Assembly: GCA_947628825.1 (NCBI GenBank)
Contig: CANRBH010000002.1
Span: forward strand, 8,626-72,625
Length of the DNA stretch: 64,000 nucleotides
Direction of reading: 5' to 3'
Origin: an uncultured Clostridia bacterium
GTDB lineage: Bacteria > Bacillota > Clostridia > TANB77 > CAG-508
Part shown: positions 1 through 64,000 of the stretch, in pieces
Numbering within the stretch: the first letter of the stretch is position 1
How the letters are laid out: every line of letters starts with the position of its first letter
Position numbers and translations under genes: made by a program
Notes under the pieces: generated by a model
Told to the model about the DNA's origin: nothing
The model's database searches: none
The model's input: only the letters and a program-made list of their open reading frames with translations

Positions 1-450
1 GCAACAAGTCTTTTAGAAAAAGCAAAACAAAAAGGTGTAAAATTACTTTTACCAGTAGATAATAAAGTAGGAAAAGAATTTAGTGAAAATACAGAAAGCA
101 TGACAGTAAAATCTTCAGAAATACCAGATGGATGGCAAGGATTTGATATAGGTCCAGAAACAATAAAACTATATCAAGAAGAATTAAGACAAGCAAAAAC
201 AGTATTATGGAATGGACCAATTGGAGTATTTGAATTTGAGCAATTTGCAGTTGGAACAGTTGAAATTGCTAAAACTCTTGCAGAGTTAGATGATTGCACA
301 ACTATAATAGGAGGAGGAGACTCAGCTGCAGCAGTTGCAAAAGCAGGATTATCAGATAAAATGACACATATCTCAACTGGTGGAGGAGCTTCTTTAGAAT
401 TTATAGAAGGAAAAGTTTTACCAGGAATTGATTGCTTAGAAAACAAATAG
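1..450 (+). CDS. pgk: Phosphoglycerate kinase, C-terminal fragment (gene starts upstream of window)
   Basis: Frame 1 is open from base 1. [24 protein letters not shown] and [10 protein letters not shown] are Pgk C-domain motifs. Followed by tpiA and gpmI as in Firmicute glycolytic operons. Confidence 0.9.
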
Positions 451-465
451 AAAGGTAAGTAAATT

Positions 466-1203
466 ATGAGAAGAACTATAATTGCAGGAAACTGGAAAAT
501 GAATATGCTACCAAATGAAGCTATTGAATATGTAAATACTCTAGCCCCACTTGTTAAAGATTCTAAAAATGAAGTTATAGTATGTGTTCCATATACAGAT
601 TTATTTTATACATTGCTTACAGTTCAAGAAACTAACATTCATGTTGGAGCACAAAATATGCATTGGGAAAAATCAGGAGCATATACAGGTGAAGTTTCAG
701 CAGAAATGTTAAAAGTAATAAACGTTGAATATGTTATAATAGGACATTCAGAAAGAAGACAATATTTTAATGAAACAGATGAAACTGTAAATTTGAAAGT
801 AAAATCAGCTTTAGCACAAGGATTAAAACCAATAGTATGTGTTGGAGAAACATTAGAGCAAAGAGAAAATGGCAAAACAATCGAGGTAATTACTTCTCAA
901 ACTGCAAAGGCTCTTGAAGGCTTGACAAAAGAAGATTTAGATAATATAATTATTGCTTACGAGCCTATATGGGCTATTGGAACAGGAAAGACTGCAACAG
1001 CAGAAGATGCTAATGAAAGCATCAAGGAAATTAGAAATGAAATAAAAAGAAAATTCGATACAGATGATATAAGCATTCTTTATGGTGGAAGTGTAAAACC
1101 GGAGAATGCAAAAGAACTATTTACAATGTCAGACATTGACGGAGGATTAGTGGGTGGTAGCAGCCTAAATGCACTTGATTTCAGTAAGATTGTAAACTTT
1201 TAA
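466..1203 (+). CDS. tpiA: Triosephosphate isomerase
   Basis: IAGNWKMN, GHSERR, AYEPIWAIGTG and YGGSV motifs; 245 aa; SD-like AAAGGTAAG upstream. Confidence 0.95.
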   Translation: MRRTIIAGNWKMNMLPNEAIEYVNTLAPLVKDSKNEVIVCVPYTDLFYTLLTVQETNIHVGAQNMHWEKSGAYTGEVSAEMLKVINVEYVIIGHSERRQYFNETDETVNLKVKSALAQGLKPIVCVGETLEQRENGKTIEVITSQTAKALEGLTKEDLDNIIIAYEPIWAIGTGKTATAEDANESIKEIRNEIKRKFDTDDISILYGGSVKPENAKELFTMSDIDGGLVGGSSLNALDFSKIVNF

Positions 1204-1321
1204 GTAATTTTAATTATACAAAAGATTACATTTGCTATTGAGAAAAACAAGTCACATGAAGATTATTAACAACTTATTGTGTGATTAACTTTAGGCGGAA
1301 GTGTAAAGAAAGAAGGTAAAA

Positions 1322-2854
1322 ATGAGTAAAGAACTTACAATGCTAGTTATACTAGATGGATTTGGAAAAAATCCAGAAAAGCTAGGTAACGCAGTCGCAA
1401 ATGCTAAAAAACCGAACATTGATGAACTTATGATGACATGTCCAACAGCAGAAATTAGAGCTAGTGGAGAAGCTGTAGGCTTACCAGAAGGACAAATGGG
1501 AAATTCAGAAGTAGGACATACTAATATAGGAGCAGGAAGAATTGTATATCAAGAATTAACAAGAATAACTAAATCAATTGAAGAAGGTGATTTCTTCAGC
1601 ATACCAGAACTTGTTGACGCAATTGAATGTTGCAAAGAAAAAGGTACAAAACTTCACATTATGGGACTACTTTCTGATGGAGGAGTTCACAGTCATGAAA
1701 GACATCTATACGGTTTACTAGAACTTGCTAAACGTAGAGATTTTGAAAATGTATTTATACATTGTTTTATGGATGGTAGAGATACTCTTCCTGCATCAGG
1801 AGAAGGATACATTCAAAAGCTAGAAGAAAAAATAGAAGAAAAAGGTGTTGGAAAAATTGCATCTATTTCAGGAAGATTTTATAGCATGGACAGAGATAAA
1901 AGATGGGAAAGAGTACAAAAATGCTATAATGCCTTAGTTTATGGAGAAGGAGAAAAAGCATCATCTCCAATTCAAGCAATAGAAAGCTCATATCAAAAAG
2001 AAACATTTGATGAGTTTGTAGAACCAACTGTAATATATAATGGTGAAAAGCCAGTAGCAACAATAGAAGATGGAGATTCAGTAATATTCTTTAATTTTAG
2101 ACCAGATAGGGCAAGACAAATTACAAGAGCATTAGTTGATCCTAAATTCAATGGATTCGAAACTAAAAAAATGAATTTAAATTTTGTATGTATGACACAA
2201 TATGACGAAACAATGCCAAACGTTAAAATTGCATTTAAGCCAGAATCTTTAAAAAATACATTTGGTGAGTATATAAGCAAAAAAGGATTAAAACAATTAA
2301 GAATAGCAGAAACTGAAAAATATGCACATGTAACATTTTTCTTCAATGGTGGAGAAGAAAAGCAATATCCAGGAGAAGATAGAATTTTAGTACCATCTCC
2401 AAAAGTAGAAACCTATGATATGAAGCCAGAGATGAGTGCATATGAAGTTACTGATAAAGTTGTTGAAGCAATAAATTCAGAAAAATATGACAGCATTATT
2501 CTAAACTTTGCAAATCCTGATATGGTAGGACATACTGGAAGTTTAGAGGCTGCTGAAAAAGCAATAGAAGCAGTTGATGAGTGTTTGGGAAAAATTATAA
2601 ATGCATTATCTAAACATAATGGAAAAGCTTTAATTACAGCAGACCATGGAAATGCAGAGCAAATGATAGATTATAAAACAGGAGAACCATTTACATCACA
2701 TACAACAAACCCAGTTCCAATAATTTTATATGGAATGGAAAATGTAAAAATAAAAGATGGAAAATTGGCAGACTTAGCTCCTACAATGCTAGATATGATG
2801 AATATTAAAAAGCCAGAAGAAATGACAGGAGAAAGCTTGCTTGTAAGGGAATAG
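1322..2854 (+). CDS. gpmI: 2,3-bisphosphoglycerate-independent phosphoglycerate mutase
   Basis: 510 aa; [20 protein letters not shown] and ADHGNAE iPGM motifs. Confidence 0.95.
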
Positions 2855-2867
2855 TGAGGTAATAACT

Positions 2868-3416
2868 TTGCAAAATGAATTAAGAAAAGTTTGTAAAGAA
2901 ATATATAATTCTTTAATAAAGCTAATACCAGAAAAATGGGAAAAGATTTGTTTATATGAGAGTATACCAGAAGATTTCAAAGGGGAAATGTATTTTTACT
3001 ATTTCCCCAAGAAACTCATTAAGGCAAAACCAATAAATTGCTACGAAATTGCTAGCAAATTTGGTGCAGATGAAAATACATATAATGATGAACTTTCTAA
3101 ATTATATAAGAAAGTAAAGAAATTAAAACAAATAGTAAAAACTCCATGGACTAATATAACAATTATTATAGAAAAAAATCTTTTTACAGCAGAATTTCAT
3201 TTTGATAATATTATAAATTCGAAATATTCTGATGAACAAAGACATATAATTTGGTGTTACAAATATTTAAAATTACCACTAGACAGCTTAAACAAGAAAG
3301 AACAAAATTTAATACTTGGATACAAGGAAGAAACAAGAATAAAACCAGCAATATTTATAGAAGAAATAAAAAATTTAGAACTTCAAGAAATAACAAATCA
3401 GATACTTAAAGTTTAA
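2868..3416 (+). CDS. YezG/DUF600-like immunity (antitoxin) protein, TTG start
   Basis: LIPEKWEKICLYE..EMYFYYFPKK...PWTNITIIIEK..FHFD...SDEQRHIIWCYKYL matches the YezG/DUF600 pattern. GTGAGGT SD lies 7 nt before the TTG. Confidence 0.65.
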   Translation: MQNELRKVCKEIYNSLIKLIPEKWEKICLYESIPEDFKGEMYFYYFPKKLIKAKPINCYEIASKFGADENTYNDELSKLYKKVKKLKQIVKTPWTNITIIIEKNLFTAEFHFDNIINSKYSDEQRHIIWCYKYLKLPLDSLNKKEQNLILGYKEETRIKPAIFIEEIKNLELQEITNQILKV

Positions 3417-3439
3417 TATAGAAAAGGAGTGTTAATAAT

Positions 3440-4132
3440 ATGAACTATTCAAAAGAAGTAGAAAATATGTGCGTAGTAAAGAAAGGTGTAGACCACGGAC
3501 CAGCACCAATTCCAGAGGAAGGAAAATGGGTTAAAGCTAAAGAAATAAAAGATATATCAGGTTTTACTCATGGTATAGGTTGGTGTGCTCCTCAACAAGG
3601 ATGCTGCAAACTTACACTTAATGTAAAAGATGGAATAATAGAAGAAGCTTTAGTTGAAACCATAGGTTGTTCAGGAATGACACATTCAGCAGCTATGGCT
3701 GGAGAAATATTAGTAGGAAAGACTATATTAGAAGCATTAAATACTGATTTAGTATGTGATGCTATAAATACTGCTATGAGAGAATTATTTTTACAAATAG
3801 TCTATGGAAGAAGTCAATCAGCATTTTCAGAAGGAGGCCTAGCAATAGGAGCAGGACTTGAAGATTTAGGAAAAGGACATAGAAGCCAAGTAGGTACTAT
3901 ATATTCAAGTAAGCTAAAAGGACCAAGATATCTAGAACTTGCTGAAGGATACATAACAGAAGTAGGATTAGATAGCGACAATCAAATTATTGGATATAAA
4001 TATGTAAATTTAGGCAAAATGATGGATGGAATTAAAAAGGGAGTAGACCTTATGGAAGCAATAGAAAAAGCTTCAGGTACATATGGAAGATTTGATGAAG
4101 CTGTTAAAAAGATAGATCCAAGACAAGAATAA
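3440..4132 (+). CDS. NifU/IscU-like scaffold-domain protein (usual partner of GGGtGRT genes)
   Basis: Cys-containing CAPQQGCCKL and IGCSGMTHSAAMAGE segments; directly precedes a GGGtGRT gene. Confidence 0.55.
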   Translation: MNYSKEVENMCVVKKGVDHGPAPIPEEGKWVKAKEIKDISGFTHGIGWCAPQQGCCKLTLNVKDGIIEEALVETIGCSGMTHSAAMAGEILVGKTILEALNTDLVCDAINTAMRELFLQIVYGRSQSAFSEGGLAIGAGLEDLGKGHRSQVGTIYSSKLKGPRYLELAEGYITEVGLDSDNQIIGYKYVNLGKMMDGIKKGVDLMEAIEKASGTYGRFDEAVKKIDPRQE

Positions 4133-4169
4133 TTATATAAAGAAAATTATTAGAAAGGAAAAAATAATT

Positions 4170-5172
4170 ATGGCAGTAACATTTGAAAGTTATGAAAGAA
4201 GAATAGATCAAATAAAACCAGTAATGGAGAAATATGGAATAAAAGATTTTGAAGATGCTCTTGAAATATGTAAGCAAAAAGGATTTAATCCTTATGAAAT
4301 GGTAAGAGAAGTTCAACCAATTTGCTTTGAAAATGCATGTTGGGCTTATACTTTAGGAGCAGCAATAGCTATAAAAAAAGGTTGCACAAAAGCACAAGAT
4401 GCAGCAAAAGCAATAGGAGAAGGCTTACAAGCTTTTTGTATACCAGGTTCTGTTGCAGATGACAGAAAAGTTGGATTAGGACATGGAAATCTAGCTTCAA
4501 TGCTCCTTAGTGAAGATACAAAATGCTTTGCATTTTTAGCAGGACATGAAAGCTTTGCGGCAGCAGAAGGAGCAATAGGAATTGCAAAATCTGCAAACAA
4601 AGTTAGAAAAGAGCCTTTAAGAGTTATATTAAATGGACTTGGAAAAGATGCAGCACAAGTAATTTCAAGAATAAATGGATTTACATATGTAAGAACAGAA
4701 TTTGACTTTTTCACAGGAAAAGTGAATGTAGTTGAAGAAATTGCATATTCAAATGGAGAAAGAGCTAAAGTAAGATGCTATGGAGCAAATGATGTTAGAG
4801 AAGGTGTAGCAATAATGCACTTAGAAGATGTTGATGTTTCAATCACAGGAAACTCAACAAACCCAACTAGATTCCAACATCCAGTAGCAGGTACATATAA
4901 AAAAGAAAGATTAGAACAAGGAAAGAAATATTTTTCAGTAGCATCTGGTGGAGGAACAGGAAGAACATTACATCCAGATAATATGGCAGCAGGTCCTGCA
5001 TCATATGGTATGACTGATACAATGGGAAGAATGCATTCAGATGCACAATTTGCAGGTTCTTCTTCAGTTCCAGCACACGTTGAAATGATGGGATTGATAG
5101 GCATGCGGAAATAACCCAATGGTTGGAGCAACTGTTCAAATAGCAGTAGCTGTTGAAGAAGCTATGAAATAG
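4170..5172 (+). CDS. GGGtGRT family protein; conserved C-terminal tail only reachable by a +1 shift at CGG-A (5106-5109)
   Basis: Eponymous SGGGTGRTLHPDN motif. The zero frame stops at 5114 (..GLIGMRK*). The +1 frame continues GNNPMVGATVQIAVAVEEAMK* to 5172. Confidence 0.75.
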
Positions 5173-5328
5173 CAGTTTATAACGTTTTTTATGAAAATTA
5201 TAAATTGATAAAAGTCAATAAAAATTTGCCGACTGCCCACCATTTGTCCACAAAAAATAAAATGCCTACCTATTTTGGTGGGCAATTTTTTACATTCTAA
5301 AATTTATATAAAAGCTTTATTATTTATA

Positions 5329-6024
5329 CTAACTTGCTTTTCCAACTCTCCAAGAAATTTTAGATACCATGTTATTTTCTATTTCAAATGTCAAAATTGT
5401 AGCATTGTCTTCAATAGAAGCATATCCATTTATGTAAGGCGGACACATATATACATATCTTATAATATAGCTATTTTCAGATTTTAAAGATGTTTCATAA
5501 GCATAGAAAATAGCTTCTTTTGTTTTTACAGTATTTAAATTATATATATTAAAATTACCATATATATATTTACCAATTATTTTCTCCTCAGAAGAATATG
5601 CATAATTATCTTCATCTGTAGAGCTTTCTTTATAAAAAATTTCCGTAACCTTATTAACATCATCTCCAATAGATATTCCTTTAAAACTATAATTTGGAGA
5701 TTGTAAAATAAGTTCAGTTAATTTGTTATTTGAAAATAAAGCAGTACAATCTTTATAAGTTAATACTTTTATTATATCTCCTGTATCTTCATTTGTTGAA
5801 GTGTTTTCATTGGTAGGACTTCCAAGAACAGAAATTACATATTCTTTGGAAGCATTATAATATAGTTTTTCCTCTTTTAAATCAGCAATACTAAACTTAG
5901 AAGTAATATGAGAATGTGAAGGTAAATAATAATTTTTATAATAATAGTTATATCCAAAGAAAAAAGATAAAGCTATAAATAAAATTAATAAAAGCCAAAA
6001 AATAATATCTTTTTTTACTTTCAT
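5329..6024 (-). CDS. Membrane-anchored hypothetical protein
   Basis: ATG at 6024 lies 14 nt after AGGAGG. N-terminal TM helix IIFWLLLILFIALSFFFGY. The longer track ORF (to 6162) runs through a tRNA gene. Confidence 0.6.
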   Translation of the reverse strand: MKVKKDIIFWLLLILFIALSFFFGYNYYYKNYYLPSHSHITSKFSIADLKEEKLYYNASKEYVISVLGSPTNENTSTNEDTGDIIKVLTYKDCTALFSNNKLTELILQSPNYSFKGISIGDDVNKVTEIFYKESSTDEDNYAYSSEEKIIGKYIYGNFNIYNLNTVKTKEAIFYAYETSLKSENSYIIRYVYMCPPYINGYASIEDNATILTFEIENNMVSKISWRVGKAS

Positions 6025-6085
6025 AATTATAGCAAAACCTCCTATAAAGTAATTCTTATAAAATATGTAAAAGTTCTTATTAATA

Positions 6086-6161
6086 TGGTTGGGGTACTGT
6101 GATTCGAACACAGGAAATGTCGGAGTCAGAGTCCGATGCCTTACCGCTTGGCTATACCCCA
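6086..6161 (-). tRNA. tRNA-Gln (anticodon CUG), CCA encoded
   Basis: Reverse complement is TGGGGTATAGCCAAGCGGTAAGGCA TCGGA CTCTGAC TCCGA ... CTGTG TTCGAAT CACAG TACCCCA A CCA; hand-folded cloverleaf. Confidence 0.85.
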
Positions 6162-6491
6162 ATATAAAGCTATACTGTATTTTAACATAAAATTTAAAAA
6201 TTTACAACAAATATAAAAATAAATTTTTATAAAAGATATTGACAAATAATGGAAAAGAATGTATAATAGATTTATATTAAGAAAAATATTTATAAATAAC
6301 AAGTAAATATGGGGGCAAATTTCTTTTATAGGAAAAGTGTATCCATATTTATTTTTTGCATTATAGAAAAGTTAGTTCTCACTAAACAAAAATTTGACTT
6401 AAATTTTTTAGATTTTATTTTTATTGAAATAAAACTTGAAAAAATATATAATTAAAATAATAAAAAAGTTAAAGGAATAAAAGTAATAAAA

Positions 6492-7172
6492 ATGAAAAAA
6501 AAGTATAAAATATTATTTATGATAATATCAATTATAATAACTATTTTAATTTTAATAGCATTAATAATAAATGCAATGATTATATCAAAAACTAAAAATA
6601 AAATCATATCGGAAGAAGATGCAATACAGGAACAATTTGATTGCATTTTAATTCTAGGAGCAGGAGTATGGGGCAATAGTCCTTCACCAATGCTAGAAGA
6701 TAGACTTTTAGAAGGAATAAGTTTATATGAAAAAGGTGCTTCAAATAAAATAATTATGAGTGGTGACCATAGCAGAGCAGATTATGACGAGGTAAATGTA
6801 ATGAAAAAATTTGCAATGGATAAAGGAATAAAATCAGAAGACATTTTTATGGATCATGCAGGGCTTTCAACATATGATAGTTTGTATAGAGCAAAAGAAA
6901 TTTTTGAAGCGAATAAAATTTTAATCGTAACACAAGAATATCATTTACCAAGAGCTCTATACATTGCAGAAAGCTTAGGAATAGAAGCTTATGGAGTAAA
7001 GGCAAATCCTAGAGAATATGCAGGACAAACAATGCGAAACATAAGAGAAATAGTAGCAAGAGTTAAAGATTTTTTGATGTGCATTTTAAAACCTAAACCA
7101 GCATTTTTAGGAGAAAAAATCCCTATTACAGGAAATGGGGATATAACAAATGATAAAGAACTTAATCGTTGA
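6492..7172 (+). CDS. SanA/YdcF (DUF218) family membrane protein
   Basis: N-terminal TM helix, then ILGAGVWGNSPSPMLEDRL...MSGDH...DHAGLSTYDS pattern of the SanA/DUF218 family. Confidence 0.75.
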   Translation: MKKKYKILFMIISIIITILILIALIINAMIISKTKNKIISEEDAIQEQFDCILILGAGVWGNSPSPMLEDRLLEGISLYEKGASNKIIMSGDHSRADYDEVNVMKKFAMDKGIKSEDIFMDHAGLSTYDSLYRAKEIFEANKILIVTQEYHLPRALYIAESLGIEAYGVKANPREYAGQTMRNIREIVARVKDFLMCILKPKPAFLGEKIPITGNGDITNDKELNR

Positions 7173-7358
7173 TACAAAAAAGATTATTTATAAAAGTGAA
7201 TAATAAATTAAAAAATGAATAAAATTAGTAGTAGAAATATAACAAAAAGGAGGACAAGACCATTTTTTGCTTAGGATGTTTTATAGGAATAATATTAGGA
7301 GCAAATATTGCAATAATGTTGTATGCATGTATTTTAGTAGGAAAAAAAGGAGATCAAA

Positions 7359-8150
7359 ATGGACAAAGTAGTGGAATTAACCAAGTCGCAGAAAGATGAA
7401 GACAAGCTTCTAATTGCAAAAGTATTGGATAAATTAAAATTAGTTCAAGCCAGAAATAGATTTGAAAATACTGACTTTTTAGATTTAGCTCAAAAGGCTA
7501 CGATTCAAGAAATTTTAACAAAAAGAAAAGAGTCAAATTATGAATTTTATGGAGGATTTAAACAAGCAGAAAGAACAATGCTTGTATTATTTCCTTATAC
7601 ATATAGTGAAAATAAAATATATAATCAAATAATGTCAGTAATAAGAATAACTCTGCCAAAAGAACAATGGGGAAAATATGAACACAAGACATATCTTGGA
7701 GCTATAATGAAGCTTGGTGTAAAAAGAGAAAAAGTTGGAGACATAATAGTTAGAGATGATGGATCAGATATAATAATATCCAAGGATATTGAAAAATTTC
7801 TGCTAAATAGTTTAAATGGCTTAGTAAGATTTCAAAAATCTAATATTGAAAAAATTGATATTGAAGATATAAATTTTGTAGAGAAAGAAAAACAGATAAT
7901 TAAAATAAATGTACCATCAATGAGGCTAGATGCAATAGTTGGAGAACTTGCAAAAGTATCTAGGAATGATGCTAATATCTACATAAATCAAGAAAGAGTT
8001 TTTGTTAACTTTAAACAAGAAATTAGAAATTCTATACAAGTTGAAGAAGAAGCAATAATAACAATAAGAGGAAAAGGAAGATTTACAATCTCTAAAATAT
8101 TAGGAGAAACAAGAAGTGGTAGGATAAATTTAGAAATTCAAAAATGGTAA
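7359..8150 (+). CDS. ylmH: YlmH-like S4-domain RNA-binding protein
   Basis: 263 aa; C-terminal S4-like segment MRLDAIVGELAKVSRNDANIYINQERVFVNF. Confidence 0.65.
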   Translation: MDKVVELTKSQKDEDKLLIAKVLDKLKLVQARNRFENTDFLDLAQKATIQEILTKRKESNYEFYGGFKQAERTMLVLFPYTYSENKIYNQIMSVIRITLPKEQWGKYEHKTYLGAIMKLGVKREKVGDIIVRDDGSDIIISKDIEKFLLNSLNGLVRFQKSNIEKIDIEDINFVEKEKQIIKINVPSMRLDAIVGELAKVSRNDANIYINQERVFVNFKQEIRNSIQVEEEAIITIRGKGRFTISKILGETRSGRINLEIQKW

Positions 8151-8213
8151 AAAAAGAATAAAAATAAAATAATAGGCAATAATTTCATAAAAAACAAGAA
8201 AGGATAATTTTTT

Positions 8214-9476
8214 ATGAAAGAGATGCCTATTAAAAAAATTGAAGCAAGCCAAATTTTTGATTCAAGAGGAAACCCAACTGTTGAAGTTAAGGTGACATTA
8301 GAAGATGGAAGTGAAGGAATAAGTATGGTGCCATCAGGAGCATCAACAGGAACATATGAAGCGGTTGAATTAAGAGATGCAGACTTTCAAGAATATAATG
8401 GATATGGTGTAACAAGAGCAGTTGATAATGTTAATAAAAAAATAGCCAAAATATTAGTAGGAAAAAATGCTTATAATCAAATAAAAATAGATGAAAAAAT
8501 GATTAAGTTAGATGGAACTACTAATAAATCAAAGTTAGGAGCAAATGCCATTTTAGGAGTTTCATTAGCGGTTGCAAGAGCATCGGCTAATAGTTTAAAC
8601 ATGCCTTTATATAGGTATATAGGAGGTATGGCTGGAAACACCATACCACTTCCAATGATGAATATTTTAAATGGAGGAAAACATTCAGGTAATAACTTAA
8701 ATATTCAAGAATTTATGATAGTACCAGTTGGAGCAAATAGTTTTAAAGAATGTATGCAAATGTGTACAGAAATCTATCATGTACTAAAAGAGATTTTAAA
8801 ACAAAAAGATTTATCTACTTCAGTTGGAGATGAAGGTGGTTTTGCACCAAACTTAGAGAGTGATGAACAAGCAATAGAGCTTATTATTGATGCTATAGAA
8901 ATGGCAGGATATAAAAAAGATAAAGATGTAAAAATAGCGCTAGATGTTGCAAGTTCAGAAATGAGAGAAGCAGCAAAAAAAATTGAAAAAGAAGGATACT
9001 ATTTTTGGAAGACTAAAGAATATAAAACAAAATCAGAAATGATTGAGTATATTATTAAATTAACTGATAAATATCCAATAATGTCAGTAGAAGATGGTTT
9101 AGCAGAAGAAGACTGGAAGGATTGGAAAGAACTCACAAGCAAAATAGGAAAAGATGTTGATTTAGTTGGAGATGATTTATTTGTTACAAATAGAAAAAGA
9201 TTAGAAAAAGGAATAAAGCAAAAGGTAGCAAATTCAATACTAATTAAACCTAATCAAATAGGAACATTAACAGAAACTTTAGAAACAATTAAACTTGCTA
9301 AGCAAAATGGCTATAAAACAATAATATCTCACAGGTCCGGAGAAACTGAAGATACATTCATTGCAGATTTAGCAGTTGCAGTAAATGCAGGGCAAGTTAA
9401 AATGGGTGCACCGTGCCGAAGTGAAAGAGTGGCTAAATATAATAGAATATTAAACATAGAAGAAGAATTAGAATAA
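8214..9476 (+). CDS. eno: Enolase
   Basis: [30 protein letters not shown] and SHRSGETED motifs. The R of SHRSGETED is encoded by AGG. Confidence 0.95.
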
Positions 9477-9636
9477 GAGACATCTATAAAAAAACAATTA
9501 AAGTAAAAAACTTGAAAAATAGCCTAAAAGATAGTATAATGGATAAGTAAAAAATTAAATATTAGTATGATAGATGAGAAAAAAAGAATAATGATAGATA
9601 AAAAAATAGAATAGTAAATGAAAGGTAAAATAAAAA

Positions 9637-11088
9637 ATGAAAGTCCATTTTATAAGCTTAGGTTGTAAAACTAATCAATATGAAACTAATGCTATGGAAC
9701 AAAGTTTTATAAAAAAGGGATATGAGATAGTATCTAAAGAAGACAGGGCAGATATATATATAATAAATACTTGTAGTGTAACAAATATTGCCGAAAGAAA
9801 GTCAAGACAAATGCTAAGAAGAGCAAAACAACTTAATCCAGATGCAATCATTATCGCATCTGGATGTTATGCACAAGTAGCAAAAAAAGAAATAGAAAAA
9901 ATTAAAGAAGTTGATTTGATACTTGGGATAAATGAAAAAAATAATATAGTAGAGATTGTTGAAAACTATATAGAAGAAAAAAATAAATATAAAAATAAAA
10001 GTGAAAATGATAATAACAAAGATAGAGTTAATGAAAATTATAACCAAATAAAAACAAAAGAAATTATAACAGATGTAATGCATCACGACAAATACGAGGA
10101 ATTCGGTATTACAACTTATACAGAAGAAAGTAGAGCAGTAATAAAAATTCAAGACGGATGTGATAGATTTTGCACGTATTGCATAATTCCTTATGCAAGA
10201 GGAAAAGTAAGAAGTAGAAATCCAGAAAATATCATAGCGGAGATAAAAGAAGTTGCAAAAAAAGGAATAAAAGAAGTAGTATTAACTGGAATACATATTG
10301 CATCTTATGGAAAGGATTTTGATGAAAATAAAGTAAAGGAATTTAGAAAAAAATATAATTATAGTGAAGACTACGAAAAATTCAATCCTAAAGATGATTT
10401 ACATACAGGTGGTTTTAGATTCATTGAACTATTAGAACAAATTAACAAAATAGATGAGATAAAAAGAGTAAGACTTGGTTCAATAGAACCAAAACTAATT
10501 AACGAAGATTTTGTAAAAAGATTAGTAAAATTAGATAAAATTTGCAATCATTTTCATTTATCTTTACAGAGTGGATGTGATGAAACTTTAGATAGAATGA
10601 ATAGAAGATATACTACAAAAGAATTTGGAAATTCATGCAAATTATTAAGAGATAATTTTAATGATTTAATGCTTACAACTGACATAATAGTTGGCTTTCC
10701 AGGTGAAACAGATAAGGAATTTGAGAAAACATATAAATTTTTAGAGAAGATCAAATTTTATAAAATGCATATTTTCAAATATTCACCTAAAAAGGGAACT
10801 AAAGCAGAAAAAATGGATAATCAAGTTGATGGAAATATAAAAGAACAAAGAAGTCAAAAACTTATAGAATTATCAGACAAAAATGAAATAGAATACAATA
10901 AAAATTTATTAAATAAAAAAATTTCTGTTCTATTTGAAGAACAGGACAATGAAGGATATTATAAAGGACACACTTCAAATTATATTTTAGTAAAAGTTAA
11001 GACAAATGAAGATTTACAAAATAAGATAAAAACAGTTTTAATAAATAAAGCAGAGGGAAAAGATTTAATAGGAGAAATAGTACACTAA
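9637..11088 (+). CDS. mtaB: tRNA methylthiotransferase, MtaB-like radical SAM enzyme
   Basis: N-terminal MTTase domain (LGCKTNQYE, NTCSVT), CDRFCTYC radical-SAM cluster and C-terminal TRAM-like region. Carries a K/N-rich insertion at ~aa 110-150. Confidence 0.8.
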   Translation: MKVHFISLGCKTNQYETNAMEQSFIKKGYEIVSKEDRADIYIINTCSVTNIAERKSRQMLRRAKQLNPDAIIIASGCYAQVAKKEIEKIKEVDLILGINEKNNIVEIVENYIEEKNKYKNKSENDNNKDRVNENYNQIKTKEIITDVMHHDKYEEFGITTYTEESRAVIKIQDGCDRFCTYCIIPYARGKVRSRNPENIIAEIKEVAKKGIKEVVLTGIHIASYGKDFDENKVKEFRKKYNYSEDYEKFNPKDDLHTGGFRFIELLEQINKIDEIKRVRLGSIEPKLINEDFVKRLVKLDKICNHFHLSLQSGCDETLDRMNRRYTTKEFGNSCKLLRDNFNDLMLTTDIIVGFPGETDKEFEKTYKFLEKIKFYKMHIFKYSPKKGTKAEKMDNQVDGNIKEQRSQKLIELSDKNEIEYNKNLLNKKISVLFEEQDNEGYYKGHTSNYILVKVKTNEDLQNKIKTVLINKAEGKDLIGEIVH

Positions 11089-11150
11089 AAAATAAAAGAA
11101 TACAATAAGAAAAATAGAATTTTAAGAAAAATGTTTATTAGGAGAGTAAT

Positions 11151-11825
11151 ATGCCAAGAACAAAATTAAAAGATAGAGTGCTTCCGAAATACACAAAGGG
11201 AGAAGAAATATTTAACATGGTTACACATATTGTTGGAGGTTCTCTTGGTATAATAGGAATGATAGTTTGCTTAGTACTATCAATAATCCATAAAAATGGA
11301 TATGCAATAGTAGGAAGTTTAATATATGGTATATCAATGATATTTTTATATACAATGTCAAGCATTTATCACGGTTTACATCCAAACTTAAAAGCAAAAA
11401 AAGTCATGCAAATAATGGACCATTGCACAATATATATATTAATTGCAGGAACATATACCCCAATACTATTGAGTTCAATAAGACAAGTAGACCCAGTAGC
11501 TGCTTGGATAATGTTTGCAATAGTATGGATATTGGCGATAGTCGGAATAGTATTCACAGCAATAGATTTAAAACAATACAAAGTATTTTCAATGGTATGT
11601 TATATAGTTATGGGATGGCTTATAATATTTAGAATGGATTTACTAATTAAAGCAATAGGAATGAATGGAATGCTATTAATACTAGCAGGAGGAATAGTTT
11701 ATACTTTAGGAACTATTTTTTATGGAATAGGTAGAACAAAAAAATATATGCATTCAATGTTTCATTTATTTGTAGTTTTGGCAACTTTGCTACAACTATT
11801 AGCAATTATTTTATATGTTGTATAA
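11151..11825 (+). CDS. Hemolysin III / PAQR family membrane protein
   Basis: 224 aa with seven predicted TM segments; EEIFNMVTH, SSIYH and MDHCTIY motifs. Confidence 0.85.
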   Translation: MPRTKLKDRVLPKYTKGEEIFNMVTHIVGGSLGIIGMIVCLVLSIIHKNGYAIVGSLIYGISMIFLYTMSSIYHGLHPNLKAKKVMQIMDHCTIYILIAGTYTPILLSSIRQVDPVAAWIMFAIVWILAIVGIVFTAIDLKQYKVFSMVCYIVMGWLIIFRMDLLIKAIGMNGMLLILAGGIVYTLGTIFYGIGRTKKYMHSMFHLFVVLATLLQLLAIILYVV

Positions 11826-12089
11826 ATTATTTTTATTATAAAAAAATTTATCTTCAAATGTAGTAATGAACTTTTTTAGAATATAGTTATTTACATAATT
11901 ATAAAATTTATGGTATAATAAAGTTGTTATTTATAATTAAAATTTAATAATAATAAAAATGTTATAGTAATGAAATATAAAAGATGTTGAAAAATAGTAA
12001 ATATTATGAAATAATATAAATTATAAAAGAAAATTAGTTTAAAAAATCAATTTATCATTAAGCAAAGCAAGAAAGGAATGAAATTTTAA

Positions 12090-13841
12090 ATGAAAGCAAT
12101 AGAAATAAGAAATAAATACTTAGAATTCTTTAAAAATCATAATCATAAAGTTATACCAAGTGCACCACTAATACCAGAAAATGATCCATCAGTATTATTT
12201 ACAACAGCTGGTATGCAACCATTAGTACCATATCTTTTAGGACAAAAACATCCTGAGGGAACTAGACTTACAGATTATCAAAAATGTCTACGTACTAATG
12301 ATATAGAAGAAGTTGGAGATAATAGACACTTAACTTGTTTTGAAATGCTTGGAAACTGGTCATTAGGAGATTACTTTAAAGAAGAATCGATAGCAATGAG
12401 TTATGAATTTCTAACAAAAGTATTAGAAATTCCAAGTGAAAAAATAAGTGTTACTTGCTTTGCAGGAGATGAAGATTGTCCAAGAGATAATTTAACAGCA
12501 GAAAGTTGGAAAAAAGCAGGAATTCCAGAAGAAAGAATTTATTTTTATGGAAAAGAAGATAATTGGTGGATTGCAGGTGAAGAAGGACCATGTGGACCAG
12601 ATACAGAGATGTTCTATGATACTGGAAAAGAGCCATGTTCACCAGATTGTCAACCATCTTGTGGTTGTGGTAAATATGTTGAAATATGGAACAATGTATT
12701 TATGGAATACTTAAAGAAAGATGGTAAATATACTAAGTTAGCACAACAAAATGTTGATACAGGACTTGGATTAGAGAGAATGACAATGATTCTTGAAAAT
12801 AAAGAGACTCCATTTGATACAGAGATTTTCAAGCCTGTTATGGATGAGCTTGAAAAACTAGCAAAGAAAGATGATATAGCTAGTAGAAGATTAGTTGCAG
12901 AACATCTAAGAGCAAGCATAATGGTTATTGCAGATGGAGGAAGACCAAGCAATATAGATAGGGGTTATATTTTAAGAAGACTAATTCGTAGAATGACAAG
13001 ACACTTGAATAAGCTTGAAATAGATCTTGATGAATTACCAAACTTAATAGAATTAAATATTGAAACTCTTAAAGAATTATATCCGGAATTATTAAACAAA
13101 AAAGAAGAATGTAAAGAAGTTATAGTACAAGAAAAAGATAAGTTTATGAGAACTTTAATCCGTGGAGAAAGAGAATTTGAGAAAGTTGTAAATAAAATTA
13201 AAGCAGAAGGAAAAGATACAATAGATAGTGAAAATATATTTAAACTTTATGAAACCTATGGATTTCCACCTGAAGTTAGTAAGGACTTAGCAGAAGAAAA
13301 TGGACTAAAAGTAAATATGGATGAAGTAGATAAATTATTTAAGATGCATCAAGATAAATCAAGACTAGGAAGTGAGCAAAAATTTAAAGGTGGATTAGCA
13401 GGAACAGGAGAGCAAGAGATAAAATATCATACAGCAACACATCTTTTAAATGCTGCTCTTAAAGTTGTTATAAACAAAGATGTACATCAAAGAGGTTCAA
13501 ATATTACATCAGAAAGAATGAGATTTGATTTCAGTTGCGACCACAAACTTTCAGATGATGAAAAGAAACAAGTTGAAGATTTAGTAAATAAATGGATACA
13601 AGAAGATTTAACAGTAACAGTGGAAACAATGAAAAAAGAAGATGCAATAAAATCGGGAGCAGAATGTATGTTTATAGAAAAATATCCTGATGATGTTACA
13701 GTATACTCAATAGGAGAAGTTTCAAAAGAACTATGTGGAGGACCACATGTAAAACATACGGGAGAATTAGGACATTTTAAAATTATAAAAGAAGAAGCCT
13801 CATCAAGTGGAGTAAGAAGAATCAAAGCAATTTTGGAATAA
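12090..13841 (+). CDS. Short alanine--tRNA ligase-like protein (catalytic + editing domains, no C-Ala domain)
   Basis: N-terminus FTTAGMQP, FEMLGNWS and WNNVFMEY is class II AlaRS. HTATHLL and CGGPHV are editing-domain motifs. Only 583 aa versus ~870 for canonical AlaS. Confidence 0.8.
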   Translation: MKAIEIRNKYLEFFKNHNHKVIPSAPLIPENDPSVLFTTAGMQPLVPYLLGQKHPEGTRLTDYQKCLRTNDIEEVGDNRHLTCFEMLGNWSLGDYFKEESIAMSYEFLTKVLEIPSEKISVTCFAGDEDCPRDNLTAESWKKAGIPEERIYFYGKEDNWWIAGEEGPCGPDTEMFYDTGKEPCSPDCQPSCGCGKYVEIWNNVFMEYLKKDGKYTKLAQQNVDTGLGLERMTMILENKETPFDTEIFKPVMDELEKLAKKDDIASRRLVAEHLRASIMVIADGGRPSNIDRGYILRRLIRRMTRHLNKLEIDLDELPNLIELNIETLKELYPELLNKKEECKEVIVQEKDKFMRTLIRGEREFEKVVNKIKAEGKDTIDSENIFKLYETYGFPPEVSKDLAEENGLKVNMDEVDKLFKMHQDKSRLGSEQKFKGGLAGTGEQEIKYHTATHLLNAALKVVINKDVHQRGSNITSERMRFDFSCDHKLSDDEKKQVEDLVNKWIQEDLTVTVETMKKEDAIKSGAECMFIEKYPDDVTVYSIGEVSKELCGGPHVKHTGELGHFKIIKEEASSSGVRRIKAILE

Positions 13842-13926
13842 AAATATTTGAATGAAATAAGGTTGTATAATAATACAGTAGAAAAATAAAATTTTATATG
13901 CTATAATTAGAATATAGGAGATAGAA

Positions 13927-14610
13927 ATGGGAGAAAAGAAATATAATAAAGTTTTAACTATTATATTAGTAATTGTTGTAATTGCTATATTTGTGATATT
14001 AGGCTTTTGGGGATATGACATTTATCAAAAATATTATATTAACTCAGGGCTTAATGAAGCAGTAGGTGAATTTGATAACAGAATTGCACATATTAGGAAT
14101 AGAGTTGAAAATGACACAGTAGTAAACGATGTTGAATTAAATATTGATGTAAATGAAATTCAAAATACAGCAAGCGGAGGAAGCTCATCAAATAATAGAG
14201 TGGCAAGACAAACATATAAAGGATATGCAGTAGTTGGAAAAATAGAAATTCCAGCAATAAAAGTTAACTACCCAGTACTTGATAGAACAACAGAACCATC
14301 AATGAAAGTTTCTGTTGGTGTACTATATGGAGTAGGACTTAATAAAGTTGGAAATACTGTTATTGCAGGACATAACTATAGAAATGGAACATTTTTCTCA
14401 AATAATAAAAATTTGAAAAATGGTGATTTAATTTATATAACAGACTTAGAAGGAACAAGAATAAAATACACAATATATAACATATATCATACAACATCAA
14501 GTGACTTTGAGTATGCAAGTAGAGATACAGCAGGAAAAAGAGAAGTTTCACTTACAACATGTACAGATGATGTAAATGCTAGACTTATTATTTGGGCAAA
14601 AGAAGACTAA
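13927..14610 (+). CDS. Sortase (membrane-anchored transpeptidase)
   Basis: N-terminal TM, AGHN.. motif, catalytic LTTCT (TLxTC) and conserved R near the C-terminus. Confidence 0.8.
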   Translation: MGEKKYNKVLTIILVIVVIAIFVILGFWGYDIYQKYYINSGLNEAVGEFDNRIAHIRNRVENDTVVNDVELNIDVNEIQNTASGGSSSNNRVARQTYKGYAVVGKIEIPAIKVNYPVLDRTTEPSMKVSVGVLYGVGLNKVGNTVIAGHNYRNGTFFSNNKNLKNGDLIYITDLEGTRIKYTIYNIYHTTSSDFEYASRDTAGKREVSLTTCTDDVNARLIIWAKED

Positions 14611-14679
14611 TTTAAAAATAACAGTTGACATTATTAAAAAAATGGGGTAAAATAAATATGTTGCTTATAGCACGAATAT

Positions 14680-14757
14680 GGTGGATTTAGCGTAGTTGGT
14701 TAACGCGCCAGTTTGTGGCACTGGAGACCATGGGTTCGAGTCCCATATTCCACCCCA
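14680..14757 (+). tRNA. tRNA-His (GUG) with G-1, CCA encoded
   Basis: G GTGGATT TA GCGT..AACGC ..CAGTT TGTGGC ACTGG ... ATGGG TTCGAGT CCCAT ATTCCAC C CCA. The extra 5' G pairs with C73. Confidence 0.9.
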
Positions 14758-14844
14758 TTATATATTGAGCTGTAGCTGCTGAGACTGTGCGAAACAAAGT
14801 GAGCTACAGTGTCAGTATGCAAAAGCCACATTAACATTAAACAC

Positions 14845-14919
14845 TGGGCTGTAGCCAAGCGGTAAGGCACATGACTTTGACTCATGCATGCGCTAGTTCG
14901 AATCTAGCCAGCCCAACCA
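14845..14919 (+). tRNA. tRNA-Gln (UUG), CCA encoded
   Basis: TGGGCTG TA GCCAAGCGGTAAGGCA CATGA CTTTGAC TCATG ... CTAGT TCGAATC TAGCC? CAGCCCA A CCA; typical Gln cloverleaf. Confidence 0.9.
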
Positions 14920-14927
14920 AATTGTTA

Positions 14928-14975
14928 AAACCATACAAGTATTGAGATATCAATATTTTGTATGGTTTGTTTTTA
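14928..14975 (+). terminator. Rho-independent terminator of the tRNA His-Gln unit
   Basis: AAACCATACAA / TTGTATGGTTT 11-bp stem followed by GTTTTT. Confidence 0.75.
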
Positions 14976-14977
14976 TT

Positions 14978-15003
14978 AAAGTAATGCAATAGTAATGCAA
15001 TAG
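14978..15003. repeat. attL core (direct repeat with 63831-63857)
   Basis: AAAGTAATGCAATAGTAATGCAATAG, itself a tandem of GTAATGCAATA. It recurs with one extra A at the right prophage end. The integrase gene starts 6 nt away. Confidence 0.8.
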
Positions 15004-15008
15004 CATTT

Positions 15009-16197
15009 TTAATTTATCTTTTTTAATTCTTCAATCATAAAATCATTAGATATAGAAGTATAAACATCTGAAGTAATAGAACTTCCTTTAGTATGTCCTA
15101 CTAAATTTTGTATTACTTTAGGAAATATTCCTTTTTCTACGCATCTTGTTATAAATGTGTGTCTTAATCGATGTGAATGAATAGATCCTTCTACAATATG
15201 ATATTTAGAATTTATTCTTTTTAAATAAGAATTTATTTCAGTAGGAGTAATGTATGTTTGCTTTTGATTATCCCAGAATAATAATCCATTTATATTTGTT
15301 GTTTTTTGGTTTAATATTTTTTCTATTAAATCCTTTACAGTAGTGCTCATAGGAAATGTTCTTTTTCCTTTGTCAATTCCAGATGTTCTTTTATAAGTTT
15401 TTGTATGTTCTCCCATAATAACATGAAAATTATCATCTTGTGTAAGAGTACGATATATTGTAAGAGTATTATTTTTTAAATCAATACAATCTTTGCTTAA
15501 TGCTAATACTTCTCCAATACGCATACCTGTATAAAGCTGGAGTAAAATGATATCCCTATATTTATGGCTATATTCTTGATTGTTTAAAACATTTACTAAT
15601 TTATTTTCTTCTTCGATAGTTAATGCTTCGATTTTCTTTTCTGGTATTTGAGAAATAGGTTTAGTTAAAGTTTCATCTAACATTATATTAAAAGATATTT
15701 TTCTTCTTGAATTTGCAATTTGAAATGTTTTACTAATTAGTATCCACATTTTGCTGATAACGGCATTTGAGTACCTTCGCATTTCTTCTTTACTATCTTC
15801 AATATCTTCGACTCTTATTTTTTGAATAGGTTTATTGATAAAATTGCTACAAGTATTTTCTATTTGCTTTATTGTAGATAATTCTCTACCATAAGACCTA
15901 TCAGAAGTAATGCCATCTTTATGTTTTTGTTCAACATATTTTTTTAATATTTCGATAAAAGTATCTTTACTTTTTTCAATATAAGTACCAGTATTTAATT
16001 TTTCTTTTGTTGATGTAACTCTTTTTCTAAAATCTCTTTCACTTTCATTTCTCTTTTGTCTTAATGTTTGTCTTTTTCCATTAGGTTCTGTGTATTGAAA
16101 TATAAAACGACCTAATGTTTCACTTTTGTAAAAACTTCCGTTCACCATTGGCTACAGCCTTTGGCTTTCCATTTTTTGGTTTCTTTTCATTTTCCAT
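15009..16197 (-). CDS. int: Tyrosine integrase; N-terminus (ATG 16197 with AAAGGAG SD) joins the main frame only via +1 at CGG-A (16140-16137)
   Basis: C-terminal R..HRLRHT..LVGH..Y catalytic pattern. The upstream frame MENEKKPKNGKPKAVANGE ends in CGG A. The +1 frame continues GSFYKSETLGRF... Confidence 0.85.
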
Positions 16198-16342
16198 AAT
16201 AAAAACTCCTTTCATATTACACCGAAAAAGGAGTTGCATTTTAAATATAAATGTTGTATAATTAAAATACAGATACCTTTTATAGGTGTTTGTTTGACTT
16301 ATGATAGTGTGTTTAGTTTGTGAGACGACACACTATCGTTTT

Positions 16343-17302
16343 TTAATTTATGTCTGTTATAGCACAGATAACTTTTCCTATAATTTCAATTTTTATTTTT
16401 TGTGGATTATATATTTGAACTTGATGTTCTGGATTAGAAGACATAGGTTCTAATATAATTAAATTATTTTCTTCTTTGAATCTTTTTACAGTTGCATCAT
16501 CTCCATTTACTCTAATAACTCCAATTTGTCCATTTTCTAATTCAGGTTGTTTTTGAACTAATAATAAGCAACCATCTGGAAATTTCAAATTCATACTATC
16601 TCCTTGAACTCTTAGAAAGAAATAATCATATCCTTGTTGAATTTTAGAAGAAGGTGCATACATATATCCCTCAATATTTTCTATTGCTAAAAGAGGCAAT
16701 CCTGCACTTATTTTACCTAATACAGGATATTTTTGAGGAGTATCAGCAGTAGGAAATACATTACTTTGCTCTTTATGAAGAATCTTATTCTTATCTAAAC
16801 TTTTCAATAAATTTAAAAACGCTGTATCTATAGGTTTATATAAATTATCTAATTCATCAATTTCTTCATCTGTAAAATCTTTTTTATAAAATGTATTCAA
16901 ATTATTTAATTTTTCATTTTTTGAATAACCAACTTTTAAATAATCTTCATATATTTGAAATAAAATAATCCAAATTTCATCTATTCTAGTATTCCCAGTA
17001 GGCAAATGCAATTTTTCTGCTTTTATTGCATTTTCAATATATAAAGAATATTCTTCTTCTGTTAAATTCAATTTAGAAAGGTAATCTTCAATTTCTTTTT
17101 TTGGATTTTCTATTGTTGTATTCCCTAAAATGTAATCAGTAGAAACATTAAAAATATTACTTAGTTTTACTAATGTATCTACACTAGGCAATCTACTGCC
17201 ATTTTCAAGCATTGCTATTGTGCTTTTAGATAGTTGCATTTTATCAGCCAATTCTTGTTGGGTATAACCGAAACTAGTTCGTAATTTTTTTATATTATTC
17301 AA
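16343..17302 (-). CDS. CI-like repressor (XRE HTH + long linker + S24/LexA-type peptidase domain)
   Basis: N-terminal YTQQELADKMQLSKSTIAMLENG HTH. C-terminal ..GDSMN.. and ..VKRF.. S24 autoprotease motifs. Divergent from a cro-like gene. Confidence 0.85.
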   Translation of the reverse strand: MNNIKKLRTSFGYTQQELADKMQLSKSTIAMLENGSRLPSVDTLVKLSNIFNVSTDYILGNTTIENPKKEIEDYLSKLNLTEEEYSLYIENAIKAEKLHLPTGNTRIDEIWIILFQIYEDYLKVGYSKNEKLNNLNTFYKKDFTDEEIDELDNLYKPIDTAFLNLLKSLDKNKILHKEQSNVFPTADTPQKYPVLGKISAGLPLLAIENIEGYMYAPSSKIQQGYDYFFLRVQGDSMNLKFPDGCLLLVQKQPELENGQIGVIRVNGDDATVKRFKEENNLIILEPMSSNPEHQVQIYNPQKIKIEIIGKVICAITDIN

Positions 17303-17386
17303 AAATTTTTACACCTCTTTTCTGTTGATATAACTACATTGTAGCACACAATCAGTGAACTGTCAAGAAAAATCTTAAAAAAAGTA

Positions 17387-17415
17387 TTGACAAAGTTCGC
17401 TCACAGTGATATTAT
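17387..17415 (+). promoter_or_regulatory. Early rightward sigma-A promoter with CAGTGAAC operator boxes
   Basis: TTGACA (17387-17392), 17 nt, TATTAT (17410-17415). CAGTGAAC at 17353-17360 and 17421-17428, and CACAGTGA at 17402-17409. Confidence 0.7.
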
Positions 17416-17446
17416 ACATACAGTGAACAAGAAAGGAGATGAAAAA

Positions 17447-17638
17447 ATGCAAAACAGATTGAAAGAATTTAGAAATTCTATTAACAAAACTCAACTAGAA
17501 ATAGCAAATATTTGGGGAATTTCACTCTCTTTTTATAAACAAATTGAATGTGGAGCTAAAAATCCAAGTATCCAGACAATAAAAAAATTTAAAGAAAAAT
17601 TTCCAACAGCAGATACTAATAAAATTTTTTTTACTTAA
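17447..17638 (+). CDS. Cro-like XRE-family HTH regulator
   Basis: ATG at 17447 lies 8 nt after AAAGGAG. KTQLEIANIWGISLSFYKQIECG HTH. The track start (TTG 17387) is the -35 box. Confidence 0.75.
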   Translation: MQNRLKEFRNSINKTQLEIANIWGISLSFYKQIECGAKNPSIQTIKKFKEKFPTADTNKIFFT

Positions 17639-17678
17639 TAAGTTCACACACAGTAAACAAAGGGCGAAGGAGAAAAAA

Positions 17679-17879
17679 ATGAATATTCAAGAAAAGATAA
17701 AAGATTTAATGCAAAAAAAAGAATTAAAAAATCTAAAACAGCTATCAATAAATTGTGAAATACCATATACAACATTAAGGAGTATTATGCTTGATGGAGT
17801 TTCTGATATTAGAGTAAGTACATTAATCAAATTAGCTAAATTTTTTGAAGTATCTACAGATTATATTTTAGGATTTTAA
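17679..17879 (+). CDS. Small HTH protein
   Basis: 66 aa; LKQLSINCEIPYTTLRSIMLDG HTH-like; SD GAAGGAG. Confidence 0.6.
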   Translation: MNIQEKIKDLMQKKELKNLKQLSINCEIPYTTLRSIMLDGVSDIRVSTLIKLAKFFEVSTDYILGF

Positions 17880-17987
17880 TTTATAAGGAGGTGAAAGAAA
17901 TGAAAAGTTTTGTAATCAAATGTAAAGCAAAAGACTTAATGAAACAATTAAAGAAAATCAAAATTAAATAGAAAGGAGGTATAACAA

Positions 17988-18201
17988 ATGGAAGAAAAAA
18001 CAATACCTAAAAGGACAGATAAAGTAATATTAACACCAGAAGACATTGTTGCAGAATATCGGAATATCATTACCAGCAGTTTACAAAATATTTAAAAGCC
18101 CTAATCTACCAGTTCAAAGATTTACAAAACCATATCTTGTAAAAAGAGATAAGTTTGAAGAATTTTTTAATGTAGCACACGATGAATTAGGAATTTTATA
18201 A
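17988..18201 (+). CDS. Excisionase-like HTH protein, continuous only with +1 at CGG-A (18060-18063)
   Basis: MEEKTIPKRTDKVILTPEDIVAEY, then CGG A. The +1 frame gives GISLPAVYKIFKSPNLPVQRFTKPYLVKRDKFEEFF, the classic Xis/MerR-like HTH_17 pattern. Confidence 0.6.
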
Positions 18202-18217
18202 AAAGAAAGGAGATATT

Positions 18218-18499
18218 ATGTTCAATTTATCAAAAAAATTAAAAATAAAAGAAGAAAGAATTAAAAATCTAGAAGAGGTTAGTGAAATAAAACAAAATAG
18301 AATCCATGAACTAATTGATCAATTATATTCAGACAAAAAGGAACTTATAGATGATTTTATTTTAATCTTAGAACAAATCCAAGAAACAAACAACGAAAAT
18401 TTACAATGGAAAAAGAGACAAACAATTATAAGAAATGAAATAACTTTAGCTTTAGGAAATTATGAACAAAAATTAGTGGAATTAAAAGAAAAATTCTAA
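18218..18499 (+). CDS. Hypothetical coiled-coil protein
   Basis: ORF with AAAGGAG SD; 93 aa. Confidence 0.5.
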   Translation: MFNLSKKLKIKEERIKNLEEVSEIKQNRIHELIDQLYSDKKELIDDFILILEQIQETNNENLQWKKRQTIIRNEITLALGNYEQKLVELKEKF

Positions 18500-18594
18500 T
18501 AATTCCACAAGTAAGTTTATGTAATATGTTCAATTAAAATTATAAAACAAAAATATAAAAAAGTCAAACAAATTCTTATGAAAGGAAAGATGAG

Positions 18595-18837
18595 ATGGAT
18601 TATTTAGACTATTTAAGTTTGAAAGAAATGGAAAATCAAATATTAGAACCACCAGAAGATAAAATATATTGTTACTGTAATAACTGTGGTGAAGAAATAT
18701 ATGAAGGCGAAGATTGTTATGATGTAGGAGAACCATTATCAGGAGAAAATCTTATATGTGAAAAATGTTTTGATGAAAAACAGGCAAAAGAAAAAGAAGA
18801 TTGCAAAAGAATTGCAGGTGATGATGATGGAAATTAA
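18595..18837 (+). CDS. Hypothetical zinc-ribbon protein
   Basis: CYCNNCGEE...CEKC cysteine pairs; 80 aa. Confidence 0.5.
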   Translation: MDYLDYLSLKEMENQILEPPEDKIYCYCNNCGEEIYEGEDCYDVGEPLSGENLICEKCFDEKQAKEKEDCKRIAGDDDGN

Positions 18838-19000
18838 AGATATGTCAAATGAATATCTGATGAGACTTTTAATAGGAGAAAAAAGAGAAATAAAAATACA
18901 TCAAAGTACAGTAAAGCAAATAGAAGATGAACTAAACAAAAGATTTGATAATGGTACTTTGGTGGAAAGAAAGGAAAAAGAAAATGGAAAGAACATATGA
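18821..19000 (+). CDS. Hypothetical protein
   Basis: ATG cluster at 18821-18829 overlaps the previous stop; the track ORF start (18758) lies inside the previous gene. Confidence 0.4.
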   Translation: MMMEIKDMSNEYLMRLLIGEKREIKIHQSTVKQIEDELNKRFDNGTLVERKEKENGKNI

Positions 19001-19661
19001 GGATTACAATACAAAATGTTTATATTTTAAGGACAATCTTGAAAATTATCAATTATTAGGAACACCAGAAAAAGTAGAATATAATGAAAGCTTGGTTTTC
19101 GAACCAACCGTGGATATAACAATAAATAATCCACAAAATATAAAACAATATATGTTAGAGAATTTAAAAAATAAAAAACAATATGAAAAAACAAATTTAA
19201 GCGAAACAAAAATAACATTATCACTTCCAGAACGATACATAATCAATGAAAACGCAACAATCTTATTCTGGAAAAATGGAGAAAAGACAATTGTAAAAAG
19301 ATGTGCTGATGATGAGTTCAATCCAAGATTAGCATTTCTAACAGCCTTTTGGCAACATTACTGTGGAATGAGCAAGAATAAGGCTAATAAATATTTAGCA
19401 AATTTGCAAGTGGAAGAAGTAAAAGAAAAAGAGAAGAAGGAAGAAAAAAAACAAATAGACCCTGAGCGTATGGAAGAAGAAACAGAATTTAAGGTTGGAG
19501 ATATGGTAGAAGTAACAGAAGAATTTGATTATTCTAAAAAAGGTTGGATAGGTAAAATTACAGAAGTAGTTAATCAAAATACTATTAAAGTTAAATATAA
19601 TGATGACAATGAATGGTGGATAAACGGCAGTAGACTAAAACTAATTAAGGAGGGAAAATAG
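18984..19661 (+). CDS. Hypothetical early protein
   Basis: Start MERTYEDY after GAAAGGAAAAAG; ~225 aa. Confidence 0.5.
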   Translation: MERTYEDYNTKCLYFKDNLENYQLLGTPEKVEYNESLVFEPTVDITINNPQNIKQYMLENLKNKKQYEKTNLSETKITLSLPERYIINENATILFWKNGEKTIVKRCADDEFNPRLAFLTAFWQHYCGMSKNKANKYLANLQVEEVKEKEKKEEKKQIDPERMEEETEFKVGDMVEVTEEFDYSKKGWIGKITEVVNQNTIKVKYNDDNEWWINGSRLKLIKEGK

Positions 19662-20369
19662 ATGGAACTTAAATTTAGAAATCTTAATGCAGATGAGATA
19701 GAAGTTCGTGTAGGAAATGTAGCAAAAGATAAAACTTGGATAAGTTTATTATTATATCAAAATAGTAGAGTAGCAATGGATTTATTAGATGAGGTTGTAG
19801 GAAAAGAAAATTGGAAAAGAGAACATTCAAGAGATAATGCAAATTGTACTATTTCAATATGGGATAAAGAAAAACAACAATGGGTAGGTAAAGAAGATAC
19901 AGGAGTAGAAAGTTTTTCAGACAAAGAAAAAGGATTAGCGAGTGATAGCTTTAAAAGAAGTGCTGTAAATTGGGGTATTGGTAGGTCATTGTATTCTGCA
20001 CCTAATATCTACTTATATGGAAATTCAGACCAATTAAAGAATGTAAAATATTCTGTAAAAGAAATAGGGTATGATGAAAACGACAAAATAAATAGACTTG
20101 TTATAACAGACTTTAAGGGGAATGTTGTATTTACATATCCAAAAGCAAATACAAATAATAAACCGCAAAATACATATCAAAAGCCAGTACAACAAGCTCC
20201 GAAACTAATATCAGAAGCACAACGCAAAAGATTATTTGCTATTGCGAACGGAAACAATGAAGTAGTTAAACGAGTATTAGAAAGACATGAATATGAAAAA
20301 ACAGAACAAATAAAAATAATTGATTATGAAAAAATCTGCGATGAAATAGAAGCAGAAATAAATTTATAG
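19662..20369 (+). CDS. Rad52/Sak-family single-strand annealing protein
   Basis: ..LLLYQNSRVAMDLLDEVVGKENWKRE...GVESFSDKEKGLASDSFKRSAVNWGIGRSLY matches the phage Sak/Rad52 pattern. Confidence 0.7.
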   Translation: MELKFRNLNADEIEVRVGNVAKDKTWISLLLYQNSRVAMDLLDEVVGKENWKREHSRDNANCTISIWDKEKQQWVGKEDTGVESFSDKEKGLASDSFKRSAVNWGIGRSLYSAPNIYLYGNSDQLKNVKYSVKEIGYDENDKINRLVITDFKGNVVFTYPKANTNNKPQNTYQKPVQQAPKLISEAQRKRLFAIANGNNEVVKRVLERHEYEKTEQIKIIDYEKICDEIEAEINL

Positions 20370-20383
20370 GAGGAATAAATAAT

Positions 20384-20635
20384 ATGGATACAATGAAAGA
20401 AAAAATAGAAAAAGCAGAAAAACAACATGAAGCTTTTGGAATGTTCTTTGATTTATTAGCACAATCAGGAGAACCAAGATTTATTTATAACAAAAAGCTT
20501 TTTGATTTTAGAGAAAAGTTATCTAACTTAACTACAGATGAAAAAGTTACAAATGAACAATTCGAAAAATTAAACAATTTAATCGACCAATTTACTAAAT
20601 TAGTTGATGATATTTTAAAGGAGGATAACCAATGA
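20384..20635 (+). CDS. Hypothetical protein
   Basis: 83 aa; AGGAGG SD. Confidence 0.5.
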   Translation: MDTMKEKIEKAEKQHEAFGMFFDLLAQSGEPRFIYNKKLFDFREKLSNLTTDEKVTNEQFEKLNNLIDQFTKLVDDILKEDNQ

Positions 20636-21042
20636 ATATATCAGGTGAAGCAAGAATTTTAAAAGATGATAGAGGCGTTTATAAAACAACACTTGCAACA
20701 AAAGTAATTGATGAAAATGGAGAAGAAAAAACTATATTTACAAAAGTAAATGTTGGGTTCAAAAAAGGTATTGAAGTAAAAAATAAAACAAAAATAAATA
20801 TAACAAATGGCTTTTTAACATTTTTTAGAATACCAACAGATGAAACAAGAGAAGATGGTACAACTATCAATAAAGACTTTCTAAAAATCGTAATAATGGA
20901 TTTTGAGGTACTTGAAGAAGGAACAGATGAAGTTTATTCTTCTAAACCTAAAAAAAACGTAGAAAACGATTCTGACGACAATGGAATATATCAAGATTTA
21001 TATGATAGTTCAAATATCGCTTTTGATGAACTTCCATTTTAA
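20632..21042 (+). CDS. SSB-like protein with acidic C-terminal tip
   Basis: Beta-rich N-terminal part and acidic tail ending DELPF, as in the SSB C-terminal DDD(I/L)PF tip. Sits next to the recombinase. Confidence 0.5.
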   Translation: MNISGEARILKDDRGVYKTTLATKVIDENGEEKTIFTKVNVGFKKGIEVKNKTKINITNGFLTFFRIPTDETREDGTTINKDFLKIVIMDFEVLEEGTDEVYSSKPKKNVENDSDDNGIYQDLYDSSNIAFDELPF

Positions 21043-21063
21043 AAATAAGGAGGAAAAATAATT

Positions 21064-21873
21064 ATGTATGATTTAACTAAAGGTAAGATAGTGGGAATAG
21101 TAATAGGAATTTTAGTAATTATATTGCTAATAGTTGGTATAGCAAGTATTACAACTGTGCCAACAGGTTATGTAGGAGTAAAAACAAGATTTGGAAAAGT
21201 ACAAGACGATGTTATACAAGAAGGATTAAATACAAAAGCACCATTTATAGAAAAAATAGTAAAAATTGATTGTAGAACACAAAAAATTGAAACTGCATCA
21301 GAAGGTTCTACAAAAGATATGCAAACAGTTAATATAGCAGTAGCAATAAATTACAACGTAAATAAAGATACAGCAAACAAACTATATAGAGAAGTTGGGA
21401 CTGATTATACAAATATAATAATAAATCCAGCAATATTAGAGGCTATAAAGTCATCAATGGCTCAATATAAAGCAGAAGAACTAATTACAAAAAGAGCAGA
21501 AGTGTCAAACGAAATACAAGAAAATATTATAAAGAAAATTGCCGATAAGGGATTTACTGTAACAGAATTTAATATTACAAACATTGATTTTTCTGAACAA
21601 TACGACCAAGCAATAGAAACAAAAGCAGTAAAGCAACAAGAAGTAATGACAGCACAAGCAGAATTAGAAAAGCAAAAAATCCAAAATGAAAAAGAAATAT
21701 CAGAAGCGGAAAAAGATGCAAAAGTAATGGAATTACAAAATGCTCAAATAACAGAAAATACATTAAGATTAAAAGAGTTAGAAGTACAACAAAAATTAGT
21801 AGAAAAATGGAATGGACAACTTCCTACAACAAGTTTAGGAGATAATATTCCAATGTTAAATATAGGAAAATAA
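21064..21873 (+). CDS. SPFH/band-7 (prohibitin-like) membrane protein
   Basis: N-terminal TM, then VPTGYVGVKTRFGKV...TKDMQTVNIAVAINY... SPFH core and a C-terminal coiled coil. Confidence 0.75.
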   Translation: MYDLTKGKIVGIVIGILVIILLIVGIASITTVPTGYVGVKTRFGKVQDDVIQEGLNTKAPFIEKIVKIDCRTQKIETASEGSTKDMQTVNIAVAINYNVNKDTANKLYREVGTDYTNIIINPAILEAIKSSMAQYKAEELITKRAEVSNEIQENIIKKIADKGFTVTEFNITNIDFSEQYDQAIETKAVKQQEVMTAQAELEKQKIQNEKEISEAEKDAKVMELQNAQITENTLRLKELEVQQKLVEKWNGQLPTTSLGDNIPMLNIGK

Positions 21874-21928
21874 ACAACTAGGGGTAGGCATAAAAGTCTA
21901 CCCCTTTAATGAAACATAGGAGGAAATT

Positions 21929-22609
21929 ATGGCTATTATAAGAAACAGAAATAAAGAAAATTATACAGTTATAGATAGTGCAATATTAAAAAATAAAAAA
22001 TTATCCTTAAAAGCAAGAGGAATGTTACTAACATTATTAAGTTTGCCAGATGATTGGGAATTTAGTGAAAATGGATTAGAAACATTATTTTGTGATGGAC
22101 TTACAGCCATAAAAACAGCATTGAAAGAATTAGAAAACGAAGGATATTTAATTCGAGAAAAATACAAAAATGAAAAAGGGCAATTTAGTACATATTGGAC
22201 TATATTAGAAAATCCACAACAGAAAATCCGTGATGGAAATTCCGCAACGGAAAATGATACCCAATCTAATACTAAAATAAAATACTTAAATAATAATATA
22301 TGTCCATCAAAAGATGAACAGGATAATCCACCTTTGAAGGAAACAGAATTAGCAGATAACTTTGATAAGATATGGAAGTTGTATCCTAGAAAAGATGGTA
22401 AAAATACAGCATATAGGCATTATAAGGCTTGGCTTGAAGGAAAAATGTATGCTGGAAGAAAAGTAAAACTCGATAATAAGCAAATGTGGTATGCAACAAA
22501 GAAATATGCTGATTTAGTGGCAAAAGAAAAAATAGACAAGCAGTATATCAAAATGGGCAGTACATTTTTCAATGAGGCTATTATGGAGTTTGTGGAGGAA
22601 AATGCATGA
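21929..22609 (+). CDS. Replication-initiation / replisome-organizer-like wHTH protein
   Basis: N-terminal YTVIDSAILKNKKLSLKARGMLLTLLSLPDDWEFSENGL...ELENEGYLIRE winged-helix pattern. Positioned before the helicase genes. Confidence 0.5.
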   Translation: MAIIRNRNKENYTVIDSAILKNKKLSLKARGMLLTLLSLPDDWEFSENGLETLFCDGLTAIKTALKELENEGYLIREKYKNEKGQFSTYWTILENPQQKIRDGNSATENDTQSNTKIKYLNNNICPSKDEQDNPPLKETELADNFDKIWKLYPRKDGKNTAYRHYKAWLEGKMYAGRKVKLDNKQMWYATKKYADLVAKEKIDKQYIKMGSTFFNEAIMEFVEENA

Positions 22610-23984
22610 AATTACATAGTGAAAATAAAACATATAAGTTATATCAACGGAAATATGTTGAATATGTTAGAAATAATAGAAAAAGAAAGTATAGATAGTA
22701 TAGTAACAGACCCACCTTATGGATTAACAAGCATAACAAAAAGATTTGGAAAAGAAGGCTCAGCTCCAACTCAATATGGAAAAGATGGTGCATTTAGTAG
22801 GGTATCAAAAGGATTTATGGGTAAAGAGTGGGATGGTTCAGGCATTGAATATAATGTTGAAACTTGGCAAAAATGCTATGAAGCATTAAAACCACGGAGG
22901 ATATTTATTAGCATTTGGTGGAACAAGAACATATCATAGAATAGCGTGTAGCATAGAAGATGCAGGATTTGAAATAAGAGATTGTATTATGTGGCTATAT
23001 GGAAGTGGATTTCCAAAGTCAATGGATATAAGTAAACAAATAGATAAAAAATTAGGAGCAGAAAGAGAAGTAATAGGTAAACAATATAAAGGGAGTTCTC
23101 CGTTACCTGGAAATCATAAAGATACTTGGGCAGATAATCAAAAAGATGGAGAATTTGATATAACAAAACCAGCAACAGAATTAGCGAAGCAATGGGAAGG
23201 CTGGGGAACTTGTCTAAAACCAGCTTATGAGCCAATAATAGTAGCAAGAAAACCATTTAAAGGAAGTTTAGTGGATAATATAATAGAAAATAGTGTTGGT
23301 GGAATAAATATAGATGAATGTAGAATTGGAAACGAAGAAAGAACATATAAAGGAGTTGGTGGAAGTAGTACTACGTTTATTGGTGGGGTATTTGAAAAAG
23401 GTAGCTCACAAAATAAAAAATATACAGTAAATGGTCGTTTTCCATCAAATGTAATTTTAACTTATGACCAAATAACTTTTGATGAAGTTTGTGGGGCAAT
23501 GCCTTATACAAAAGGAAATGGAAATATAAGACATAATAAAAATATACATAGAAATTGTTATGGTAAATATAACCCTAATGAAGGTTATGGATATGAAGAT
23601 GAAGGTTCTGCAAGTAGATATTTTTATTGTGCGAAAGCAAGTAAAAAAGATAGAGATGAAGGATTAGATAAATTTAATCAACTAACTGTTGATGATGGAA
23701 GAAATAAAACAATAGATAATCCATTTCAAAGAGGAGAAACACTTAGAAAAAATACACATCCAACAGTAAAACCAACAGAACTTATGCAATATTTAGTAAG
23801 ACTTGTTTCTCCCAAAAGTGCAATTATTTTAGATCCATTTATGGGTAGTGGAAGTACAGGGAAAGCTGTAATGTATGAAAATGTAGAAAGAAATGCAGAT
23901 TATAAATTTATTGGAATAGAAAAAGAAAAAGAATATTGCGATATAGCAGAAGCAAGAATTGAGTATGCAACAAAAAAACAATGA
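22606..23984 (+). CDS. DNA N4/N6 methyltransferase (DPPY class), continuous only with two +1 shifts at CGG-A (22648 and 22895)
   Basis: ATG 22606 overlaps the previous stop (ATGA). MKLHSENKTYKLYQ-CGG A->GNMLNML..SIVTDPPYG...ALKP-CGG A->GGYLLAFGGTRTYHR...HPTVKP...LDPFMGSGSTG. Confidence 0.85.
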
Positions 23985-24595
23985 AAAAAGATACTTTAAA
24001 ATGGAGAATAATTATGAATAATCCAGAACAAATAAAGCAACTATTAACACCAATTATGGTAGCACAACATTATCTAGGGCAAGGTAAAACAAAAGGTAAT
24101 AAAGTATGGTACAAATCTCCTTTTAGAAATGAAAGAACAGCATCATTTATGGTAGAAGAAGAAACATTCCACGATTTTGGAGATGGTTGGCACGGAGATG
24201 TAATTGATTTTGTTGAAAGATACTACAACACAGATTTCATAAATGCTATGAAGATATTAAGCAGAGATTTTGGATTACCAGAAGATGAACCCATATCAAA
24301 AGAAGTAGAGCAATACATAAAACGAAAAAGAGAAGAAGAACAACAAATGAAAAGAAATTTAGATAATTGGTTTAATAGTACATATAACAAATTATGTGAT
24401 GAATTGCATATAACAGAAAAGGTTATCAAAAATACAGCAATGCAAAATAAATTAGTTGGACTTTGGAAGTATTTATATAACAGAGAAAGCAAATTAAATT
24501 ATTTATGGGAAATATTTTTTGATGCAGTAGATGATGAGCAAAAGAAACTTGAATTATGGAGAGATAAGGAGGAGATAGAGAAATGCCTGAAATAG
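23981..24595 (+). CDS. DnaG zinc-finger-like protein (Cys ligands degenerate)
   Basis: YKSPFRNERTASFMVEE..FHDFGDGWHGDVIDFV mirrors the CHC2 primase finger (CPFH.EKTPSF..F.CFGCG..GD.I.F) but lacks the cysteines. Confidence 0.45.
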   Translation: MKKDTLKWRIIMNNPEQIKQLLTPIMVAQHYLGQGKTKGNKVWYKSPFRNERTASFMVEEETFHDFGDGWHGDVIDFVERYYNTDFINAMKILSRDFGLPEDEPISKEVEQYIKRKREEEQQMKRNLDNWFNSTYNKLCDELHITEKVIKNTAMQNKLVGLWKYLYNRESKLNYLWEIFFDAVDDEQKKLELWRDKEEIEKCLK

Positions 24596-24963
24596 AAGTT
24601 GGGGAATATGGAAGAACTAATTTAGGAAATATTTTTATATTTGCTTGGTTAGAAAATGCAGATGGTATTAAGTATGAAGATAAAGTAATTTTAATTAAAA
24701 ATAATAAAGTAATAAATGAATTTTATTACTTTAAAGGAAATGAAAAAATAGTCAAACATTCTAAAAACATAATAGACCTAATAGAAGTAGGCGACTATGT
24801 AAATGGATATGAAGTATTAGATAAATATTTATTTAATGGAGAAAAACCTGTATTAGAAACAAATGGAGAAGAGACTAATTGTAAATGCTTATGTGATTTG
24901 GATATAAGAACAATAGTAACAAAAGAACAATTTGAACAAGTTCAATATAAAGTAGGTGATTAG
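24583..24963 (+). CDS. Hypothetical protein
   Basis: 126 aa; AAGGAGG SD. Confidence 0.5.
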   Translation: MPEIEVGEYGRTNLGNIFIFAWLENADGIKYEDKVILIKNNKVINEFYYFKGNEKIVKHSKNIIDLIEVGDYVNGYEVLDKYLFNGEKPVLETNGEETNCKCLCDLDIRTIVTKEQFEQVQYKVGD

Positions 24964-24965
24964 CC

Positions 24966-25964
24966 TTGCAAGATGTAACACAAGAAGAACAAGCAGAATT
25001 ACTTGGTAAAAAACCAGAACCACCACTTTATTATAAATTCGGTGATTATAAATATAATACAAATTCAAAAGAAAGAGTATTGTCAGGGATAAATAGATTA
25101 GATGAACTTACAAAAGGATTTGAAATGGGTTGTATAACAATATGGACAGGCTTAACTAATGCAGGAAAAACAACAGTCATGACAATGATTACAAAACAAA
25201 CAATAGAGCAAGGAGAAAAGGTATTTTACTTTAATGGAGAGCAGACAAAAGACGACTTCAAAAACAATCTTTATAAGCAGTCAGTAGAAAAAGGACATAT
25301 ACAAGGCAAGAGATACAAAAAAACACAAATTATTGATTGGTTTGTAGAAGATAGTGAGGTTGAAAGACTAAATAAAATGTATTCAAATAGCCTATTTGTA
25401 TATAACAACGAAATGGCAAGAACAATAGATATGATTTTACACGCAATGGAAGAAGTTAGAGTGAAGTATGGTGTAAGAGTGTTTATGCTAGATAATTTTA
25501 TGCAAATAGATACAAGTTCATCTGACGAATACAGAGAACAAAAAGAAATAATGGAGAAGTTGAGAACATTTGCAGTAAACAAGAATGTACATATACATTT
25601 AGTTGCGCACCCACGAAAAATAGACAAACTTAATACGAGAATAACTATATATGATGTTATGGGAAGTTCTAATTTAGTAAATAAAGCCTACAATGTAATT
25701 TCAATTATTAGAACAGACAATTTAACAGATGATGATAGTGAATATAAGAGATTAGCAAAATATATGGCAAGTGAAGGATATGACATTACACAAGCAAGTT
25801 CTGTATTAGAGGTATTAAAGACAAAGGGTGAAAAATGTGGATTAGTAGGGTTAATATATGACCCATTAACTAAAACATATAAGCAGTTACCACGAACAAT
25901 GAGTAAAAAAGAAATACAAGAGCAAATGACAATACAAAGCAATGTTGATACTTGTCCATTTTAG
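24966..25964 (+). CDS. DnaB-like RecA-fold replicative helicase (TTG start)
   Basis: Walker A GLTNAGKTT, Walker B VFMLDNF, HLVAHPRK. Confidence 0.6.
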   Translation: MQDVTQEEQAELLGKKPEPPLYYKFGDYKYNTNSKERVLSGINRLDELTKGFEMGCITIWTGLTNAGKTTVMTMITKQTIEQGEKVFYFNGEQTKDDFKNNLYKQSVEKGHIQGKRYKKTQIIDWFVEDSEVERLNKMYSNSLFVYNNEMARTIDMILHAMEEVRVKYGVRVFMLDNFMQIDTSSSDEYREQKEIMEKLRTFAVNKNVHIHLVAHPRKIDKLNTRITIYDVMGSSNLVNKAYNVISIIRTDNLTDDDSEYKRLAKYMASEGYDITQASSVLEVLKTKGEKCGLVGLIYDPLTKTYKQLPRTMSKKEIQEQMTIQSNVDTCPF

Positions 25965-25973
25965 GAGGAAATT

Positions 25974-26402
25974 ATGAGAGTATATAAATTTAGAGCTTGG
26001 GATAATTATAATAATCAAATGTTAGATGTTCAAGAGTTAAATTTTGAAGATTGTTTCTATGGTGGGGAAATGCAAATAAGAACAACTATGTATAGTGATT
26101 ATTTCGATTGCAGAGAAATGCCTATTATGCAATATACTGGAATAAAAGATGAAAATGGGATTGAAATATATGAAGGAGATATTATTGATTTTTCTTATGA
26201 TATGTTTGTCGGCAATTTTGATACTTTTATTGCAAAAGGAAAAATATTTTTTGAAGATGGTGCTTTTTATGTTGAATGTATTGAAAATGAAAGAACAACC
26301 AAAGGAGAGGCATATTTGTTATATAGCATAAATATAGACACTATTGAGGTAATAGGAAATATATATAATAACCCAGAATTATTGGAGAAACCAAATGAAT
26401 GA
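25974..26402 (+). CDS. YopX family protein
   Basis: YKFRAWD...MQYTGIKDENGIEIYEGDII...VIGNIYNNPELL. Confidence 0.8.
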   Translation: MRVYKFRAWDNYNNQMLDVQELNFEDCFYGGEMQIRTTMYSDYFDCREMPIMQYTGIKDENGIEIYEGDIIDFSYDMFVGNFDTFIAKGKIFFEDGAFYVECIENERTTKGEAYLLYSINIDTIEVIGNIYNNPELLEKPNE

Positions 26403-26607
26403 TTTAGATAAATTAAAACAAGAATATAATCACAATTTAACAAGATATTACAATGGTTGCAAATATTTAGAAGACAATTCTGAACAATGGGATTTATACA
26501 TACAAGAAATATTCAACATATTAGAAAATATAAATAAGATATTAGCACAAATATCAATTTATGAAAAGCCGAATAAAAAAGAAATTTTAGAAGGATTTGA
26601 ATTATGA
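26395..26607 (+). CDS. Hypothetical protein
   Basis: 70 aa ORF overlapping its neighbours by a few nt. Confidence 0.45.
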   Translation: MNDLDKLKQEYNHNLTRYYNGCKYLEDNSEQWDLYIQEIFNILENINKILAQISIYEKPNKKEILEGFEL

Positions 26608-26768
26608 AACAATTAGAAAAAGATACAGTTTGCTATTATTGCTATGGTTGTAACAAGTTACTTTTAGAAAACTTTAACGGAATAAAACATTGTAACGGGT
26701 TTGCACCAGCATATAGCAATTGGCAGGAAAGGTACTATAAAGCATTGAAGGAGGAAAAAAATGAATAA
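26604..26768 (+). CDS. Small Cys-rich protein (below track cutoff)
   Basis: MKQLEKDTVCYYCYGCNKLL...HCNGF; 54 aa; ATGA-type overlap. Confidence 0.4.
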   Translation: MKQLEKDTVCYYCYGCNKLLLENFNGIKHCNGFAPAYSNWQERYYKALKEEKNE

Positions 26769-26900
26769 AGAAACTTTTATAAAAATGCTAGAAACATTAG
26801 ATATAGCAAAAATTACATATTTTAATATAAAATATGAAGATTATTCAGTAAATAACAATAATAATGAATTAAGTTTTGATAATGATTAGGAGGAATAGCA

Positions 26901-27074
26901 ATGCAATGTAAATGGGTAAAAGTAGAAGGGAATACTACCAAATACTTTAAATGTACTTTAAAAGATAAAGCAATAGATGAGTATAAATGTAGAGAATGTC
27001 CTTTGTTTATAAAAGATAATAAAGCAGATGATGTAGTAAAGCAATTATTTGGTATGTTTGGAGGTAAAAGATAA
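26901..27074 (+). CDS. Small Cys-rich protein (below track cutoff)
   Basis: MQCKWVKVEGNTTKYFKCTLKDKAIDEYKCRECPLF; 57 aa; AGGAGG SD; TAATG overlap with the next gene. Confidence 0.4.
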   Translation: MQCKWVKVEGNTTKYFKCTLKDKAIDEYKCRECPLFIKDNKADDVVKQLFGMFGGKR

Positions 27075-27280
27075 TGGAGTTATATTTTGCAGTAAACAAA
27101 GAAACAGGAGAAATATTTAATAGTATGGGGTGTTATGCTAACAAAGTGTCTTATGTTAAATTAGCACATTTAAAGGCATTATTCACAAATAGAAATATAG
27201 ATAAGAATAAATACAATTTTTATAGGGTAGCAATTATAAATAAACAACCCATTATTGAAAAAGTTGAGGTGAATAGTTAG
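27074..27280 (+). CDS. Hypothetical protein
   Basis: 68 aa; GGAGGT SD. Confidence 0.5.
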   Translation: MELYFAVNKETGEIFNSMGCYANKVSYVKLAHLKALFTNRNIDKNKYNFYRVAIINKQPIIEKVEVNS

Positions 27281-27629
27281 GAGTATTAACAGTAAACAAA
27301 AAGGGAAAAGTGGAGAGTTAGAGTTAGTCCACAAATTAAAAGACTATGGATATGACTGTAGGAGAACAAATCAATTTTGTGGAAATACAGGACAAGCTGA
27401 TGATGTTGTAGGCTTAGATTATATACATATTGAGTGTAAAAGAGTTGAGAAATTTAACATAGATAATGCAATAGAACAAGCAGTAAGAGATACAAAAGAC
27501 GATAAAATTCCTACAGTATTCCATAGAAAAAATAGAAAAGGATGGCTAGTTACAATGAGATTAGATGATTTTATGAAAATATACAATGAATATTATAGTT
27601 CAATGAAACTAGCAGAAAGGGATAAATAA
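27279..27629 (+). CDS. PD-(D/E)xK Holliday-junction-resolvase-like nuclease; proposed AGG start (not in ORF track)
   Basis: Open frame 27273-27629 encodes ..KGKSGELELVHKLKDYGYDC...DDVVGLDYIHIECKRVEK... There is no ATG/GTG/TTG until near the 3' end. AGG at 27279 lies 7 nt after GAGGTG and overlaps the upstream TAG (TAGG). Confidence 0.6.
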   Translation, partial: RSINSKQKGKSGELELVHKLKDYGYDCRRTNQFCGNTGQADDVVGLDYIHIECKRVEKFNIDNAIEQAVRDTKDDKIPTVFHRKNRKGWLVTMRLDDFMKIYNEYYSSMKLAERDK

Positions 27630-28021
27630 TGGAAGAAAAAATAATAAAAAGATTAGATGAATGTGATGAAGAAGAAATAAAGGAATTGCTAATAGGCAGA
27701 AAAGTAAAAGTTGATGAAAAGAATGATAGATTAATACTTGATAATGGAATAATATTAGAAATTATAGCCAATACAGGGTGTGGAGGTTGTTATAGTGGTT
27801 GGTATTCAATTACAAAATTAAATGAAGTAGATAATGCTATAACAAATGTAGAATTTGTATGCGATAGTGAAACTGAAAGTGATGATGATGATACATCATA
27901 TAAAATATTTGTATTTTGTGAAGATACTCGAATTAATTTATTACAAGTAGATGGTTCAGATGGAAACGGATATTATGGAACAGGGTATGAAATAATTGTA
28001 AAGGAAGTTAAGGAGGAGTAA
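27629..28021 (+). CDS. Hypothetical protein
   Basis: 130 aa; TAATG overlap with the resolvase-like gene. Confidence 0.5.
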   Translation: MEEKIIKRLDECDEEEIKELLIGRKVKVDEKNDRLILDNGIILEIIANTGCGGCYSGWYSITKLNEVDNAITNVEFVCDSETESDDDDTSYKIFVFCEDTRINLLQVDGSDGNGYYGTGYEIIVKEVKEE

Positions 28022-28024
28022 CAA

Positions 28025-28330
28025 ATGAAAATTGCAAGATTAAGAAATTTAGAAAAAGTTGTTGAAGGGATATTAAGAAAATCTGAACTAGCAAGAGAAG
28101 ATGATTGCTATTTGATTTTAGAAGTAATTAGAGAATTATATCCTTTTGAAGTAGGAAAAACATTTGCACAAGTAATGTTTAGTGCCAAAAGCAAAGGAAT
28201 AAGTTTTGAATCAATTACAAGATGTCGAAGGAAATTACAAAAAAAATACCCTGAATTAAAGAATAATAAAATAGCAGATATTAGAGATAAAGAACAAGAA
28301 GAATATAAGAAATTTGCAAAGGAGAAATAG
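28025..28330 (+). CDS. Hypothetical protein
   Basis: 101 aa; AAGGAGG SD. Confidence 0.5.
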   Translation: MKIARLRNLEKVVEGILRKSELAREDDCYLILEVIRELYPFEVGKTFAQVMFSAKSKGISFESITRCRRKLQKKYPELKNNKIADIRDKEQEEYKKFAKEK

Positions 28331-28618
28331 ATGGAATTTATAAAGATAATAGGGAAAATAATTATATTTGTATTTGGTGGTTATTTTGGAATATGTCTTA
28401 TGTATGCAATTTATTATAATTTATGGAAAAATGATAAAAATCAGAAAGGCTAAATTATGAAAAAAAAATATAAAAAATGTAATATTGAGTTAGTAGATAA
28501 GTTGGAAAACAAAATAGAATTAAAGGCAGTAGAGCTTATATTAGATACTAAATACAATAGAGCAAAAATAAGAGAACTAACTAAAAGAATAATTGAAAAA
28601 GAAGAAATGGAGAAATAA

Positions 28619-29029
28619 ATGAGGTCATTAGATTTATTAGAAGAATTAAATAAAATTTTAATAGATGCTAAAAAGAGATGTCAGATATGTTATGAGAATG
28701 TTGGAGAAAAAGATAAAGAAAAATGTGATCTAGACCATGATTTAATCAATACATATATGACAATGTCAGCTAAAGAAAAACGAGAATATACAGATAAATA
28801 TTTTGAATGCTTGGTAGAAAGACATAATAATAAGTATGAATATAGAGAATTAGAGATATTAAAGGCACTATATGAAGTAGCAGGACTAGAAAAAGCATTA
28901 AATGATACATTAGCTAAATTAAGGAAATTAAATCAAGAGCAAGAGCAACCAATTTATTATAAAAGAGCAAAAAAGAATAAAGGTGAAATCACTATAATTA
29001 CGAAGGAGGAAAAAAACAATGGCATTTGA
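28619..29029 (+). CDS. Hypothetical protein
   Basis: 136 aa ORF. Confidence 0.45.
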   Translation: MRSLDLLEELNKILIDAKKRCQICYENVGEKDKEKCDLDHDLINTYMTMSAKEKREYTDKYFECLVERHNNKYEYRELEILKALYEVAGLEKALNDTLAKLRKLNQEQEQPIYYKRAKKNKGEITIITKEEKNNGI

Positions 29030-29771
29030 TTTAGATGATGAAGAATTAGAAGCAACTAGAATATTAAATGGAGTAGAAAAAAAGAAAAGAGGTATTACAA
29101 AAGATAAAGTTGATGATTTAAAAATGAAACAAAAAGAAAATGAAAATAAATTGTTAAGTATGAAAACAGAATTAGTAAAACAAGAATATCAAAATAATTT
29201 AAAAGAAATTATGGAACAAAAAATGTTTGATTTAGCATATAAATTAAAACATATTGAAGAAGGAAAAGATTTGTCAGTAATTGAATTAAAGTCATTATTA
29301 AGTCAAAAAAATACAATAGGAATATCTCCTAAATATAATAATACAGAATTGTCTATATTGTTTGATTATTATAAACAGTTTATACAAGAAATAAATAAGA
29401 AAACATCATATATACCAACAAAAGAAGATTTTTGTAGTTTTGCAGGGGTAAGTACAACTACATATAACAATTGGAAACAAAGTGAAGATGCAGAACGTAG
29501 AGAAATAATGCAAAAAATAGATGATTATTTAGTTGATATTCATTTATCAATGGCACAAAGGGGAGATATAAGAGAAATTTCAACAATATTTAGAGCTAAA
29601 TCTGAATTTGGAATGGTAGAAGCACAAGCACCACAGCGAGTTGAATATGGTGTAACAGCAGATATGAAACAAATTATGAAAAATATAGATGCAATAAACT
29701 CAGGGAAAAGCCTTAAAGCAATAGAATTAGAAGAAGGCGAAGATGGAGTTTATAGACCAAAGGAGAATTAA
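29019..29771 (+). CDS. Terminase small subunit-like DNA-binding protein
   Basis: IPTKEDFCSFAGVSTTTYNNWKQ....IMQKIDDYL......IFRAKSEFGM follows the TerS pattern (P.T..gf....g.s..T..nY ... iF.LKn.fGw). Confidence 0.5.
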   Translation: MAFDLDDEELEATRILNGVEKKKRGITKDKVDDLKMKQKENENKLLSMKTELVKQEYQNNLKEIMEQKMFDLAYKLKHIEEGKDLSVIELKSLLSQKNTIGISPKYNNTELSILFDYYKQFIQEINKKTSYIPTKEDFCSFAGVSTTTYNNWKQSEDAERREIMQKIDDYLVDIHLSMAQRGDIREISTIFRAKSEFGMVEAQAPQRVEYGVTADMKQIMKNIDAINSGKSLKAIELEEGEDGVYRPKEN

Positions 29772-29774
29772 ATT

Positions 29775-29972
29775 ATGGAAACAGATATTAAATTTATGAA
29801 TACTACACCACAGATGGTATGGGAACTAGAAAAAATATTAGATTATTTAGTACAAAATAATACATATAATGCTCAAATAGGTAATATTACAATTTTTTAT
29901 AAAGGAGTAAAAGAAAACACATCAAACGATAAAAGACAAATTTTTGAAATTCAAAGAAAATTGGAGGAATAA
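29775..29972 (+). CDS. Hypothetical protein
   Basis: 65 aa; AAAGGAG SD. Confidence 0.45.
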   Translation: METDIKFMNTTPQMVWELEKILDYLVQNNTYNAQIGNITIFYKGVKENTSNDKRQIFEIQRKLEE

Positions 29973-29976
29973 ACAA

Positions 29977-30243
29977 ATGAAGTTGATAGAGTATATTCCA
30001 ATAGGAAAGCAAAATAAAGAAACAAGAGAAGTGTTGATGGATAAAACTAAATTAACACTTAGGCAATTTAGAAAAGAATTAGCTAGATTAAGGAATAAAT
30101 ATATAATAATAAATGACAATGGTTATTATTTACCAGCCAACAAAGAGGAATACGAAGAATTTATAGAAAAGCAGAATGGAAAATATTGTGAAATAAGAAA
30201 AACAATAGATTTAGCTTATAAGGAGATGAAAGATAAATGTTAA
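29977..30243 (+). CDS. Hypothetical protein
   Basis: Start MKLIEYIP after TTGGAGG; the track start at 29944 lies inside the previous gene. Confidence 0.45.
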   Translation: MKLIEYIPIGKQNKETREVLMDKTKLTLRQFRKELARLRNKYIIINDNGYYLPANKEEYEEFIEKQNGKYCEIRKTIDLAYKEMKDKC

Positions 30244-30524
30244 GCAAAAAAATAAATTTAATAGATATAGTAAAACTGCAAAAATGGTATATAGATATTT
30301 TTGAAGAAGAAGATAATGATTATCCAAATTATAGAGTAATAGGACAAAAAAATAGACATACTCAAAGAATATTAAATAAAATTACATCTGATAAAGAAGA
30401 ACAAAATAAAATATATGACATTATAGTTCATGAAAGTTGGAATATGCAAGATGGAACATTTAAACCAATATGTGATGGAATAAGAGCATTAGGTTATAAA
30501 GTTATAAGTAAGGAGAAAAATTAA
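30237..30524 (+). CDS. Hypothetical protein
   Basis: 95 aa; AAGGAG SD. Confidence 0.45.
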   Translation: MLSKKINLIDIVKLQKWYIDIFEEEDNDYPNYRVIGQKNRHTQRILNKITSDKEEQNKIYDIIVHESWNMQDGTFKPICDGIRALGYKVISKEKN

Positions 30525-31151
30525 ATGGAAGAATATCATAAAATACAAACATTATTCAAAAGAGATGAAAAGACAAAGAAGTTAATTGAAGGAGAATTTA
30601 CTGATAAAACAGTAGAGTTTATAAAAAATCTTAAATGGCAATTTACTGAAAAGATAGACGGAACTAATATAAGAATTTTGTGGGACGGACATAAAGTAAG
30701 ATTTGGAGCTAGAACAGATGATGGACAAATTCCAGCGATATTAACAAATAGATTAGTTGAATTATTTGCAGGAGAAAAGAACGAGCAATTATTTGAGCAA
30801 AAATTTGGAGAAACAGAAGTAATGCTTTGTGGCGAAGGTTATGGTGAAAAAATTCAAAATGGTGGCTTATATAGAAAAGGACAAGATTTTATCTTATTTG
30901 ATGTAAAAATAGCAGGAAACTGGCAACCTCGTGAAAGTGTAGAAGATATTGCAAGATATTTTGGAATAGATGTAGTTCCTATTGTACTGGAAGGAACGAT
31001 ACAAGAAGGAATAGATTTTGTAAAATCAGCACCTGATTCAAAAATAGGAACAGCAAAAGCAGAAGGAGTAGTAGGTAGACCATTTATAGAAATGCAAGAC
31101 AGATGTGGTAATAGGCTAATTGTTAAGATAAAAGTAAATGATTTTAAGTAG
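30525..31151 (+). CDS. ATP-dependent RNA ligase-like nucleotidyltransferase (minimal, 208 aa)
   Basis: Motif I KIDGTN (KxDG), CGEGYG, ILFDV, AEGVVGRP and IVKIK follow the covalent nucleotidyltransferase motifs I-V of RNA/DNA ligases. Confidence 0.7.
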   Translation: MEEYHKIQTLFKRDEKTKKLIEGEFTDKTVEFIKNLKWQFTEKIDGTNIRILWDGHKVRFGARTDDGQIPAILTNRLVELFAGEKNEQLFEQKFGETEVMLCGEGYGEKIQNGGLYRKGQDFILFDVKIAGNWQPRESVEDIARYFGIDVVPIVLEGTIQEGIDFVKSAPDSKIGTAKAEGVVGRPFIEMQDRCGNRLIVKIKVNDFK

Positions 31152-31164
31152 GAGGAATTGATAT

Positions 31165-32670
31165 ATGAATTTTATGGAAAAAATGAAAGAAACTTTAAAT
31201 GAGGATTTTAATGAAAGTGTAACTGAAAATGGAGCTTTAGGCTACCGTACAACAGGGAAAGCAATACTTGATTTTAATTATAAGGTAGCAAGTTATAGAA
31301 GTAAATCAGAAGATGAAATAATAAGAGATTTTGAAAAAGTATGGTTAGATAATAAAATATTAGCGATGCAATTTCTATTCTTTATTAGAGATAGAGAAGA
31401 GGGATTAGGAGAAAGAAGATTATTCAGAGTAATAATTAAACATCTTGCTAATACAGAGCCAGAAATGGTGAAGAAAGTTATTCCAGTAATTGCTGAATAT
31501 GGAAGATTTGATGATTTATTAGAACTTTTTGAAACACCATTAGAAGAAGATGTATTGAAACTAATTAAAAATCAATTATTTGTAGATGATTTAGATTCAG
31601 ATAGTAATAAGCCTATTTCATTGTTAGCAAAATGGTTGCCTTCAATAAATGCTTCAAACAAAACTCAGATTGATAGGGCAAAGAAAATAATAAAATCATT
31701 GAATACAACAGAAAAAATGTACAGAAAATTGCTTTCAAAATTAAGAAAGTATATAGATATAACAGAAAAGAAGATGTGTGCTAATGAGTGGAAAGAAATA
31801 AAATATGAAAATGTACCTTCAAGAGCTAACTTAAATTACAACGATGCTTTCCTAAGACATGATGAAGAAAGAAGAAGAGAGTTTTTAAGTAAAGTAGAAA
31901 AGGGAGAAAAAAAGATACATGCAGGAAAGTTATATCCGCACGATATAGTACATAAATATAATGTAAGTAGATATGGAAGTAAATCAGTAGACACTACATT
32001 AGAAGAATTATGGAAAGCACTTCCACAAAAAGAAATAGCAAATACATTAGTTGTAGCTGATGGCTCTGGTTCTATGACATCAAAAATAGGTAATACAAAT
32101 ATATATGCTTTAGATGTTGCTAATGCTTTAGCAATATATTTTGCAGAGCACAATAAAGGACAATTTAAAGATAAATATATTACATTTAGCGAAGACCCAC
32201 AATATGTTGATTTTAGCGGTTGTAATTCATTATGCGATAAAATAAGAAAAGCATTATCTTATGATGAAGTTGCTAATACAAATATAGAAGCGGTATTTGA
32301 TTTAATTTTAGAAACAGCTAAAAAATATACTTTATCACAAGAAGAAATGCCAGCAAATATTCTTATCATATCTGATATGGAATTTGATTATGCTGTTGAT
32401 GGAGATGTAAATAAAAAATTGTTTCAAAATATCTCAGAAAGATATATAAATGCTGGATACAAAATACCAAGATTAGTATTTTGGAATATAAATAGTAGAA
32501 CAGGTACAATACCAATAAAAGAGAATAAATTAGGTGTAGCATTAGTATCAGGATTTAGTACAAACATAGCTGAAATGGTAATGTCAACTGAATTAGATCC
32601 ATTAAGAATATTGCTTGAAAAATTAGGAACGGAACGTTATAAAAAAATAGCAGATATTTTAGCAGAGTAG
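31165..32670 (+). CDS. Ro60-like architecture: helical N-terminal region + vWA domain with MIDAS (DUF2828-like)
   Basis: 501 aa. N-terminal ~270 aa are helical repeat-like (..FLFFIRDREEGLGERRLF..AEYGRFDDLLEL..LAKWLPS). VVADGSGSMTS is a DxSxS MIDAS motif, followed by ILIISDMEFD. Confidence 0.6.
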   Translation: MNFMEKMKETLNEDFNESVTENGALGYRTTGKAILDFNYKVASYRSKSEDEIIRDFEKVWLDNKILAMQFLFFIRDREEGLGERRLFRVIIKHLANTEPEMVKKVIPVIAEYGRFDDLLELFETPLEEDVLKLIKNQLFVDDLDSDSNKPISLLAKWLPSINASNKTQIDRAKKIIKSLNTTEKMYRKLLSKLRKYIDITEKKMCANEWKEIKYENVPSRANLNYNDAFLRHDEERRREFLSKVEKGEKKIHAGKLYPHDIVHKYNVSRYGSKSVDTTLEELWKALPQKEIANTLVVADGSGSMTSKIGNTNIYALDVANALAIYFAEHNKGQFKDKYITFSEDPQYVDFSGCNSLCDKIRKALSYDEVANTNIEAVFDLILETAKKYTLSQEEMPANILIISDMEFDYAVDGDVNKKLFQNISERYINAGYKIPRLVFWNINSRTGTIPIKENKLGVALVSGFSTNIAEMVMSTELDPLRILLEKLGTERYKKIADILAE

Positions 32671-32671
32671 C

Positions 32672-32700
32672 TTGACAAGTGCTAATGTTTATGATAGTAT
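32672..32700 (+). promoter_or_regulatory. Sigma-A promoter driving the Y-like RNA cluster
   Basis: TTGACA (32672-32677), 17 nt, TAGTAT overlapping TATAAT (32698-32703). Lies immediately after the vWA gene stop. Confidence 0.65.
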
Positions 32701-32709
32701 AATAGGCGA

Positions 32710-32841
32710 AAGATACTTACAGCAACTTAAAAAAAATACAATTATTGGGAGGCTTTTTGTCATTGGTTCAAGTCCAATATTCTTTCCGAATGGTTAGAAT
32801 TAGCTCAGTTGGGAGAGCAGAAGCATATTATATAGTATCTT
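32710..32841 (+). ncRNA. Y-RNA-like unit 1 with circularly permuted tRNA-like domain (YrlA-like)
   Basis: Closing stem AAGATACT/AGTATCTT, with TACAGCAA after the 5' strand. Inside, in order: GCTTT, TTGTC, T-arm ATTGG-TTCAAGT-CCAAT, capped acceptor-like hairpin ATTCT-TT-CC-GAAT-GG-TT-AGAAT, TA, D-arm GCTC-AGTTGGGA-GAGC, A, then GAAGC (pairs with GCTTT). Confidence 0.65.
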
Positions 32842-32855
32842 GTAAAACGCGTATA

Positions 32856-32944
32856 AAAGTTCTTACAGCAATATTCAAATGGTTAAAAATTATTGTTTGA
32901 TAGACAAAATTGAGTTGGTTCGATTCCGACACTTTTAGAACTTT
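32856..32944 (+). ncRNA. Y-RNA-like unit 2 (closing stem + T-arm)
   Basis: AAAGTTCT/AGAACTTT closing stem, TACAGCAA box, and internal T-arm GTTGG-TTCGATT-CCGAC. Confidence 0.5.
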
Positions 32945-32960
32945 GTTAAAATGAAATTGA

Positions 32961-33020
32961 AAAGTACATACAGCAATATAATAAGAAACAAACTTTGAAT
33001 TTGTCAATCTTCCGTACTTT
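32961..33020 (+). ncRNA. Y-RNA-like unit 3 (short)
   Basis: AAAGTAC/GTACTTT closing stem, TACAGCAA box, and the same CTTTGTAA 3' flank as units 1-2. Confidence 0.4.
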
Positions 33021-33063
33021 GTAATAATATATAAGCATGTTATAGAACTTGCTTTTTATTTTT

Positions 33064-33115
33064 GGAACGGAAATTTAGAACGGAAAAATTTGAAACGGAA
33101 TTTTGGAACGGAAGA
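33064..33115. repeat. Four direct iterons with core AACGGAA (plus one inverted TTCCGT at 33010-33015)
   Basis: GGAACGGAAATTT AGAACGGAAAAATTT GAAACGGAATTTT GGAACGGAAGAATTT. Cores at 33066, 33079, 33094 and 33107 (13/15/13-bp spacing). Confidence 0.8.
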
Positions 33116-33372
33116 ATTTGTGTGAAAATTTGTCACCAGAAGAAAATGCCTTGATAAATTGTTATAAATTGGTAAAAACATGTAAAAATAAAAAATAACA
33201 AAAAATATTGATAAATAAACAAAAAATGACCGCTGAAAATGGCTTTATAGACAGTTTGAAAAGCAAGACAACATCTTATATTATATCAATATAAAATGGC
33301 TTAAAATTGATTTTAGAGAGAATTAGAAGAAGCGGGGAAAATAAGCCAAACAAACAGAATAAAAACATAAAA

Positions 33373-33398
33373 AAGAAGCCTTTAAAGCTTCTTTTTTT
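33373..33398. terminator. Bidirectional terminator at the 3' end of the FtsK-like gene
   Basis: AAGAAGC CTTTAAA GCTTCTT, flanked by an A-run and a T-run. Confidence 0.7.
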
Positions 33399-34722
33399 AG
33401 TAGTGTTTAGATAAATCATTTAAAAATTTGAATATTAAGTATATGCCACCGAAGAATATTAAAAATGTCCATTTGAAAATCCAACAAATAATATTAAAAA
33501 TAAAATGAATAATATTTGATTTTTTTTGCTTTTTTTGTTGCTCTATTCTTTGTTGTTGTTTTTCTTCTTGTATTTGTTTTTCTTTTAATGCAATGACAAG
33601 TTTTTCTGCTTGTTGTCTTTTTATTTCTTCAAGGTTTGTGTTCTCATCAACTGCTTTGTCTATTTCTTCATCTGATACGTAAGCACCTTGTAACCTGTGA
33701 ATTTTTTCATCTCCTACCATTTTAAGAAGCATGTCGCCTTTTCCTGTTAGCTTTTCAGCTCCTTTTTCATCTAATATAACGCGACTATCTACTTTGGTTG
33801 ATACAGAGAAGGCAACACGTGAGGGAATATTCGCCTTTATTAGTCCTGTAATAATATCGCTTGAAGGTCTTTGAGTTGCTACGATTAAATGTACACCGCA
33901 AGCCCTCCCAATTTGTGCAATTCTACATAGTAAAGCTTCAAGGCTTTGTTCTTGTAGTGGATTTTTTCTGTTTGCTGTTTCTTCTTGTCTATCTTGTAGA
34001 ATAATGTCCGCCAATTCATCAATTATTATAACTTTATAGGCAAATTTTGCATTTATTACCTTTTTGTTATAGCTTTCAATATTTCTACAATTATAGGTTT
34101 CAAGTTGTCTATATCTGTAGTCAATTTCAAGTAGAGTATTTTTCAATATTTGCTTTGTTTCTATCAAATTATTTGCAATTTCTTTGACTTGTTCGCAATT
34201 TTTATAAATGCTCAATTCAACTTTTTTTGGGTCTATCAATGACATTTCTAAATAATCTTTTTTGTAGTTATTTAATAGGTTAATAATCATTGAATTAATA
34301 AAAATACTTTTACCGCTTCCAGTTGTTCCAGCGATTAGAAGGTGGGGAGTGTCGCATAAATTTACAACATAGTTTTTATTATTCAAGTCTTTACCTAAAC
34401 ATACTTTTAAGCCTTTTTTTTCTTTGTCTATGTATTCAATATCCTTTAAATATAATGTTTTTCTATTTTTTTTTGGTATTTCAAATACTATTCCGCTAGT
34501 TTCAAAGTCTGTTGTAAATTTTATGTTTTTAATTCCTAGTTCTGCGGATAAGTCTTCAATTAATTTCTCTATATTTGCAATTCTTGTTTTATTACTTCTA
34601 TCAATTTTTATAAAATATCGGTCTACTTGGTAGGCTTCAACAACTTTTTCTATTGAAATATTAATATTATAATTTTTATAAAAATCAATTATATTTTGCT
34701 TTATATCTTCCATTTTTACCAC
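33397..34722 (-). CDS. FtsK/SpoIIIE-family DNA translocase motor with C-terminal coiled coil and TM anchor
   Basis: Walker A GTTGSGKS, Walker B IIIDELAD, ATQRPSSDIITG.IKANIPSRVAFSV, GKGDML. No N-terminal TM and no gamma domain. The C-terminus is EEKQQQRIEQQKKQKK followed by a hydrophobic IIHFIFNIICWIFKWTFLIFFGGIYLIF. Confidence 0.85.
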   Translation of the reverse strand: MVKMEDIKQNIIDFYKNYNINISIEKVVEAYQVDRYFIKIDRSNKTRIANIEKLIEDLSAELGIKNIKFTTDFETSGIVFEIPKKNRKTLYLKDIEYIDKEKKGLKVCLGKDLNNKNYVVNLCDTPHLLIAGTTGSGKSIFINSMIINLLNNYKKDYLEMSLIDPKKVELSIYKNCEQVKEIANNLIETKQILKNTLLEIDYRYRQLETYNCRNIESYNKKVINAKFAYKVIIIDELADIILQDRQEETANRKNPLQEQSLEALLCRIAQIGRACGVHLIVATQRPSSDIITGLIKANIPSRVAFSVSTKVDSRVILDEKGAEKLTGKGDMLLKMVGDEKIHRLQGAYVSDEEIDKAVDENTNLEEIKRQQAEKLVIALKEKQIQEEKQQQRIEQQKKQKKSNIIHFIFNIICWIFKWTFLIFFGGIYLIFKFLNDLSKHY

Positions 34723-34725
34723 CTT

Positions 34726-34953
34726 TTAACTAAATTTCAATTTTAGTTTCATTCCTTCAAATTCTTGTATCTCTGGAATATTATTTTTTCTTAAATGATA
34801 ATGTCTATATTTTCCACTTTTAAAAGTTTCATGAAACCATCTGTCATATTGTGCTTCGTTTTTAAAACAATCAGGTATAAAAATTCCTTTCCTAACTTCT
34901 TTTTTATTTCTTTTATATTCTTTTCCATTTACTTCAATAATTGTTACAAACAT
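34726..34953 (-). CDS. Hypothetical basic protein
   Basis: 75 aa; 3-nt gap to the FtsK-like gene; GGAGGG SD. Confidence 0.5.
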   Translation of the reverse strand: MFVTIIEVNGKEYKRNKKEVRKGIFIPDCFKNEAQYDRWFHETFKSGKYRHYHLRKNNIPEIQEFEGMKLKLKFS

Positions 34954-34977
34954 TCTAAATCCCTCCTTTATAAATTT

Positions 34978-35151
34978 TCATATATTTGCTATGTATTCGT
35001 TCAATTCCTTTTGTTTTTGTTCTTCCTTCGTTAGTTCTTCGTTTGATGTCAATAATTCTTGCAATTCGTCTTGATGTCTCCAGTAATATTCAATGTCTAT
35101 CCAATTAAATCCCATTCTAAACATATATTTTATAAATTCATTATATCCCAT
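34978..35151 (-). CDS. Small hypothetical protein (below track cutoff)
   Basis: MGYNEFIKYMFRMGFNWIDIEYYWRHQDEL...; 57 aa; GGAGGT SD 7 nt upstream. Confidence 0.45.
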   Translation of the reverse strand: MGYNEFIKYMFRMGFNWIDIEYYWRHQDELQELLTSNEELTKEEQKQKELNEYIANI

Positions 35152-35209
35152 TTTTATACCTCCATTTTATAATATTTTTGTTATAATTACAAGTTTTGAA
35201 TCTTTCCGT

Positions 35210-35752
35210 TTATCTATTTACCCAGTAACCTAAGCAATTAATATTTTTATTGTATCTTTTATAATATCTTTTAAGCCTTTCTATGTATTCGTCAATTAAA
35301 ATGTCAATTATTGATTTTATAAATATTTTTTCATCTGCTGTTAAATCTCTTATATATGTTAAATTGCTTATCTTGTCGGATTTATAACTACAAGCTACAG
35401 TTACTAAATTATCATTTGCTCCATTATATGGATTGTATAAGTACGCGTTTTCTATGTCTTCGTTGTATCTTGTATATTTTGAACCGTTCAATTTCATATT
35501 TTCTTGTATAAATAATTCCTCGGTTTTTTCTGGTATAGGTTGCTCATCATCGAACCATAAAGTTTTTTCAATTCCTGGTTTACTAATATTTAATATTATG
35601 TATAAATTGTCGTTTGTTTTGAATATAATGTAATCGTTTATAAGCTCCTGAAAATGCTTATTGTCCTTTTGTTCAAGTTTTAATAAATAATCGTTATAAT
35701 ATGTTTTATTCAATATATATTTTTTTTCTTCTAAATTTTCAATTTTTTTCAT
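35210..35752 (-). CDS. Hypothetical protein
   Basis: ATG at 35752 lies 6 nt after AAGGTG; 180 aa; no motif recognised. Confidence 0.55.
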   Translation of the reverse strand: MKKIENLEEKKYILNKTYYNDYLLKLEQKDNKHFQELINDYIIFKTNDNLYIILNISKPGIEKTLWFDDEQPIPEKTEELFIQENMKLNGSKYTRYNEDIENAYLYNPYNGANDNLVTVACSYKSDKISNLTYIRDLTADEKIFIKSIIDILIDEYIERLKRYYKRYNKNINCLGYWVNR

Positions 35753-35779
35753 TTTTAACACCTTTTAACCTTTCTATTT

Positions 35780-35923
35780 TTAATATATTTCTTTTATGAA
35801 ATAACCAAGTTCGCTTTCCACTGTTTCTTTAAATTTTGAGCCATCCTTTATTAGTTCTATAATGTCTTTGTCTGTGTAGTCGATTTCCTTTAATTCTTTT
35901 ACTATTTTTTCTAATATTAACAT
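35780..35923 (-). CDS. Small hypothetical protein (below track cutoff)
   Basis: MLILEKIVKELKEIDYTDKDIIELIKDG...; 47 aa; AAAGGAA SD. Confidence 0.35.
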   Translation of the reverse strand: MLILEKIVKELKEIDYTDKDIIELIKDGSKFKETVESELGYFIKEIY

Positions 35924-35977
35924 TTTATTGATTCCTTTCTTTTTTATATTTGGGAGGGAAGAAACCCTCCCTTTGAC

Positions 35978-36124
35978 TTATGATAGCTTGTTTAATTGTT
36001 TATAGATCCAATCTGCTAAATCAACTTTAAATAACTTACAACTTATGAATTGTATTAAATTTACTATTATTGTTGGGATTATAAAGAATAAGCTGTAAAT
36101 TATAACAATTATTAAATTTGTCAT
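35978..36124 (-). CDS. Small hydrophobic membrane peptide (below track cutoff)
   Basis: MTNLIIVIIYSLFFIIPTIIVNLIQFISCK...; 48 aa. Followed by the GC-rich hairpin GGGAGGG-N6-CCCTCCC (35952-35971). Confidence 0.35.
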   Translation of the reverse strand: MTNLIIVIIYSLFFIIPTIIVNLIQFISCKLFKVDLADWIYKQLNKLS

Positions 36125-36354
36125 TTGTAAAAATCTCCTTTCTGAGTTTTACAGATACTTGACAATATTTATTTTTTTGTGTTAATATATAAAAAGAGTG
36201 TATAAATAAATATCGTGGGGATATTTGAAAAACTCTATTTGATGGTTAAGTGTTCCAGCACTTGCCATCTTTTTTAATAAAAAATAGTTATTTCTTATTA
36301 TGCTTATATTATAACATAGTTATAACTATATGTCAATACTTTTTTATAACTTTT

Positions 36355-36561
36355 TTAATTTTTTTTATGATTTATGATGTATCTTTCAATAGCTTTTTTG
36401 GCTACATTTGAGAACTTGTCCCCGTTTTCTTCTAATAGCTTGTCGAATATTTCGGCGTCATGTTTTGGCACTTTTACAGTATATCTTTTGAATCTTTCAT
36501 CTTGTATTTTATTATTTTTTATGAAATATTCAAGCTGTTTTTTCTTTTCTTCTTCGGTCAT
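36355..36561 (-). CDS. Ribbon-helix-helix (CopG-like) DNA-binding protein
   Basis: ATG at 36561 lies 7 nt after AAGGAGGTG. RYTVKVPKHDAEIFDKLLEENG..FSNVAKKAIERYI is an RHH pattern. Confidence 0.55.
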   Translation of the reverse strand: MTEEEKKKQLEYFIKNNKIQDERFKRYTVKVPKHDAEIFDKLLEENGDKFSNVAKKAIERYIINHKKN

Positions 36562-36909
36562 TTCTTTCACCTCCTTAATAATTATATTTATAATAACATA
36601 GTTATAACTAAAAGTCAAGCTTTTTTATAAAATATTTTTACTTTTTTTCTAATACGGACGCCGTAGGGACAAAATCTTTGATTTTGGATATTCGACAGAA
36701 TACTGGCATATAATAGATCATCAAGCAATATTCCATAAATACATATATTACATTATTTGAATATTGCGTACATATGTATTTATATTTGTATGTATAATAA
36801 TATTAAATAGTATTTATTATATATTGTTTTAGTAGTATATGATATGATAACAATTATATATTATATATTTGTTACCATTTTATATTTTTATATATATAAT
36901 AAAAATAAG

Positions 36910-36936
36910 CTATTGCATTATTTATTGCATTACTTT
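36910..36936 (-). repeat. Third copy of the att core, inverted, inside the prophage
   Basis: The reverse complement AAAGTAATGCAATAAATAATGCAATAG differs from the attR copy at one base. It lies in an extremely AT-rich ORF-free kilobase. Confidence 0.8.
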
Positions 36937-37032
36937 TTTATTATAAGCCTTGTAATGCTTGATATGACTACATTGTATCAATTGCAAATATGGCTTAGTT
37001 AGTCATATATGTTTAATTCTTGTGCTTGCGCC

Positions 37033-37070
37033 TGCACCTGCCCCTATATAGTGAAGTTCGCAGGGGTGCA
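37033..37070. other. Isolated GC-rich imperfect hairpin
   Basis: TGCACCTGC ... GCAGGGGTGCA (9 bp with a GG bulge) in otherwise >80% AT DNA; no flanking U-run. Confidence 0.5.
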
Positions 37071-37257
37071 TTGTTACCCACTTAAACAACCATAAAAATC
37101 AAAAAGGCTTTATTATATTTTTTATGCAATATTTCTGCACAAAAAATAAATTTTATTTGATTTTTTATTCAAATTTTATCATTGTCAATTTTGGAAGTAT
37201 TGATATAAGTACATTTGGTCATTTGATGAAAAAAAATAAAAAAATTAGCAGTCTCTA

Positions 37258-37286
37258 TTGACAACTGCTAAAATTTTTGATAATAT
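37258..37286 (+). promoter_or_regulatory. Strong rightward sigma-A promoter (candidate late/cargo promoter)
   Basis: TTGACA (37258-37263), 17 nt, TGATAATAT extended -10. Confidence 0.65.
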
Positions 37287-37319
37287 AATTATAATTTAAT
37301 AAGAGAAGCTTTAGAAATT

Positions 37320-37376
37320 AAGCAATGTAGATAACTGATTTAACAAGTCAGATTTATTTACATTGCTTTTTATTTT
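37320..37376 (+). terminator. Rho-independent terminator ~35 nt downstream of the promoter (short RNA or antitermination target)
   Basis: AAGCAATGTA / TACATTGCTT 10-bp stem enclosing a CTGA/TCAG inner hairpin, followed by TTTATTTTG. Confidence 0.65.
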
Positions 37377-37474
37377 GTTTGTTATTATTTACAATATAAT
37401 AACTTATACCAGAAAAATAGGGTTAAAAAGACAGGCTTTAGTTGGGGTTGTAAGAGTATTTGGATTTAAAAAAG

Positions 37475-37530
37475 TGGAACTTAAAATTCCATTTTTGAAG
37501 AAATATGGAACTTTAAATTCCATTTTGAAG
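37475..37530. promoter_or_regulatory. Two direct ~25-bp repeats, each containing a TGGAA-N7-TTCCA palindrome (operator-like)
   Basis: TGGAACTTAAAATTCCA (37475-37491) and TGGAACTTTAAATTCCA (37506-37522). Each is followed by TTTT(T)GAAG, and the second runs into the SD of the next gene. Confidence 0.6.
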
Positions 37531-37541
37531 GAGGACTAATC

Positions 37542-38084
37542 AGGAGTAATACAAAATCAATAAAAAAAACTGTAACAATAAATAGTGATGGAGAATTTAA
37601 TACAAGGTTTTCAGTTGTAGATAGCTTGTTTTCAAAAAAAGGACTAATATTTGAATACAACAAAGACAAATTATGGTTGCCTTTTGATAGACAGTTGCCA
37701 GAATGCTGTACAATAAATGATTGTGGAAAATTTTATAAGATTTTACACTATGTTATTGGAGATAATCAGCTATTAGGATATAGAAGTAATAAAATAAAGC
37801 CTTTAACAGTAGAAAAAATGTCAGAAATATTTGGTTGTAGTGATAGACAAACTAGAAAATTTGTTAAAAAGATGAAAGATTTAACTGTTTTAAAGGAAGT
37901 AAATATAAATGATACAAAATGGTATGCTGTAAATCCATTGTATGGTTTAAGAACGAAGTATTTATCAACTACAACTTTTATAATATTTCAAGAAGAATTA
38001 CTACCAATATTACCACATTGGGCTATACAGAAGTTTTTTATGGAAGTACCAGAAATAACAGACAAAATAGTAGTAAAGAAATAG
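37542..38084 (+). CDS. RepL-like winged-helix protein; proposed AGG start
   Basis: ..LTVEKMSEIFGCSDRQTRKFVKKMKDLTVLKEVNINDTKWYAVNPLYG resembles the RepL-type wHTH. The frame is open from 37485. AGG at 37542 lies 7 nt after GAAGGAGG. The track start is TTG 37626 with no SD. Confidence 0.55.
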   Translation, partial: RSNTKSIKKTVTINSDGEFNTRFSVVDSLFSKKGLIFEYNKDKLWLPFDRQLPECCTINDCGKFYKILHYVIGDNQLLGYRSNKIKPLTVEKMSEIFGCSDRQTRKFVKKMKDLTVLKEVNINDTKWYAVNPLYGLRTKYLSTTTFIIFQEELLPILPHWAIQKFFMEVPEITDKIVVKK

Positions 38085-38111
38085 AACAGTAGATTTGAAG
38101 GAGCGAATTAG

Positions 38112-38287
38112 ATGTTAGATTTTATATTAGATGTAATATTTTTAATTTTTATATGTTATTGGAATGGATATTTAATTAAAAATGCAATAAAGGCTTTTTA
38201 TTGTAAAACTTATGTTGTATTTGGTGCTTATTGCACATTAGTATTTTACAGTTTTGTTATTCTAATGAAGTATTTTCTTTACCAATA
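38112..38287 (+). CDS. Small membrane protein (below track cutoff)
   Basis: MLDFILDVIFLIFICYWNGYLIKN...; two hydrophobic helices. Confidence 0.35.
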
Positions 38288-38304
38288 GAACAGGAGTGAA
38301 ATAG

Positions 38305-38454
38305 ATGATAGTATTAAGTTTTATATTTATGGTTATATGTAGCCTTGTATCAATGATAATGATGTTTTTATCTGGATATATCTATGCGAATAGAAATAAA
38401 GATGTTATTTATTTAGGAAAGCATATAGTGCTTGAAAAGAAGAAAAAGGAGTAG
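38305..38454 (+). CDS. Small membrane protein (below track cutoff)
   Basis: MIVLSFIFMVICSLVSMIMMFLSGYIYANRNK... Confidence 0.35.
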   Translation: MIVLSFIFMVICSLVSMIMMFLSGYIYANRNKDVIYLGKHIVLEKKKKE

Positions 38455-38456
38455 TT

Positions 38457-38720
38457 ATGAAAGGATATAATCCAAAAGGAGACGAAGAAAGTAAAAATAG
38501 TACTCCACCTAATTGTGGTAGTAGTGTTATGAAGCCTAAACTATTTTGTCCATATTGTCAGAAGAAATACATACAGGCAACAGTAATTACATATAACGAA
38601 GATAATGTAGAAACTGGTCATATAACATCAGAATATTATAAAAATCAAGAGTGCCAGAAAGAAAAATGTGGTGCTTGGCACAGAGGAAGGTGTAGGTATG
38701 GAAAGCAAGTTTTTAAGTAA
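38457..38720 (+). CDS. Cys-rich hypothetical protein
   Basis: CPYCQKK...CQKEKCGAW..GRC; 87 aa. Confidence 0.45.
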   Translation: MKGYNPKGDEESKNSTPPNCGSSVMKPKLFCPYCQKKYIQATVITYNEDNVETGHITSEYYKNQECQKEKCGAWHRGRCRYGKQVFK

Positions 38721-38952
38721 ATATGTTGATAAAGATAACTTAGATGAAGATAAAATGGCAGAAGATCTAATAACATTTATGCTACAAGTAGGATTAAAAG
38801 AAAAAAGAATAAATGCAATGTTAGAAGAATGTGAAAATGAAAAAAGTGTTGATTTGTTTATGGAATATTATCAAAAAAGAAAAGAATTAGCAGAAGAATA
38901 TATAGAAAAGATAAAACAAGCAGAAAAGGAGGAAGATAATGAAAAAGAGTAA
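38698..38952 (+). CDS. Hypothetical protein
   Basis: Start MESKFLSKY after GAAGGTG. Confidence 0.45.
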   Translation: MESKFLSKYVDKDNLDEDKMAEDLITFMLQVGLKEKRINAMLEECENEKSVDLFMEYYQKRKELAEEYIEKIKQAEKEEDNEKE

Positions 38953-45508: not shown

Positions 45509-47245
45509 AGGGAAGAAAAGGAGATTAAAGAAAAGCAAGTAACTACAGCTGAAAGACCAACAGATGCACCAACAACAGTAAATCCCGTAAATGAAAGCTG
45601 GCAAGTATTTTTTGGTAGAAGAATTTTAACACATTCAATGAAAAAATCAGAATTAAATGCTGAAAGTATTAGAAGAATACTTCCACAAGTGTTAAAAGAA
45701 CACGATAAAAATGCTAATGAAATAGATTACTTGTATAACTATTATAAAGGTAGACAGCCAATACTAGAGAAAACAAAGGTTGTAAGACCAGAAATAAACA
45801 ATAAAGTATTAGAAAATCACGCATTTGAGATTGTCGAATTTAAAAAGGCTTATGTTTATGGTGAGCCAGTTCAATATGTTCAAAAAGGTGAAAAGGATAA
45901 TGAAGTTGTAAATCCTGAAATATCAGAGCTTAACAAATTTATGGAGAGCGAAGATAAATCGAGCAGAGATAAAGAATTAGCTGAATGGCAATATATTTGT
46001 GGTACAGCTTATAGATGGATAGACATAGACAATGAAGCGGACTTAGAAGATGAAGATGCTCCATTTGAAATAAGGACATTAGACCCAAGAAGAACTTTTG
46101 TAGTTTATAATTCTGGAGTTAGAGGGGAGCAATTATTCAGTGGATATATTAACTATTTTAGCGAAAATATTCAATTAGATAATGGAGAAACACAACTTAG
46201 TAGATATAGAATTATAACTATTTACACAGAAGATAAGATGTATGAATATAGAGAAAGTTTTGGCAATACTGGAAATGTACAAAATCTTGAAATAATGCCA
46301 TTTAATTTGCAATTGACTGATACAGAAAATAAAACTGTAAAACAATATCCATTGTTAATAAAAGGACATAGGATTGTAGAATATCCACTAAATCAAGCAA
46401 GATTAGGTTTAATAGAATTATGTATGTCTGCATTAAATTCAATAAATCAAATAAAATCAGATGATTTAGATGGTATAGACCAATTTATACAAAGTTTATT
46501 AGTGTTTATAAATCAAGAAATAGATGTTGATAAATTTAAGCAATTGGTACAAGCTGGAGCAGTAGAAGTAGCAACTTCTGAGCCTAATAAACCCGCAGAT
46601 GTAAAATTATTGACAAATCAATTAGTACATAGCGAAACAAAGGTTGTAACAGATGATTTGTATAACAATGTATTAACAATTTGTGGAATACCAAGATTAA
46701 ATCATAAAGCATCTGGTGGAGATACTGGACAAGCAAGATTGCTTGGTGAAGGTTGGACTATGGCAGATGAAAGAGCAAAACAAGATGAGCTTTCATTTAA
46801 AAAATCTGAAAGACAGTCTTTAAGGTTAGTATTGAAGATTTGTAAATATAAAAATAAATTAGAAAATTTGAAAATAGGTGATATAGATATTAAATTTACA
46901 AGAAATAAGTCAGACAATTTACTTGTAAAAACACAAGGCTTAATGAATATGAAACAATCACAAGTACCACCTGAAATAGCATTTACAATTTGCGGATTAT
47001 TTAGTGACCCAAACGATGTATATGCTAAAGCTAAAGTATATTATGGGGACAATTTCTGGCAAGCTGAAAACGTAAATAATAATAACGATTTGGTTGATAA
47101 CAACGAAATCGAAAATCAAAACGATAAAGCTCAAAAGAAAGAAAACCAAAGTATAAATAATGTCTTAGTTGGCGAGGACAAAAAGCCAACCACACAAAAC
47201 GAGGGAGAGGCTCGTAATAAAGCTAGTGTGAGAAAGGAACAATAA
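45509..47245 (+). CDS. Portal protein (SPP1 gp6-like); proposed AGG start
   Basis: Position after TerL; ~578 aa. AGG at 45509 lies 7 nt after GGAGG and is in frame with the track ORF 45638. The extension includes WQVFFGRRILTH. Confidence 0.75.
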   Translation, partial: REEKEIKEKQVTTAERPTDAPTTVNPVNESWQVFFGRRILTHSMKKSELNAESIRRILPQVLKEHDKNANEIDYLYNYYKGRQPILEKTKVVRPEINNKVLENHAFEIVEFKKAYVYGEPVQYVQKGEKDNEVVNPEISELNKFMESEDKSSRDKELAEWQYICGTAYRWIDIDNEADLEDEDAPFEIRTLDPRRTFVVYNSGVRGEQLFSGYINYFSENIQLDNGETQLSRYRIITIYTEDKMYEYRESFGNTGNVQNLEIMPFNLQLTDTENKTVKQYPLLIKGHRIVEYPLNQARLGLIELCMSALNSINQIKSDDLDGIDQFIQSLLVFINQEIDVDKFKQLVQAGAVEVATSEPNKPADVKLLTNQLVHSETKVVTDDLYNNVLTICGIPRLNHKASGGDTGQARLLGEGWTMADERAKQDELSFKKSERQSLRLVLKICKYKNKLENLKIGDIDIKFTRNKSDNLLVKTQGLMNMKQSQVPPEIAFTICGLFSDPNDVYAKAKVYYGDNFWQAENVNNNNDLVDNNEIENQNDKAQKKENQSINNVLVGEDKKPTTQNEGEARNKASVRKEQ

Positions 47246-47868
47246 TGGATGATGAATTAGGTTCAATTTTAGAAAATGCTGAGTTAACTAACGAAGCAAA
47301 AACAGAGGCGATAAAAGCCTTAGTTGGAAAGAGTTTTGTTTCCAACGACCAATACAATAAAGCAAAGGCAAAACAAACAGAACAAACAAATGCTTATAAT
47401 GCCTTGAAAGCTGAATTTGATACTTTCAAAGAAAGTAAAATGTCAGATGAAGAAAAACAAGCAGAAGCTTCAAGAAAAATGCAAGAACAATATCAAAAAG
47501 CAAATTTAACAATTAGCAAAATGTATGCAGAAAACACTTTTGCAAAAGCTGGATTCAAGGAAGATGATTACAAGGATATTCTTGATAACATTGTTAGTGA
47601 AGATACAGATAAAACAAAAGGATTAGCTGAAACGATATGTGCTACTATGTTAAAACAAAAAGCTGATATTGAAAAAGCAATGAAAGATAAAATTATAAAA
47701 GGTCAAACACCACCACCTGCTGGAAATGATAATGACAAAGGTAGTGGAGATGATATAGAAAATCTAAAAAAATTGTATCAAGAAGCTGTTGAAAAAAATG
47801 ATTTTCCAAAAATGGCTTATTATACAAGATTAGTGCAAGAAGCACAAATGAAACAAAAAAATATTTAG
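47245..47868 (+). CDS. Scaffolding protein (GP20/DUF4355-like)
   Basis: Helical, acidic, 207 aa; between portal and capsid; ATG overlaps the portal stop. Confidence 0.65.
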   Translation: MDDELGSILENAELTNEAKTEAIKALVGKSFVSNDQYNKAKAKQTEQTNAYNALKAEFDTFKESKMSDEEKQAEASRKMQEQYQKANLTISKMYAENTFAKAGFKEDDYKDILDNIVSEDTDKTKGLAETICATMLKQKADIEKAMKDKIIKGQTPPPAGNDNDKGSGDDIENLKKLYQEAVEKNDFPKMAYYTRLVQEAQMKQKNI

Positions 47869-47881
47869 GAGGTAATGTAAT

Positions 47882-48877
47882 AGGAACGAGACAGAAACAG
47901 TACAATCATTTGGAGTATTAAACTACTCAGGTATGTTATTCAATAAGGGTAACACAAGAACACCATTCTTATCAATGATAGGAGGTAAAACTGGATATAC
48001 AAATTCAGTAGAGTTCGTTTTAGGACAAGAATATGCAACAGAGGAAGGAGATATACCAGCAATATCTGAAAATGCTTCATTGAAAGCACCAGATGCTTCA
48101 TATATCACAAGAAGTCAAAATACTAATGTAACTCAAATATTTATGGATAGTGTTGCAATATCTTATGCAAAACAATCTAATATGGGAACATTAGCAGGAG
48201 CTAATATTGCAGGACAAACTGCAAATCCACAAAACGAATTAGACTTCCAAGTAGCTAATAAAATGGCTAAGTTAGGAAGAAGCATTGAAAAAACATTTAT
48301 GCAAGGTAAATACAACAAAGCTACAGCTGATAGTGAGATAAATAAAACAAGAGGTATTTATGAAGCTATAACTAAAAATGTTGTAGAGGCTGAAGGAAAA
48401 ACATTAAATATTTGGTTATTAAATCAAGTTGTAAAGAAAATAGCAGATGCTAATGGAGATGTTTCTAATCTATATGTATGGACTGATAACACAGGAATTA
48501 ATCAATTACACGGAGATGCAGTTGAATTAGGTGTTCCTATGGGAGAATTTAGAGCTAATGAATATGGAATTAGAATAAGAGATTTAATATTACCAACTGC
48601 AACAGTACATATTGCAGAAGGTCAATTTATAGAAAAAGGAACAGCATTATTGCTTAACTTTGATGTAATTAGACCTATTGAGCAACCAGTACCAGGTAAA
48701 GGAAACTTTTTCTTAGAGCCACTTGCTAAAACAGGTGCAGGAGAAAAATATCAATTATTTGGACAAATTGGTTTAGACTATGGTAATGAATTATTCCACG
48801 GAAAAATTACTGGATTATCTACTGAATTTACTCCACCAAAAGGAAGAAAAGTAGTAACAGTAACAGAAACACCCTAA
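47882..48877 (+). CDS. Major capsid protein; proposed AGG start
   Basis: AGG at 47882 lies 9 nt after AGGAGG. The frame is closed upstream at 47873-47875 and the next ATG (47933) has no SD. Product NETETVQSFGVLNYSGMLFNKGNTRTPFLSMIGG... Confidence 0.7.
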   Translation, partial: RNETETVQSFGVLNYSGMLFNKGNTRTPFLSMIGGKTGYTNSVEFVLGQEYATEEGDIPAISENASLKAPDASYITRSQNTNVTQIFMDSVAISYAKQSNMGTLAGANIAGQTANPQNELDFQVANKMAKLGRSIEKTFMQGKYNKATADSEINKTRGIYEAITKNVVEAEGKTLNIWLLNQVVKKIADANGDVSNLYVWTDNTGINQLHGDAVELGVPMGEFRANEYGIRIRDLILPTATVHIAEGQFIEKGTALLLNFDVIRPIEQPVPGKGNFFLEPLAKTGAGEKYQLFGQIGLDYGNELFHGKITGLSTEFTPPKGRKVVTVTETP

Positions 48878-49277
48878 GCCAGCCACGTCAAAAGTGGCAA
48901 TACCAAGCGGAGAAACTTCATTAAACTTAGGTGAAAAGACAGTTCAAGATTTGTGTGAAAACCTAAGTATTGAAGGTGATAACGTTAAAGGTTCACTAAA
49001 ATATGTTGAAAACTGGACTGAATTTTCAAAGACTGATAATAGTGGAAACTTCTTACCTTTATATTTTGAAGAAGCAAAAGGTCAAGCAAAAGGAACAGTA
49101 AAAGTAGAGTTGAAAGGTACAGGAGCTAAATTAAAGAAACCAGTTGCAGTTGATGAAAAAGATGGCTTAATAGTGTTCCAAATTCATAACAAAGATAATA
49201 CACTTGAAATTACTCAAGAAGGTAAAGAAACAAGAACTCTTAAATTAAGTGAACTTGAATTAAAGCAACAAGACTAA
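48876..49277 (+). CDS. C-terminal capsid extension domain, probably expressed by +1 frameshift at CCC-UAA-G
   Basis: The +1 frame is open across the capsid stop, with no SD and no intergenic gap. The track start is a GTG at 48894 without an SD. The domain is beta-rich. Confidence 0.5.
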   Translation, partial: KPATSKVAIPSGETSLNLGEKTVQDLCENLSIEGDNVKGSLKYVENWTEFSKTDNSGNFLPLYFEEAKGQAKGTVKVELKGTGAKLKKPVAVDEKDGLIVFQIHNKDNTLEITQEGKETRTLKLSELELKQQD

Positions 49278-49297
49278 ATAAAAAGGAGGACTAACCT

Positions 49298-49642
49298 ATG
49301 ACTGAAAATGACCAACTAAAAAGAATGAGATTAAAAATATTAGAAAATGCTGATGATGACAGCAAAGATGATATTTTCAAAATCAATTTAGAAGAAGCCA
49401 AATACAGATACCTTAGGTTAGTCTATCCTTATGATAGAACAGTAACAGAATTGCCTGATGATAGGGCAAAAGATTGGCAAACTAGATGTGCAATAGAACT
49501 CAACAAATTAGATGAATTAGGTGATGAAGCAAATTACACTCAATATTCAGAAAATGGCTTAACTTATGCAAGAGCTAAAGCTGGTCTTTCAGAAGATTTG
49601 TTAAATGAATTACCACCAGCAAAGGCAGGTGTTCCAGTATAG
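49298..49642 (+). CDS. Head-tail connector (gp6-like) protein
   Basis: Position; 114 aa; AAAGGAGG SD. Confidence 0.5.
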   Translation: MTENDQLKRMRLKILENADDDSKDDIFKINLEEAKYRYLRLVYPYDRTVTELPDDRAKDWQTRCAIELNKLDELGDEANYTQYSENGLTYARAKAGLSEDLLNELPPAKAGVPV

Positions 49643-50000
49643 GAAAAAAGAATGGAACAAGAAAATTTGGATAGCAAAGAAAATAGGAACAGAAGAAAAT
49701 GATTATGGAACTGAAATTCCTATATATGATAAGCCAGAAGAATATATGATGAATGTTCAGCCATTATCTAGTGAAGCAGATATTGCAGAGTTTGGTGAAA
49801 ATGCCAAGCAAGTACAAAGAGCAGTTATTGAATATAAAAAATACTTTGGTAAGTTTAAGGAGTTTGATGTAGCATATTTAGATGGTGTTACACCAGATGG
49901 AGAAGAAGTAAATGGTGAAAATGCTAATTACAGATTATATCCACCAAGAAATCAAAATAAAGTAATTCTATTGTATTTTGAGAGACTAACAGCAAAGTAG
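49641..50000 (+). CDS. Head closure/adaptor protein; start ambiguous (AGG 49641 overlapping TAG, GTG 49629 or ATG 49605)
   Basis: KIWIAKKIGTEENDYGTEIPIYDKPEEYMMNVQPLSSEAD matches the head-tail adaptor pattern. AGG lies 9 nt after AGGTG. Confidence 0.45.
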   Translation, partial: RKKEWNKKIWIAKKIGTEENDYGTEIPIYDKPEEYMMNVQPLSSEADIAEFGENAKQVQRAVIEYKKYFGKFKEFDVAYLDGVTPDGEEVNGENANYRLYPPRNQNKVILLYFERLTAK

Positions 50001-50009
50001 GTGATATGT

Positions 50010-50486
50010 ATGCAAATGAATTTAAATACTAAACATACAATGAGGTTGTCTATTTCAAGTATAAATGAATATAAACAGATGCTAGAGCAATATAAGAAAA
50101 AACTTCCACAAGTTGCAGAAAATATCGTAAGAAGAGTATCAGAAGTAGGATTACAAGATAATCATAAATCTACTGAACTATTACCAGTAAAAAATGAAGG
50201 TAGTGTAGTTAGTGGAGGAATAAAAACTACAGATAAAATTGATACTTACAGAGAATTTGGAACAGGTATTGTAGGAAGTCAAAATCCACATATTGAAGAA
50301 TATTTAAAAGAAGTTGGTTGGAAATATGATGTAAATGAACATGGTGAAAAGGGTTGGAAATATCCAAAAGGAGATGGCACCTATGGTTGGACAAAAGGTA
50401 TTCCAGCAAGTAAGAAATTTTATAATGCTATAAGAAAAATGGAAGAAGAACTACCAAATATAGCAAAAGAAGAATTAAGTAAGTAG
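50010..50486 (+). CDS. HK97 gp10-like tail-completion protein
   Basis: ..EFGTGIVG.. motif and position. Confidence 0.5.
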   Translation: MQMNLNTKHTMRLSISSINEYKQMLEQYKKKLPQVAENIVRRVSEVGLQDNHKSTELLPVKNEGSVVSGGIKTTDKIDTYREFGTGIVGSQNPHIEEYLKEVGWKYDVNEHGEKGWKYPKGDGTYGWTKGIPASKKFYNAIRKMEEELPNIAKEELSK

Positions 50487-50500
50487 GAGAGTGATTTAAT

Positions 50501-50911
50501 ATGGCAATGCCAGATGTATATGACCAAATATTCCAATATGGAAAGAAATATATAAATGAAAAATCAAAATATTCTCCAAAGATACTTAAAGATACACCAC
50601 CAGATAAAACATTTCCACTAATTATTATTAGGGAAATTAGAGATGATTTATATGATGAAAACTTAGATAAAACAGACCAGAGATTTAACATAGGATATGA
50701 AATAGAAATATATACAATAAACAAAGGACAAGTTGCAAAACAAGAAATTGCAAACGAGCTAATTAAATTAGTTAATGATGTTTTTGATGTCCATTATGGA
50801 TTAAGAAGAACATTTAATCAACAAATACCTAATGCAGATTCTGATGTTTATCGTCATGATATGCGTTTTGAAGGTAAAGTTGATGAAAATAAAATAATTT
50901 ATAGGAGGTAA
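50501..50911 (+). CDS. Tail terminator/completion-like protein
   Basis: Position upstream of the tail tube gene; 136 aa. Confidence 0.4.
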   Translation: MAMPDVYDQIFQYGKKYINEKSKYSPKILKDTPPDKTFPLIIIREIRDDLYDENLDKTDQRFNIGYEIEIYTINKGQVAKQEIANELIKLVNDVFDVHYGLRRTFNQQIPNADSDVYRHDMRFEGKVDENKIIYRR

Positions 50912-50917
50912 TTTAAT

Positions 50918-51352
50918 AGGGACGAAGAAGTAGTAGCAATCAATGACCAAGGTACAATGTTGTACGTAAAAGGTGAAACAAAATATGAAGAATTAGTAGG
51001 TATCAAATCAGTACCAGCTAGTGGTGCAGAAGGTGGAACAATTGAAGTAACAGAATTAAAAAGTAAAAGAAAACAATACATAGATGATAGAGTTGATACA
51101 CCAGCACAAGACTTTACTTATAACAGAACAGATAAGAAATATGAAGCTGTAAAGAAATACTGTGATGGTAAAGTGCATGAATTTTTAGTTTATTTCCAAG
51201 ATGGTACTGGAACTTATATTAAAGGTACAGCTCAAACTTGGAAAAATGAAATTACTGCTGGTTCAGCACAAGAAGCAACACTACATATAGTTGCAACAGA
51301 TATAGAAGATAAAACAGCAGAAGAAGTTACACCAATGATACAAGGAGAATAG
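50918..51352 (+). CDS. Major tail (tube) protein; proposed AGG start
   Basis: AGG at 50918 lies 9 nt after AGGAGG. The frame is closed at 50909-50911. The extension DEEVVAINDQGT precedes the track start MLYVKGE. Confidence 0.65.
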   Translation, partial: RDEEVVAINDQGTMLYVKGETKYEELVGIKSVPASGAEGGTIEVTELKSKRKQYIDDRVDTPAQDFTYNRTDKKYEAVKKYCDGKVHEFLVYFQDGTGTYIKGTAQTWKNEITAGSAQEATLHIVATDIEDKTAEEVTPMIQGE

Positions 51353-51380
51353 TTAAAATAAAAGATGGAGGAATTAGATT

Positions 51381-51707
51381 ATGAGTAAATTGATGGAAAT
51401 TGAAGTAAAAGATAAGAAATATTTGTTAGGTTATCCAACAAGAAAAGATGCAATTAGAGCAGAAAATGCAGGCTTAGATGTAAGCAATATAAAAATATTA
51501 AGCATGACAGAAGTATTATTTTATTCTGGATTACTTGCTAAACAACCAGCAATTAGTAGAGAAAAAGCAAATGAAATAATGGAAGATTATTTAGCAGAAG
51601 GTGGAGATTTGGAAGAAGTAACAAAATTCTTAACTGAACAATATGTGGCTTTTACAAAATCCCCAGATGGAATGAAGAAAAAGAAAGCCAAAATAATAGA
51701 AATGTAG
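51381..51707 (+). CDS. Tail assembly chaperone (gpG-like)
   Basis: Position between the tube and tape measure genes; 108 aa. Confidence 0.65.
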   Translation: MSKLMEIEVKDKKYLLGYPTRKDAIRAENAGLDVSNIKILSMTEVLFYSGLLAKQPAISREKANEIMEDYLAEGGDLEEVTKFLTEQYVAFTKSPDGMKKKKAKIIEM

Positions 51708-52105
51708 AAAAGTCAACTGGGGAAGAAAAAGAATATACCAAATTAAAAGAGTTCTTTTATGACTTTTTGCTACCAATGGCAATTACTTTCGGTATGTCTA
51801 CAAGAGAATTTTGGGAAGATGACCCAGAGTATCTTTGGGCATACCGAAAATCATATATGGACAAAATTAAATCACAACAAGAAACAGATAATTTTAATGC
51901 ATGGTTAAACGGTTTATATGTATATAATGCTGTAAGTATAAGTTTGCATAATGGCTTTGGAAATGGCAGTGCTAAATCATATATGAAACAACCTATTGAT
52001 TTTTCTAAAAAAACAAAAGAACAGATAGTAGAAGAAAGAGAAAATAGTATAAAAGAACAATTAAAACGAGGTAAAAGAGCATTAAGTAAAGGAGTAGGTA
52101 AATAG
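51381..52105 (+). CDS. Tail assembly chaperone G-T fusion via -1 frameshift near G-AAA-AAG (51777-51783)
   Basis: The -1 frame is open from the slippery site through track ORF 51767-52105; the canonical siphovirus arrangement. Confidence 0.55.
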
Positions 52106-55100
52106 GGCTGATTACAATGTAGGTAATTTAGAAAGTGAAATAAAAGTACAATTTAGTCAAGCAGTAAGTGCATTAAATCAGACTACTACTGCTCTTAATG
52201 GTGTAGTATCTTTATTAAAGGATACTAATTCACAATTAAATAATTTAAAGAACAACACAGGAATAAAAAAAATAACAAAAGATACTACTGAATTACAAAA
52301 CATTTTAGATGAAAAGAAATACAATAAGGACATAAGAAAAGCATTAAATATAGGTGGAATTGCCTATGGATTAAAAAAGAGTTGGAATACATTATCAAAT
52401 ATCACAAGTGCTAGTATAGATATGATAGAAACAACGAACCTTTTTGAAGTACAAATGGGTAAAGTTGTAGATGAGTACGGTAACTTAGATATAGCACAAA
52501 GTCAGTATTATACAAAAGCAATAGATTTTCAAAATAAAATGAATGAGAAGCTTGCGACTAATAAGTCTGAAATGGAAAAGTATCAAGCTATGTATTATGG
52601 TATGTTAAATTCTCAACTAGGAAGTGATAATAAAGAAGCTTCATATTTAATGTCTGAAAGTCTAACCAAAGCAGGATATGATATAGCTTCTTTATATAAC
52701 TTAGATGTAGATGATGCTATGAATAAATTAAAATCAGGACTAGCAGGACAAATAGAGAGTTTAAGACAAATAGGTATAGATGTATCAGAAGCATCATTAG
52801 CAAAAGTATTAGATCAAGTAGGAATAGATAGAAGTGTTCAACAATTATCTTACGCAGAAAAAGAAGTAGCAAGATATATAGCAATAGTTCAACAAGCAGG
52901 ACAAGCACAGGGAGACTTTGCTCGTACATTTGAGCAACCAGCAAATCAAGTAAGAGTATTTAAAAATCAATTAGTAGAATTAAAACAAGTAGCAGGTTCA
53001 TTCTTTATAGGATTATTTGGTCAAGTAATGCCAGCAATAAATGGTATTATTATGGCTATTAAAGAAGTTTTAAAAGCCTTAGGTGCTGTATTTGGATTTG
53101 AAGTAAATACAGGTAATTCTTCATTAGGAGCAGTAGCAGATACTATGGGAGATATAGATAGTGGCATAGGTAGTGCTACTAAAAAAGCCAAAGAGTTCAA
53201 AAAGCAACTTATGGGCTTTGATGAAATAAACAATATTACACCACCAAGTGAAAATAATGGAGGCTCTGGTGGAGGTTCTGTTACTGGTATAGATAGTGCT
53301 TTATTAGATGCTTTAAAAGAGTGGGATAATAAAATGGATAGTATCTCTGGAGAAGCACAAAAAATAAGAGACAATATACTTGAATGGCTTGGTTTTACAA
53401 AAGATGTAAATGGCAACTTAGAGTGGTCTTGGAAAAATATGAATGGTATTGCAAAAGTCCTTTCGATTGTAGCTGGAATAGTTGGAGGAATATATGTAAT
53501 AGGAAAATTAACTAAGTTAGTAACTTGGTTGAAAACATTATTCACTATATTAAAAACTGGTAAAGGTGCAACTACTACATTTGGATTAGGATTGCAGACT
53601 ATAAGTAAGGCATTTAAAACCTTAAAAACAGGAATTTCATTAGCTATTAGTCAATATAAAATATTCAGAGAACAAGGGAAAGGGGTTATTGAATCTCTAT
53701 CAAAAACATCAAGTAATATGTTTACATTGAAAGAAAAAATAACAGGAGTAACAGTTGGACTTGCTTCTTTAGTTGGAGGTTGTACTTTAGCATATAATGG
53801 AATGTATGAAATAGGAAAAGGAGCTAAAGATGCTTCTGAAAATATAGGAAAATTGATAACATCAGCAGGTCTAGCAATAGGAGGAGGAGCATTAGCAGGA
53901 TTTATGCTTGGAGGTCCAATAGGAGCTGGAATAGGAGCTATCGTTGGATTATTAGCAGATGCAACCTCAATGCTATTTGGTTTTATAGATGCAGAAGAAG
54001 AACAAAAAGCTTATGCAAATTTATATGATGGACAAGGAATTTCTATAACCAATTTAAAGGATATGCTTTCAGAAGCAACAGGAGAAATGTCTAATTTCTC
54101 TGATAAAATCTTAGAATACAATGATATACAAAAAGAAAGTAATACTACAATCAAAGATGCAAATGATACAATAGAGCTTTACCTTGAAAAACTTGGTTCT
54201 ACACAATATAAATTAACAGCAGAAGATTTAAATATATTAAAACAGGCTTTTTCAGATGTAGAAAACGCAACTGTAAAAAGTAGTGAGGCAACAGCTAATA
54301 GTATTATTATAACAACTAATAGATTAAAAGATTTAGGAAAAATTAGCGAAAATACAGCTCAAATAGTAGTTGATAGTGCTATAAGAAGACAATTAGCAGA
54401 AGGAGAAAGTGCAAAAGCCTTAGCAACAGCTCAATCAGATTTAACACAAAAATATTATAATGGAAAAATAACTTATGAAGAATATTTGTCAAAAATGGCT
54501 GAGGCAGAACAATTATATGGAAATAATAATACAGCCATAACAGAATTGGATTCAAAATTTAATAAATTAGCAGAAGACATTAGCAAAGGTATTAACTTAG
54601 AAAATCCTACAAAACTAAAAGAATTAGTTGGGGATTTAAACAGCAACTATAAAGAACAAAAAGATAAAATTGATGAAGCTTATATTTCATCAAAAAATCT
54701 TTATGATAATTTATTAACTCAACAACAACAAGAACTAGATGGATTAGAAGAAGGAACAGATGCATATAACAAAAAATTAGAAGCTCTAAAAGCGACAAAA
54801 GAAACTTTAAGTGGTCTTGAAGAACAATATAATATTGATTTATCTACTCTTGAAGGAAATTATAAAGGAATCTTTTCTGCTATATTTCTTCAAATAGAAG
54901 ATAGTGGAACAAAATTAGATGAAACAACAAAAGAAGTAAAAAAGAATGTAGAAGAAACTTTAAGTAGTATTGGAAAAGATATAAAAATAACAGGTGTAGG
55001 AAAACAAGTATTTGATGGAATAGCTAATGATTTGACAGCTGAGGGAGCAAAGAAAATCCATGTGTTATCCACAATAATGGATAAGTATGGAATAGATACA

Positions 55101-56036
55101 TATTCTGGATATATAGAAGGAATGCAAAATTCAGCTCAAAAAGATAGATTATCTAAAGCTGTAGGATTTATAGCAGATTTAGTAGATAAGGGAATTGCAG
55201 AGCCATTAGAAATACATTCTCCTTCAAAACTTATGACAAGATATGGCGAATATACTGTAGAAGGATTAGTTAATGGAATAAATAGTGCAACAGAAAAAAT
55301 TAAAAATGCAATGCAAAAGATAAAAGAAATGATTATGGAAACTGCCAATCAAATATCATTAAATTTTAAATTTAATGATTCATCAATAAATTCATCTTTA
55401 GATAATATAAAAAATTCAACAAGTAATAAATTGGAAGAAACTAAAAATATTGCATATCAAAAGGCTATAAATATAAAAGATAATATAAGAAATGGATTAA
55501 ACATCAATTATTACGAAATGTATAATATTGGAAATAATGTTTCACAAGGTTTAATTGATGGAATGAATAATAAATCTTGGAGTGTATCTAATACAGCAAA
55601 AACTATTGCACAAAACATTGTAACTCAGTTTAAAAATAAATTACAAATACATTCTCCTTCGAGAATAATGGAAAATTTATCAAAATTTATTCCACTTGGA
55701 ATTGCAAAAGGAATAGATGATGAAGCTAACACAGTTTATAATAGTATTTCAGAATTAAGTGAAGGAATAAAAATAAATCCTAAAGATTTTGAAGTAGACA
55801 CAAATCAATTTGTAGATTATGGTGCTATTAAAGGTGAAATTGAGACAAAAAATCAGATTAGTATAGATGGACTTATAGCAGAAATGATAAAAGAGGCAGT
55901 AATTGAAGGTATGAGAGATTCTAAAATAAAAGTAGAAGTAGAAGCAAAGGCAGATGAAAATGGCATATTTAATATAGTACAAACAGGGGCAAATGAATAT
56001 TATATTCATACAGGGAAAAATCCTTTCCCTGCATAA
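52104..56036 (+). CDS. Tail tape measure protein; proposed AGG start overlapping upstream TAG
   Basis: The frame is open from 52098 to the track start 52422, with no ATG/GTG/TTG in 106 codons. AGG at 52104 lies 9 nt after AAGGAG. Gly-rich TM-like core and long coiled coils. Confidence 0.8.
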   Translation, partial: RADYNVGNLESEIKVQFSQAVSALNQTTTALNGVVSLLKDTNSQLNNLKNNTGIKKITKDTTELQNILDEKKYNKDIRKALNIGGIAYGLKKSWNTLSNITSASIDMIETTNLFEVQMGKVVDEYGNLDIAQSQYYTKAIDFQNKMNEKLATNKSEMEKYQAMYYGMLNSQLGSDNKEASYLMSESLTKAGYDIASLYNLDVDDAMNKLKSGLAGQIESLRQIGIDVSEASLAKVLDQVGIDRSVQQLSYAEKEVARYIAIVQQAGQAQGDFARTFEQPANQVRVFKNQLVELKQVAGSFFIGLFGQVMPAINGIIMAIKEVLKALGAVFGFEVNTGNSSLGAVADTMGDIDSGIGSATKKAKEFKKQLMGFDEINNITPPSENNGGSGGGSVTGIDSALLDALKEWDNKMDSISGEAQKIRDNILEWLGFTKDVNGNLEWSWKNMNGIAKVLSIVAGIVGGIYVIGKLTKLVTWLKTLFTILKTGKGATTTFGLGLQTISKAFKTLKTGISLAISQYKIFREQGKGVIESLSKTSSNMFTLKEKITGVTVGLASLVGGCTLAYNGMYEIGKGAKDASENIGKLITSAGLAIGGGALAGFMLGGPIGAGIGAIVGLLADATSMLFGFIDAEEEQKAYANLYDGQGISITNLKDMLSEATGEMSNFSDKILEYNDIQKESNTTIKDANDTIELYLEKLGSTQYKLTAEDLNILKQAFSDVENATVKSSEATANSIIITTNRLKDLGKISENTAQIVVDSAIRRQLAEGESAKALATAQSDLTQKYYNGKITYEEYLSKMAEAEQLYGNNNTAITELDSKFNKLAEDISKGINLENPTKLKELVGDLNSNYKEQKDKIDEAYISSKNLYDNLLTQQQQELDGLEEGTDAYNKKLEALKATKETLSGLEEQYNIDLSTLEGNYKGIFSAIFLQIEDSGTKLDETTKEVKKNVEETLSSIGKDIKITGVGKQVFDGIANDLTAEGAKKIHVLSTIMDKYGIDTYSGYIEGMQNSAQKDRLSKAVGFIADLVDKGIAEPLEIHSPSKLMTRYGEYTVEGLVNGINSATEKIKNAMQKIKEMIMETANQISLNFKFNDSSINSSLDNIKNSTSNKLEETKNIAYQKAINIKDNIRNGLNINYYEMYNIGNNVSQGLIDGMNNKSWSVSNTAKTIAQNIVTQFKNKLQIHSPSRIMENLSKFIPLGIAKGIDDEANTVYNSISELSEGIKINPKDFEVDTNQFVDYGAIKGEIETKNQISIDGLIAEMIKEAVIEGMRDSKIKVEVEAKADENGIFNIVQTGANEYYIHTGKNPFPA

Positions 56037-64000: not shown

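Follow-up and report, generated by a model that had tools for sequence, protein, structure and literature searches.

Within a 64,000-nt stretch of DNA (the window), we find that a prophage carries three small structured RNAs, two of which (units 1 and 2) mimic parts of tRNA, next to a DUF2828 gene whose 501-aa product is predicted to fold like Ro60. RNAs of this kind and DUF2828 genes are strictly associated on the same strand across many phages. Particles of the Ro60/Y RNA type have been conserved all the way from bacteria to humans, yet what they do in bacteria and viruses is poorly understood. We consider it fairly probable that this is the locus of a phage ribonucleoprotein of that type, whose RNAs dock on the ring and help to keep tRNAs working. 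Its features are listed below; every element that an earlier reading of the bare sequence (the sequence-only reading) had described was located where that reading had put it.

30525..31151, + strand: minimal ATP-dependent RNA ligase, 208 aa, nucleotidyltransferase domain alone (PF09414)
31165..32670, + strand: predicted Ro60-like ring protein, DUF2828 and DUF7788 (vWA), 501 aa, intact MIDAS (Pfam, AF2, Foldseek)
32672..32700, + strand: predicted sigma-70 promoter with extended -10, from scan and conservation; TTGACA 32672-32677, 17-nt spacer, TG 32692-32693 (TGnTAGTAT), TAGTAT 32695-32700
32710..32842, + strand: unit 1, class A; closing helix 32710-32717/32834-32841, ACAGCAA 32719-32725, invariant G 32842
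Within unit 1, tRNA-like parts: T arm 32762-32778, capped acceptor-like helix 32779-32800, UA 32801-32802, D arm 32803-32818
Within unit 1, short junction helix (anticodon-stem analogue): GCTTT 32752-32756 with GAAGC 32820-32824
32856..32945, + strand: unit 2, class B; closing helix 32856-32863/32937-32944, ACAGCAA 32865-32871, invariant G 32945
Within unit 2, inner parts: AAUGGUUAAAA motif; T arm 32914-32930, in normal tRNA order
32961..33021, + strand: unit 3, class C, minimal; closing helix 32961-32967/33014-33020, ACAGCAA 32970-32976, invariant G 33021
33033..33063, + strand: weak hairpin resembling a terminator (AAGCA, 12 nt, TGCTT), with a U-rich run after it, at the array end; read from the sequence

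The 501-aa protein was matched in Pfam by DUF7788 (148 bits) and DUF2828 (116 bits), and it also matches phrog_850, 'RNA-binding protein'. TROVE (PF05731) gave no match, since Pfam at E-values up to 10 returned DUF7788, DUF2828 and VWA_2 only; no PDB Ro60 chain was matched by phmmer or by a 40-sequence profile, and at the sequence level nothing similar was found among solved chains, whether Ro60 or not, which agrees with the earlier remark that this is not a recognisable canonical Rsr. One homologue shows a weak vWA_Ro60 match. The AF2 model (pLDDT 92.2, pTM 0.90) was compared with the PDB using Foldseek, and the top six matches were all Ro60/TROVE structures (9kop, 2i91_A, 2i91_B, 9nf8_A, 1yvp_B and 9nep_A), aligned over the full length (526-566 aligned columns) with E-values of 1e-8 to 6e-7 and TM-scores of 0.52-0.60, while the matches after them were vWA-only, with E above 1e-3, four orders of magnitude weaker. 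The best match, 9kop ('Trove domain', presumably the Ro60 of Thermus phage phiLo), had an E-value of 1.3e-8 and a TM-score of 0.52-0.56. The MIDAS motif reads D299-G-S301-G-S303-M304, and D299, S301, S303 and M304 are invariant in 64 homologues. Structure prediction thus recovers the architecture that had been proposed, a helical region and a vWA domain with DGSGSM, and it is the modelled fold, not the sequence, that argues for homology to Ro60. The family is very large, with homologues in 705 phage records and, at 50% identity, 6895 clusters; TROVE-based searches do not detect it.

The ligase ORF is assigned by PF09414 RNA_ligase (69.5 bits against a cutoff of 27, residues 37-203) and by phrog_548, 'RNA ligase'; motif I, KIDG, lies at residues 43-46, and EGVVGR and KIK motifs are readable. 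Both things said of it before, that it is an RNA ligase and that its family is not RtcB, hold. It has weak matches to the Naegleria RNA ligase and T4 Rnl2 in the PDB and to TIGR02307 Rnl2. Neither an Rnl2 C-terminal domain nor an Rnl5/PHA02142 N-terminal OB fold was found, the nucleotidyltransferase covering the whole protein; the PHA02142 arrangement of OB and RNA_ligase is present in relatives at other loci. Only in the closest relatives (L001/L036, L025 and L002) do ligase homologues adjoin the Ro-like gene or its RNA array.

All three units share a constant module: the closing helix, an ACAGCAA box just inside it and a G just after it. Covariance model R1, trained mainly on other phages with unit 3 included and unit 2 not, matches at units 1-3 only when run over both strands of the 64 kb. 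Unit 2, outside the training set, scores 41.4 bits (E 1.4e-6); unit 3, a member of that set, scores 58.1 bits; and in unit 1 the 5' part alone matches, weakly (14.7 bits, E ~1). Across an alignment of 65 minimal units from unrelated phages (A2), ACAGC-A and the 3' G never vary. Pairing in the helix reaches 95.4%, and both sides have changed in 172 cells, compared with 46.6 in shuffles; RNAalifold predicts the same closing helix for minimal units. The covariance model and the alignments, in which the helix covaries, confirm the proposal of three paralogous stem-closed units with conserved boxes.

Unit 1 is matched by Rfam YrlA (RF02553) at 32754-32822 with 24.5 bits (E 0.009, model positions 23-85), below the gathering threshold of 69 bits; the rest of the model, positions 1-22 and 86-114, finds no counterpart in the window and fits relatives poorly. 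In the MAFFT alignment of 12 homologues (A3), 97.9% of the closing helix, 100% of the T arm, 96.7% of the acceptor-like helix and 100% of the D arm are paired, with both-side changes in 23 of 27 pairs, and in held-out class A matches the T arm is 100% and the D arm 96.9% paired. The YrlA match together with the covarying T arm, acceptor-like helix and D arm substantiates the YrlA-type permuted tRNA-like domain that had been read in this unit. The 5-bp anticodon-stem analogue is also present, but only its inner 3 pairs are conserved in homologues. The canonical Ro-binding motif GNCGAAN0-1G is not conserved, the GGCGAAAG at 32705-32712 being absent from orthologues such as L001 and L017, and in a more distant clade many class A units have no simple contiguous closing helix. 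YrlA scores in phage relatives range from 28 to 45 bits, none of 16 related loci reaches the YrlA threshold, and no Rfam family reaches threshold on the RNA module. Sub-threshold full-length YrlA matches adjoin DUF2828 genes in Enterococcus phage EFDG1 and in mycobacteriophage Jubie (Lumosvirus), which we take to be a cluster L phage.

For class B, an alignment of 13 homologues (A5) gives 97.1% pairing in the closing helix and 96.9% in the T arm, while the anticodon-like hairpin is unsupported (56% paired). Such tRNA-like parts might be expected if the units were decayed or rearranged tRNA genes, debris of a tRNA island with no dedicated protein partner and only an incidental proximity to DUF2828. 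Indeed, Rfam tRNA (RF00005) partially matches unit 2 (19 bits against a threshold of 29) and some relatives, ARAGORN calls one class B unit of L001 a tRNA-Pro, and tRNA genes stand on the same strand in the flanks of 38 of 54 loci. However, the constant module is not a tRNA feature and is nevertheless kept in phages as far apart as mycobacteriophages and coliphages, minimal units are devoid of any tRNA-like part, and the helices covary, indicating that they are under selection. The window's own tRNA cluster, at 40-42 kb, contains no ACAGCAA units according to model R1; ARAGORN makes no tRNA call on 32700-33030. We therefore regard the debris explanation as very unlikely. The integrase, terminase, portal and tape measure present here bear out the prophage setting, but, contrary to what had been stated, the module is not adjacent to the tRNA cluster: about 7.3 kb separate them.

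Single-sequence folding energies of the units are no better than those of shuffles (z of -0.2 to -0.8), so the support for the RNA structures is comparative and not thermodynamic. Strand asymmetry bears on whether the repeats act as DNA instead, as protein-binding palindromes, recombination sites or replication elements of which the RNA structures would be by-products. An inverted repeat does bound each unit, and conserved tandem GRAACGGA boxes lie just downstream. Against this, every model match falls on one strand (42 of 42 on the gene strand with model R1, 141 of 141 with model R2), helix sequences vary freely while pairing is kept, and the inner modules fit both tRNA arms and the YrlA model. 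In the tested helices, moreover, G.U outnumbers A.C by 88 to 27, which points to an RNA on the + strand. A role as DNA is thus extremely improbable. Over 115 loci ACAGCNA occurs 697 times on the gene strand and 175 times on the opposite strand, with 142 in shuffles, and the boxes cluster within 500 nt beside the DUF2828 gene, with nearly none inside it.

The first unit begins 40 nt past the stop codon of the 501-aa ORF, on the same strand. The predicted promoter would drive the RNA array, and its consensus elements are where the sequence-only reading had them. Promoter-like sites in this AT-rich region are as numerous as expected by chance (20 found, 20 expected), so that its support comes from conservation: of 10 near-clade loci, 7 have the strict pattern 8-16 nt ahead of unit 1 and the others come close to it. 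At the other end, the hairpin at 33033-33063 was not called by the terminator scan because its loop exceeds 8 nt; clear terminators with a hairpin and U-run are found at the equivalent place in L001, L002, L010, L012, L017 and L037. Other conserved tandem boxes, the GRAACGGA boxes mentioned above, follow the array.

This arrangement bears on a further possibility, that the units are cis-acting leader or trailer structures of the Ro-like gene's mRNA, through which its synthesis or stability is autoregulated. RNA-binding proteins commonly bind their own mRNA, and in the clade at 53-60% identity the boxes directly precede the gene on its strand; upstream positions are also seen in Listeria, Enterococcus, Bacillus and Campylobacter phages. 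In the window's clade, however, the array follows the gene and is flanked by a conserved promoter of its own and a terminator; the units of Felix-O1-like phages are dispersed among tRNA genes; and 3-5 units with elaborate tRNA-like modules would be needless for a simple operator. We judge autoregulation in cis to be unlikely. Across phages the array may follow the gene, precede it or sit among tRNA genes, and this variable position fits trans-acting RNAs.

The RNA module stands beside DUF2828 genes, always on the gene strand, in more than 100 metagenomic phage loci, and beside a DUF2828 protein in all 8 other phage groups examined (Listeria, Staphylococcus, Enterococcus, Bacillus, Campylobacter, Fusobacterium, Felix-O1-like and mycobacterial phages). 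Arrays hold 3-5 units, and tRNA mimicry recurs in their variable inner modules. Near the relatives' loci, genes for RNA ligases, for a kinase-HD end-healing protein and for RtcB are met repeatedly. The protein families found most often beside the loci are Band_7 and class-V aminotransferase rather than repair enzymes.

The closest known system is the Rsr of Salmonella with its YrlA and YrlB RNAs (RF02553; PMC4201824, PMC7790460). As there, a vWA/MIDAS ring protein is accompanied by several RNAs encoded less than 1 kb away on its strand, of which one has a permuted tRNA-like domain and shorter ones do not, and by an RNA ligase gene; the criterion used in PMC4201824, a position within 4 kb of the Ro60 gene on its strand, also covers our units. 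The differences are that the protein here is DUF2828/DUF7788 without a TROVE match, that the stem module has ACAGCAA and a 3' G in place of GNCGAAN0-1G with a bulged two-part stem, that the ligase is ATP-dependent (PF09414) and not RtcB, and that the genes reside in a prophage, that of an uncultured Clostridia bacterium. The Salmonella rsr-yrlBA-rtcBA operon is induced by cleaved tRNAs, and its authors suggest that YrlA might competitively inhibit an anticodon nuclease (PMC7790460). Thermus phage phiLo likewise encodes a Ro60-like ring with adjoining Y-like RNAs, Yrl1 and Yrl2 (PMC12135203); these precede the gene and have as their defining feature a CGAA motif within a stem-bulge-stem, the 501-aa protein has no sequence similarity to solved chains, and the text on phiLo contains 'ligase' 0 times and 'tRNA' twice. 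The suggestion that the system is undescribed therefore stands for the RNA family and its breadth, of which no published description was found, but not for phage Ro60 homologues with Y-like RNAs, which were already known (PMC4201824, PMC12135203).

A third comparison is with gp130 of the Felix-O1-like coliphage Bas63, a protein described as Ro60-like in structure that lies upstream of tRNA genes and counters the ppl defence (preprint PMC11482910). Felix-O1-like phages have a 37% identical homologue of the 501-aa protein directly upstream of the tRNA array, which fits what is said of gp130 as a structural Ro60 look-alike; gp130 appears to belong to the DUF2828-type Ro-like family, and the counteraction of ppl appears to be the sole experimental phenotype for that family. 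The authors guessed that some annotated tRNAs may be Y RNAs of gp130 (PMC11482910). The candidate partners here are, in contrast, separate ACAGCAA-box units between the tRNA genes, and they are a concrete candidate for its 'missing Y RNAs'. In T4-type tRNA repair, Pnkp and Rnl1 act against the anticodon nuclease PrrC. Our locus resembles it in having a phage RNA ligase and, in relatives, a kinase/phosphatase end-healing enzyme beside tRNA-related functions; T4, however, is not known to use a Ro-like protein or Y-like RNA, and the ligase here is the 208-aa nucleotidyltransferase domain alone.

These precedents also allow that the particle is real and its job another one, namely capturing host PNPase or another exonuclease to alter RNA turnover, or neutralising a defence unrelated to tRNA, such as ppl. 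The phiLo complex of Ro60, Yrl RNA and host PNPase lowers PNPase activity (PMC12135203), the Y RNA of D. radiodurans tethers Rsr to PNPase (PMC4201824), and ppl, which gp130 counters, is an ATPase and PHP-domain protein (PMC11482910). The recurrent tRNA mimicry, the embedding in tRNA islands and the nearby RNA ligase, end-healing and RtcB genes point instead to tRNA biology, with which PNPase recruitment is compatible, and we consider such another job rather unlikely.

Taking the locus as a Ro60/Y RNA-like particle concerned with tRNAs, we hypothesize that the DUF2828/vWA protein folds into a ring of which the three RNAs would be Y-RNA-like partners. The array of ~320 nt would be transcribed from its own promoter, end at the terminator and probably be cut into individual units. 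RNA binding by the protein and this processing are inferred, as is, from the neighbouring genes, a role in tRNA repair or counter-defence. The constant module (7-9 bp closing helix, ACAGCAA and 3' G) is the putative protein-binding site, and the interior of each unit would be a variable 'effector': a permuted tRNA mimic in unit 1, a partial body with a T arm in unit 2 and almost nothing in unit 3. By analogy with Ro60/Y RNA, the tRNA mimics may tether the ring to tRNA-handling enzymes or serve as their decoys; candidates are the RNA ligase encoded next to it, PNPase or another nuclease of the host, and defence nucleases with which the host cleaves tRNA. Such a particle would help the phage to keep tRNAs functional during infection, and the module probably aids phages against tRNA attack.

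A bolder extension, offered tentatively and with more doubt than belief, is that ACAGCAA-box RNAs are a large, so far unannotated class of modular phage adaptor RNAs with a handle on a Ro60-like ring, whose interchangeable tRNA mimics neutralise host tRNA-cleaving immune nucleases as decoys or tethers and pass broken tRNAs to phage ligases, the Ro/Y particle being a general anti-defence device of tRNA-rich phages. A very large Ro60-like family now has a simple signature, in sequence and structure, by which its likely RNA partners can be recognised. Since the RNAs occur in tractable phages (Felix O1 relatives, Listeria P100-type Pecentumvirus, Staphylococcus 6ec/SEP9-like phages, Campylobacter Fletchervirus and mycobacteriophage Jubie), tests of binding, processing and anti-defence activity are directly feasible. 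The signature also flags small 'hypothetical' ORFs in phage tRNA islands as probably RNA genes. The mimics seen among the units comprise bodies in permuted and in normal order and, possibly, a hairpin resembling an anticodon arm, the last recognised by eye only.

The window is a prophage with an integrase, a large terminase, a portal, a tape measure and tail genes, and every element listed by the sequence-only reading is present where that reading had placed it.

Features of the locus and of the surrounding prophage (window positions)
15009-16148, minus strand: integrase, directly beside tRNA-His and tRNA-Gln (region 14681-16148)
30525-31151: RNA ligase ORF, 208 aa; PF09414 RNA_ligase, 69.5 bits; phrog_548
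31165-32670: Ro-like ORF, 501 aa; DUF7788 (vWA domain), 148 bits; DUF2828, 116 bits
32672-32700: predicted promoter, TTGACA-17-TGnTAGTAT
32710-32842: unit 1 (class A); closing helix 32710-32717/32834-32841
32856-32945: unit 2 (class B); closing helix 32856-32863/32937-32944
32961-33021: unit 3 (class C); closing helix 32961-32967/33014-33020
33397-34722, minus strand: FtsK/SpoIIIE-type ATPase, converging on the RNA array
40.3-41.8 kb: cluster of tRNA-Phe, -Trp, -Pro and -Gln with a ROOL RNA
40429-40995, plus strand: the full-length ROOL RNA (RF03087, 327 bits), after tRNA-Phe and tRNA-Trp
43.8-60 kb: large terminase, portal, tape measure and tail genes

The end with the integrase, tRNA-His and tRNA-Gln is likely the prophage end and attachment site. 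The module had been described as lying in a prophage next to a tRNA cluster; the prophage genes are indeed there, but the cluster is about 7.3 kb from the RNA units. In Listeria phage LP-066 (locus L029, 1471-2022), a ROOL-like match (87 bits vs a threshold of 99) is placed between tRNAs and units with an ACAGCAA box, and these two kinds of RNA may move together with the Ro-like module.

The first ORF had been proposed to encode an RNA-ligase-type nucleotidyltransferase, which the PF09414 match and a KIDG motif bear out; EGVVGR and KIK motifs are also legible, and weak matches are to the Naegleria RNA ligase and T4 Rnl2. The second ORF had been read as having a Ro60-like architecture without being a recognisable canonical Rsr. 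The latter point holds, since a Pfam search with E values up to 10 gave no TROVE match, and no match was returned by a PDB sequence search, made with the single sequence and with a 40-sequence profile. As to the architecture, a first AlphaFold (AF2) model from a shallow alignment (pLDDT 74.8) already had Ro60 as its three best PDB matches (TM 0.38-0.47), and a deeper alignment of 64 sequences yielded a model with a pLDDT of 92.2 and a pTM of 0.90. The six best PDB matches of this second model are all Ro60/TROVE structures, namely 9kop ('Trove domain'), Xenopus Ro60 (2i91 chains A and B, 1yvp) and human Ro60 (9nf8, 9nep), with 526-566 aligned columns, E values of 1e-8 to 6e-7 and TM scores of 0.52-0.60, while the matches ranked below them are isolated vWA domains with E >1e-3. 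As modelled, the 501-aa protein is Ro60-like by fold, not by sequence.

The MIDAS residues D299, S301, S303 and M304 are invariant in the 64-sequence alignment. This large family comprises 6895 clusters at 50% identity (E up to 1e-3) and includes 705 phage records, annotated as 'RNA-binding protein', 'vWFA protein' or 'hypothetical', and in mycobacteriophages as 'Ro-like RNA binding protein'; the near relatives of the window's protein are in uncultured Clostridia assemblies. PADLOC and NCBIfam searches of the ligase and the Ro-like protein returned nothing further.

The three RNA units share a constant module, in which ACAGCAA stands immediately inside the 5' strand of the closing helix and a G immediately past its 3' strand. 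The same units are found 3' of the Ro-like gene in two relatives of the locus (L001, L002) and, by eye, the box and stem can be seen beside the DUF2828 gene of cultured phages from eight groups: Enterococcus phage EFDG1, mycobacteriophage Jubie, Campylobacter phage F336, Staphylococcus phage S-CoN_Ph1, Fusobacterium phage Fnu1, Listeria phage LP-066, Bacillus phage PBC2 and a Felix-O1-like coliphage, where the units are placed between tRNA genes. A count of ACAGCNA over 115 loci gave 697 occurrences on the gene strand, 175 on the opposite strand and 142 in shuffles. Within the clade of 53-60% identity, the boxes cluster in the 500-nt stretch preceding the gene, which itself has nearly none.

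In alignment A2 (65 minimal units), the box, A-C-A-G-C-(A)-A, and the 3' G are invariant, and the eight-pair helix is 95.4% paired, a figure that is partly circular because units were chosen for possessing a stem; slid controls gave 30-50% pairing, and changes on both sides of a pair were found in 172 cells vs 46.6 in shuffles. RNAalifold recovers this helix and nothing besides. R1, the covariance model built from A2, has no match anywhere in the 64-kb window apart from the three units. Unit 2 scores 41 bits without having been in the training set, and unit 1 gives a weak partial match in its 5' part only (14.7 bits, E about 1). Over 31 loci, all 42 matches to R1 are on the gene strand. Across the tested helices, G.U outnumbers A.C (88 vs 27), as expected of an RNA read from the plus strand. 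A swap control of the closing helix was weak (at least 8 pairs in 41% vs 19%), because many units have an identical stem, and single-unit folding energies (z of -0.2 to -0.8 vs shuffles) are uninformative at 25-35% GC.

Two further candidates were rejected. A pseudoknot of ACAGCAA with a 3' UUGU fails on geometric reasoning, as linkers of zero length could not bridge a helix of 8 bp, and the match of GGCGAAAG to a canonical Ro motif is not conserved. In Escherichia phage vB_EcoM_LMP34 (L030, 4716-5551), ACAGCAA units are found in the spaces between annotated tRNA genes, and at least one (5338-5407) overlaps a 'hypothetical protein' CDS (5276-5449) that is probably a spurious ORF call. All three units in EFDG1 (L033, 1380-1830) follow a copy of a leader, about 50 nt long, with a GTTCC...GGAAC hairpin, a module not seen in the window.

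The inner part divides the units into classes. For class A (unit 1), the MAFFT alignment of 12 homologues (A3) has 97.9% pairing in the closing helix, 100% in both the T arm and the D arm and 96.7% in the capped acceptor-like helix, with both-side changes at 23 of the 27 pairs and slid controls at 33-41%. The junction helix, proposed as an anticodon-stem analogue, is conserved in A3 only in its inner three pairs; the outer two are unsupported. R2, the covariance model from A3, found 141 matches in 100 sources, every one on the gene strand. In 32 held-out matches, whose alignment is fitted to the model, pairing is 100% in the T arm and reaches 96.9% in the D arm, followed by the closing (83.6%), acceptor-like (69.7%) and junction (58.7%) helices. 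A simple closing helix is present in 11 of 11 near-clade class A units picked without a stem requirement and in few distant-clade ones, whose stem must have an interruption or another form.

The likeness of unit 1 to YrlA, a bacterial Y RNA, lies in its tRNA-like part, which the Rfam model matches over model positions 23-85 with a sub-threshold score of 24.5 bits. Full-length matches, also sub-threshold, lie beside DUF2828 genes in EFDG1 (43-45 and 34 bits) and Jubie (39 bits), with the stem positions poorly aligned in both.

Class B (unit 2) combines a closing helix (97.1% paired) with a T arm of normal order (96.9%); an anticodon-like hairpin (56% paired) was discarded as unsupported. In some relatives, the Y-type stem encloses a complete set of D, anticodon and T arms. 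Class C (unit 3) is the constant module without an inner part. Many A2 minimal units share an inner hairpin similar in sequence to GAYUUGACUGCWAAUC (for instance L042 3550-3623, L065 1896-1966 and L114 647-718), which could be an anticodon-arm-like element. In L002 (5414-5609), a complete tRNA-Met (5491-5565) sits within the loop of the acceptor-like helix of a class A unit; if RNase P and RNase Z excised it, a two-piece Y-like RNA would result, its acceptor-like helix having free ends.

The number of promoter-like sites in the region is no higher than chance, so that support for the promoter was taken from conservation. A TTGACA-like box, a 17-nt spacer and TGnTAnnnT ending 8-16 nt before unit 1 are found in seven of ten near-clade loci, the other three having near matches, and in most of the ten a hairpin and U-run terminator follows the last unit; the window's own terminator (33033-33063) is weak and was missed by the scan. 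Judged by these signals, the array would form its own transcription unit. The region's top promoter-like match is on the minus strand within unit 3 (32978-33007, TTGACA-18-TATTAT, 11 of 12) and is probably a chance occurrence in AT-rich DNA.

Homologues of the window's ligase are confined to the closest relatives, located either 3' of the RNA array or upstream. Across the wider family, further genes for RNA repair are found repeatedly, with PHA02142-OB plus RNA_ligase at 6 loci, AAA_33 kinase plus HD near Ro-like genes, and RtcB near the Ro-like gene of a Listeria phage. The commonest neighbours, ahead of the repair genes, are Band_7 (17 loci) and class-V aminotransferase (15 loci). The Band_7/SPFH gene, the top protein neighbour, is seen in L058 (4394-5386) and 16 other loci; Jubie has one as well (L031, 625-1557). 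In 38 of 54 loci the flanks contain tRNA genes, without exception on the gene strand.

Taken together, the locus very probably encodes a particle of the Ro60/Y RNA type, for which we infer RNA-protein binding, processing and function. The constant module would serve the protein as a handle, and the variable module, here made up of tRNA mimics, would act as the effector. A role of the particle in tRNA repair or as a decoy is a tentative proposal, with somewhat less than even chances. Such a tRNA-centred role draws its support from published work on canonical systems: cleaved tRNAs switch on expression of the Salmonella rsr-yrlBA-rtcBA operon, and its authors suggested YrlA as a possible competitive inhibitor of anticodon nuclease (PMC7790460); Rsr is tethered to PNPase by Y RNA (PMC4201824); a Thermus phage Ro60 with Yrl RNAs captures host PNPase (PMC12135203); and Bas63 gp130, described as Ro60-like and encoded upstream of tRNA genes, counters the ppl defence (PMC11482910). 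The likeness to gp130 is by description, Felix-O1-like phages having a 37% identical homologue in the same position, upstream of tRNA genes.

Phage Ro60 homologues with Y-like RNAs are known, as is tRNA mimicry by YrlA. What appears undescribed is the ACAGCAA-box module, with its division into three classes, its strict association with DUF2828 and its breadth across phages: Rfam 15 gave no family at its threshold for the units, and we found no description of these features in the literature, where some earlier mention is possible.

Directly 3' of the array, the window has about four tandem boxes containing GRAACGGA (33061-33120, period 13 or 28), and similar boxes are found 3' of the array in L010, L017 and L021. 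In PADLOC, the ATPase that follows strongly matches SspH over the C-terminal part of the latter, and an ATPase of the same type occupies this position in L021 and L023.
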